DNA of 64,000 nt, from the NCBI GenBank assembly GCA_964106915.2, contig OZ066919.1, one strand, 5' to 3'. A program made the translations under genes and the position numbers. Under the pieces are notes generated by a model, which ran no database searches, had not been told where the DNA came from, and saw only the letters and a program-made list of their open reading frames with translations. The stretch is from Podarcis gaigeae (Eukaryota). Shown one piece after another: positions 1-64,000 of the stretch. Numbering within the stretch: position 1 is the stretch's first letter; every line of letters begins with the position of its first letter.

Positions 1-1870
1 GGATGAGGCCAAATTATTTCCTTTACTGCATGGGTGTATGAGGAAGAAAACATAAAGGAATTATCTTATATCCAGTAACAAGAGACTTGTGTGGCCTTTT
101 GTGGTGGGGGTGCGAGAAGAGTGTTGGGTGTTCTAGTCTAAGTAGCTATTACTATGGTAATAATAATGAACTACCAGGTGCTAGGATACATAGTCTTTGC
201 CTTATATTCGCTGGAAGAGTTAATCACAAAGTGATTTTCCTCTCAAGATTCACGTGTTAAATTGTTTCCAAATGTTAAAATTTCAAAGTCCCACGTCATG
301 AAAAATAACAGTGAATTAGCTTTACTTCAGTACACAGGAACTTACTATCTTTCCACATTAGGGAAGGGGGAAGGGTATCCTTTACATTACTATTCTAGAA
401 AGCACTCCTAACAATCATGGTACAAAATGGGAAGGATTAAAAACTCCTTTGCTCCTGGTTGTGCAGATTTTGCAGATGCTTAGGCTATACTCAGAACTGT
501 AAAGAGGCAAGAAGTCACTTAGCATGAACAGATGTATTTTCTTTAGTAAACTCTTTCAGGCTATTGTTTCCTAGCCATTAAAATATGCCATCTTGATACT
601 TGGTTATTCACTATATACCATAAAATATTTATTAAGGTCATAGAACTGTAGTGCAGTAGAAAAACCCACATGTGGAACAATATGCTTGCTGTTATTTTGG
701 ATAAGAACATTTCTGCTGGGTTGCATCACTGTCTGTAAATTTTATTGATTATAATTAAGTTCGTCTGTATTGTCTCTGGGAATGTACATAGCTTAAAATC
801 AATATTTCTTATATTCATTAGGAAAACAAGCTTGAAAGGGATTTTAGTAGAAATAAGCAGCAAGGCTGCCACTTTGATTGCATTTATAAAGCATTAGGGG
901 CTCACCATCTCTCCTGCTTTTCTGAATGTGTTTTAAACTCATTTCACAAATTTGTCTCCACATTTAGCTGTTTTACTTTTACCCATTATCCCTATTCTTT
1001 ATATCAAGCTTCCATTAAGAGAAGGCATGCACCAGGTGTCTGCTGCAGGTAAACTCTGATTTAAAGTATCTGAAACTTTCATCTGCCCAGCTTCAGCTGT
1101 ATTAATTTACATTATGCATCTGCCCTTCATCTGTATCATCTGCTTTGACAACATATGGAACCATTTTAAGCACAGAATAACATGTTGTCACCTTACTGAA
1201 ATTTGTGATGAGTTAAATAGGGACAATGCTTCACACTTCAGGCAACTGTCGCACAAAAAGTCATGTCAGAAAGCCTACTCCCTCTAATACAAAAGTTGAT
1301 GATTGCAGGGTGTGTTTTAAAGCTTTGTTTTGTTTATACAAGTTTCACAAATTCAATCCCAGCAGTCTGTGTACATCCATGAATGCACTATGACTCCATT
1401 CTTACATCTGTTTATTTACCATTGTTTCTAAAACATCATTCAATAAAATTTCCAGTTTAAACAATTTCAAGTAAACACATAGAGAAAGCATCGTAGCATA
1501 ATGCATTCAAAATAGCACATATAAAACCTTAAAAGCTGCATATTTAAAATCACACACTGAAGGCCTGTTGGAGCATTCAAACACATAAAAGGAAATCTAG
1601 CAAATCCTAAAAGAGAATGCAATCTACACCTTTGGAACCATGATCAAGATGGCCCTGACTCTCAACCCCATCTGTCTAACCTTGCAAAGCAGCAGGCCCT
1701 CTGAATTTATACTGTAAATCACTTTGGGATGCCTCACGTGAAATTATTCATAAATGAAATAAATAAATGTAATTGAAGAGATTCACAAGGGAGTATGTGG
1801 CCCTTAAAGTAAGCTGTAGATTGAGAGGATACCCCAATCAATAATACTTTGCACATTTTTTTAAATTTAC

Positions 1871-1962
1871 TTTTCTTCATAGAGACTGTTGGGATTAAAT
1901 TTGGGGGAGGGGGAGTTCACAGATTTATTGAAATTTAATCCTAACAGTCTCTATGAAGAAAA
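1871..1962. repeat. Inverted repeat/hairpin, 32-bp arms with 28-nt spacer
   Basis: 1871-1902 ttttcttcatagagactgttgggattaaattt is the reverse complement of 1931-1962 with one mismatch (G-U compatible). Confidence 0.9.
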
Positions 1963-2894
1963 TTAACTAATAAATAAAAAGTGGTGATCTGATTAACATT
2001 ACCCTATGGTGGAGCTGAGAGGTGAAACAGATCTTGCAGTGGTTCATAGTGGGTAGCATGAGCAAAGCACCAACAGGTTCACTCCAGCTCTCTGGCCTAG
2101 AGCCATTAACTCACTGTGGTGCTGAGAACAGTTTTAGCATGTGAGCTTCTTGAAGGCAAGTTTATTGCTCTCCTTAGCTGCAATCTCATATTCAGAGGTC
2201 TTAGATTTAGATGGTGCCTGGTTACTGGTGTTAGGTTTAGTATTAGAGTTTTCTTTCTCCCCCCCCCCCCCCAATCAGGGTGTGTTGTACCTAGCTCTCC
2301 TTTTGACTTCAGCCACAAAATGCATTATTCCACAAGTTGTGAATGTTTATTAGTTATTGATCCACCCCTTTTAATCATATATTTAGATACTCAAAGCTTG
2401 GAAATCCTGGTGACCACACTTAGTTTCAATAACGGAATATTTACAGTTCATTGAAAAACCATCCATGAGTAAATAATGAAATCAAACTTGCTATTGGGTA
2501 ATGTACTGTCAGCTGGAAGGGGAAAAAACTAATGATCAGATAGGCCCAGATAGTTCTCTCCATTGGGGGGAATTATACATGAAGTAGGTAGCTTATTTAT
2601 TACCATTGTATCTCACAATTTCCCCAAGAAGCTAAAGACATGGGTTTCTTCCATTTTTAACTTCAAAACTTCAAAACGGTGTTCAAGTAAAAGTATTTAG
2701 CTGTATTCTTGCTCATTTTCTTTGGAGGCTGTCTGTTAAAATAGTAGTCATTGCCCAGAAACGCAGAAACCTCAGGCACACTGTATTTCTCAGAAAGATT
2801 AGAAGAGGCTTGGTTTACCCAGTTAACTCTGGGCAACCATATACCAGGAGGCCTGGTGGCATTTGCCACAGCAATATCTCCATTGTGTGTGCAT

Positions 2895-3130
2895 TTTCGG
2901 TTCATTAAAAAAAGATGTTAATTGTGGCCGGTAGTCGAGAATCTTTCTTTTAAAGCCAGTTATCAGCAGTTTCCTTTTGCATGGCTGGCTCGCTGATGGG
3001 GAGCTGTCCGTTTATTTAAAAAACAATGCCTCAGTTATCATATTGTTTAGTGTGGGGCGAGGAAGTGAAGCATTCAAATGCGAACAAATCCAAAACAGGA
3101 AAGCAACGCAGCAAAAACAGAGAGGGGGGT
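2895..3130. promoter_or_regulatory. Candidate enhancer-like non-coding element
   Basis: TE-free; about 8 CpGs in about 230 bp against a CpG-depleted background; ETS/PU.1-like GAGGAAGTG at 3059-3067. Conservation not tested. Confidence 0.3.
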
Positions 3131-4761
3131 TCAGTGCAGATTATACAACCTGAATAAATCAGTTTAATGAAGGTGTTTTGTTGGAGTACTCCAACTGACA
3201 GGACTTGGCCCTTAGTTATTATTTCATGTATATGTTTTTGAGTATTTTAATTACATGTTTATAATTTCATTCAAAATGAAAATTTATTTTTTATTTTTTA
3301 CAAGTATTACCTCATGTCAATAAAGTACTGAGTACTTGCTAGTGTATTTGTATTAGGCTTGTACAAAAGATTTTAGTCTATGGGAATTCGTTTTTTCTTT
3401 AGGATACCCTCTGTACATAAAAGGGACAGAAGGTACAACCTTAGATCTTATTCCATATACAAGTAGAAACACAAAAACCTTTAACAATTAATAGGTACTA
3501 TGTTTACATTCCAGACAATTTATTGCAATGCATCACTCACAATATATTCAGTAAAATTGATAAACTGTGACTGCCATATCTGTCATGTAACATGCTGAAG
3601 GAAAAAAATCCAGTTTTGTCCAATATAAAACATTTAGTTTACTATCATTGATGCTGCTTCTAGAGTTCACAAGCAGAATCCAAGTCCAATATTATTCTGT
3701 AGTTCCAAGCTGGTACACCTGCTTTTCAGGTAGAAGATCCCAACCAGATTCATTAACTCAGATTCTAGGGATGCATACTATTAAGATGGTAGGTTTAACA
3801 TTGCTTGTCTCAATCAACCATTGTGCTAATACCATCTCCATTTATATCCATAGGGTGTACATTTTTCTTTTATTCTACAAATAAAATACATTTATTCATT
3901 TTAGCCTAATAACTGCCAACCTGTTCTCCATGACTCTGTATACAATGGATATCCAGTGTGGCCTATAAGAAACTATTTTTTTTATCATGCCTAATGGATG
4001 ATGTTCCTCTATGTGTGAAACTTCACTGCTTGGGCAGGAGACAGGGAAGCTATGAGTCTGTGTAGATCTTTGACCTATTCTGATTGTTGCCTTCTTCATT
4101 TTTCCCCCAAATCTGTTTACCTGTTTTGTGAGAGCATGGGAACAAGTATGGAACGAGTGTTTTTTCCATTAGTTATTTGTAAGATTCTTATAAAGTATCT
4201 GTAACCAAAGCATAAATGAAACACATTAAATCTGCTGATGAACTATTTCAAAAGGTTATGACTTCTTGACTGTCATAATTGGTTTATCTGAAAAGATCAT
4301 TAAAGAACTTGGGGAATTGGATACATATATGCCTTTAAATTAATTCACAGAATAGGCCTTGGGTTAATGGAAGTTTAGCTTTAATGCTTAATCAGGAATA
4401 TGCAAAGAAGCTTGAATTAAGAAGAACCTTTGTATTACTTGTGATTTGAAGCAAATAATCCATGGCATTGTAAAGGGGTTAGGATCAATTCTTCCTATTA
4501 TTTTAGATAGTGTTTTCCTTTGCAATTTATTTGAGGTCCAATGTATATGCTCTGAGGAGTTACTGTCAATTGACTACTAGTGTGTGATGACATTCTGGCC
4601 TGTGACCCTTGTGGTTCTATTTGGAACCTTCACTATATTGTTTCTAGAAGGGGGGATATAAATGCAGTGTGTCTTGGAGTCGATAGCTTCTCTAAAGTAT
4701 GGAACAAGGAAATGTATCTTCAAACGTTCCAATTTGTCTATGAACAAATTGCTTTTTGGAA

Positions 4762-4810
4762 GGGGCCATAGTTTAGTGATAGAGCACAGGTTTGGCATAT
4801 GAAAGGTTCC
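4762..4810 (+). mobile_element. tRNA-derived SINE head fragment
   Basis: ggggccatagtttagtgatagagcac...aaggttcc resembles a tRNA-like A-box head of squamate SINEs; truncated before a full B-box. Confidence 0.55.
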
Positions 4811-7800
4811 ATAAATTGGTAATCTGCATACATTCTACAGTGCTACAATATGATCCAGTCTTCTGGTTGTGGTCAAAATATTGGCAGTACCATTTTGAAC
4901 TAGTTGAAACTTCTGGAGTGTCCCACCCAAAGCACATGTATAGGGTTGCACTGTAGATTTACCTGTTACTTGTTAGAAAGAAGGGTAGGATATTTCTAAC
5001 AAAATAGTATGTCTCTGTTTTATCAAGTAGACCCCAGTTTGTGAATGGTCCTATGCCTCTATGCAATAAGTAAGAGTAAGGTGATTTCTTAAAATAGACA
5101 AAACCTGGAACACCTGAAATCGTTCAAGATATCCTCCACCTTCTTGTTTTTAGTTATGCAGGTGTTCTTAGCAATTTCAGTGAATGAGGATGGGCAGAAG
5201 AAATGTTCTGTAGATAGAATTATTTCTATAAATAGAAGGAATTTTCTGAGTATTCCAGAATGGATAAGTGGGTATTTAGAAATCTTATACAGAGAATCCT
5301 AAACCTGCTGATAGAATAATGTAGTCAGGCATAACTATACTTTTAAAAAGATATTTGGTTTGCTTCCTGATACCATTAACACACTGTAGTGTGAAGTTGA
5401 CATATAATGTAATGTACATCTGATTTGGGAGATAATCTAAATAGTGAATCAGTTTATGTTCCAGCTGTGAGTGTGTACAATTCTGAGCCTGCTTTTATCT
5501 GGAAAATTAAAATCAGGTTTTTTGAAGCATAGCCCCACAGATTGTTCAGCATTTAGTGGAAGGAACATTGTCTAAACTTGATTTACTGCATATTTCAGGC
5601 AAACAGACATTTGAAAAAGCATTGACCTCATGCTAGCTTCTCAGAAAGCTTTGTTAAGTATTCCCTCTTAATCCCAGTTTGCAGGTGACCTTAGTTTGAG
5701 ATGTGCTATTCTTTAACAAGGGTTCATTTGTCAGTTCTTTTGGATTTCTCAAAGTCCTTTATATAAGACAATGTAAGAGGCTGATTTAATTATTCTTATA
5801 CACTTAACTAACAATCCTCCCTGTCTCAGTTCAGCAGCTGTAGAATGCACTCCCCTTCCTTAAGTGAACTGGTTAGAGAGTTGAGAAGGTTACTTGAGGT
5901 ATTGAAACAGGGCATGTAGGTAAAAGTAGATGATCTTATGCAGTGTTAATCTGGATTATGTTGGAGAAATTAGTTTTGATTTTGATTTTCGCAGATAAAG
6001 CCATTTCTTTTTAAACAATTAGGTCTCAGCACACTTGTCTCTATTTTACATTATATAATGATTTTTATTCAACAAATTTAAATACTTAAATGCACCAATG
6101 AATTAGTTCTGTTGCTTAGTAATGAACAGCATGATGTAATAGACTTTTGTGTTATTGTGGTCTGTATTTAGAGTACTCCTAAAATATAGTAGTGAAATTG
6201 AAATAGGGAAATCAGTGTTTGGTTTCTTGAAAAGATCTCTGTGTGTTTTTAAACACATTCAAAGTGTAAGTTTCTAGCCCTCATAGTAGATGAATCTGAA
6301 ATGTTCAACCAGCCTCCTCCAAAATCTGTTGGACTCTTATCAAATTCCAGACCCTTTCTGTTTCTTCTAACCCACTTCTTATCCTCAGAACCAGCTCTAT
6401 AGATTCGAAAGATAACATTCACAGCATTAATTTTGGAAGGTAAACAATGTATGTAGGTTGGGATAACTTTGAAAACAGAGTCTGGGTTTCCTTGGCAAAG
6501 CCTTTATGTATAATTACTTTAGAGAAGTAGGAAGGTTTTTGATACAGCAAGACCATGGTCCCTCCTGTATGTTCCTTGGTGGGATTTCTCTGGCGCATTG
6601 ATTATGACTGAGGACTTGTTAGTATATGCACCTGAGGGAAGTAAAAGCATTGAATGCAGTTTACTCTAACTACAGGAGGGATTTTTACTTTGTCAACCAA
6701 GTGGGTCACTGTCATTGGAACTACCAAAGGAGAATAACCAGAAACGATGGTGCCCTCCTCGAAAGAATTCTACAACTGATGATTTGATAGACTGGCTCTG
6801 CCACATGAACCATCTATTCTAGGACAGCTGATCTTTTGTTCTGTAGAGCACAGTGCACTTCCCAGTGGCGATTCAGAGCAGCATCAGCATCGCTGGATCC
6901 TCAGGGAGAATGCCCTTGCTTTCTCTGAATGACCACCAGAACAAGAAGACTGAGTGATACTTTCAAATTCACCCTTAATTAATGAGCACATGCACATTTA
7001 AGGCAATGATAGCAAAATGTTGACCTACAGCTAACCCAGCAGAAAAAGGCTATTTAAAGCTATTTGTTTCTAAAGACTGCCTTTAATTGATGAGAAACAA
7101 TTTGATTCATTTTCTGCATGTTTTCCTTTCCTTTCTTTTTTTGTTGAAGGAACATTCTCATGCTACACACTGAATTTATTAAATGGTTTATATGAATGTT
7201 CTAGTGCTATTTAATATTCTCATACAGCCATGGAATTTAGATCTAATAGGTCATTGTGTCCTGCTATTACATGATTGCTCCCTACAGCATATTTACTCTG
7301 TGTATTGACTGTCCGGCTTAGTTTTTAACCACTTCCCTTGGGAGATTCTTCTGTAGCCCAGTCTATCTTATTGCAAGGACAGTTTTCTAAATCTCCACAA
7401 TAATTTTTCCTTTCTTAATTTAATCACTTAGTTCTTAGTTTTATCATCCCGTATTACTCTTCTTGATGTTTATACTATTAAATATTTAGAGTCTTCTCTG
7501 ATGTTATTGTATAATCAAGCTGTAAACGTTTAGCTCTTTGAAGTGTTCATCATTTAATCCATTTCTCTAGTCCCCTAATTAGTTTGGTGGCTGTTCTTTG
7601 ATACTTTGTGTACTGGGCTACAACACTGAGCATCAACTGAAGGATTAGGAATTTTCAGTATTGTGTAGGTTGGTTGCTAAATAGATCAGTGGAAAGAAAG
7701 GACCACATGTCAGTGGAGTAGACAGGTGTATCTTAAACACCTGGTGGTGCTCCTTGTGGTTTTGTTTTGATGTACTTGTTTACACAATCTGCATGCCTGT

Positions 7801-8564
7801 GTCTCCTGATATCCATACTGCTCCCCCACCCTTTCCTAGAAAGTGGGCATTTCTCCTGGTTTCAAATGAATATAGGACCATTCCCTTCTGCTTGAGGCGA
7901 GGAAAGCAGGAGAAGAGTACATGAAGGAGTACAGGAGGCCCTCTGTTTGTCACTCTGCATATACAATTGTCTGTGGAGTAATAACAATATCATATGGGTT
8001 TTAAGAAAAATATTTTAGAAAAACAACTAGATTAAATGTTTTTTTTTCTGGTCTGTTGTAGTTCTTGTGCAGAAATTGCATTGACCTTTGACACCATATT
8101 GAATCATAAGAATGTATCATTTCCCCCTAGTTTGTAATCTGTTTTGGCCTTGTTACTTTCTAATTTTTCACCTTATTCTTGATTTGCTTTTCCATTGTTC
8201 CAGGTCCTTGTTTAAAAGTAATTTGCTTTTTGGATACCTTTTCACATTTCTCACATTATTATTCTCTGTATCCCTTGGTTTATACAATATACCAGTTTAA
8301 ATTGATGATAAAGTTTTTTGTACCATGAAATGAATGAGAATGCTGAAGAAGAAAGATAGGACTTACATTTTTACATCATTTCCGCCTTCCCACCTTGAAT
8401 CCACATTAGCCATACCTACCCAACTCATGAAATTACTATTTGGTATTACCTAGATAAAGTTCTATTAAATACAATGGATTGGATCCTACAAAGTTCTTAG
8501 CTCACATTCCTCTTAACATAGTATGAATCAGGCAGAAACAAAGTATGCATGAAGATGTTGAGAT

Positions 8565-8825
8565 GTTCCTGAGGGCTGGACTAGAACTAATGGCTGGAAG
8601 TGGCAAGGAAGCAAATTTTGGCTAAGCATCAGGAGAAACTTCCTAATGCGAGAGCTGTTTTAGGGTGAAACAGATCAATTTAGGAGGTGCTTAGCTTTCC
8701 TTCTCTGGAGGTATTTAAGCAGAATATGGATAGTCACCTGTCAGGGATACTGTATATTCATGCATTGGCCAGAAGGTTTAATTAGGTGGCCTCCAAAATC
8801 CCTTCCGCCTTGAAAATTCTGTGCC
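8565..8825 (+). mobile_element. Degenerate CR1 LINE 3' end
   Basis: Colinear similarity to the CR1 copy at 18405-18806 (catcaggagaaacttcctaa; ggatagtcacctgtcagggat; tcccttcc...attctgtg tail). Confidence 0.75.
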
Positions 8826-9289
8826 ATGTTACAGATGCCCACAAAAGTAGACATATTATTTTAACTGTATCAAAATACCTGGCTCAGAAAAGCAGAATTT
8901 ACCATTTACTTCAGAGGAAGGCACCAGCTCATTTGATATTTGAAATCAAAGCATGATGCCTATATTTTGTGCTTTAAATGACTGAGGCTAAAAGTTTGCA
9001 TAGGATTGCACCCTTAAGCTTACATTGGCAGAGTTCTCTATGGCCAAGAACCATAATGTTATTGCACTGTTCGTTTCAGTGAATGGATGTGAAGCAGTCC
9101 TTTAGGTTATGCCACCTATTTCTAATGAAAGTAAGCAAGATTTCAAGGTTCATGGAAGTGTCAGTGAAGCATATAAATGATTGATCTAGCACCCCACCAG
9201 CTATGCATTCTGGCCCACCATGTCTCCCAGACATCTGTCTGTTTTTATCTGCCTTACTAGAACTGCAAAAACTGGGTTTTCAAGCACCT

Positions 9290-9420
9290 GGCGGACTAAA
9301 GTACCTGGCTAGAAATTTATGCTGGTGTGGTTCTTAGTTAAAACTTAGTATTTAAGATGTCACAAGAAGATTCCTAGTTGTTTTTGCTGCAGCAGATTAA
9401 CATGGCTACTATTCTTTGAA
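9290..9420. mobile_element. Squamate repeat fragment, probably from a Penelope-like element terminal repeat
   Basis: 9372-9420 matches the reverse complement of 18903-18950; family assignment from recalled consensus. Confidence 0.5.
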
Positions 9421-9738
9421 ATAGTTTGAGAAGCAGAAACACGTGACTTTTCTTGCTCCTTCTCTTGCCATGCCACCTTGGTGTCATGTCATCTCTGTGT
9501 TGTTTCCTCGCCCATAAAGGAGAATGGCACTGAGGTCCCACCCCCCACCCTCCAAAGGGCTTTTTCCAAGGTTTTGTTCATTATTGTTTGTAAAGTGCTT
9601 TGGGGAACATGGCTGAGAGACATGCAAGGCATCATTATGGTTAATAATCCATTATTTAAAATATTTGGGACCATTGAGAAAAATAATGACATGTATGTAG
9701 TGGAGTGGTTAATGCGATTGCATCTCTTACAGGTTTCA

Positions 9739-9998
9739 NNNNNNNNNNNNNNNNNNNNNNNNNNNNNNNNNNNNNNNNNNNNNNNNNNNNNNNNNNNNNN
9801 NNNNNNNNNNNNNNNNNNNNNNNNNNNNNNNNNNNNNNNNNNNNNNNNNNNNNNNNNNNNNNNNNNNNNNNNNNNNNNNNNNNNNNNNNNNNNNNNNNNN
9901 NNNNNNNNNNNNNNNNNNNNNNNNNNNNNNNNNNNNNNNNNNNNNNNNNNNNNNNNNNNNNNNNNNNNNNNNNNNNNNNNNNNNNNNNNNNNNNNNNN
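9739..9998. other. Assembly gap (260 N)
   Basis: Run of N. Confidence 1.
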
Positions 9999-10452
9999 AA
10001 ATAACATAGCTAAGCCTTTTCCTAGTAAAATGATGGATTCTGTGGTATTAAAGCGAATATTTATATTTCTGGCATTTTGATTACTTCTGTCTATATTTAC
10101 ACTAATGCACAATGAAGAAAAACACAATTGGATAGAATATTGATGCTGTTAGTTTTATTTGATTATTGTTTGAGCATTTTAAAGTACCCTTTAGCTGCAC
10201 ATGTTGTAGGATTTTATGCAGTATCATATTTTGTATCCATTTGCTGCATATGCTGTTTCAGTAATTTTAAAGTAAAATAAAAGTCCCAATCTAAAGAATC
10301 CCTGTGGGCTCAGGAGTCCAAATGCATATGGGGCATTCCTACACATTCAGAGGTTTTCCTATGCAAAGCAATACTTGGACATTTATATGTGTACATGACC
10401 ATTTCGTACCTCATCGTCAATGGGGGAGTCCTTGCTATTATGAAACTCTACA

Positions 10453-10580
10453 TAGGCATGGGAACCATGGCCCTCCAGATAGCATTGGACCACCCCTTCC
10501 ATCGGACCTGACCATGAAAGCTGAGGCTGATGGGAGCTGGACTCCAACCACATCTGGAGGACATCAGCTCCTCATCCCAG
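10453..10580. mobile_element. Short hAT-type MITE (degenerate)
   Basis: Quasi-palindromic: gggaaccatggccctccagat ... acatctggaggacatcagctcctcatccc; related to 19168-19297. Confidence 0.7.
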
Positions 10581-11405
10581 CTATATATATCCACTGAGAA
10601 ATCTCTCAAACTCTGGATTTATAGACTAGGACCATTCATTCTACCAATTATTGCTTCTGAGCAACTTTCCATCTTTTAAAAAATCCATACATATTTATTT
10701 ATTTAGAAGATTTTGATTGAATGATTCTCAAGGTGACTTAGAACAGATTGCAACAGTACAAAAACAAACAAAACACACACCACACACTGACAGCTCTCTT
10801 TAGTCCTCTGGCTGATGAATGGGGCCATAGAGTGTTGTCTCTCTAGGTCTGTACTTTACTTCTTGGCAGGGAAGGAGAAAGCATGATTCTTCCAGTTGCT
10901 CTGGGACTAGAGAGTCTTCTCCTCGCTGTGATATTCTTTCTGAGAGGCAGGGGATGTAACATCCTGCTCTCCTTAGTTTTCTGCCCCAAAGCAGCCAGTA
11001 TGGGGAGCTGCCATCGCAGAGCCAGTGCCCTGGCAATGGTATCACTGCAGGGGCAGGGCTGGGCAACTTCAACCTCACTACCAACTTGCCCCACCAGGTA
11101 AGAAGCAGTAATAGCTGCTGGGAGACCAGCTTTGCTGCACAAGCCACTCCTTTTCCTTCTGCAGTCTCCGTTCTGCTGATCAACCTCTTGTTCTTTCTTC
11201 CAATCCACATGTACTTGGTGCATTGTACGTAGAATTGGAAAATTATTACATGCATTGTTGCTTTAGATCGTGGTCATTTGATTCTGGTGCTTTTGAATTT
11301 AAAATATATTTTTTCAAGGTCTGATCACAACCATTTCCATTTAAGATTTGAGAAACACCTCGGCAGTCAGATCTGAGTTCTCCACCAGTGCATTTTATAA
11401 AGTTT

Positions 11406-11536
11406 TATAGGCATAGCCAAGGTGGGGGCTGCCCCCCCAATCAAGTAAAAATAACAAAACTTAAGTAACTGAAGTTCTTCCCCCCCCCCAAGAAAAAGCC
11501 TGCCCCTCCCTAACATAAATCCTGGCTACACCCATG
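11406..11536. mobile_element. hAT-type MITE
   Basis: Degenerate TIRs tataggcatagccaagg / cctggctacacccatg; 8-bp TSD taaagttt / tacagttt (7/8). Confidence 0.75.
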
Positions 11537-13459
11537 TACAGTTTTGATCATTTCAGTATGCTTATTCAACAGGAGGACAGTTTATAGTGTGCTTTTAAAC
11601 TATATGGTTATTTGTTAAGTAAATTCTGCAGTTCAGAGGCTGTAGTTTTGAACATGCTGACTAGAGACTATGGGGCTTATTTCTGAGTAGATGAGGACAG
11701 GATTGCACTGCACATGATACTACTGATAAAAAGAGAGGACCCTGATTCTAATTGTATTAAATAAGTTATGATTTAAAATTGGGATGTGTATGTAATTTGA
11801 TTAATAGATAATCTGCACGAGAGGATTAAACTTTTTCTCTCTCTGTGGTGTTTGAAATTGTAAGAGGTGAGCATCTTTTTGATCTTGTAGGCCACCTAAT
11901 AAATAGAGCTATTTCATTTTAAGCTGTCCCTCTGTACACATAACTTAGGTTACCTTTCCCAGTGTGTATTCCTGGTTTGTTTAAAATAGATTAGGGTTTT
12001 ACATATATTTTGTTTTGATGTCTGGTACTGAGTATACAAGAGCTAATCATCTTGACCTTTCTGACAAACAGAGCAACAGAAGGATGCATCTCTCAGAGTT
12101 AATTCTGTCTTGTTCTCAGTGGGAACAGAACATTCCTCTGTGATCCTCTTTCACATGATTCACTCAGGCCTCCTGGAAGCCACTCTTGATACTATTAGTG
12201 CTGGGATACTTAGGTCTAAAGTAGATCGACAGTAGTGACATCACAGACCATTTGTGGTTTAGAGACAGATTGGACCAGGCAAGTGGAGTTGTTAAGACTC
12301 ATATTAAGGAAACAGTAGAAAATGAGATTAAATAGCAGAGTATTTTTTTGCATTTATTACAGTTTTCATTTTCATCTACTTAAGCCCAGATTTAAGAAAG
12401 AAACAAGGGATTTCAATGAACTTAACAACCTGATCTAAATAACCTGATAATGAAATCTTTTATTAGGCTATATTTGGTACCAGTTAAGAGATGACAACAT
12501 ATAAAACGGCAACCAGTGTTTCAGCATATATAATTTTATTTAAACAATTCCATCAGCAATCTGAGAAGCTATATTTATTTCCAAGAAAAAATTTTTGATA
12601 TAGCAAAACTGGATGAAAATTAAATTGCCTTAAATTACTTGAATCTCTTTCAGTCAGAAAACAAACAAACTTGGAAGTGTATACTATACTCTGTTTCTTT
12701 CTGATGCAACACAATAAATGTTGCTGTATTTTCAAACTGACATTAAATAAATACCAAGAAATTGTTGCAAATCTGTCTATAGGATGTCACCAAGTTTTGC
12801 AGGAGTGATTCTTCAGTTTACACTCATGTTTAACACTTGTGTCTTGTTCTACCTCTGGATTCCAAAACTACAGTACAACAGTTTTTATTTGCTTGCCTTC
12901 TGTTTAGTTTCACAATTATTTATCAATGATGAAGCAGGTCCAGTCGTTCCTGATTGGCTTAAGGTCCAGTGGGTTATTAAGAATTCTCTTCTTGCCCTTT
13001 GGTTCATCCTAGAGTACCTTTCCTCATCAACACTAGAGCAGTCATTATCTTGTCATTGCAATGAAGCAGGTTTTTTTTTTTTAAATGGCTTTATGTACAC
13101 ATTGACCTGAAAGTGACCCTAGCTGGTGAGCAAGGGAGTGTAGTTATAGGGGACGGCAAAAGGCAGAGGAGTATCACTCCTGATGATATCAGCTCAGAAT
13201 CAATCACTTCTGAGATACTTTGTGTTATAACTGATAATTTCCCACTTGTCTTCTTGACCGAGGTAAGTTTTTATCAAACAACGCTGCCTCTAGACTAGCA
13301 TACTGTCCTTCCCACAGCCTCCTCCCTGACTTTCCCACCGCTTATGATGACTACCACACCTGTTTCTCTTGCCGCTGTTGTGCCCACCTTGCATTTTCTT
13401 TGGGTGCTACTGCCGTTTCACATGATCTCTTTAGCCAGAGAATTGCTATGGAAGTGTTC

Positions 13460-14030
13460 ATTTAATTATTTATTTAACATATTTATAGAGTGCCTTGCAG
13501 CCATAATGGCTCCCAAGGCAGTGTGCTATTAAAAAAACACCCAACAATTCGGCATCTAAAAATATATATAGGGAGCAAAAAAGAAAAAGTCAGAACAACC
13601 AATATGCAATACCAGAATAAGCAAAGCAGCAGCACCAATGAATCACTTAATCTAAGCGCTGAAGGCCTTATACAGTGGTACCTCAGGTTACAGACGCTTC
13701 AGGTTACAGACTCCGCTAACCCAGAAATAGCACCTCGGGTTAAGAACTTTGCTTCAGGATGAGAACAGAAATTGCGCGGCAGCGGGAGGCCCCATTGGCT
13801 AAAGTGGTACCTCAGGTTAAGAACAATTTCAGATTAAGAACGGACCTCCAGAACAAATTAAGTTCTTAACCCGAGGTACCACTGTACTCTAAAAAGGGAG
13901 GAGACGTGTTCTTGTCAAGCATCCAATCAGGAAGAGTTCCACAGAACAGGGCCACCACATAAAATGAACTGTTCCTTATTGAGGATAGCCAGGCATTTAC
14001 AATTAATAGAACTTGGAGGGGGGCTTCATT
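13460..14030 (-). mobile_element. L2-like LINE 3' end, interrupted by the MITE at 13673
   Basis: ttatttatt tail at the left end; ggaagagttccacagaacagggccaccac typical of reversed L2 3' regions. Confidence 0.45.
13673..13884 (+). mobile_element. Tc1/mariner (pogo/Tigger-like) MITE, family A
   Basis: TIRs cagtggtacctc...gaggtaccactg with TA on both flanks; four more copies in the window. Confidence 0.93.
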
Positions 14031-14849
14031 TACAGGCCTTGCTACAGTAGTGTTTGCACAGCCTCACTTCAGGCTTTAAAGAGATATCGGCCATTTAAAT
14101 TCTGTAGCAGAAGAGAAAGCAAGAGGACATAGCTACAGACTAAAAACCCTTGGAAAGTGGGGGAGCAAAAGGACAGAGAAGGAAAATACATTCTGGGGCA
14201 CTGGGCAGTGGAGGGGAGGAGGAGAATATAAGCAGGGGACGTGTCCGTGCCCCATTAAAAGTTATTTGCATCATTGACTTAGAATAATACTGATAGCGAA
14301 GAGAGATTGAAAAAGCGGGTGGGGGGAAGCATTGCATTATTTATTGAAGGATTATGTTGCCAGTGAGTAGAGGAGATATTAAAATACAGTAGAAAACCCC
14401 CTGACTGAGTCTTGGTTATCTGAAATACATGGCTACACAAACCAGTGTATATATTCCTTGAAGCTTCTGGAAAGTGTGATTGTATGTAGAAAGTGCTTAT
14501 GCTGACTTAGGTATCTGATTATCTGAATACTTTACATGTTCAGATGTGGGAGGTTGAACAATTCTTCTGAGACTTGAGGCATTCCTACTTTCTTTTCCTG
14601 GTTGTTTTGCAATTGGAGGAGGCAGGATTTGTTTACACACTGGACACAATCTGGATAAAGTTAAACTTGCCTTAAGTTTAGTCTTGAGAATAGGATCTTG
14701 CCTTCAGGCAAGGAAATTGCATTTTCTCTCTCTTTTAGATCACAAATAGTAGACCATGTTGGCATGTGTGCATAGATGGGTCAAACATATAATGGTCTTA
14801 TTTGCAAGGCTCCTCAAGTTCCATGTCAATTCAGTGTGATGGGATTTAT

Positions 14850-15030
14850 TATTTTTTAGCATTTTTATTCCACTCTTTGGCTCAGAAAGTTTCCCAGAGT
14901 GGATTAGATAAGATTGATAACCAATATGGCAATCCCTACCTGCAGGCTTAAAGTCTAAAAGACACTATACACATGGATAAGGGGGTTGGGAGGTATGAGG
15001 AAGAGGCAAACAAACTCATATGCAAGTTGT
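14850..15030 (-). repeat. Interspersed repeat fragment (LINE-tail-like)
   Basis: Shares cctgcaggctta...caaactca organisation with 59700-59960. Confidence 0.5.
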
Positions 15031-15433
15031 TATGAGGATCAGCTTGAATGGAAGCATCTGAGGGAGAAGAGTTGGGGCTGTATGAAACTGGACTTGTGAG
15101 CCAAACCAATGGAGTGGTCCTGCTTCCTTTCTGTCCCTCTGTTCCCACCAGGTATTTTTAATGTAGCTTGCTTAAAATACTCAGCCAGTAGACTTAAGTC
15201 ACATGAGGTTGGATCCATTTTCAACTTATTGCAAGATCCTTGTGCAAGAATAGAGAATTGAAATCTAATAGTTTTCTTCATTAGTGCAAGATGTTGCACG
15301 AGCACTTGCTCAAGGCTTCAACATATGTGGCTGTGCTAAGTATTTGTTGTAGGAAGTCACATGCAATAGTTTGAGGAACAGGTTCACATAATTTAATCTG
15401 CTCTCTAAACCAACCCATTGATTACAGTGGGAC

Positions 15434-15664
15434 TTGTTTGTTTATTTATTTAATGTACAGCCCACCTCTCCTCCTATTAGCTCAAGGTGGCATACATGAA
15501 CATATTCTTTATTTTATCCTCACAGAAATCATTTGAGGACATTTAGACTGAGAATTGGTGACTGGCCTAAAGTCACAAAGTGATCATTGATGCTGAGTGG
15601 CGGCTTCAGCCTGGTCTTCTGGTTCTCATCTGACATTCAGTCTCACCACTGCACCACAGTGGCT
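15434..15664 (-). mobile_element. MIR/Ther1-related SINE (Squam3-like), old copy
   Basis: attttatcctcaca...gactggcctaaagtcaca...ccactgcaccaca; (TTTA)n tail; similar to 31155-31310. Confidence 0.7.
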
Positions 15665-16179
15665 TTAAGTGCACTTTGTTTCCTCTCAGCTTTACTCAGC
15701 CCATGTACTTAAAAGCTTAATTTTGGGACTGTTACCAAAAACATCTTCCTTATCTTCTGCTTTCAGGCAGAGGGTTTCTTTAGCCATTATGGTCTGCTAC
15801 CTCTTCACATGGCTGATCACGGTGCCGCGTGAAGCACCAGCGATTCCTAAACAAAAAACTCAGATGAGAACTGCCTCAGTTTTCCAGAAACCCTTTTAAT
15901 CCTTTTAGTGCCTTTCTCAAATTCAGATTCAGCAGGCAAGCAAAATACAAGAGTCCAACAAGTCAAAGTGGTCTTGTGGGTAAACACCCAAAAGGTTCTG
16001 CCTTATTTATTTATTTATACAAGCCTGTTGTGAGCTGGCAGAAGAGGAGGAACGAATAGCCACATTTCTGCGCAGGGAGGAGGGGGACTTCCCTTCCTCA
16101 ACAGCATGCATGAAGCACAGAAAGGGCAAAACATTCAAAGGCTCCTCTGCCAACTTCCTGCATAGAATCCCTGGTCACC

Positions 16180-16760
16180 TGTAGCTACTAGGTTGCTGCT
16201 TACTTGCAAGGTTGAGTTGAATAATTGTGCAAAAATAGCCTCCAAGAAACTTGTTGTCATTATATGTACCGCTAGTACCGCTAGCCTCCTGTTAATTTTA
16301 GCTGCTGAATTATTTGAGGCAGAATTGAAGTGCACCTCCCCCCCGGTGAACAAAGGGTTAATTTCAAAAAGTGCACTGAAGGTGAGGAGGCAGGACAGAT
16401 GTTGAAAGTGACTTACCCTGCCTCCCAGAACTGACAAGACTGGGTTGTCATTAGTTAATAAACGTATTAACTGTGGCAAAGCCGTGTTAGATAAATCAGC
16501 CATTAATAAAAGGGGTGGGAGTCCCACCGTGGCAGCTGGCCAGGTACTCTATGATAAGCACTTGCAGGACTGGGCCAATCAGACTTGATTGTTTGCTGGC
16601 AGTGGCTTCGTTGGCCAGTGCTGCAGTAAACACTTTCCCTTGGAAGTTGGTTTTCTGTTGTGTCTGGCAGCCACACTGGGCTGCTTGAACTTTAGCCAGA
16701 GGCAAATATTTATACATCAGAGCATGCAGTGTTCAACTGGTCAGGCCTGCAAGAACGAGG
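16180..16760. promoter_or_regulatory. Candidate enhancer with TALE/Hox, Fox, GATA and NF-Y-like motifs
   Basis: TE-free; TGACA 16432 and TGTCA 16446; ATAAATCA (reverse TGATTTAT) 16491; GATAAG 16552; GGCCAATCAG 16573; GTAAACA 16626. Confidence 0.45.
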
Positions 16761-17099
16761 GAGAGGACTGTGGGCTTTCTTAACCAAAGAGGATGTGTGT
16801 CCTTTTTAATTGCATTCGTGACACGGTGAAGTGGAACCACATTTGAGTCTGTTTCAGTGTTAACTTTATATTCTGTAGCATAAACTTTACAAATTTGTAT
16901 AAACATTAGTCATATATGTATTTTTTTAAAAGGGACATCCTGATGTGAGCTCTGTTCCTTTAATTCCTGTTGGAAAGTTTACAGTTAATATTTTCCCTGG
17001 AACGCTGTCAAGCTTTTGACAGAGCCTGAGTGTATGCTGAACTGTGAAACTGAGAAGCAGAGCAAGTTGTGAGAAATCTGTTTCTACTCAAATCTGTAA

Positions 17100-17600
17100 G
17101 GTTTATAAAAACTTCAGCAGAGAGGCAGAAAGAGGGGGAGAAATATCTGAGACTGGCTCTCGTTTTGCCTCTCATGGAGCGCAGTGAGTCCGCCATTTTA
17201 AGAATTCAGCAAAGGGCGAAGCTTTCAGACTCCTTACATGGCGGCTGTATTTACTTCAATTCTGGCCAATCGAACAGTCTGTGCCAAATCATGTGACATG
17301 CCACGAATGCACTTACAGTCATTTCCTTGTTTCTAAAAACTTTGTTACCTCTACAGATTACTTTACCTTGTTTTTGATGCCAAATGTTCTTCGCCGAACG
17401 TGTCTAGCAGGCTGGCGTTTGTCCACAAAGTTATTTTAGTAGGTAAAAAGTCTCCGAGCACTTGAGCTGTGTGCATTCTTTATGTAAAATGGATTTCCCC
17501 TCCTGGCCTCAATCCAAGAGCACAGAACACTCGCTGGGCGAGAAGAGAGCTTCTCTGCAGAGGAACTGGTGGACTGACACACTCTAATTTTTTGGCTCTT
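17100..17600. promoter_or_regulatory. Candidate internal or alternative promoter
   Basis: About 14 CpGs in 400 bp outside any TE; YY1-like CCGCCATTTT 17190 and ACATGGCGGC 17236; CCAAT 17266; TCATGTGAC E/M-box 17289; splice donors on both strands. Confidence 0.5.
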
Positions 17601-18404
17601 GACCAGACAAGTGAGATAGATGCCAGAATTCAACAAAATAACACATTATTGTGTAATAGGAACAGTACTCAAAGTGAGCAAAAGCTCACAGGAACTGAAC
17701 GCCAGTGCTTCTTTCTTTCTTTCTTTTTTATAACAGAAGCTTGAACTGGCACTTTTAAAATGTTATTTCAGAGGAACAAGGGATGAAATATAACTGTGAT
17801 GTACAGAATGAATAAAATCATACAGTTTCTAACATAAAGCAGGAGGGAAGGGGAGGAGGGGGAGGAGGAAGGAAGAGTGGAGCTGAAATTAGTTTTGTGA
17901 GGGTTTTGCTCTGTGCTCGTCCATGTTAACCCTTTCCATTCACTTTCAGAGTTCTAAATTTGCACTCAAGCATTTATTTATATTCCACATTTAATTCCAC
18001 TTTAATGCTCTAAATTAAGTTTGTATTATCTTAAAACCAGAGGGCAATATGGAGCCACAGAGGGGTTATCATGGTGCAGCCTCAGTGGGTGTTGTTGCCA
18101 ACCTTCCCTTTCCACATTTTTTCCTTTCTACAACTTCAAACAACATACAAACATCAATCTCAAAAACCTTTGTATTCTGGAACAGTAAGGTGAAGGGTTT
18201 CTTTTATTATTATTATTATTAATGTTGCAGTTCTACCATGCTCTTCTGGAAGAATCTAGTCATATGGGCAGATGCCAAGGTGGATGGAAAAGGGAATCCA
18301 CCATACCTTTCAGTCTGGGCGGGGGGCTGTTGAATAAGAGATTGAACATGTGCATCAAGTTGCATAAGGATAGTGTGGGTTGAAGCATGCTTTAGCCTGA
18401 AACT

Positions 18405-18806
18405 AACCCCCATTTTTATATGAGGAATGGTTGAGGGAGTTGAGTATGTTTACCCTCAGAAAGAGACGACCGAGGAGAGATATAATAGCCAACTTCAGAT
18501 ATCTAAAGGGCTGTAACACAGAAAATGGAGCAAACTTGTTTTTTCCTGCTCCAGGGCCTAGGACCCGAACCAGTGGCTTCAAGTTACAAGAAAGGAGATT
18601 CTGACTAAACATCAGGAAGAACCTTCTGACATTGAGCTGTTAGGCAGTGGAATGGATTTCTACGAGAGGTGGTGGACTCTCCTTTCTTGCAGGTTTTGAA
18701 ACAGAGGTTGGATGGCCACCTGTCATGGATGCTTTTGTTGAGATTCCTGCACTGCAGGGAGTTCAACTAGATGACTTGGGGTCCCTTCCAACTCTATGAT
18801 TCTATG
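18405..18806 (+). mobile_element. CR1 LINE, 5'-truncated (ORF2 C-terminus and 3' UTR)
   Basis: Translates YEEWLRELSMFTLRKRR...RYLKGC...RTRTSGFKLQERRF*LNIRKN; ends tcccttccaactctatgattctatg. Confidence 0.95.
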
Positions 18807-18902
18807 TCTGGCTTTCACTGAAAGTTATCTCTTAATTTTGTATATTGCCAAATACATGATTCACACTTTGTCCTTTCAGCACGCTAGGATGTCAGCAGCA
18901 AC

Positions 18903-19050
18903 TTCCAGAGGGGTAACCATTTCAGTCTGATGCAGCAAAACCAACAAGGAGTCTTATGGCACTTAACAAATTGATTGTGGTATAAGCTTTTGTGTTCACT
19001 AAAGTTTGTGCCATAATAAATCTTAGTCATTCGGTACTGTAAGACTCCTG
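18903..19050. mobile_element. Palindromic relic, probably inverted Penelope-like terminal repeats
   Basis: Imperfect inverted arms 18947-18994 / 18997-19049; left extension matches 9372-9420 in reverse. Confidence 0.55.
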
Positions 19051-19167
19051 GTAGTAGACTGTCAGTGGGATACATTAATTACTTCATAATTCTGATAGTA
19101 TTTTAGCATACAATATTAGACTCCCCTCCCCTTCCTGCTAGAACTTGCTGCCTCTCAATCCTAGAAT

Positions 19168-19297
19168 AACCTTTCTCCATTCTCGTGTCCTCCAGATAAT
19201 GTTTGATTCCAACAGCCATGGACAGCTTTAGCAATGGATAGAGGCAATGGGAGTTGTAATCAGGAACATTTGAAGGGCACCAGGTTTGAGAAATGTG
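19168..19297. mobile_element. Short hAT-type MITE (degenerate)
   Basis: gtgtcctccagat...atgggagttgtaatc...acatttgaagggcaccaggtt; same family as 10453-10580. Confidence 0.65.
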
Positions 19298-20299
19298 ACA
19301 TTTCTTCCATCAGTGTTATCATATAAGCAGTACTGGTTGCCCGCATCTCTCATTTATTGAGGATTCTTACAGCTGCAGCACTTTGTGGGAGTTAGGCATT
19401 TGGACTTGGGCTGCAGGTAGAGTCTTTTCAAGTTTACACATCATCTGACTGAGAATAAAAGAACCTATCAGAATTAACTCTAAGAATAATGATAGTATTT
19501 TCTATTAGTCAGAGAAGGGAAGTAGGTTTGTATTTGCCTACGTGTTATTACCCTGTAGATCACTCTGAGGTGATAGAAGGATAAAAGTAGACATTTTATT
19601 CTTCTTCTGTTTTTTTATATGTTAATGCGCCTTGGTAATTTTGTTTTATTTTAAGGATTGAAAATGAGCCCAGGTGCAGTTAAGAATAGCTGATACCAAA
19701 CAAACAGTAATTCACGTTTAACATACGGGAAGGATAAAGAAATGTCATGTACATAAGCAAAAGACAACTGACATTAACGCAGCAGGCAAGGTGATTACAT
19801 AGCAATCTAGTAACTATATGTGATCATTATTGCTGGTTGGTGGGTTGCTTAAATGAGTACCTGAAGGTTAAGTAATAGCTGTAGGAGGGAGGAGAGAGGA
19901 ACAGGAGGAGAGAGTAGGAAAGAGAGAGAGGTTGATAGAAAGGTAGACAGAAGGTTAGGAAAGAGAAGTGGATAAGAAGCAGTGTGAATAGCTGGGGAGA
20001 GAGATGATTTGTCTGTGTTTTAGTAACTGATACTTATGGGCTTTGATTATATTTGTTGGAAGCTCCTGGGGAATAATAACAGGTTTTTGAGAGGAGTCTT
20101 TTATTTCTGTAAACCACCTACTCTGAGATAAATGTTTTTTTATATATAAAATATCATCCACTCTGAGCTGTTGCCAGCCCAGTAGGTCAATGTGGTTACA
20201 GCACCACGTTTCTATGGCCTGTGTGATAAATAGTGGAGTAATGCAGCCCACATGGCATCTTTGGCATCCGTTTCCCCAACACAGTATGCTTCAGAGTCT

Positions 20300-20748
20300 C
20301 ATTTATTCATTTAAAACATTTATATACTGCCCTTGATGCTATTCCAGATTTCAGAGTGATGTACAACTAATTCTATCACAATGATAAAACATCATATAAG
20401 AGCCTTAAAATAATTAAAACTATAAGAAGTTAACATGCTTGGGTGTACCAGAAACTTTTTGCCTGGTACTGAAAAGATTGCAGCATAGACACAAATCAAG
20501 TATCTTTGGGAAAGGCATTGCACAATCATGGCACTACTGCTGAAAAAAACCCTTTCCTTTATTGTTCAGTAGCATACCTGTGCTATGGTGACACCTTGAG
20601 AAGTGCCTTAGAAGATCTTAAAACATGGGTAAATTAATATGGGAAGATGCACTTCTTCATGTAATTGGGTCCCAAGCCATTTAAGGGCTTCAAAGCCAAT
20701 TACCAGCATCCTGAATTCAGCCCAGAAGTGATAAGCAGCCAATGAAGT
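20300..20748 (-). mobile_element. L2 LINE 3' end
   Basis: Minus strand gives degenerate LHWL...LNGLGPNY followed by a 3' UTR ending in an A-rich aaat tail. Confidence 0.7.
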
Positions 20749-20984
20749 TTTGTTGTTGTTTTTTTAATGGCAAGATATGCACAAACATGCTAAAAGTTAA
20801 AGGGGAATGAATAGGCTGTCCGTCCAACATTTCTTTCCAGACTGAGGTCATCCCTTAGGCTGACCAACACTGTTTCAGTGCCCAAACCAGTTCTCTTTTG
20901 AAATAGGTTTAAGAAACACAACAATATTCAATAACCTTTCCTAAAAACAAAAGGGACTTGCATGTCACAAATAAAACTGAGCAG

Positions 20985-21330
20985 GGTGCCAAGTTGTTTA
21001 AGGCTTTAAATGTCAGCAACAAAACATTGAAAATTGCTTGACAGTGCCAATTTTTCAACACTAGTGCAATATGCATAAAGCTGGGTGTCCCACTCAGCAT
21101 TCTAGTAGCTGCAATTTGCACTAACTGCAGTTTCCAAACCAGATGCAAAGTTAGCTCTGCATACAACACATTAAAGTAATCTAATTGTGAGGTCACCCAA
21201 GTTTGGACTACGGTGGCAAGGCAGTGCTTGTCCAGGAATGGGTCATGCCTGGGGCACCATCTGAGGTTGGAAGTGGGCTACTAAGGCATGGATCACACCC
21301 ATGAGTGCCAGGTTCTTGACCCTCATTTAT
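20985..21330 (-). mobile_element. L2 LINE ORF2 C-terminal fragment
   Basis: ORF 20909-21196: TSQLDYFNVLYAEL...KLQLVQIAATRML...VLLLTFKALNNLAP, matching the L2 motif SRLDYCN/LQLVQNAAAR/KALNGLGP. Confidence 0.9.
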
Positions 21331-21431
21331 TTATTTATATTTTGGGGAAATGGCAGGCACTTCCTTCACCCATGGAGTAGCTTTTCTGAAATTGGAGGGG
21401 GGCAGGAGGGTGCTCAAGTATACTGTGTGTA

Positions 21432-21572
21432 AGGGGGGGGGGGAGATTGAGGGAGATGGACTTGGATAGAGAGAGGGAGAGATATGTGTGTGGTTGTGTA
21501 TTTGTGAAGTGTGTACATGTGTGTGACAGAGATTCATGTGTGCCTGTGTTCTCTGTGTGCAGTGAGTGTGTG
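21432..21572. repeat. Low-complexity G/GA then GT-rich tract
   Basis: Poly-G, (GA)n and degenerate (GT)n. Confidence 0.8.
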
Positions 21573-24500
21573 TTCTGTTTTTGTGCAAGAAAAGGTGCAT
21601 AGTGTGATCACTTCGCATGTTTTTCTTGGTACTTAACAATATTCCCTGCTGTTATTAGACAACAGCAACACTATGTGTGTCATCAATATTGTGTGATTTT
21701 CACAGCTAGGACCAGCAGGCTGTAGGTGACTTCCACTGGCAAGCATGAGATTGTTGGGTGGACACAGGGGGAAGCAGTAACAATGACACTTTCTCTAATT
21801 TTGTGTTATACTATGTCCCACTCCCCATGGCAGCCATGTGTTATGCCAGGCCTCTTTAGCAGATATTAAAATCACTTCTTTAATTCAAAATGTACCAACG
21901 GATCTGAAAAGGTTGGCTACCCTTGCACCGAGGCCACCTGGGCTGTCCTGGTCCATCACAATTTCTGCTACGAAGAAGAGGCAACAGCCTACACAAGATG
22001 GAGGCAAGTAGACCTGAGGCTCGGGAGTTAACGGCACGGAGGCAAGGTCAGGACCTTGGACAGGAACAGAGATGCCAATTCAGAGTTCAGTAGCTAGAGG
22101 GCAGGACCACAGTTAGCAATCCTGCAGCTGAGACAGAAGAACCAAGTTGTTTGAGCACTGCCTTGGAGCAACTAGCAGAACTTTATAGTTTGAGCTATGG
22201 AGTCAAAACTAAAACCCTACTCTTGGAATGCTTCAAATGGCCAGTTAAAAGGCTGGTGCCTTTTTATGTAGTTGTTGGATACTTCTAGGCAGTGGGGTTT
22301 CAAGTTGCAGGGACCTCTTGGGACTTCTCTGGTCTTCTGAGGATTTTGAAGTCAAGTCATTGGAGTTCAGTGGCAGAGAGCTTTGGGGAGGGGGGCATCT
22401 CTCTGGTACCAGTGGGCCCATTTAAAAGGATCAGAAGGTGAATCTGATTCCATCTTGGAGCTATTTCTAATTACATCCTCATTTGGTGATCATAATCCAC
22501 ACAAACAGAAAAACATTTCCCTAGTTATGTTAATATATATCCATTGTGAATGAGATATGAATGAACCTGGTTTAAGGGATTTCTAAAGTATGGAATGATA
22601 ATTTAAAATAAGTGATAATAGAAAATCCTTTTGTGGATTGTTGTCCATGTGGCTTTATAGTGACACATTTAGGTGATGATTTTATGTGTTACATCAGGGC
22701 CTCATAGTAATACAAAAAGGGATAATGAAAATGTTTATGATATGTTCCAGGGATATGGGTTATGTTTCATATTGTGTTACATTAACAGAACAAATAATTG
22801 GATGTGTGGGTTGGCGTGATTGAAATGTTTATTTACTATCTAGTTGTCCTGGCAATAGTGTTCGCCATCTTATTTCAATTAATGTCTAATAGAGATGCAC
22901 TGTAGTTTTTATGTAGGCACACATATAACTGATGGTTCATTTAAGGAGTGCATGCACTAAATATGTTTTTGCTATCCAGCCAAGCTAACGGCTGTGTAAC
23001 TGTTGAGCATAAAACTGTAATATCTATATTTCCCAGCTTGCAGTAATGTTTCTGAAGTCTGGGATAACTGATGCTAATCTCCAGTTTGTTTTGTGGCTTT
23101 CCAAAAATTAACTTGAAACAAAATAAAATGTGATGTAAATCCATTCATTTTAAAATGTGTAATCGAAAGCAATAGGCAACATCTAGTCTATATAGCAAGC
23201 TACTCAATGGAACTTAAAAAGCCAAACAAGATCCCTGGTATGAAAGAATATGAACATTCAAATACATCATCTGTTAATTGCATTCTTGGTCTCAGAATTT
23301 CCCACTTTGGTGCTTATTGTAACTTCAGCTTATCCTCTTGAACTGACTGTAGAGTATTTGAAAACATTTTAAATAGGACTGCAAGCTTTAATCAATGCGA
23401 TTAATCAAGTGAAGCTTTAATAGCAGATTAAAATTTGGCGTCCGATTAATTGGTAGGATTGACAATGAGTAAAGACTCTGGAATTTAGATCCCTTAAAGG
23501 ACCTGCCACTGTGTAGGGCACATAAATTTGCTGTCTCCCTTTTCTCTGCACCAGAACAGATGAAACAGAAATGTAAATGGTTGCTCTGTTCCAATTTGTC
23601 TCCAAAATTGGCAAAAACATTTAAAGGAGAGGACGCTAGTATACTTTTGGAGGATTTACTTTAGACTAAGTTCGTAAGATAAAAATCTTGCCCAATAGTA
23701 GACAACAGTATTTCACCCACTGGTACGTGCAAAGTCTGATGTCTGGGTGGCCAAAAAGAGAGAGAAAATATTTTGCTATTTTAAGGTGAAACTGTCTCTT
23801 CTGTACCTTTTATCTTCTGAGTCTAAGTCAATTTGATTTTTCCTACCCTGCTCTTACCCTGGAATGTTCACAATGCCCAACACTTCCTGCCTGATATTTC
23901 CTAGAACAAGTTAAGATGGGAGTATCAGGGACAAATTTTCTGACCACTGTAGATTCATAGGGACGAAAGTCATAATCGGTTCCCAGTTTCTCAAAATCCC
24001 AAGTCCAGTGTGAATCAGAATACACTTGCAGTTAATGTGCAAATTGGAGCATTTTGTTTCAACTCAGTAGATCTGTCATAAGGTCATCTTACAGTTATTT
24101 AATTGTTCCCAAATTAAATGGCAGCTGCAGTAATATGCATATGTCTCTGCTGAGAGGTGGTTTCCCTCAGAAGCAGGGAAACAGTTGAATGCTAAGATGC
24201 AAATGCTTTGTTTTTGATGTGAACCTTTAGAAAGTACTCTCACCAATCACCCTTGCTGTGAGCTCACATTTTATTTATTTCCTGCCAGTTCTTCAACCAA
24301 ACAACCCAGCGCTGCTAACAAGGGAAAGTTAAAATAACAAGTGAGTCAAAATAGGACATTAGAAAGGACTTTGCTCTTCTTCTTTCTCTTTGTGGCTGGT
24401 TGATAACTGAGTGTAAGACAGGACAGGCTGAGTAGCAATCAGGTAGGCCATTTGAATGATTCTTGTTTCCTTGCCATCTCCTGCTTTCCAAATTGTTGCT

Positions 24501-25820
24501 TTTTGTACGATATAACTCATTGGGTATATATCTGTGAAGCTTGAAAGATAAATGGTTACTTCAGCTTAACAGCTTTTTGCTTTTGCTCTGAATGGTTCCT
24601 TTTGTTTTGCATAGACCTTCACCTTTAAGGGCAAGGAGGCAGCTTGCTTTAATGATGGAAATAACACATCCAAGGGATTTCCTCCCATTCCCCTTTTAAC
24701 AGAACCCTCCCCAGCCAATCTGACCTAGCACCTAGCAATGTTCTTGGCTTTGGCCAGCAACAGCTTGGGAACCCAGGTCTGCTTATGAACCCAGATGGCA
24801 GTGCGTTGCCATATGTCAAGAACATATGCTGTCCTGATTCTTTTTTAAAAAAAAAATAACGTCCATTCTTCCATCCACACAAATGGATCTTAACCCATTG
24901 TGTAGCAAGAAATCTCTTCACTGCCAATCCTATTCATTCTCTACAGAGATGCTTCTGCTGGAGCAATATGATTGAGGGTGTAATTATAGGTGTTGCACCA
25001 AAGTTTTTAGCAAGCTTTCCATTTCAAAATCCTCGTCAGGCTTCTATTGGCTTTGATGTTGCTGAGAGAAGACGTTTGTCATCATTAACAAATTTGACAA
25101 TATGGTAGCAATTCTGAGTTCTTGATCAGGAGAGGAATACAGACTTGTATTTCCGAGCACAATCTATTCACTTGTACAACCAAGTGAACTGTTTCTGTTT
25201 TATATGAGTGAGCCTTTCGTAGAGGCATGGCTGTTAAGGATTGGGTTTGTTTTATCCTCTTCTTTATAAATTGCTTTAGCCACAGCAATGGCACAGACCA
25301 AGACAAACAGAACAGTAAAATAAAGACTGCCTGTCTATCTTTTCTATTTTCCCTGCTTTCCTAGGACTCTAAGTTAGTCAGTGCTTTTGAACATCAAAAC
25401 ATTTTGATGCCTTTGATATGCACAGACATGATAAAGAATTGATGTTGGGGACTTTTTAATTTTTCGTGCTAAGGCACCTACTGATAGGCCAAGGAAGTAC
25501 ATAACTGTCCTGAAAAATTATTCCAGATCACCCTTTTCTCTCAAAATAAAGGATAAGTTTTTTTTAAAAAGAAGAAGAAACATTCTTTTCCCAGCAGCAG
25601 TCATTCCCCCCCCTCCCTCTTTGATAGTCATGAATTGAATGGTGAGGTGTTGAAATCTATGACTGAGATCCAAAGGAACATTCAGCTAGCTACTAGCTCT
25701 GTGCTCCCTAAAAGGCTTTGAGTCTGTGTTTCTTGAATGCTAGACTACCATGACACTAGGCAAGTCTGAAATTGAAGGATCTTCTGAAAGTAGTTTGGGC
25801 ATCCAAACTTGGGGTGCAAC

Positions 25821-25951
25821 CAGTGCTATTTTTCTAGGAAAAAGAGGTGCTGGAACTCAGAATGAACACCTCCTTCGTTCTCTTAGAATGGTGCCCACCT
25901 GAGAGGTGCTGGAACTGAGTTCCTGTGAGTTCTCCTTGGAAAAAAGCCCTG
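25821..25951. mobile_element. hAT-type MITE
   Basis: TIRs cagtgctattttt / aaaaaagccctg; 8-bp TSD ggtgcaac / ggtgcatc; internal repeat gaggtgctggaact twice. Confidence 0.85.
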
Positions 25952-27810
25952 GGTGCATCCAATGCTGCTGTTCTGCTTGAACAATGAAACTTTCCCCAAG
26001 CTGTATTTCCATACACTCAATATCTGCTCCAGAGTTGAGGGACCTTCTGGAGCAGATTTTGGGAGTTTGCAGGGGGAGGAGGAGAAGCTTTGTTGCAAAA
26101 GTGGAACATCACTTGTGCACCACTAGGTATGCCTGAAGAAGCTATTTCGTTTATAGCCATTTACTTCAGTAGTTCACTAAAATGGGTCATGATTAATAAA
26201 TTTTATTTTTTTTTAAAAAAAAATATTCATCCACTTTGACACCTCAGCATTCAAACTGTCTTAAGAGAAAAGCCATAACAGAATGAAAACAGCATCAGAT
26301 GCACAGTAATAAGTATATTTTCAAATTATTGTGTGGCAGAACTCCCATACTACCGAAGATTGTCTAAGCAAAAATATATTATAATTCACACTAGGAACTA
26401 CATATTCATTTATTTTCTTCTCTCTTTGTTATTAATAGCTGTACTACATATAAACTAGTAGTGCATTGGACATCATGGGTCATCGGTGGCAAGGTTTTTA
26501 ATATTTCAGGACAGATCAATACCAATGCAAATAAAATAATGTTGTGTCAGGTCTGATTTCTCAGGGAATTCAGTGAGGCCATGTCCGTTCTTGACAGCCA
26601 AACTCTGGCTCTGCAATTCAATACAGATAAAAGGCACTGGTATTATCACTGCTTTTTAATGGATCCACTTCAGAGAAAACTGGAAGTATTCCCCAAAGAA
26701 TACCAGTCTATGAGAATCAGATTTACAGGCCTGCCGTTTTAACATGGACATAAACTTGATTACTGAAAAACAAAATTAATCTCAATGTTTCTTTTGTTGT
26801 GCGTGTATTTGTGTAGAGTGGATAATTTATTTTGCAATTCACTGTTAGTTGTTTTAAGCCAAGTATATTTTCCTCCACACCCCAAGCTATGTGCTAATGA
26901 AAAAATACTGCCTGTACCAAAGTCAGAGAGCATAGCCATTGATTTCAGTGGAGCCAGAACTGCAGCCACAGAAACCCAATGGAACTCTCTAAAAGTGCAG
27001 GTTAAGAGAAGGGTTATTCTATATTGAATTATGTATATAAATCTTTTATATAACTGTGCTAAGCAAAGAATCATACAGACCATTTTCTTACTAGGTCTGG
27101 TCTAAGGGTATAACACTTACACACTGCTTTGAAAGCAATGAAAGCAGGGTTGTTGTTTTTTAAGAACTCCTAGTTCTTGCTGCTTTCCATGTTTACTCAG
27201 TAAAGTTCATGCAACCATCCTGTTCCTAAATCAAAAGGAGGGACTTCTATCTCCAATTCTTGCAACAGATTGTTACAGGTAAATTGCCTTATTTATTTAT
27301 TTTTCTTTTTTTTATTAACTTACCCACTAAATTTGTAAATCACATTTCAAGGCAGTTTACTATCAAAACAACAAAAGTATTCAAATAAAACACGCAACTG
27401 TAGCCACAAGATAAATTAGAAGTAAAAGGCATCAACAATGAACAATTTCTGGGGAAGAGATTGAGAGGTTTCTGGCCCTCATAGGCCAATCTAACCTCCA
27501 TATTGAAAACCAAAAGTTGTGGTGTAAATCCACCATGACAGGCAGAGCTGAGAGCTCCAATTCTACTTTTTGTTGAGTTTGTTTCATTGGCTACTGGTAC
27601 ATCACAAACATTGCTATTACTGCCATTGTTCCCCTGCTTCCTATTAATCAGTAATCCGAAATCCTGAGCTTGCACTACAAAACTTGCACTGCATTTACAA
27701 GAAAAGATCATGGGCCTAGATTCCATCTTTGTAAGACTTAACTTACTAGCCAGTATCTTTCCATAGGCAGAAAATTGTTCCTTCAAATTAAAGGGCCAAT
27801 ATTGTTTCTA

Positions 27811-27957
27811 CCCTACTCAGCCATGAAGCTCCCTGGGTGACCTTGGGCCATTTACAGCCTCACAGCCTAAGCTATCTCACAGGGTCGTTGTAGGTATTTA
27901 AATGGATAGGGTGGAAACAATTGATCCCCACCTTGTGCTCTTTGGAGAAAAGGAAAG
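27811..27957 (+). mobile_element. MIR/Ther1-related SINE, 3' part
   Basis: cagccatgaagctccctgggtgaccttgggcca...ctcacagggtcgttgt core; reverse-similar to 31155-31310. Confidence 0.75.
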
Positions 27958-28038
27958 ATAGCTCAGTTGGCTAGAGTGTGGTGGGTGTTGTACTAGATGA
28001 TCCTCAGGTTCCCTTCCAACATTTCTATGATTCTGTGA
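27958..28038 (+). mobile_element. Internally deleted tRNA-head/CR1-tail SINE (lacertid POM-SINE-like)
   Basis: tagctcagttggctagag A-box head joined to actagatgatcctcaggttcccttccaac...ctatgattctgtga CR1 tail. Confidence 0.7.
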
Positions 28039-28044
28039 AATGCA

Positions 28045-28092
28045 ATAAATAAATTTAATAAATAAATAAAATAAATAAATAAATAAATAAAT
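28045..28092 (+). repeat. (AAAT)n microsatellite
   Basis: Tandem aaat units; probable tail of the upstream MIR-like SINE. Confidence 0.9.
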
Positions 28093-28149
28093 ACAGAGCC
28101 CGCTGTGTATTTGAATTTGCTCTTCCTAATGAAGATTACTAAGTGCCTA

Positions 28150-28241
28150 TGGCTGCCATCCTGTGTACATTTACCAGCAAATAAGCCACATTGAACTCAG
28201 TGAGTCTTGCTTCCTAGTAGGCATGTATATGATTGCACTGC
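28150..28241. repeat. Short palindromic squamate repeat (gcaatcc...ggattgc family)
   Basis: ggctgccatcct...gattgcactg; related fragments near 11640-11710, 36068-36125, 50229-50265 and 55975-56055. Confidence 0.5.
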
Positions 28242-31154
28242 CAATTGCAGAATGCTGCTTGATGTCATGCCTTGATGTGATATTTAAGGAAATATTTAAG
28301 GAAAGCACTTGTCCTATTCCTGGTAGATTTGATGCTGACCTTCTGATAAATTTGGTTGAGCTCTGAAACTTGTACACAGAGTTGTACCTTCATGCATAAT
28401 CCCTTTTCTTTGTGCTATATGGAACATATGTTTTGTAAAGCTCCCTCCACCTACCCAGTTTTGCACATTTTCCTGTGATGATGTAATTTTCTTAGTGCAA
28501 TGTTTTTGTCCTTACATCTGTGGAATTCTCCAGTATAGCCATTTTGGCTTTGACTGTCCCAGTAACTCATATTTTGCTTTTTGCTGCTGATAGAACTTAG
28601 GCATCATCAGTTTCTGTTGTTCCTGTGATTAAATGCCTGACTAGTCATAAGAGTGATATAAACGTTATAAAAGTTTTATGCTTTCTCTGACCTTAATCTA
28701 TTGCTGCTGAAATACTTGTATACTCATTCAATGTTCCCTTGTAGAACAGCAAATATGGGATTTCTCTGGGAAGTTTTAGCCACAGTCAGTTGTTAGTTCT
28801 GGATAACATTCTGGCAGCTAATGTCCTCCAAAGCAGGAAGGGAAGGGTAGTCCTGTAATTCACACAGAAAACTCAGAGTATAACCTGAAGGGGTTAAATT
28901 CTAAAAGCCAGCCAGGGAACAGATACCCTGTTATTTGCTTAACAAGGTTTTTTGTGTGTGCATATTTCTTTCACAGAGTGTTCTGAGTTCATTTCAAATA
29001 ATTCTTTCAGCTGCTTCCTGGACTTCCTGTCATGCAAGTGGATAAAACAATATGACTTGCTAGGTGGGGGAAGAAACCTCAAATAAATTACATAGTAAAG
29101 CTATATATGCTATACTTTGGGCTCATGTCCTGGTCCAGTGTTGTGCTGATTCCAGCATTACTTCTGTAGACTTGAGAAGGTAGAAGACAGGTGGATGCCA
29201 TAGAATTCTAGGCTAAGTAGCAGCTGAACATCTTGCAGGAGTTAATACTGTAGTTAGGTCTGTCAGCAAAACCAGATATGTAAAGATTATGACTTAATCT
29301 AACCATAATGGTTGTAAAAAGAAATAGCATAGTATGTTTTTAAATTAGACATTTTCTTTGGAAAGAAAAAGTGGAGATATAGGTAAGTGCCTTGTGCACA
29401 TGTGAAGATTCTTCTAGACAAAGGATTTTTTTTCTAAAGTTGCTTTCTTTTCTTCCCAGCAATAGAACAAGCTTACTTTTCTGGAGTAAATTCAGCCTCT
29501 GGTTCTATTCTCAGGTTGTACATAGGCAGTAGATCTGCCCTTAGCAATCCAGGATGCTTAAAAGTACACAAATCTCCTTCTATTCAGATATTATCAGATA
29601 GGAGCTTTTTGGGTTAACGATACAAGACCACAAGAGGCAAATCAGATTTGACCTTACATGAACTATCGGTCTGTACTGTACGAACAGCAATATTACTGTA
29701 TGCGGTTTTGGTTTGGGAGGCGCTCACACACCAACAGCAACTTATATCTGTTCACATAATGGTTTATTCTGCCCTTTGTCCTCTGTACATCTGTGACTTT
29801 TCCAAGACAATTGGCAAAGTGTTGTTAAGAACAGATGTTAAGAAATTGTTCATCTGTTATCTGTAAACCCCACTAGTCAGTGCTTTCAGGAGTGTTTCAT
29901 CTAGGGGTTTGAACTATTTGCTGGGAACAGGGATACACATAATTTAAAACAATGAGCCTTGTTTGATTGATGAATAGTTAGCCTTTGATTACTAGTGAGC
30001 TTTAAAAATTGGATATGGCAAGGAGTCAGGCACATGGTCATTTATACAACATTCCTGAAAACAAATGCTATGTTTGTGGAAGGAGAGAACGATAAATAAG
30101 TGGTAGAGCTGTTGGGAAAAGAAGAACTCTACCTAGTTACTATTAGCCATAGAAAGACTTTAATATGTTTCTCCCAGTCATTGAAATCATGGTTATCCCT
30201 ACAATCTGAAAACAAAGCACAATGCTTAACGGATATGTAAAATTTTATTTTTGGCATACATCTTCATGGATGTTAAATGTGGATGGCAGCAGGTTACCAC
30301 AATTCACAGTATCTTTTAAAATAGGGTATTTCTTTCAACTTCTTTCCTGTTGAATATTTATTTGACTGTAATTTAAGTATGTGATAATTTTCACAGAACA
30401 TTTTCCTAGTCCTAATATCCCATTTCAGGTCATAGCTCTATTGGGCCTGGGGATGCAAATGCTCGCATGATCGATTGCCAGTCATTCACATCCAGCTTCA
30501 AGCAAAAGTTGAATTAAACATTTTTATCTTGTTCCTTAAGCATCTTAGCTAGTGCTCATTTATGGTTCTTTCCTATCCTGATCTCTTTAGTGTGTGTATG
30601 TTCTTTTCATTTGACTTTAAAATATCTGGCTGTTGATTTCATGTCCAGTTGCATAGCTCCTTTATTTTGGGAACAGCAGAAAACAAAAACAGAAACCCTT
30701 CTTTGTTCTCTACTTGCTATGCTGGAAGCTTCAATACCCACTTTCAGTACTGTCAGACTCAGAGTGGCTGACCTAATATTCTCTGCCTGCCAGTAGCCTC
30801 AAGGGACTGTTCTATCAGCCCAGGAATGCCAGGGCAGTGGGATCTTCCTGCTGGCCTAGATGCCTTGTGCTTTTTTGCCAGAGAGACAGTGGCTGAGTGC
30901 CACAGGGATTTCCCTTTTACTTGGAACTGCAAAGTAGGAAGCCGCAGCAAGTCATAATAGAACTGAAGCTCAACAGATAAGCAGCAGCTACTCTTACGGC
31001 AATGAAGACAGTTCAGATGAGGCACAGCCAATGGACTACTGGTGTACTTTTCTACTAGTAGAAACCTTGATCCTCACTGGATAAAACTAGTACCATTTCC
31101 TTAAAGAAATTCTAGTTACTTTGTCACTTACAAATTCAGTTCTCCTTCTTCCCC

Positions 31155-31310
31155 TAATCCTTTTAATTCCCTACAACAACCCTGTGAGGTAGGCTAGGCT
31201 AAGAGCCAGTGAGTGTCCCAAAGATACCCAGTAAGCTTCATGGCCAAGAGAGAATTCAGACCTTGGTTTCCCAGGTCCTGGTTGAACACTCTAACCACTA
31301 CACCACACGG
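31155..31310 (-). mobile_element. MIR/Ther1-related SINE
   Basis: acaacaaccctgtgaggtaggctaggct...cttcatggcc...actctaaccactacaccacac. Confidence 0.85.
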
Positions 31311-31612
31311 ACAAACATTGTATAAAGCCAGAAGCCAGCTAATAATTGACTACAGAGTATTATTGAGATCGTAGTTGTTATTATGCACAATCATTTCAAA
31401 GTTCTATCTGCCTGCACTTCACATATCTAAAAACTAAATTGCTAAACACCATACAAAAAATAAAACCATCATTTTTGTGGCAAAGTGTATCGTATTCAGG
31501 AAAGAGGAAAACAATAAAAGATGCAATTAATTTACTCCATGTTAAGGCTTCCCAGTGGGGCCCATTTACAGAATCTCTTAATACACACCATTTACAAACT
31601 TGAAATGGTTCT

Positions 31613-32432
31613 TGTCAGAGCTGCCCTAGGTCCCAGCTCACAAAGGACCGCCAGTTCTTGCTATATACATAAGTCTTTATTGAAGTTCAGTTTCGATTTC
31701 AAAGCTGCGGCGCGCAGCTCTACGTCTTGAACTCTAGACCGCTGAAGCTCCGTCTGAATCTCCTCCCCCCAGGCACCAGTTTAAGACTCTAGCCCTGCTC
31801 CACCTCTTCCTCTGCTCTTTCCTCCTCTGGGTCCGCCTGTCCGCTGGGGTCTTGCCCTTTCTGGACTCTTCTGACGCTGAGTCCCCTGAGTCTTCCCCCT
31901 GCCTCCGGCGGGCTTTAGGACCTGGTTCCCAATCCGGGTTTTCTGCTGTGCCGCGCGCCTGTACATTTGAACTTGGCGCCCGCGCCCAGCCGGCAACCTT
32001 CCTCCTGACCATTACACTGCTCCTGTCACTGCTTCCCCCTTCGGGGGGGCTAGCTGGGCCTGACCTCCCCTCCGTTCCCTCACTCTCCAACAGAGGCGTG
32101 GTCAGCCCTGACTCATCTTCTCTCCCTGCTGGAGGAGACGCTGGCCCTGATGCATGGGACTCTTCCCCCCCACTACGCTCCGGTGGGGGAGCTGGCCCTG
32201 ATCTCTCGCTGCTGCTTTGGGAGTCCCCGCTGGCCCCTTGCTTCTGGTGCGGCCCCCTGGGACCCCCCTTGCCCTGGCCATTGGCGCCCCCTTCTGGGAA
32301 TCTTCTGATTCGCTGGAGAAGCTCATGGAATCTCTCGGGCCACTGTCATACTCCCCTACGCTGCCCTCCGATTCTTCCCCTTCGCTCTCCATTTCCTCTC
32401 TCCCCTGTGCCTCTGCTCCTGAGCCCCTGACA
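31613..32432 (-). mobile_element. Solo LTR of an LTR retroelement (820 bp, young)
   Basis: Termini TGTCAG...CTGACA; perfect 5-bp TSD GTTCT (31608-12 and 32433-37); minus-strand AATAAA at 31681-31676; abruptly GC- and CpG-rich. Confidence 0.9.
31734..32392 (-). pseudogene. Putative LTR-encoded ORF with one frameshift; 219 aa if repaired; acidic Ser/Gly/Pro-rich with Arg-rich C-terminus
   Basis: Frame A (ATG 32392, MESEGEESEG...) overlaps frame B (open 32345 to TAG 31734); adding one base in the C-run at 32253-57 fuses them. Confidence 0.4.
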
Positions 32433-32526
32433 GTTCTGAACACACAATCTGGGTAAAGGCTATGTTTTCCTCTCACCTTTAATGTTAATGTGAACATAAT
32501 TGTAGGCCAACTTCCCAGAGCAAATA

Positions 32527-32757
32527 CAGTGGTACCTCAGGTTAAGAACTTAATTCGTTCTAGAGGTCTGTTCTTAACCTGAAACTGTTCTTAACCTGAG
32601 GTGCCACTTTAGCTAATGGGGCCTCCCCCTGCCGCTGTGTGATTTCTGTTCTCACCCTGAAGCAAAGTTCTTAACCCGAGGTACTATTTCTGGGTTAGTG
32701 GCGTCTGTAACCTGAAGCGTCTGTAACCAGAAGCATCTGTAACCCAAGGTACCACTG
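32527..32757 (-). mobile_element. Tc1/mariner MITE, family A
   Basis: TIRs cagtggtacct...aggtaccactg, TA flanks; reverse of the 13673 copy. Confidence 0.93.
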
Positions 32758-34853
32758 TAACAACTTAATGTGGAGTAGTTACTCAGGAAAAATGGCTATA
32801 TTCTGCATACTGCAACTGTCCCAGTCTTGGTCAGAGCTCTGGCAGCTATTATTTTTAAAGGAAAATGGCACATTCAGGACATACACACATTTAACATATT
32901 TAATCTGTGAGTACAGATGAAGCTGATGGTGATTATTCTAGGTGTGTGAATCCAGAAATATAGGCTATAATGTACAGGAGCTTGGAGTTGTTGTTGGAGC
33001 CAGGTTGACATATTCTGTAGGTGAGGCACTAGGGCATTGGGGGTAAAAATTAATTTTTGCAGATTTCTTCAGTGAGGAATTCAAATCCACTATTGCTTTT
33101 GTGATTAGACAGCATTTAGCTTGGTAAATCTACGTTTGATTGAAAAGCACATAAACTGCTCTCAGAAAACCAATTTTTTAAAAAAATTATCTTCTGAAAA
33201 TGCCAAGTAATGCTATTAAAAATTTAGTTTCTTTGTATAAAGCATATCCTACTAGGCATACAACATCACCTTGTAATCATAAAACATTAGAAAGTAATGA
33301 CATCAGTTAATAAGAAATTTAAACAACAAGTTTCATGAAGTCTTGCTTTGATTCATTCTTGGACATCAGCCACTAACTTGCTTCTTGGGTACTGGGGACA
33401 TGGTTTGGATATTATGCCACAAAAAATACAACACAAGCATATGCTATTGAGTTTTGTGTGTACAGGCAACTTTTAAATTTAGTAGTGGAAGAAAACTAAA
33501 CATTTTCCCACTTTGCATTTCCGCAGCTGAATTAACTATGTGTTCCTTAGCATTCTTGCTATGGCTAACATTCTTTGCACATTAACATGGGAGTAAGCCT
33601 CATTTGTCACAGTGTGACTTGCCACTTTAGAGTCTGTATAGAGTTGTGTGTCCATGTGTCCCAAGAACCAAAGTGAATTAACCTATTCAAACACTGTACC
33701 ATTAGTTTCTGAGCCCTATTTCACCTGCTACCCCACTTAAAAAAATAAATAGTTCCTTTTGCCTCAGATGTACAACCAGAACTGCATGAAAATATCTTTG
33801 TACAGTGCTCATGCATAGTATACTGTATATTTAATATATCATTTTAACATTATTGATTTAGGTTATGGAGAGTCATCTTGTCTCCCTCACACACACAACA
33901 TTTAGTGATTTAGCATCTGTTGAGCATAAGAAATAATTAATTACAGACAGGCAATATTTGTTGCCTTATAGCTTCCACGATGGGCAGAATATTAAGTGCA
34001 GAAATGTATTTGCTATTTTGTATGTGGGGCTTCTTGTCACAAAATATCTTGGGTATTTTGACAAATATGGCAACTTCAAAAACTGTTTTCTTACTAAAAT
34101 CTAATGGCATTACAAAATTACTGATTTACTCTCTGAAAACAATAACAACCCTCAACATTTTAAGCAGCAGTGTTGTCAGCTTGCCAATTAAGGTCTAGGA
34201 AGAGTCTTCTTTGAGAGGCACTGCCAAACAAATACAGATTGTATGAGTTGGTTTGTCAAGAAGTACATACTTTAATTAGTATGGGATATATTTTGATTTT
34301 TCAAGGCCTTTCCTTTTCTGACCTATTCTATTCTTAAGATTATAATTAGAAAATGGTGTTTTATACTGGTCATCCATCCATTATGTAAGTCATTGGAATT
34401 TGGATTGCAAAACTATACATAGCTGAATTTGATTACCAAATGGTTATGGGTGTTTGATAGTATTAACTGTATTACAATGTGTATTTATGATTTCACATAC
34501 TTTCACTTCTCATTCCAGTAGTGACCTTTGGGCCAAATTTTGATATAACAACACAGATCCTTGGTTTGAGAATGAACTCTGCTTTATGCATTAAGGAGGT
34601 AGGAAGAGAAGCAGGGAACTGAACGCCCAAGCTTTGCACCTGTTTCTGTTCATAACAACCTTTGTACCAGCCTTTGCTATAGTATATAGAATATTTGGGG
34701 CTCACTGCTAGTCTTCTTTTGTTTGCATAGAATGATTATCAAATATGTGCTTTTTTGCTAGCTGCTAATTATGTGGTAATGTTCCCAAAGACAGATTTTC
34801 CCAGCTGTAACGGAGCTTGGGGATAGGTGGATCATGGGTGGATCATAGTTTAC

Positions 34854-35079
34854 CATGGGTAGGCAAACTAAGGCCCGGGGGCTGAATGCGGCCCAATTGC
34901 CTTCTAAATCCGGCCCGTGGACAGTCCGAGAATCTGCGTGTTTTTACATGAGTAGAATGTGTCCTTTTATTTAAAATGCCTCTCTGGGTTATTTATGGGG
35001 CATAGGAATTTGTTCATCCCCCCCCCCCAATCTACTCCGACCCCCCACAAGGTCTGCTGAAAAAGTTTGCTGGTCCTTG
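34854..35079. mobile_element. hAT (Charlie-like) MITE
   Basis: Ends catgggtaggcaaact / agtttgctggtccttg; repeated ggccc subterminal motifs; TSD not evident. Confidence 0.8.
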
Positions 35080-35290
35080 ATCTAGACATTGCAGATATTG
35101 TCTTCAACTGCAGTTCTCCAATTAAAGGGGGGTGCATTCCAGTATAAGGTTTATGATGGCTTCAAAGGCAGAGGCAAATCTTCTACCAAAGGAAAATATT
35201 GGTGTTACTTATATCAGTTGGAACTGGTTATATCTTTGTTTATATTTCCTTGAAAAAGTAGTGCATACTAGAAATTATTATTATTATTAG

Positions 35291-35453
35291 CCTGAGGTAC
35301 CACTTTAGCTAATGGGGCCTCCTGCTGCCGCCGTGTGATTTCTGTTCTCATCCTGAGGTAAAGTTCTTAACCCAAGGTACTACTTCCAGGTTAGTGGAGT
35401 CTGTAACCCGAAGTGTTTGTAACCCGAGGTGTTTGTAACCCAAGGTACCACTG
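35291..35453 (-). mobile_element. Tc1/mariner MITE, family A, one end missing
   Basis: Matches roughly 32595-32757; ends ggtaccactg+TA. Confidence 0.9.
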
Positions 35454-35864
35454 TACAACACTGAAGTCACCATAGCTGCCTTTATCTCTCCCTGTGCCCC
35501 TTTCCCCTGCTGGCTCATTCATTTGTTACTTTGGTTTAGCAACTTCAGGCTTTCATGTGAAAATGAGGGTCTTGGACCAAAGTAAAAATATCTGTGGTTT
35601 TTTCAACTTGGCTATCTTATGTTAGTTCAAATTCCCAAGACTGTAAAACTAAGGTGACTGTCATGAATTAATTTGCAATCCAATTGTACTGTTTGGTCAG
35701 CTCTAGAAGAAGATATTTAAAATGTTTCTAGGCTGCTTTACTTTACAATTGCACATTAAAATAGGAAACCACAGTAATGCCTTGCATTTATAAAATGTAG
35801 CAAAGCATCTAAAAGCTCCTATTTATGGAACAACACACAGAATTATTTTTTTTAAAGCCCAGAT

Positions 35865-36025
35865 ATTCTAGGCAGGCAGTAATGGTTCTGAACCAATGTA
35901 TAAACTCAGTAAAGAACTGGTTGTGGCTTAACAAATGGAAGCTTCCTTCAGACAAGGCAGAAGTGCTCTTGCCAGGGGTCCAATCTGTTTTGAATGAGGC
36001 TGCATTTTCTTTGAATAATAGGGTT
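35865..36025 (+). mobile_element. L2 LINE reverse-transcriptase fragment
   Basis: AVMVLNQCINSVKNWLWLNKWKLPSDKAEVLL resembles L2 LNRCLEAV..WM..NKLKLNPDKTEVL. Confidence 0.8.
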
Positions 36026-36458
36026 GCTTCTATAGAAAGAAGATGTTGCTGAAGTGATATATGCCTTACAGTGCAATCCTAAGCATGTCTCTTCAAAAGT
36101 AAATTTCATTGAGTTCACTGGGTTCATTCTAAGGGACAGAGCAATACAACCACCACCACCCCTTGTGCCATGATAGAGTTGGGGTTGGATTGAAATTGTG
36201 GCTAGACAAAAGTGCTTGGCATTTTTGTGTGGAATTTGTTTGTTTGTATGTTTGTTTAATTTGGTATATGCCCCATAAAGCAAGCTCCCAAGGCAATTTA
36301 TTTCTGAGGGCTGTTCCACTCTGTAACTGACTATTGGTCTCCAGTATAATTCTCGATAGTTTTACATGCACCAGTAAATTTTGACAAAACAATGCGGCTT
36401 CTTTACATGAATTATTACATGACATCTCTCATGAAATGCTACTGTTTGCTATGTATTT

Positions 36459-36822
36459 GGACCGCCTCTCCCCATATGAACCAACCCAGGCTTTCAATTA
36501 ACACCTGAGGCCCTTCTTTGTGTGCCTCCTCCATGAAAGGTCTGAAGGTGGCAACAGAACAAGCCTTTTTTGTGGAATGCTCTCCCTGGGGAGGCTCACC
36601 TGCCCCCTTCATTACATATCTAAAGGTACCAGGCAAAAACATTCCTCTTCTTCTTGGCCTTTGGCTAATTAAACAATCCATGGATTTTTAAACTGGGGAA
36701 GCAGATTATTGTTTGTTATAATGTTATGTATTCTGGGGGTTTTATATTGAAAACTGCCCTATGATTTTTGGATGAAGGGTGGTATAGAAATTGTAATAAT
36801 AATTTTAATAAATAATAATAAT
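36459..36822 (+). mobile_element. L2 LINE 3' end
   Basis: ggaccgcctctccccatatgaacc...tgtggaatgctctccc...gaagggtggtatagaaat followed by an (aat)n tail. Confidence 0.75.
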
Positions 36823-36975
36823 ATACCAAAGTGACTTTCTGCTAGTCTCAAATGCAAGCAGAATCCAAAATTGTTCTGATGATACCTAGTGCTGAGTTAA
36901 CTTGGTTAGGTAGAAGTGTGGGAAGCTTTAAGGTTTCACAGATTTTAATACTCCCTTTAGTTCAGGCAAGAAGTA

Positions 36976-37250
36976 CAGTTGTACCTCTAGTTGCGGACAT
37001 GATCCATTCCGGGGTGCCGTTTGCACCCTGAAAAGTCTGCAACTAGAGCGGTGCTTCTGCACAAGCACGGAGCGCGTTAGAGTGCTTCTGCGCATGTGCA
37101 AAGTGCGCTAAACGCTTCTGTACATGCGCAAAGTGTGCAGAATGCTTCTGCGTGCATGCTGCAAAACCCAGAAGTATACACTTCCGGGTTTGCTGCGTCT
37201 GCAACCCGAAAATCCGCAAAATGAAGTGAATACAACAAGAGGTATGACTA
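36976..37250. mobile_element. Tc1/mariner (Tigger-like) MITE, family B
   Basis: TA+cagttgtacctctagttg ... caacaagaggtatgacta+TA; internal gcttctgcgcatg-like repeats. Confidence 0.85.
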
Positions 37251-38680
37251 TATGCAGATACACCTAAGTAACCCTACATCTAGTCATAGAATCATAATAT
37301 TAGTTTATGATTTTTCTAAGATCTTTGTAGTTTTCTTGGTTATCCAGAATGAATATAAGTGTGCATTTCTCAGAGTGCATACTAAATGGCAACCAGCTTT
37401 TACATCATGGTGTATTTAAGCTCGACAGCAACACCGACTTTACTAGATGATTAACCAATTTATTGCGGCAGTGTGGTATTTATACCACCGATTAAGTGAA
37501 GTCTGCCAGTACAGTTAAAAGAAATTAGAGACACCATCATTGCTAAATCACTTTACCATTCAAAGACAAACCATAAACATATGCATTCATTTAATTATAA
37601 TGGTGCAAATTATAAAGAGAAAATGTAATGCTGAGAGCAGTGGGTTTTATGTCATCATAATAATGGCATGTATTTATCTTGGTTTGGCAAGTTAGTCCTT
37701 TGTTTAATAGTTGGCTTTGCCTAAATAGAATGTGGTTTGCTAAAACCCACAATAACCCCTGCCCCCTCCCCTGTGTTGTTGCACAAATGCTGAGCAATAA
37801 TCATGTGGTATAAATGATTAATGTAGGCATGGGTTAGCAAGTATCATTGAGGTTTAAAGAGTGTTTTCTCTTTTTTTCATTTTTTCATTGGCCAAGGGAC
37901 ATGCCGTGATTAAATGGTGACCTTTAGATAGCATAAGGAAGTTGCTTCCCGTTCCGTAAAGTACACTTGCACGTATGGCTTGATTCTAATCTCCTGAAAT
38001 TATGCACCTTCACTCCCCCTTTCTTCATTTGTCTGTCCTGAAAACATGCTGATGTTGTTTGAATTATTATTTAAGTGCATCAACAGTTAGGTCACAATCT
38101 ATCATGAAGTCGTCCTGAGCAAGACATTAAAATAAATAGGTGCTGCACAAGAACCCGTTTGGGGCTTGGGTATAAATATCCCAGCACAAAGTACAGGTAT
38201 ATCACTTAACAAGTGGAAACGTGTATAAATAGCTGCTTTCCAGTTTAGAATAAATGGGACAACCTAATAAGAATAAACAAAACCATAATTAATGCATGTG
38301 TGTGTTCTGTACAAATGACACAAGAAGCATATATTTTGTAACTGGGTATCTGTGATTTCAGCAAGGATGAGCAGATCAAAGTGGGGATTCATAGGACTGG
38401 GCTATTAACAGCAGAGACTGCATTTTTCACTGTCTCACTGGTAGCTGAGAGGTGACAAGGAATAGGCATTCTCAGTATTGGGCTATAGATTATTGGTCTC
38501 AATTTCTGTTTGGTTATTCCCCACTTTGACCACTTACTAGCACCATCAAAACTTTCTTTATTCTGCCAGGCCTTTGTGGTGTAAGAATTTTTCCACTTAC
38601 ATTCCTTCTATTTCCTTTAGATTCTATTTTATTATCACTATTTGTATGTTTTTATTGGCATATTAAGTGGGTTGTTGATA

Positions 38681-39036
38681 CAGTGGTGCCCCGCAAGACG
38701 AACGCCTCGCAAGACGAAAAACCTGCTAGACGAAAGGGTTTTTCTGTTTTGGAGGTGCTTCGCAAAACGAATTTCCCTATGGGGTTGCTTCACAAGACGA
38801 AAAAATCTTGCGTCCCCCAGCGGTTTTTTTTTGCTTTTTTTGCCCTTTTCCTAAGCCGCTAAGCCGCTTATCAGCTGTTCCGCTGATAAGCCGCTTAACA
38901 GCTGATCGCTGGAAGCCGCTTGACAGCTCTAGCACTAATCCGCTAAGCTGTCAATGGGCTTGCTTCGCAAGACGAAAAAACCGCTAGACGAAGAGAATCG
39001 CGGAACGGATTAATTTCGTCTAGCGAGGCACCACTG
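38681..39036. mobile_element. Tc1/mariner (Tigger-like) MITE, family C, young
   Basis: TA+cagtggtgcc...ggcaccactg+TA; multiple cgcaagacgaa subterminal repeats; CpGs intact. Confidence 0.93.
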
Positions 39037-39331
39037 TATATTTTCTGCTGTTCTAGTTATATATTTGGATGCCACCGTGGGCTCCCTTTAGGAAGAAGGA
39101 CAGTGCACAAATGCCTTGAACTAAATAAAATAAACAATATAAACCCAAGTCTTGTATTTAGTAGCTGATATTCCTGAATACCATTAAACATATTTATACT
39201 TTAGGAATGCAAAATATAAAGCCATTTTACATGCATCATAACCGTTTGTACACTAACATGCCTATATGTTTGATTTATGGTACAGATGTTAAGACACAAT
39301 GGCTGAGGAGTGTGATTTCCTTTCAGCAAGT

Positions 39332-39555
39332 TAGAATCATAGAGTTGGAAGGGATCCCAAGGGTCATCTAGTCCAACCCCCTGCAATGGAGGAATCTCAG
39401 CTAGAGCATCAATGACAGATGGCCGTTCAACCTCTGCTTAAAAACCTCCAAGGAAGGAGAGTCCACAACCTCACAAGGGAGTCCGTTCCATGGCTGAACA
39501 GCTCTCAGAAAGTTCTTCCTGATGTTTTAGTCAGAACCTCCTTTCTTGTAACTTG
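39332..39555 (-). mobile_element. CR1 LINE 3' end
   Basis: Reverse complement of about 18580-18805 (tagaatcatagagttggaagggatccc...). Confidence 0.95.
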
Positions 39556-42500
39556 TGAACATCCTTAGCTTGTCAATATCCTTCGTTCTTGAAGTTCCAT
39601 TGGACGTAGTAGAACTACGCTAGTCTAGACAGCCATTGTGGATTCCCCTGCAGATGCAAACTAGGTAGCCAGCTCCATCCTACCACTTGCGTTTGTGTAT
39701 CTAAATCTCTGGCTACCACGTTCAAAGCAGAAGGAACTGGTGCATGTTGGGTAGGTGGGTGGTCTGACATCTTTGTGTTTCAGAGTTGATGTATTAAAAC
39801 ACAGAGCCAAATTGTAATAATTTTTTTGACACAGGAGCAAGAAAATCCAATGCTAAATGTGGTAAATGTTAGAAAATTTCAGACTTGGAAAGAGTTAAAT
39901 GCATTACTTGGAACTTGATATATAAATTATGGCTAAAGCAGGATATGGGCTGGGGCACTTGATTATTCTTTTATCGATAAATAAGAGTGGCATACAGTTA
40001 ATTTCAGCACTGTAATTGAGCAGTGCATTCTGGGAAGCTGAAAAGCACTGTAAGATGAGGAAATGTTTTAGAGACTAATCATGAGAAGAAAGAAGCCTTT
40101 CATAGCCCATATGATGCTGTTGTCAGAACTAAAGGCAGATAATGATTCCATAATAATGGCACATTGTGAATATTTAAGCTGGGACAAAATGAGCAGACAT
40201 TGTTAGTCTGAAAAACTGAACAGTTGGGTCTTTGGGTTTCAGGAACTTGCAAAACTTACACGGAAACATTTTGCTCTAAAAAGTTTAAATATAAAGGCAG
40301 ACAACATTTATCTGAGACTTATACCAAGAAAAGGGTGGCACGTAAAGTTTGGACATGGCCTCTTAGTTTGTATTTTCCCATTCTGCGCGTGATAGTCATG
40401 AGCTTTAAACATTACACAGTGTCTTAAAAAAAATAATTAGTGTTAGCCATGATCTACAATATTGAATATACAATAGAGACTATCATATTGCAAATAAGTG
40501 GACTAATTTGCATATATCCCCAGGATGTCATGAATCCTATAAAGAACCCTACAGCTGGATTATAGATGTTGTCTTTGTTCTTCGTTAGTGTAGTTGAGCT
40601 TCCTTTCTTTAAACAGAAGTTAAATATAGTTTCACAGCTTTTCATATGTTTGGGAATGTTACCAAGAACCTTGGCCTCTGCAACCTTATTTAATTTCAGA
40701 GCCAATGGCAAAAAATTAGGGATACATGCTGTTTTCTTAAGTAACAAAGACATGCTGGTTTCAACTAGCATTGGATTTGTCAAGCCCGGTCCAGATTTGG
40801 ACAGATACCCCACAGATTGAATTCCTTTAGATAACCTTTTTTCTGTTTAGAGGGCACAGCTTGGAAGTAGAGAGTAAAAAAAAACTCCCACTCAATATAA
40901 TTGGGTTAATTCTGTGACAATAATTAGCTTCTTATGAAGTTTATATTTGCTCAAACATGTTTACATTTATTTTGTCCAATAGCATAAATAAACAGTTCCA
41001 GATCTTATTTTTTCTTTTGTTTTGTACCCCACAAAAACAATGGAATTGCATTCCTAACTGCTATTCTTTGAGGATACTCAGTTTTCAAAATACATTGATC
41101 CAGTATTTACAGTAAATAAAAATACTTCAAAACTAAAGGATTCCTCCCATTTTGAACAGATTTTTCTATTTGCAAGTACCAGAAGGTTTACAGTAATATT
41201 AAATTTGGGTGCACATGGTTCACATCTCTGCTTACTGGGCTAGACCTTGTAGATTAATAATATATATACTAATGTTCAGTTTCAAAAAGATTGTGGTTTT
41301 AGCTGGTATAAATTTGGCACAAGATATGTGGTTTATTCAGCAACACATAAAGCAAGGTACCCTACTTCTCTTACAGTAGGCATCTTGAAATAATGTATCA
41401 CATTGCATTCACCAAATGCATTTTTTAAAGAAGTTGAGAGCTTCCTTTGGCTCAAGACATGGGCTAGGCCAGGTCTGTATATCTTAACAGGCAAATTCAC
41501 CTTTCCCAGCATATATACAGGAGGCTCAATAGACCTCCTGGTTTTGCAGCCATAAAAATAGTCGGGTAAGTTATGCACCTGACAGGCCACCATACATGGT
41601 TTGATGTGGCAAGAGTTGTGCAGTTTTTGGCTAGGGGGAAGAGCAAATAATATATTTCTTGCTTTAAGATGAATACCTAGGTATTAACAAAGATCCTGCA
41701 AAAAATGAGGGAATTTCTCCTGAGCACACCTACATTTTCACATAATATGAAACCAGGATTTAGTGTGATGTGCACAAGCCACTGTGTGTACTCAGCTCCA
41801 CTTTCCTACTCTTGCATGGTTGAGAGGAGGACGTCAGAAACTTTTATTCTGTTTCCCCGAAACATGGCTTGTAGTCCGAACAGTGCATCATGTTTTAACA
41901 CTAACTAACTGTAGATAGATTTAAAACAAGTCCGCTTCAAACCATTATTTATGAAGTTTTCTTCTTTAAACTAACCATAGTTCTTGTAAACCATGACCCC
42001 CAGTTTGGATGAAACAGCAAGCCACAGTACAAAATTTCGAAGTCCTCCTTTCCATCATGTAGGCGGAAGGCGTGGAGAGCATGCAAGATTTGCTTCAGCT
42101 TGTGTTCATCACAATAAACAGTCATTTAATACTGTATGCAAATACAACCAATAGAACGTAAGGTATAGTGGGAACTCAGCCAATGTACGGAAAGGGAAAT
42201 TGGGAGCAGAGGATAGATCTGCCTGATCTATCCTAATCATGATAATGTACAAAATGAGGGGCCAGAAGAACTGGCCTCTAAGTATGCTGCCAGTTATCTG
42301 TGCAGCTGGACACGACCAAAGATTTATAATTCAGAGATGCCAACAGATTAAAGCTGCAGCTTTTGTGATATTTTCTATACCAGTAGATTTACTTCCAAGA
42401 AAATATGACTGGACTGGTAAAATTTCACCAAGCTTCTTTAAAAGTGTTTTTCTTTGGGGGGGGGAGGGACAGAAACTGCCCGCCCTTTTTTGAGTACATG

Positions 42501-43574
42501 TTGATTTTATAATAATTTTATAGGTTTAGTTTACATCAGGATGTTCAGATATTCCTGTGGTCTATTTGGCACAAATACCATATTTTCTTGAATGGAAAAG
42601 GCTGTGCAACCTCTGAACAGAAAACAAAAATGCCCACTGAGGAATGGTTCCCCGGATGTGGTTCAAGAGGAACTGAATCCAAAAATGACCAGAGCCATGC
42701 TTCTCTTATACTTGCACTCCTTAGCACTGCACAGAAACAGCTTGCCTGTTGCGGTGGGTAGGAGTCCTCCTGACAAGTAAATCGTCTGACGAGTAAACCT
42801 ATCCTGCCACTTAACCAGAGCCCTTTCTCGCACATTTTTCACGGGTCTCTTGCAATGTGGAATGAAAGCCCAGAAATACCACTGTGGGAACTTATTGGGA
42901 CAAAGAAGGTTTGAGTAGAGAATAGGAAGAAAAAACATCGTGTGGGTAGAATGGTTGGATTAGTTCATGCCACGACATGCCCGCTTCACATCATTTATCA
43001 CAGCTAGTAAAAAAAAGGGGGAAAGGTTTAGAAAATTTGTTGGCCAGCTGTTTAGAATTTAGCAGTGAATTGCTCATTCTTATGCAGACTATTTTCCTTT
43101 ACTTTTAAACTAGGTGTAATGGGTTTAAATGACTGCCTGAGGTCAATAATGACCTGGATGAGAGTGAATGAATTGATATCCAATTCAAATAACACATGAC
43201 AAATGTTACTAGACTTGGGAAGCAGTATAAATGATTGATTGGGGTCGTATCACATCCTTCCCACAAGTGCAGGTTTGGTGTTTGGTAGTGCAGCTGGATC
43301 AAGCCCTTCTCTGGATTTACTCAGTGGGAGCATATAATACTAATCTTGCAAGAACCCCACTGGTTAAGAATTCCCAGACCTGGGAATAGTGCTTCAACCT
43401 ATTTGTAATCGGTTTGAAGGCCTAGATTTGCTGTTTGGATGGATCCAACGATGGGACCAGATATCTAGGTGGCAGGGGTTACCAGATCTTTGTGTGGCTG
43501 ATGTTTGTGTGCCAACTCTGTTCATTCTGGAGGTGCCAGATCTGGTGGTGATAATGCCTTAGTTCCATCTTGTT

Positions 43575-43930
43575 TGATATGTGGAGCTATCTCTGAAAAG
43601 TGTTCAGAAACTTCAGCTGGTTAAACATGCTACAGCCACACTGGAGCCAGCTGTTAGAAACATACTACCTACCTGCCCCACCTACCACCATTAAAACATT
43701 TTCACCAGTCCATTTCTGGGCACAGTTGAAGGTGCTGATTAAAACCCTAAATAGCTGAGGATCAAGGTAGCTAAATAACTTCCTTCTCCCATACGAACCT
43801 CTCTGGTTTCCAGGAAACTCCTTATTTCTGCCTTTCCAGTGTCTGTTACTTGCCTGAAATGTCGTTTTTAGAGAAACCCATCTAGCCCCTTTATTAATGA
43901 ACTTCTGCCAATGGCCAAAGACCTTTCTTT
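43575..43930 (+). mobile_element. L2 LINE ORF2 C-terminal fragment
   Basis: YVELSLKSVQKLQLVKHATA...AQLKVL; cccatacgaacc motif. Confidence 0.75.
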
Positions 43931-43954
43931 GTTTTAAAATGTCTTTACTTGCCT

Positions 43955-44058
43955 AAGATCCAGGACAATATGCCGCCTTTCGGAAATTCCACCCCAGACA
44001 TCAATTCCACCATTGCAATCTCAATAGTGTCTGGGAAAATCCGGACATACGGCAGACT
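43955..44058. mobile_element. hAT-Blackjack-like MITE end
   Basis: gggaaaatccggacatacggca resembles the ...ggacgtatggcaaccct terminus; CpG-retaining insert within an L2 tail. Confidence 0.5.
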
Positions 44059-44224
44059 GTTGTTCTGTTTTCTTCTTCTGTTATACCGGATTGGTTTTAT
44101 ATGCTCTTGTACTGTATTCTATGTATTGTTTTTAATTTAGTCTTCTGAGGATCTGTTTTTGTACTATTATAAGCCACCTTGATTTCTAATGCGGAAAGTT
44201 TAAGAATGAATTAACATTTTGAGA

Positions 44225-44630
44225 ACACATTCAAGGTGCTAGTTCTTACCTCTTAAAACCCTATATAGGCTTGGTCTAGATTACCAGAGTGAATGCCATA
44301 TGTGAGTGCCTTTTGCCATATGTACTACTTCATGTGCTAAATGCAGCAATGTGATTTTCTTGCAGGTGCTTCTTGTGTTGTCGGCATGATTGTTTAATAG
44401 AACTTTATTGACTCTTCCTGAGATTTGCTGAATCTTAAGAGCTTTGGCCAGCCAGGTGTGCCATTAAGACTTCTTTTATTATAGTCTATTAATTTACTTT
44501 TGTCATCTGTGATGTCATATATCAGTTTTCGCTGCTGGACTTTTATTGTTTTTTATTGTTTTTTGTTCTTGATTTACTGCTTTTTTATTTTCTGCTTTGA
44601 GAATATTCACCTGAAGAGTGGATTTCAAAC
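44225..44630 (+). mobile_element. Degenerate L2 3' fragment
   Basis: ttcaaggtgctagttcttacc (FKVLVLT) then aaaaccctatataggcttggt; T-rich 3' UTR. Confidence 0.55.
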
Positions 44631-45992
44631 CCTGTCATTTTTATAAAAATTGATGTAGATGCAGTCCCAGTGTCTTCAGAATTGGTTTGTTTTTGGCTTT
44701 AATGTAAAATTCCTGTTATGGAGCCTAATGTTGAATAAAGTGAGTAAACTGGAGAAAGGGTGGTCACCCGAGGAGCAAAAAAATGTATTTTTTTTTAACC
44801 CTGTGAAATATTTCAGCATTTCTTTTTGAGTAAAAATAAAAGAGCAAAATCATTGATATTTTAGGGGAAATTTTCTTTTAAAACCTGTATGCCTAATGCT
44901 CTGAATGAAATGCCTGCTCAAGAGCCTAGGAAAGCTTCCTGGGAAGAGCAAAACAATCCAAGCCATATGTATTGGGCAGTTTGCCAATATGCCTAAGCCA
45001 CCTGGCTATATGCGCAGCCAAGTATGCCGTTCTGACTAGCCAGCTTTAACCTTCAGGCAGCTTTCTTTTTTTTAGCTCTTAGAAAGCTCTAAAGACCTCC
45101 TCATTGCATCCCACATCTCCACTGCCAGTAGTTTGTGCACAGACAGGCTCTGTAGTTTATACTAGCCAGACAGCTCTCAGCACCCATTCTGAATGTGTTT
45201 CTTTTGTCTGGAGAGCAGTTCAGTCGTGTTGAACCAGGGCCATAATATGAGTGTGGGGATAGCAGACTGAAACCTTTACCCATATGCCACTGTGTTATTC
45301 CCAAGACTGTAGAGACTCCATTTTGTAAGTAGATCCTATCAAACATTTTTGTTTGCCTCTTTTATTATAGAACATTTGCATGCATGTTCTGCAAATACTA
45401 AACTAGTTAGATGTAGCTTAGGTATTTATGCATGGATGCCTTATTGATGCTAACTTTTTGGCATTTATTTTTGAATTACACGGTGAGATACTTTAGGAGA
45501 CCAATAAAGGGGTTGAGAGAATAATCCAGTTCAGCAATTATTTGATAAAATGCAGCTATGATTAATGTTGAAACAAGTAGGAGTAATAGTTATCGTTGTG
45601 TAGGAAGTTATATAATGCAACTCTGCAAAATAATTTGTAGGCTGTATCTTTCTAATCCCGGAAGCAGTGCCATGAAATAAGATCACTTTTACCCATTTTG
45701 TTGATGGGAAATGGAAGTTGAATGTTGGGAGCACACTTACCGGTATGTGTTGTCAGGTAGTAAATTTTTTGCTCATCTAGGATTTCCCCTGCATCTCCAG
45801 AGTCCAACTCACTCTTTCCCTAACAATAAACAAAATCTTAGGTGGGTTTTCTCATTCTAAGGGTGTCTTAATTTATGGTCTTTAAATGTAAGACAAACAG
45901 AAATGGAGCCATGGAGTTTTTCCTCAGTAGCAGTAATCATCACAAAAGTACCTACTGAATGAATGACTTTACAGGTTGTGCTTCCGTTTTGC

Positions 45993-46245
45993 AAGAAGAA
46001 GAAGAAGAAGAAGAAGAGTTTGGATTTGATATCCCGCCTTTCACTCCCTTTAAGGAGTCTCAAAGTGGCTAACATTCTCCTTTCCCTTCCTCCCCCACAA
46101 CAAACACTCTGTGAGGTGAGTGGGGCTGAAAGACTTCAGAGAAGTGTGACTGGCCCAAGGTCACGCAGCAGCTGCATGTGGATGAGCGGAGACGCAAATG
46201 CGGTTCCCCAGATTACGAGACTACCGCTCTTAACCACTACACCAC
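45993..46245 (-). mobile_element. Younger MIR-like lacertid SINE with (CTT)n tail
   Basis: (AAG)n 45993-46018; cacaacaaacactctgtgaggtg...gactggcccaaggtcac...ctcttaaccactacaccac. Confidence 0.85.
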
Positions 46246-46618
46246 CACAGCCCTTGTTAAGAACTGAGGCTTGAGGTGAGCATTTGACCACAAAAACTGG
46301 GCCTGACTTGCTTATGTGCCTTTAACAGCAGCTTGAGATGCTGAAATCACCTCATGAAGCTTTTCACATTGTGGAGACAAGAATCATGACCTGCTAATAT
46401 GCATGGATGAATCTGCTTTTAAAGGCACACCTAAACAGGCAAGACAAAAAGTTAGCAACATTGCTTGAATTTGTGGTTTTAGGATGAAAGCACCAATCAG
46501 TGCTTGCATGACACAGAACAGCTGTGCAGTCCTGCCACCCTCTCACTAACGCCTGACTCACCTGTATGCTTTTACAATCATACCAAAGTAATTATGGTCC
46601 CCTCCTCTCTCATGAACA

Positions 46619-47054
46619 GGGTGTGGGTGGCGCTGTGGGTTAAACCACAGAGCCTAGGGCTTGCCGATCAAAAGGTCGGTGGTTCGAATCCCCGCAACGG
46701 GGTGAGCTCCCATTGCTCGGTCCCTGCTTCTGCCAACCTAGCAGTTTGAAAGCACGTCAAAGTGCAAGTAGATAAATAGGTACCGCTCCGGCGGGAAGGT
46801 AAACGGCGTTTACGTGCGCTGCTCTGGTTTGCCAAAAGTCAAAGTACAAGTAGATAAATAGGTACCGCTCCGGCGGGAAGGTAAACGGCGTTTATGTGCG
46901 CTGCTCTGGTTTGCCAAAAGCGGCTTAGTCATGCTGGCCACATGACCCGGAAGCTGTACTCTGGCTCCCTCGGCCAGTAAAATGAGATGAGTGCCGCAAC
47001 CCCAGAGTCGGCCACAACTGGACCTAACAGTCAGGGGTCCCTTTACCTTTTACC
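46619..47054 (+). mobile_element. Sauria SINE (Squam1), full length with internal 82-bp duplication
   Basis: A-box ggtggcgctgtgg, B-box ggttcgaatcc, body aagtagataaataggtacc, tail (acctt)n; TSD tctcatgaaca / tctcatgagaa. Confidence 0.95.
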
Positions 47055-47503
47055 TCTCATGAGAAAAGATGGCTAATGTGCACAAAATTATTGGAGTATT
47101 GTATATATACGTAGCTGGAAGTAGGTTGTCACTTTTTTATGGACAAAGAAGAGTCAGTGTATTTTAAGCCATATTCTCACATTTCTTGCATGAAGAGGGT
47201 AAGCATAGATACAGGAGCTGTGAGGCCCAACCTCCCAGAGGCACACAGCTTCTCCTGTTCCTGCCACCACCTTCTTTTCCATAATTTCTGCAGCAAGAAG
47301 ATTGCTTTACACATTGGTGGTCACTGCACGATGTAGGCCTTTTGGGTGATAAGCTTTCAAAATCATGTGGGGAGCCTGCATGCATAGATCAGGCTCCTAC
47401 TTCAGAAATTGTGACAAACACGGCAATGGCGGAGGCAGAGGAGATGCAAAACCTTGGGGGGGGGGTCAACTACATGGCCTCACAGCCCCTTTTGCTACAC
47501 TTG

Positions 47504-47715
47504 CAGTGGTACCTCGAGTTACAAGCGCGTTGGGTTACAATCTCCGCTAACCTCGAGTTGAGAACTTTGCCCCAGGATGAGAACAGAAATCGTGTGCCAG
47601 CGGCGCAACGGCAGCAAGAGGCCCCATTAGCGAAAGCACGCCTCTAGTTAAGAAGAGTTTCAGGTTAAGAACGGACCTCCGGAACGAATTAAGTTCGTAA
47701 CTAGAGGTACCACTG
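47504..47715 (+). mobile_element. Tc1/mariner MITE, family A
   Basis: TIRs cagtggtacctc / gaggtaccactg; colinear with the 13673 copy. Confidence 0.92.
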
Positions 47716-48337
47716 TACCTTCTTTACATACGAAACACGTGAAGAGGGCTTTAATATCAGCACTAGAATACTATAGGTAACAGTTTCCCAATCATTGGCT
47801 CGCCACTGCTGGAGGAAACTCCGACTGTTGATTTCTGCAGAGTAGTTCAATGAGCTTCTGTCCATTCAAAAGTGACAACTCAAGGTTAGTTGACATGTCC
47901 TGCTGCAGGATTAATAAAGCATTTTGCAAGAAGACCCTAACAAATAATTTTGTTTTGCCTCTGTCCTTTTGAAATAAATGCATGCCGTTTTGATATACTT
48001 GTCAACCTGCTAGGGATGGGTAGGTTCCCTCTCTCTCCCTAATAAAAGGTGCATTTTGTCATAAACCAGCAAATGTTAAATTTGTAAATCTCTTTTCCTG
48101 TATCTCGTAATTAACCTTTTCCTTTTATCAGTATTCTGTTTGCTGTGAAATGGACATTTTTCACTCAGTGTCTATTTCATTTCAGCCAGTTAATGGTGCA
48201 CCAATATTCATCCAGAGTCCCACCAATTGTCTCTGTCAAAATTATGTACAATGTAACTCTCCCAGTATAAGCAGGGACAAGGGGTGTGATTTCCTTTTTC
48301 AGAATACTACCAAGTGGAACACACAGACAAGGTGCTC

Positions 48338-48381
48338 TGTGTGTGTGCGCGCGTGCGTGTGTGTGTGTGTGTGTGTGTGTG
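48338..48381. repeat. (GT)n/(GC)n alternating purine-pyrimidine microsatellite
   Basis: tgtgtgtgtgcgcgcgtgcgtgtgtg... Confidence 0.95.
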
Positions 48382-51300
48382 CATAGGTATGATATTCAGG
48401 TTGTTATATCAGGGAATTTTTGAAAATGAAGCTGGTTAGCTGTGCTCTAAACATATGGCACAGTTTCACAAACAGATTGATGAAGAAACCAATTCTGATT
48501 TTACTTTGGGGTCAATTCACTAGTGAGTATAAAGCAATGCAAAAAATTCTTTTAAAAATTATGAGTTGTCTTCAGCCAGATTTTCTCTGCTTTAACCTAA
48601 GGATTCCTTTCTGTGTGCATTGATATACATTTTATATTTAAAGTACACAAATGGTCAGTTAAAGTAGTGGCTCTGCAGGCATTAGTTTTTGGGTTCCAGA
48701 TTGCTTTCATTTGTATTGTGGGTTAGGTAGCTCTCCAGCTGCAGATAGGGACTGGGCTTTAGTCTTAATAACTTGTTTTCCAGATTTGAAAATTAGATAA
48801 ACTGCTAACTATGTCACCTAGGTTTGCTTCAGTTAACTTTGAATTAGTTTTAAAACTTTGTAACTTAATTCAGAGAACCGTACAATGGTTACACACAAGC
48901 ACATAATAGCAGAGTTTTGAAATAAAAATCCACTTCAGGAAGGGGCCAATTTATAACATAGAAGTGTCAGCTAAAGTTTGCTGAACCCTTCACATGTCCA
49001 CTGCTACACTTCAAATCAGCTCTTGAAACTGCTTTTCTTTCCTTCTGCATTTTCTAATTGTGTGTTTCCAAACATCTAAATGCATCACTGTGTTTTGGCT
49101 AGGAATTACTTCATAAATTGGTGGGGGGGGGTGTGTCCAAAAAGGCCAAACAGAGCCTATCAACTCTGTCTTGCTTCCCATACTTCAAGAATACACTTCA
49201 TCAGTAGCAAGCATTAGCACATAACACCATGTATATCATTACAGCTTCAACTTGTTGTTGTGTCAAGTCACAACAAAATTTCTACAATATTTAGTGTAGA
49301 AAACTTGCAGCCCTCCCCATGTGTGATACACAGGTCTATATTGCATTTAAAATAATTGTTTCCCAGAACTGAGCATTTTGTTATACAATTAATATGTAGA
49401 ATAGTAGGAACTTGAAATACGAGTTATAGAGAGAGAGCAACAACACAGTGTAGCTATTGAGGAAGATTTCAGCCAAGTAAGTGGTTTTGAGCGTTTTTGT
49501 GCACTAGAATAATGGCATTATTTAAGTTCAGGGTTTGCTAACAAACAAAATCTAGCATGTTATTGTTACAATTCTGATGCCTCAACGTATTTTTGTTAGA
49601 GATACTTATTCAAAAGGTTATCTGTTTAGGTTTCCTCATGTGCTAACAGTATATAAAATATGTACAAGGATTTACACTCACACCATACTCTGTAGAAATG
49701 GAGGGAGGAATGTTTCTCTAGTGGTGTAGCATGGGACTCTGAATCTTTCCTGGATTTTGAACACTGGCCAAGCTGTTTCAAAATCAGATATCAAAACATT
49801 AGGATACAAATGCATTTTAATTTGTTCTTGAATTATGAAGGAATAAAGATCAGCAGTATTTTATTTCTCGTTGTCTCTCTGATCTTTTGATGGAAGGATG
49901 CCTTAGTTAAGCTTTCATAAATATTTGTATATAATTATTAACCCTACAGCTCTGCCTCCTTTTCCATTTAAAACCCACTCACAGCCAGTTACTTTTTATA
50001 AAGAAAGAGGAGAGAATGGCTGCACCCATGGAATGAATCCTGAGCTAACCTTGTAGGGGATTGCTGAGTGCCCACCTACCCAATCCTACCCAGCTGTCAT
50101 TGCTGCACCAATGTTGAAGCTGGGCAATGTCCACCATCGGAACTATAGGATTAAGTGTCCCTTTGAGCCAGTCTTGTCAGTTACCTATCCATCCCTGTAA
50201 ATGTCCCAAAGAACTGTTTGAAATTTCAGGCTGCAGTCCTATACGGTCCCATTGAATACAGTGACATGGGCATTATTAGTCTTTGTTGTTCTTAGTTTCT
50301 CTCTTGTTTTAATGGTAGCAGTTTGATTTAAGGCTGTTGTTTAAACCTTCTTGAAGACTAGGATTCACATTTGTTTCTTAGAAATAGTTAAGAAAGTCAG
50401 ATATATTCAAGTACCACTGAGACACAAATAGGTTTATTTGTATTGTTTGGAAGTCCACCTACCTACAGTAAGGGAGCTTGTTTTGGGATCTCGACAGATC
50501 ACAGTGGAATTCACTAGCTAATCATTCCCCACTACAGAATATCTGCCTTCAGCTTGAATTATCTTGTGCAGACATCCTGGCTAGCTGCAGTGCAAACTTC
50601 TGATGCCTTTAGCCTGAGAAGACCTGGGTTTGGCAGCCAATAAGTTAGAGACAAGGGTGGGGAAAAGAAATCCTATCTTTTCTGGGGCCTTTTCCTTCTT
50701 GGTTTCCCTTGTAAAAATCAATATATATGATCAATGGTTGGTTTTGAGTTGTTCACGACATGCTGAAGTATTTCAGATGTAAACGGTGAGTGTCTGGGTT
50801 TCAGACATTATAATGTGTCAAAGGAGCTTTGATAGCTGCTATAGTCATCCCAGATTACATTTTATTTCCAGTGACAGGCTTTGTAAGATGAGAAGGGAAG
50901 AAATTCAACATTTCTAAGTACAGATCAATTTTACACTACTGCAATAGCTGAGGAGCAAATTTTTTGAGAAGCCAGTTCTGTTTAAACAGTTGAACGTACA
51001 TTTAATTCAAAGGTGATGTGATTTTCTCCATTTCCTTCACCCACCCATTTCAGCATAACATAAACTTTTTGCGAAGCAAAAACCAGCAACACTTGGATAA
51101 AGGGAAATATCTATTAAAACAGTTGCTTCATTTACACACTGAGTTGCTGATATGGAAATATATGGCTGGCAAACATTAAGTCTGGATAAATAGGAACACT
51201 GAGTACCATCTTCAGACAATCTTGTTTTGTAGATAAACCCAAGTGGGAACCTCTGACAAAATGTTTTTTTGGATTAAATAGCATCCCTTTAAGGCTTGAT

Positions 51301-53267
51301 GACTTATTGTGAATTCTTTAGAGGCTTCCTGAGACCACTAGGTCTCAGCCTACCTTCTTCTGCCTTCTGGCAGTCCTCTCAAGACTTCCAAGAAGTGTGG
51401 AAGGTGTATATTGTCTTTGACAGGACCCTGGTATCCCCAGTCCTGCCCCTTTCCATGGCCTTTGCCACCAGGTCCTTTGAGGCTGTGGAGTAGCAGCAGC
51501 TAAGCTAATGAATTAGCTGTTGAACTGGTGAGGGGGAAAAAACTTTCAAGGATTTTTTTTAGCTAAGCAAACTTGAGTGGACTTTCCTCTTGTTTCTCTG
51601 GGGTCTTCTTTTGGTTCCACTCTGGTTGACACAGGGGTGCTGAGTTCAGCATCAGATGGCTGCAGTTCCTGACTTATTGGGGAAATAACTCAGAATATGG
51701 TTCTGCTTGCTGCAGAAGAAATACTGTAGCGCTGAAACTGCTTATATTGTTTCCATTCTAGTTTATGCATTCGAAGCTCTTTTTCACTAAAATGATTGCA
51801 TGACAAAGTAATAGAATTGTTACATATTGAATGCATGGAAATTGCTGCATAGAGTGCTCGCCATTTATAAAAAAAACATAAGGATAGGGCTCAAATAGTT
51901 AATTCAACAATTAATTATTAGACATGGTGCTTACAGGTCCAGCAGCAGCATGCAAGTATCTTCTCTTTCCATCTAAGACTCACTTATTTCTACAGACTCA
52001 CTTATTTATCACTTTGCCTCTCTTCACTTAGATCTGGTTAAGAATGAGCAGTGAGACGTTTTGCAAGTGCAATCTCTGTTATATTTCCATCTTTACTGCA
52101 CACATCATATTCCAAACAGAATTTTTCTTTGAAGGTCCAAAGAGCCTACACCAGAGGTTCTTAAATCTTGGTGGACCACAAGCTCCATTCAGTCAAGAAT
52201 AACTGTGCTCAGCTGCGAACTTATTTGTATCTGACAGCAGAAGAAATGGGAAATACATAAAATATTTACCAAGGCACTGGATGCTATTAAAGGCCAGTCT
52301 GAAGCGATGAGCCTAGTAAATGTCAAGATCACAGTAGAGGGGTAGTCCCAAATACATGAGCTTCCTGTGGTATGCCTAACTATGCAAACAGCATGCCAAC
52401 AATAACTGCAAAATCAGCTTTTGGATTTAAGCTTTGGAAGAGACTGGGAAATTGTCACAGTGTGACTTTCTAAATATTTCAAACATGGTATATATCTTCA
52501 AGTGAATACTTATACAAATAAACTTCAAGTATGCACACTTAAAGCAAGTATCTTAACCCACTACACTTTCAGATATCAATCATGCTGTATTAATTGAAAG
52601 GATTTGGTCTAATCTCATAAAGAAACAGGCAAACTCTTGGCTTTCCTTTAAAGTAAGAATATATCACTCATGCCATCCATTACTGTGCTATAATTATGGT
52701 AAGTGAAGCAGAACAGAATCGATGGAGCAATTTATCAATGCATTCCAAACTTGTGTAGCGCAGTTGATGTCATGCAACTGCAGATACTATCCCTCAATCT
52801 AAAAATATCCTACAACCCGGATGTTATTTCTATCTTTTTCTCTTTATTTAATATTTTCATAAGTACTGTAATTAGTATTCACTATGAAATTATACTTAAT
52901 TTAGACAGTTTATATTCCAATTCCTAAAGTGTATTTTTAATAAGGGTGAAAATGAAGTATTTTGTGCTGCAAGATTGTAAAAATCCCAAATAATTTAAAT
53001 TTTGGAATTTGGTCTAATTCAGGCATTGATAATGTCACCATCAGGGTGTTAGGGTTGCAGTCTAACTTTGTAAACTTTGATAATATGATACCATTATCTA
53101 TTGTAAGTGATTTTTTTTGTTCGAAATAAGCGATTTGGTTTGGTTTTAGCAGATTTGAAAATTGTGGAATTCCATAATTGTGCCAGGACAGTATTTGCCA
53201 CTTTGCTGCTATTCAAGCAACGTCTAGTCCAGGCAGCTCCCGCGCAACTTATTCCCCAGTGAGATAG

Positions 53268-53396
53268 ACATCTGCACTATGAATTTTATAACAACTCTCA
53301 ACACCCCTAACAAAGTACAGTTCCCAGGATACTTTGGGGGAACCCATGACTGCTTAAAGTGGTATAATACTGCTATAAATGCATAGTGCAGATCTG
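53268..53396. mobile_element. Short MITE-like element
   Basis: Inverted termini atctgcactatg / catagtgcagat. Confidence 0.6.
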
Positions 53397-54549
53397 GCAA
53401 TAGATGAAATGCAGGAAGGGGAAAGTTTCTGGCAGCACTGACCCAGTTCAGATAATTCTGTATTTGCCAACCTTGAACAGAAGCACTCTACTTGACAACA
53501 TTTTGTTGCAGGGGCCTACTGATTTTCACAATATGTTTGAAACTGAAATTGTCACTCAAAAATTAGATACTGTTTTCTAGAGCAGGCTACATTGGAAAGA
53601 AAGAAGAAAAGATAATGGAGTAAAACCAATGATTTAATATACCCCACTGCTGCTGGCAACAAAAGTTGACTAAATATGGGGCAACTAAGGGGCAATTCAA
53701 CACACACACACCCCTAACACAAGGGAAGCAATAAAGCAGACTAAACTTGCAAATAGGGAGTTTTAAAATTAGGGTTAGAAAGTATCTTTGGTGAATAGAA
53801 CTTTATTGTGAGTGGATGCCATGGTGAGGGACCTTGCTGGTTAATATTATACTGTATTAAGTGTTGTATGGAACCTCTGGTTCGATTCTGCTTCTAGTTG
53901 ATTGTGGAGAATCATGCTGGGGCTAGCAGTTGTAGTTCCAAACATATAGGGGGCATCAGCTTGGGGATGATTGTGCTAGAATTTGTTTTTTGGAAGAGGA
54001 TTGCATGCAGTAACCATATAATCCTTTTTTATGAATTGGGGGAAATTGGGTGGAATCTTGTTCAAGAGTAAGAAGAACCTTTGAGTTTCCTAATAAAAAA
54101 TAGTGATTTCAGATAATTAACTGATGAGAGTACTTCCCCTTTCATTGACACTTGGGAAACGTCTAAAGTAGCTAATGAAAAACACAATGTTCTCTTTCAG
54201 GGAAGTGCCTCTTTTAAATAGCTAACTTTCACTTGCTCTTTTCTTAAATAACCCAGTTAAAATCTTTTTCTCTCTCCATGTGATCTTAAATGTATACAAA
54301 GAAAGAATGATCCTGTACTTTGACTCCAGCTAGAGTTTCGATGGCCTCATTAAACATTAACAAAAGGGAAAGTGCATTCTGCATTTTGTAATTCTTGATC
54401 TGTCACTTTTTTATTGTATATCCGTAATAGCTGGATAGCACAGTATATGTACATGTCAGTATATGTCAGTAGTACTTGGACGCTATACCTGCAATCTGGG
54501 TAGCTTATCTGAGATCATAACCATCCAGCATATTTTTGTTTCCTCTTTG

Positions 54550-54552
<3 letters not shown>

Positions 54553-54609
<57 letters not shown>

Positions 54610-54612
54610 TGT
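54553..54612. repeat. Compound (CT)n(GT)n microsatellite
   Basis: Directly visible. Confidence 0.97.
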
Positions 54613-57055
54613 TGCAGCAAAAGAAAACATGAAAGGGTTAAGGACCATGCAGCTTGAATTTCCTTAATAAAACAAGTGTTCTAGGAAATCAGAATAACCC
54701 TCATTAAAAAAAAACTGTTTTGTTTGATATTACAAAGAACCGTTTTACCTGATATCACACTACATTGCTTAATTTGGACTATATTTAACCACCATTCTGT
54801 TTAAATAGTGTCTGCGACTTCTGAATGAATGCCAGACAAATTCTCAAAATGGTTGCCAAGCTATAAGATGGCTGCCAAGGACTGAATACATAGAACAGGT
54901 CCAAGATGGTGACCAACTTCACAAAATTTTCCTGTATCCCCCCCACCCAGGCAACGAAGATGCTGAACTTGGCACCAGTCTCTTGGCACTACAATTTATA
55001 GAGTCATCCAGAGATCCGAGTAGTAACTGTGTTCTTCTTTCACAGTACTTGGCAGAAAGCTGTTTAAGGGATGACGTGAGGTGAACTAGCTAGTGTAAAA
55101 TAACGTTAAGAGCTTTCTTTCCTTGGCTACAGTATACCAAGCATGAACTGGAAGGCTGTATTATTTTCAAAGAACTCAGAAGTAAGCAGCCATCAATGAT
55201 ATTTCAGACTGTTTTCTTTTGTTACATGCATCTAAAGAAATGCAAACTTTATATATACTGCAAGCTTCAAACGTATTTTAGTTGCTGCATTTGTTTACTT
55301 ACATTTATAGCAAGTTGCATTCTGGCAGTAGAACTACTTAGCAGATTGAAATAAAATCATAAGGTTGAATTAAAACACACTGCTGTTCGTGCTGATTAGA
55401 ATTTTAGCTTAGTGTAAATACCGGATGTTGTGTCCAACTTTTCCGGACTTGGCAAAGACTCAACAGGGATCTCTGGGCTATAGAGAAGACAGTGTGTACT
55501 TGAATGCTTTTATAAAGACTTGGAGAGGTAGAACTTAGCTACTTCTGCTAGTGTGCTGGTTAATTATGTAGTTGAATAATATGCTATATGGTTCCTTGGA
55601 AGCTGTAAAGAAGGAAGAAAAGGAATAAGATAATGCAACATATTGGTCCCTAAGAACGCTGAAAAGCTGGAATGTATTTAAATCTTAAGCATTGTTGTCT
55701 AAACGCTTCTCTAAAAGACAAGCTTTAAATACACCATTGGGTAAAATATCTGAAGTATATTTAGTAAAGTGTAGGATGTATTCACAGATTTTTGAATGTC
55801 TTATATGGGGGTTGCATGTGCACATATGCTCTGGAATGTAAAAAGTTTTGTATGAGTTTTAACAAAAGAAATGTTTGTTTTACATGGAGTGCTTTATATG
55901 GGGGTGTTTCCTACCTCCATCTTCTTGAAGAATGAGTTGGTTGTTAAATACAGTTTTAATATCTCATAGAGAACAGCCCTGTATATATTTACTTAGGCAT
56001 GAGTCCCGTTATGTTTAGATACACTCAGATAAGTGTGTGTTGGATTGCAACTGTAAGCTCCTTCATGCTCGTCAAGCTGAAGGATACCCACATCAGTTGT
56101 AAATTCCTGGCTTCCCAATTGACTTATTTCTCCCACCAAAACAAAACAGGCAAAAGTGGTGCCTTGTCTCTCTAAGAAGGCATTTTCCCAACTTTCTTTC
56201 TCACTGACTATTTTCCATAGAAGTAACTCCCTATTTCATTTTGAATTTTGCATTGTTGCCTGAATGCTTTGCTCTTGGACCTCCTAAGCTCGGTTTCTAT
56301 CCTGCTTCCAGCCCTCTGCATATCTTTCTTTGTTCTAGTGCAGACTGGAATTGTGGTCACCATGCATACATTCTTTGAACTACTACCATATCTCTTTGAT
56401 ACAACGTTATTTCATTTTCTGGTTCCTGACCTTCTGGCTACTATGTTGGACATTGTGCTCTCAGGGCTGCCCATTGGTTACCAGTTATTAACCAGATGCA
56501 GAGGACAATCACTGAGTATACATACCTTTTGTGGGAAAAGGCTACCAACAGAAACAGTGTAAACTGAACAAAACAGGCTCACATTCAGCATTACCAAGCC
56601 AGTTTCAGAGCTGGAGGTCAGTAAACTGGATCAGTAAGACACAGAAGTTTGGACACAGAAAGAACTTCTTTACCATTAATAGTTGTGGCGTAGGAATTTT
56701 AGCAGCCATTGCTTTTCATACCCCTGAATGACAAGCTTCACCTACTAATATTCCTTCACTTACATCATTATAAGAAGGTGGACAGTCTTGCTGCCCTTTA
56801 CATTTGAGCTGCAGTCACTTCAGTTTTGAGTCTGTGGAAATAGACTTTGCCCGTTTCCCTTCAGTGTAATTGTAACTGAACTATTTTTGAACTGGCAGCA
56901 GTCAACATTATGGCTTCCAATGTTACCCTCTTTATTTTTAAACTAGTTTTGATGTAGTGAATGCTTATGGTTGCCTGCATGCACATAGTGCGCTAACATA
57001 CATGTATGCCCATGGCTCATGCAGAACATACTTTTTGTAGAGTGAGTTTCAGTGC

Positions 57056-57195
57056 NNNNNNNNNNNNNNNNNNNNNNNNNNNNNNNNNNNNNNNNNNNNN
57101 NNNNNNNNNNNNNNNNNNNNNNNNNNNNNNNNNNNNNNNNNNNNNNNNNNNNNNNNNNNNNNNNNNNNNNNNNNNNNNNNNNNNNNNNNNNNNNN
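57056..57195. other. Assembly gap (140 N)
   Basis: Run of N. Confidence 1.
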
Positions 57196-59522
57196 TCCTC
57201 CGAGGACTGTTGCCAAAACCTTTGAAGGGGTTGAGGTGGATTCCCTGCCAGAATGAGTCACCGCTCTCTATTTTATTTGGTGTCCTTCTGCCAAGGCCTT
57301 AGACACTTTCTGTTTTCGTTCTTTTGTAGGCTTTCCTTCCCACATTGTGGTTTTCTTCACAGCCAGAGCTATGTGTTTGCCAGCATAGGTGAGAGAGTGT
57401 GACGAACTCTCCAAATGCCATTGCTAGGCTCAGCTTAAGTCCTAGTGAATATATTTAACCGTTGTATTAGCTACTGCAAAAAAGAAAAGAATCCAAATGA
57501 TGATTAATTTAAAATTTAAAAAGATAGCTTCAGCCAATATAGAGGGGTTTCTCAAAGTTATGTCATGCAACTTGAAAGGTATCACATTGTCTTCTCAATA
57601 ATAATAATAATCTGTTTTATGTGTAAGCTACTGGTATCTTCAGGTATAGTGGCATATGTTTGGACGTCTGAAACAGAGAGGGTGACAATTTAAAGAACAT
57701 TGATAAAATTGACAACTAGCAGAAGACCTTAAGCACATCCAAAAAAACCCAACCAAAATTGTATTGTACTCCCATTTCAGGCAGTCCTAGTAAACTAGTA
57801 ATACTCCTGGAACAGGGTTTATAAGCAAAGATATAGAGAAGCGGCAGTAGAGCCTTCAACAGATTATGAGGGGTTTTGAAGCAGACCCCATGTTCATTTT
57901 TGTACATTTATAAACATTTTGTTCATGTGCATTAATTTTGCATTTATTCTAATAGTGATAGGAAGCAGCAGGTACAGGTTCAGGGCTGTGGTAGTAGAAA
58001 TAGAAGTAAACTGAGATTACTATGAGGACAAGCTTGGAGCTTCAAAACCACCACAGTATCTAGATGCAATACATAAGAAAATGTGGGGAGGGTGAATAAT
58101 AGTTTGGGAGATATGGTATCCCCAGTTTTTACATTTCAGAATCCATCTACCAATATTTTATTGTTATTCTTTGGCATTAGGCTCGTGGAAACCTGCATTT
58201 AAGGGACAGCAGTTCAAATGGTCTACAAATTCTGTTTTTATTCCATCTTCTTCATTGCCTCTGTGCAGTCATATGCATGGGATCTGCACCTGTTCAGAGC
58301 AACACCTCCAAAGCTTCCAGAGCTTTTTAGAACTTTTCAATGGAGAAATTCTTGCATTGTGCTCATGCCTCAAAGAGTGGTCAGGTGCTTTTCCACTCAA
58401 TTCTCTTCTGACCGCTATTTGAAAACACCTCTCTTTGTTTTGGCTTTGAGAGCTCCCCCAAATTAATTTAACTTAGTTTTAAGTTTAGGATTACTTTTCT
58501 TACTTGTTTTAGCCTCATTCTGTGCTGGACCAATGTAATTCAATTATTTCCCCTCCTGATAATCCTACTGATTCTACTATGATTCTACTGATTATTTCTG
58601 CTACTGCCACTGTTTCTTTTCCCGTTTTCTTTTTTGCAACATAGGGATAGGGCAAAGAGCCATTGGTGTATTATAAAGTATAATCAGCTTTTGCACCAAA
58701 TTAATGTAAATGGAGTGTTGTTTTAATAGAAGCAGAATATTATTGATTTATGTTCATCATTTGAACAAATTATTTCATTAAAAGGGGCATTTTTTAATAT
58801 ATGGTGGAAGAAAATTCAAAATCCGGAAGAATGTTATTAGATGCAGCATTCCATAAGAGCCCTCCTTTAGAAAAGGACTGCATTGTTGGAAGTTACACTC
58901 ATTCATTTGATGTGGTATAAATACAGTAGAAGGTACTTTTAAAAAAAAAAAATCCTATTGAAATTAGAAACACTGAAAGAAAGAAAAAAAATAGAGGCCT
59001 TTTCTCCCTATGTGCCTAAACATAGAATGTAAAAGAGTACAACAGGCTCAGTGAATGGCTATTCAGAAAGTTTCTTTCTGGTCTCCAGAAGGCTGATTAT
59101 CCAGATAATAGAGCCATTCACAAATATATTTTTTTCCAGCATAACAAATAATAAAATAATTGCACAATGAAATTCTCATGGAAGTGCACAATTGATATCA
59201 GAAAGGGATAAAAGAAAGGGAAAGAACATTTCATCAGGATCTTGCATCTGATTAATTAGAAAATATTTGTAGAATCTCTTTCTTTGTCAAAATCATGGTG
59301 TGCTAAAGCCGTTGAAGTTCACAGGATGTGCTGAACTTGTACCCTTGAATAACCTGCTTTCTGTGGGCTGTGTATCTGCTTTTCTAGCCTTTGCGGGAAT
59401 GGCTCAAGCGTGGGTGAAATCCCATTAAAATCTTCAGTACCTTGCTCCTGAAGAAGAGAGAAGTGGGAGGGGGGACAGAAGGGAGAGAGAGAGAGGGATA
59501 GAGAGAGATACTACTATGTAGT

Positions 59523-59641
59523 CAGTGGCATAGCGTAGGTTGTCAGCACCCGGGGCAAGGCAAGTAATTAGCGCCCCCTAACCCCCAGATGTTGCGTCCG
59601 GTGCAGCCGGCCCCCCCTGCGCCCCCCACGCTACGCCACTG
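59523..59641. mobile_element. hAT-type MITE
   Basis: TIRs cagtggcatagcgt / acgctacgccactg; perfect 8-bp TSD tatgtagt. Confidence 0.93.
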
Positions 59642-59699
59642 TATGTAGTATGAGTTAATATTAATAAATTGTCAAATCTGTTAAGTTCAGTGATGCTGT

Positions 59700-60060
59700 T
59701 ATTATTTATTTAGATCATTTATATCCTAGTCTTCAGTCTAAAGGTCACTCCGGATGGCTTACATACAATAAATTAAAAGAAAAGAAAAGAGGCCTGCAGG
59801 CTTAATTACAGCACACAAGGAAAATAGACAGGGAGGGAAAATGAAAAAAGCAAACTCAAGCACCAACTTTAACATCTCTTATGATGACCAGCTGGTGAAA
59901 AAAACTACTCGGGCCCAAAAGGCGCCTGATGGAGCTGGCCTTTGGGGAAAGCTGATAGAATGTTCCTGCTTCTTATTTTTCCCACTGAGGCAGTCTAAGG
60001 GAATGACTACTACCAGGTGAAGAGGCTGAAGAGGCCTGATAGAGCAGGTCTTTCAGCAGA
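59700..60060 (-). repeat. Interspersed repeat fragment (same family as 14850-15030)
   Basis: Shared cctgcaggctta and caaactca blocks; internal gcctgatggagctggcc / gcctgatagagcaggtc repeat. Confidence 0.5.
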
Positions 60061-60394
60061 GCAGTAGAACTGCTGCAGTTTAATACAAACAACCTTGTTT
60101 GAACACTGAAGCCTTACTTGGTCCAGTTCCGGCATAAAGCCATGCATCAGTCGTGTCACTCTAGGGATGGTGCTTGGTGCTGCAGTACATGTGTGAAAAT
60201 GTTTAATTAAAAAGTTTGACTGATGGCAGATAATTTAATGGATTTGGATTATTCCGTTAATGTGGACTTTGCTAATATCAACATGCAGATGACCTAAGTC
60301 TCCATATCATCAGTATCAGGAGTTTCATCTTGTCCTCATACTTCTGTTGGGAAGCGAGGACAGAGTGTTCTAGATAGGGCCTATTCCCCCTGAA

Positions 60395-61140
60395 TATAGC
60401 TTGGAGGTACTCCTGGATCCAGCATTATCTCAGGAGGACTAGGTGGCGTCAGTGGTTAGAAGTGCTTATTTCAAGTTGCAGCTGGTTTGTCAACTCCAGC
60501 TGTTCCTGCTGTGAAAGAGCCTTGCCACAATAATGCACTCCCTGGTAACCTCTCCGTTAGATTACTGTAATGTACTCTACATAGGACTATTGTTTAAGAT
60601 GGTCTGGAGCTGCAGCTAGTGCATTATGTGACTGCCAGATTTATGAGGAATGCATCTACCGGTAATCAGAATTGTATAGCATCAATCCTGCAGGTTCTAC
60701 ACTGGTTTCCAACATACCACCAGGTACAATTAAAGGTGCTATTGTTAGCTTATAAAACTTTAAATGACTTGGAACAAAAATACTTCAAGAAGCACGTCTC
60801 CCTATATCAGGCTGCCCAGGATAGGACCATTTTTATAGTGTCACTCCATTTATGGAACTCCCTCCTTTTGTGTATATGGTACTGTGTTCGCTGGGTTCTC
60901 AGTACCACCTAAAGATAACACCCTTTCACTCATTACTTTGAGAGAAATCGATTTGGTTGATGTAACAGGTAAGGCCTTTGTAATGTATCTGTTTATATAA
61001 TGCACAGGCATGTGTTGATATAATGGTTTTAATTATGAGTTTAATAAATGTATTTTTTGTTCATATTTATTGCTTTAGTTATTTTATTGGAAACTACCCT
61101 GTAATCTTAACTGAGGAAAGGCAGGTTAAAAATAGAGTGG
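60395..61140 (+). mobile_element. L2 LINE ORF2 C-terminus and 3' UTR
   Basis: LEVLLDPALS...SAYFKLQLVCQL...SLVTSPLDYCNVLYIGL...LHWFP...LKVLLLAYKTLNDL. Confidence 0.92.
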
Positions 61141-62190
61141 CTAAAATATATATAAAAAGGACATCATCTATAATATCTAGATTACTCTTGAAATCAGAGT
61201 GTTGGGATGACCAATATTTGGTCTGGCCCAATAAAGATGATTTCTTTGTTTTATTCTTGGGAAGAACAAACACTGCACATTGATTATTACTTACTTTGTA
61301 TCTTTCCCTATAGTAATTGATTCTGGACAAGAAGCACATTTAAAAATATTTGAGGGAAAGTGTGTCAAAGCCTGACATTAATAGGAAAAGAATGATATGG
61401 TTATATTCCCTTCTCTTTCATTTCTTCTTCCCTCTTTTCCTTTTGGTGTGAAATAAACACGAAGCCCATCCATTGCAGATTTAATTATTGTTCTGCTGAA
61501 TGGTTTTTAAAAAATGCATGAAAACAGAAGGGCACAAGACTTCCTGAAGCTTTACTTGTCATGGCAATATGCAACTAATTGTGCATCATCCACCAGGACT
61601 GATAAATTTGGGAGACGCATTTCTAAATTTATTGAAGAAGGAGTCTGGGATTTTGATATGGAAAACTTGAAAAAGGTATTTGGAATCTGGATGAAATATT
61701 CATAGATATAAAAATTTCTAGTACCAAGAAAGGGCTGCTGGGTGCCATGATGACTGTGCCTCTGATTTCCTAATTCCTGTTTTCCCCTGTTTTCTCAGCT
61801 CTGTGTTTAAATAAACTCTTCTGGTTATGCCTTTCACACATCACTGCTTTTGGCTTCAAAGACTCCTTTTAATAACTTATTCTTTGGTTTCATTTCCTTT
61901 TGAACATGAAATGGTTTAACCAAACACGCTGTGTACTGTACACCCCCACTAACACTGTCGGAGGGGGAGAGAGACTTTATATGTAACAGTGAGTTTGTGT
62001 TCTTTTTGCTTATGCAGCCTGCTGTCCTTAAGTTTTCAAGATAGTTTTTTTTGGTGTGTTTTTTTATAAGCACTGTGTCAGACCAGTCCCTGAAATACTC
62101 AGTCTGGACCATGGTATCCACTGCTTTAATGGCAGTCTAAGGACCAAAACAGACATGATGTGGGCCACAGTTAAAGTGCCTACCTGTGTA

Positions 62191-62437
62191 CAGTGGTACC
62201 TCAGGTTAAGTATTTAATTCATTCCGGAGGTCTGTACTTAACCTGAAACTGTTCTTAACCTGAAGCACCACTTTCTTAACCTGAAGCACAGCTCCTGCTG
62301 CTGCCGCGCCGCCGGAGCACGATTTCTGTTCTTATCCTGAAGCAAAGTTCTTAACCTGAAGCACTATTTCTGGGTTAGCAGAGTCTGTAACCTGAAGGGT
62401 ATGTAACCTGAAGCGTATGTAACCTGAGGTACCACTG
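62191..62437 (-). mobile_element. Tc1/mariner MITE, family A
   Basis: TA+cagtggtacctcaggtta ... taacctgaggtaccactg+TA. Confidence 0.93.
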
Positions 62438-62994
62438 TACTTGTTTCATACTTTGATAAAGTTAAAGAACCCTTTGCTACACCTTGACTTTTAAGGAAGA
62501 CAGCAGCCAAGATGCCTGTATGGGCTCTTTTGAGCATGGACCACATATTGCCTATGTCTGCTTATGTGATTGAGACTTGAGCCTTTTGGAAGGGAAAGCA
62601 AAAGAGTTTTATTCTCCGTCCTACACATTTCATAGTAATGCTAATGCCTGTTGCCAGGATTACTTACATGAAAGATGTTGTGAACTCATGCCATTGAACT
62701 ACGTTTCCATACTTCATGTCATCATGCTTTATCCTACAGTGATAACACATCTCAGCTAGTCCACCAAATGCATAGTACATTTCCATGAATTACTCATACA
62801 CCGTTAAGGCAAATTAAACAATTACCCTGGGGTCACAGAGACAGATTTTTTCTCACAAACTGCAATTGCATTCTGCTAAAAATAGCTATGGTATTTTCTC
62901 TCTGTATCAATATATGGGAATTTTATGCTGCACCAGTTAGTGACTGGCACAGTAGAGAGATTCAAATAGGGCTGCAGAGGGTTGCTATATGCAG

Positions 62995-63120
62995 AGGGTT
63001 GCTATCTTTTTCCAGGACACGTCCTCTTTCCTAAAATGAGAGTTTTCATAGTGATCCATAGTTAAAAGCAGAAGTCGGTGGATGTGTCCTCTTTTTTGCT
63101 CTTCAAAATATGGCAACCCT
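62995..63120. mobile_element. hAT-Blackjack-like MITE
   Basis: Termini agggttgctat / atggcaaccct; repeated gtcctcttt subterminal motif. Confidence 0.7.
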
Positions 63121-64000
63121 CCAGGAAGCTGGACTGGCTTAGAATCCAGAAGACCCTTGGCTGCCCCCGCCCCGAAATGCCCAATTTCAGGGCCTACTTC
63201 TGGCATTGGTGTTGTTTCCACCATCCTTTCCATGGTGACAACAGGGTCATTCGTGGTGGCAGAGGCAAGCAGATGGGGACTTCTGCCAGATCCTAATTGC
63301 CTCCAGCAGCACAGCTCAGGGTTAGGATTGCAACCATAGAAAATAACTATTTTTACCTATTCTGTTTATTAAATTTATTTGGTCACCTATCAAGAAATAT
63401 TCCATGAACAATTGAAAATATAACATTACAACTTCAGTACACAATAAATAAAATCATCAAGAAGTAATGCTAAGGGTGTGTCTACATAGCTTGGCAATCC
63501 TGGGTTCATTTAATGTAGTTTGGTCCAGAGATGAACATATTTCTGCTTTATTGATTGCTTCCTTTCATAGTCCCACAGCTAATAAATATGTTCTTTTCCA
63601 TGTTCTTTGTCTGTATGGATTGGTTTATTTTGGAACAACTAGTCAGTGCCTAGGGATTGGCCAATGACAAAAGGTGGGAACAGTGAAAAATTGGTTCTCC
63701 TGGGTCTTCAGTTCTCATTTTGTACCAGATGAGGAGCAGATGAGCTAGGTGCTAGGATACAATGAACTACAAATGTGATGGCAGATGCCTAGGGATAATG
63801 TGAAGTGTCTGTTAGTAATGTGATATAGTGCTTTAAATGGATGGTGTTTAATTTGGCCTCATTTCAATCCAGGGTTGTCTTAACTGCAATAATTTAGGGC
63901 CTGCAATGATACTTATCTGTCAGTATAAGTATGCTGGAGAACTTGGATATTTTCATTATTAATATGTTAAGGCTGATTTCCTATTTCTGTATCTTGGGGG

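Follow-up and report, generated by a model that had tools for sequence, protein, structure and literature searches.

A coding frame in the LTR of a lizard chromovirus that very probably forms the C-terminal tail of Pol

The solo LTR and its parent element

The window, a stretch of 64,000 nucleotides of Podarcis gaigeae DNA (assembly GCA_964106915.2, contig OZ066919.1), holds an 820-bp LTR on its minus strand at 31613–32432. The initial annotation had called it a solo LTR, and this is borne out by its TG..CA ends (TGTCA..TGACA) and by the 5-bp target duplication GTTCT found at both sides. The features of the locus are as follows.

31613..32432, minus strand: solo LTR of a Ty3/Gypsy chromovirus (Tf1/sushi type), assigned from its ends, target duplication, family matches and whole elements
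31608..31612, plus strand: left target-site duplication GTTCT; a 5-bp duplication is present in 23/30 fetched copies
32433..32437, plus strand: right target-site duplication GTTCT, matching the left one
32253..32431, minus strand: first, acidic part of the putative Pol-tail frame (frame A), ending at the frameshift in the window copy
31734..32252, minus strand: remainder of the putative Pol-tail frame (frame B), to the TAG at 31736–31734
32253..32268, minus strand: homopolymer runs, site of the frameshift of the window copy, which is nested among open-frame copies in the tree
32390..32392, minus strand: ATG named in the initial annotation, read as an internal, non-conserved Met of the tail (ACG in 7/30 3'-junction copies; Met in 2/10 database proteins)
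31773..31862, minus strand: basic C-terminal motif RKGK...RWSRARVLNWC, which the alignments place among the most conserved parts of the tail
31780..31784, minus strand: TATA-like TTAAA of presumed role, followed in both subfamilies by the self-primer site 29 nt downstream
31745..31755, minus strand: 11-nt self-primer site, to which the PBS in whole elements is complementary, and putative RNA 5' end (U3/R border)
31676..31681, minus strand: AATAAA polyadenylation signal, about 53 nt past the stop of the frame
31738..32430, plus strand: antisense stop-free frame without ATG, read as a shadow of the sense frame, with which it has its third codon positions in common

In the window copy, frame A is open from LTR base 2 and frame B from 32345 to the TAG at 31734. 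Both frames, the ATG at 32392, the TAG and the AATAAA lie where they had been placed initially; the plus-strand ORF, by contrast, had been given as 192 codons and actually measures 230 codons from stop to stop (31738–32430), with no ATG. In a tree of natural LTRs (n = 49; two truncated and two redundant loci were omitted, as were junction LTRs shorter than 790 bp or without a found end), the window copy is placed among open-frame copies, and its frameshift in the runs near 32253–32268 is therefore either private to that copy or an assembly error. The window copy itself is a frameshifted solo LTR that likely makes nothing.

Beside the LTR, at 32520–32760, lies a short repeat with internal units of 16–17 nt (TGTAACC...), which also occurs at 35402–35446 and 62232–62427. 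At about 30990–31045 (plus strand) a short stretch, YGNEDSSDEAQPMDYW, precedes a GT and resembles a host exon; the LTR may thus sit in antisense orientation within a host intron.

Whole elements of the family carry gag, then PR, RT, RH, IN and a Tf2-type SH3 domain; no env frame was found in them. Their closest solved protein is Ty3 Gag-Pol (E 1.8e-128), with 433 bits against at most 95 for retroviral chains, and in the copies that are unbroken there pol lies in the -1 frame relative to gag. The integrase is followed by a degenerate chromodomain (Pfam Chromo E 0.0018, below the curated cut-off) that is folded in the structure model (pLDDT 85–89); the Foldseek rows listed for it show chromodomain structures, the best with E 7e-3 and none reaching 1e-3. 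At the Y, W and Y positions of the CDYL2 chromodomain, which we take to be its methyl-lysine aromatic cage, the lizard element has N, R and T; judged by these residues, the chromodomain has lost its cage.

The PBS in whole elements is not of the tRNA type, tRNA-Met included. In 13/14 5' LTRs (3/3, 9/9 and 1/1 by subfamily) it is complementary to 11–12 nt of the element's own LTR; in the remaining one the PBS is mutated and the complement is absent. Where subfamilies differ, the two sides have changed in a matched way, and only 7/5000 random draws reach a complement of 11 nt. Tf1 is described as priming from the first 11 bases of its own RNA (excerpts of PMC7175516), and the Tf1/sushi group as self-priming likewise in yeast and vertebrates (excerpts of PMC6317226). 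Because of its self-complementary PBS, the element is filed with the Tf1/sushi chromoviruses and the start of its RNA is placed at about window 31755. The parent is an env-less Ty3/Gypsy chromovirus of the self-priming Tf1/sushi kind, and not a retrovirus like those with which the initial annotation compared it. None of the named V-clade sequences surfaced among the homologue search matches. Inside the integrase of one element (L032:4208–6205, minus strand) lies a 666-codon frame followed by a long GC-rich tandem repeat; by its look, we take this frame to be a DNA-transposon transposase.

The U3 frame as the end of pol

A genome search with the subfamily of the window copy (subfamily 1) gave 2555 candidates, 40 of which were scored; full-length matches are 96–98 % identical. 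Among the 30 best copies fetched, which include the window copy, 17 have an unbroken frame of at least 230 codons that begins at LTR base 2 and takes in the basic motif, and in 13 this frame is exactly 232 codons long (219 from the ATG). The fusion of frames A and B into 219 aa, which the initial annotation had obtained by supplying a base, thus exists in natural copies. In the younger subfamily 2, whose LTR is 760 bp long (1889 candidates, 40 scored; 5'–3' LTR divergence 0–0.66 % in 5 elements), a frame of 207 codons is kept in 27/30 copies, and two further variants keep it in 4/4 LTRs. Including subfamily 2, three other subfamilies therefore retain the frame.

Openness as such is weak evidence, because the sense strand is T-poor (103 T per 820 bases) and T-poor sequence is stop-poor. 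The initial annotation had cautioned in the same sense about GC-rich DNA, and rightly so: a stop-free run of 203 codons appears on the sense strand in 2.3 % of 2000 dinucleotide shuffles, and on either strand in 5.75 %, which makes chance alone a weak test. The antisense frame shrinks to 174 codons in subfamily 2.

The substitution pattern is more telling. Natural copies were aligned as DNA, blind to frame, and 78 pairs (13 by 6 open copies) were compared between subfamilies. In the frame, dN/dS is 0.36 (0.33–0.42; bootstrap on one pair 0.25–0.56); the other sense frames give 1.24 and 1.03. The pairs are non-independent, and the method ignores transition bias. The antisense frame gives 0.43, its third positions being common to the sense frame. 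Mismatches by codon position amount to 17/18/31 %, and dS is about 0.5, similar to that of most pol domains. Ten pairs formed by five copies from four variants range from 0.28 to 0.53, the +2 frame of the closer pairs also reaching 0.5–0.8. In one pair the value is 0.31 for the part of the tail that precedes the LTR, 0.16 for the chromodomain and 0.05–0.11 for the pol core. Moreover, the three distinct indel events within the frame (3, 9 and 63 nt) are all multiples of three, and indels of 1–2 nt occur past the stop. Both signs of coding function for which a search had been proposed at the outset, a dN/dS below 1 between subfamilies and indels in multiples of three, are thus present. Going by these comparisons, the U3 frame is under purifying selection, and the antisense frame is read as its shadow; U3 as promoter DNA can itself constrain sequence.

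In whole elements the pol frame continues without a shift across the polypurine tract and on into the U3 of the 3' LTR. It is open from integrase to the U3 stop in 3/30 subfamily-1 junction copies and in 3/5 subfamily-2 elements; the majority of older copies have breaks, frequently in G runs. Of 7 subfamily-2 3' LTRs examined, 5 have pol upstream, and in 4/5 of these the pol motifs keep the phase of U3. The chromodomain motif is in phase in 17/27 copies where it was found, or in 11/21 insertions once 7 segmental duplicates are collapsed to one. Of 150 genome matches, 2 fall inside a frame of 1591 codons. In Podarcis muralis, a UniRef model of 1498 aa (cluster of 23) runs from the protease through to the same C-terminus, which is also reached by P0003 and, from the chromodomain on, by an unnamed protein of 54 % identity. 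Four P. muralis UniRef entries (P0003, P0004, P0005 and P0017) are automatic models in which integrase is fused to the same tail; their name, 'Gypsy retrotransposon integrase-like protein 1', is a generic label without note of the LTR origin of the tail.

The U3 frame is thus very probably the in-frame C-terminal tail of Pol, the LTR-encoded part making up its last 207–232 residues, behind the chromodomain. The initial annotation had favoured an accessory protein of the Nef, Sag or Rev type, a reading that gives way to a Pol/integrase C-terminus continuous with pol; its side suggestion of an ORF entering from the internal region proved the better one. Full-length elements, whose recovery it had advised, have a Ty3/Gypsy pol and a frame that begins upstream of the 3' LTR. 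A separate overlapping frame had been suggested by the first whole element, in which pol ends at the LTR border, and was rejected when other copies indicated that this copy is broken there.

Proposed role of the tail and rival readings

The tail is rich in Ser, Gly and Glu, acidic first and basic last, and it is predicted to be disordered: the structure model folds the chromodomain alone and leaves 350/428 residues at pLDDT <50, which with a 13-row alignment is weak evidence of disorder. Short motifs stay fixed in the alignments while the rest of the tail drifts, and SLSSESEDSQK, SW.SGPASP, RKV, PGPKARR, SASEESR and RWS.A..L.WC are kept at 50 % protein identity. Neither the U3 frame nor the antisense frame has a match in Pfam. 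A search of 1.84 billion representatives returned 7 matches, all from the lizard family or a close chromodomain, and in the homologue searches (4, 5 and 6 matches, the named ones all Podarcis) the tail was not found outside lacertids.

Full-length RNA would start in R of the 5' LTR and carry U3 at its 3' end only. Gag-Pol would be made by a -1 frameshift, and a ribosome shifted from gag to pol would pass through integrase and chromodomain and then through about 150 acidic residues before entering U3, so that translation of the tail is probably confined to the 3' LTR copy on full-length element RNA. The protease would then free an integrase bearing the roughly 150 acidic pre-LTR residues and the 207–232 residues encoded by U3. 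The conserved Ser/acidic motifs may be phosphorylated, and the basic motifs may act as signals for import or for binding to chromatin.

By analogy with the C-terminus of Ty1 integrase, its phosphorylation by CK2 and the targeting domain of Ty5, the tail may be a nuclear-import or chromatin-tether module of the integrase, an assignment that taken alone we hold tentatively, at somewhat less than even chances. The explanation as a whole, a selected Pol tail translated from the 3' LTR and serving as an import or tether module, we consider likely. A large disordered C-terminus of Ty1 integrase is described in excerpts of PMC8487063, and the enzyme figures as a CK2 substrate in those of PMC9673352; the Ty5 targeting domain is covered in parts of PMC7175516, and short integrase targeting motifs in parts of PMC10050235 and PMC7175516. 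However, Ty1 and Ty5 are Ty1/Copia elements, their tails are internal to pol and not LTR-encoded, and there is no sequence relation to the lizard tail.

A supposed accessory gene thereby becomes a candidate targeting domain, open to testing, in a vertebrate retrotransposon that was recently active. In addition, many solo LTRs of the family hold selected coding sequence that is taken for host genes in automatic annotation. Should the tail serve no specific purpose, it would amount to a structural footnote for a single lacertid transposon family.

Such a tail, translated without a specific job, would have arisen when pol lost its stop, selection then removing stops and frameshifts, which avoids decay or misfolding, and keeping promoter sequence. 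Low complexity, a dN/dS well above that of the pol core, large in-frame length changes and a T-poor, hence stop-poor, sequence are all in keeping with it. Moreover, three LTRs with a broken tail (L013, L017 and L022) group as one clade (100/95) and occupy three sites whose target duplications differ, which, on the evidence of the tree, shows that the broken tail did not stop copying and that copying can proceed without the tail in cis. A possible side reading is that this clade is a non-autonomous or tail-less sub-lineage. We nevertheless consider a jobless tail unlikely, since the amino-acid motifs stay at a dS of about 0.5 and at 50 % protein identity.

Alternatively, the protease might cut the tail off as a separate small protein, an RNA chaperone or a chromatin tether. 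The p12 protein of MLV is the comparison for a cleaved small chromatin-tether protein. The long acidic linker past the chromodomain, predicted to be disordered, and the basic end would suit such a product, which differs from the selected Pol tail favoured here in processing alone; it seems to us a rather poor bet.

It is quite improbable that the frame is translated, also or mainly, as an accessory protein of its own from a subgenomic or spliced RNA, with its start at the LTR ATG or at a Met just upstream. The ATG is kept in 30/30 closest copies and in other subfamilies of the same genome, homologues spanning the border have an in-frame Met two codons before the 3' LTR, and in one pair dN/dS is 0.26–0.47 after the ATG against 0.92 before it (13 codons). 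Among junction copies, however, the ATG is kept in 21/30 and replaced by ACG in 7/30, and only 2/10 database proteins spanning the site have a Met there, several of those lacking it having another Met nearby. The start at 32392 chosen in the initial annotation is not conserved, and with a frame continuous with pol, separate initiation at the LTR ATG is unlikely on sequence grounds.

The likely start of the RNA (about window 31755) also speaks against a separate protein, as it lies at the 3' end of the frame, seven codons before its stop. A solo LTR should therefore not express the frame from its own promoter. The initial annotation had solo LTRs scattering copies of the ORF: a selected frame is indeed present in many of them, but expression from their own promoter is not expected. 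Four raw RNA runs, chosen by species label, gave reads mostly 85–95 % alike to the element. Their depth on the LTR far exceeds that on the internal region, they run into unrelated flanks and they occur in both directions; we read them as host transcripts crossing solo LTRs, which says nothing on translation. Among the splice joints listed for the four runs, none leads into the 3' LTR; internal depth in these runs is <10 and reads are mostly 90–95 % alike. Loose ends resembling a 5' tag, presumably that of Smart-seq3, gather some 10 nt to the upstream side of the self-primer site (9, 10 and 28 reads); these tagged ends adjoin a G run, so that strand invasion is possible, and one further group in mid-frame looks like one molecule. 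They fit a start near the 3' end of the frame without fixing it.

That the frame is a never-translated by-product of GC-rich, T-poor sequence, or that the antisense frame is the real one, is hardly credible and is largely refuted by the dN/dS comparison: both strands are open, the shuffles reach 203 codons and the antisense dN/dS is low, but the third-position excess is frame-specific, indels are in frame, continuity with pol is seen in two species, and the antisense frame lacks an ATG, has its wobble positions in common with the sense frame and falls to 174 codons in subfamily 2.

Known systems and genomic distribution

To our knowledge, the named V-clade elements end pol before the LTR, whereas the lizard Pol has about 350–380 residues past its chromodomain, more than half of them LTR-encoded. 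Otherwise the element resembles the V clade of Tf1/sushi elements (Sushi-ichi, Amn-san, Amn-ichi) in domain order, Tf2-type SH3, chromodomain and 11-nt self-priming, as these are described in excerpts of PMC7175516 and PMC6317226, and its LTR ends are close to the Sushi motif TGTYANR..CNTNACA given in part of PMC3601003.

The nearest parallel for coding sequence in an LTR comes from plants. CRM elements encode a CR motif in the 3' LTR, and the partner of this motif is given as unidentified in the sections of PMC3059260 used here. As in CRM group A, the polyprotein of the lizard family extends into the 3' LTR. However, CRM has a tRNA-Met PBS where the lizard element has a self-complementary one; the CR motif replaces the chromodomain in CRM, whereas the lizard element keeps a cage-less chromodomain upstream of its tail; CRM is centromeric and the lizard copies are mostly dispersed; and the lizard tail fills what appears to be all of U3. 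We infer an origin of the tail independent of CRM. If the tail directs integration, it would be an animal parallel to the plant CR motif.

HIV Nef, MMTV Sag and Rev, Rex and Tat come from separate retroviral genes, each with a start and an mRNA of its own. The lizard tail shares with them coding that overlaps U3 and an Arg-rich stretch, the resemblance to Rev, Rex and Tat being compositional alone, but its frame continues that of pol, in a retrotransposon that lacks env. No such tail is described for a vertebrate chromovirus in the titles and abstract starts of the literature searched; Repbase, Dfam and GyDB, outside that search, may record the long pol of the family.

The distribution of the family in the genome is uneven; small scaffolds (2/150, 3/40 and 1/40 rows) are omitted from the counts. 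A contig of 29.5 Mb (C32), perhaps the W chromosome, holds 26/138 insertions where 2.7 are expected, and 23/39 of the copies with internal sequence. Within 1 Mb of chromosome ends lie 12/112 insertions, against 2.9 expected, and 9/16 of the copies with internal sequence; solo LTRs are mostly dispersed, 100/112 being more than 1 Mb from an end. The stronger excess of whole elements near ends fits retention as well as targeting. It is conceivable, if improbable, that a vertebrate chromovirus has independently repeated the CRM-like invention, losing the cage and acquiring an LTR-borne module that steers it to chromosome-end and W-type heterochromatin, possibly as a separately released chromatin-tether protein; all of U3 would then serve as promoter and as coding sequence at once. 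Clustering at one end, as for centromeres, was considered, but both ends are used on several chromosomes.

Some further observations concern individual copies. On contig C32 one insertion has been amplified many times with identical flanks, at about 24.6–27.1 Mb (loci L100–L124 and others). The subfamily-2 elements L095–L099 have near-identical LTR pairs, yet 5/5 carry a stop, frameshift or deletion in gag/pol, some of which may be assembly errors. A subfamily-2 solo LTR with its own 5-bp duplication (L034:5080–5838) is nested in the pol of a subfamily-1 element. Finally, at L063, L125 and L127, copies of different subfamilies occupy the identical 5-letter site CATAC, and for two of them another repeat provides near-identical flanks; a target preference is possible.
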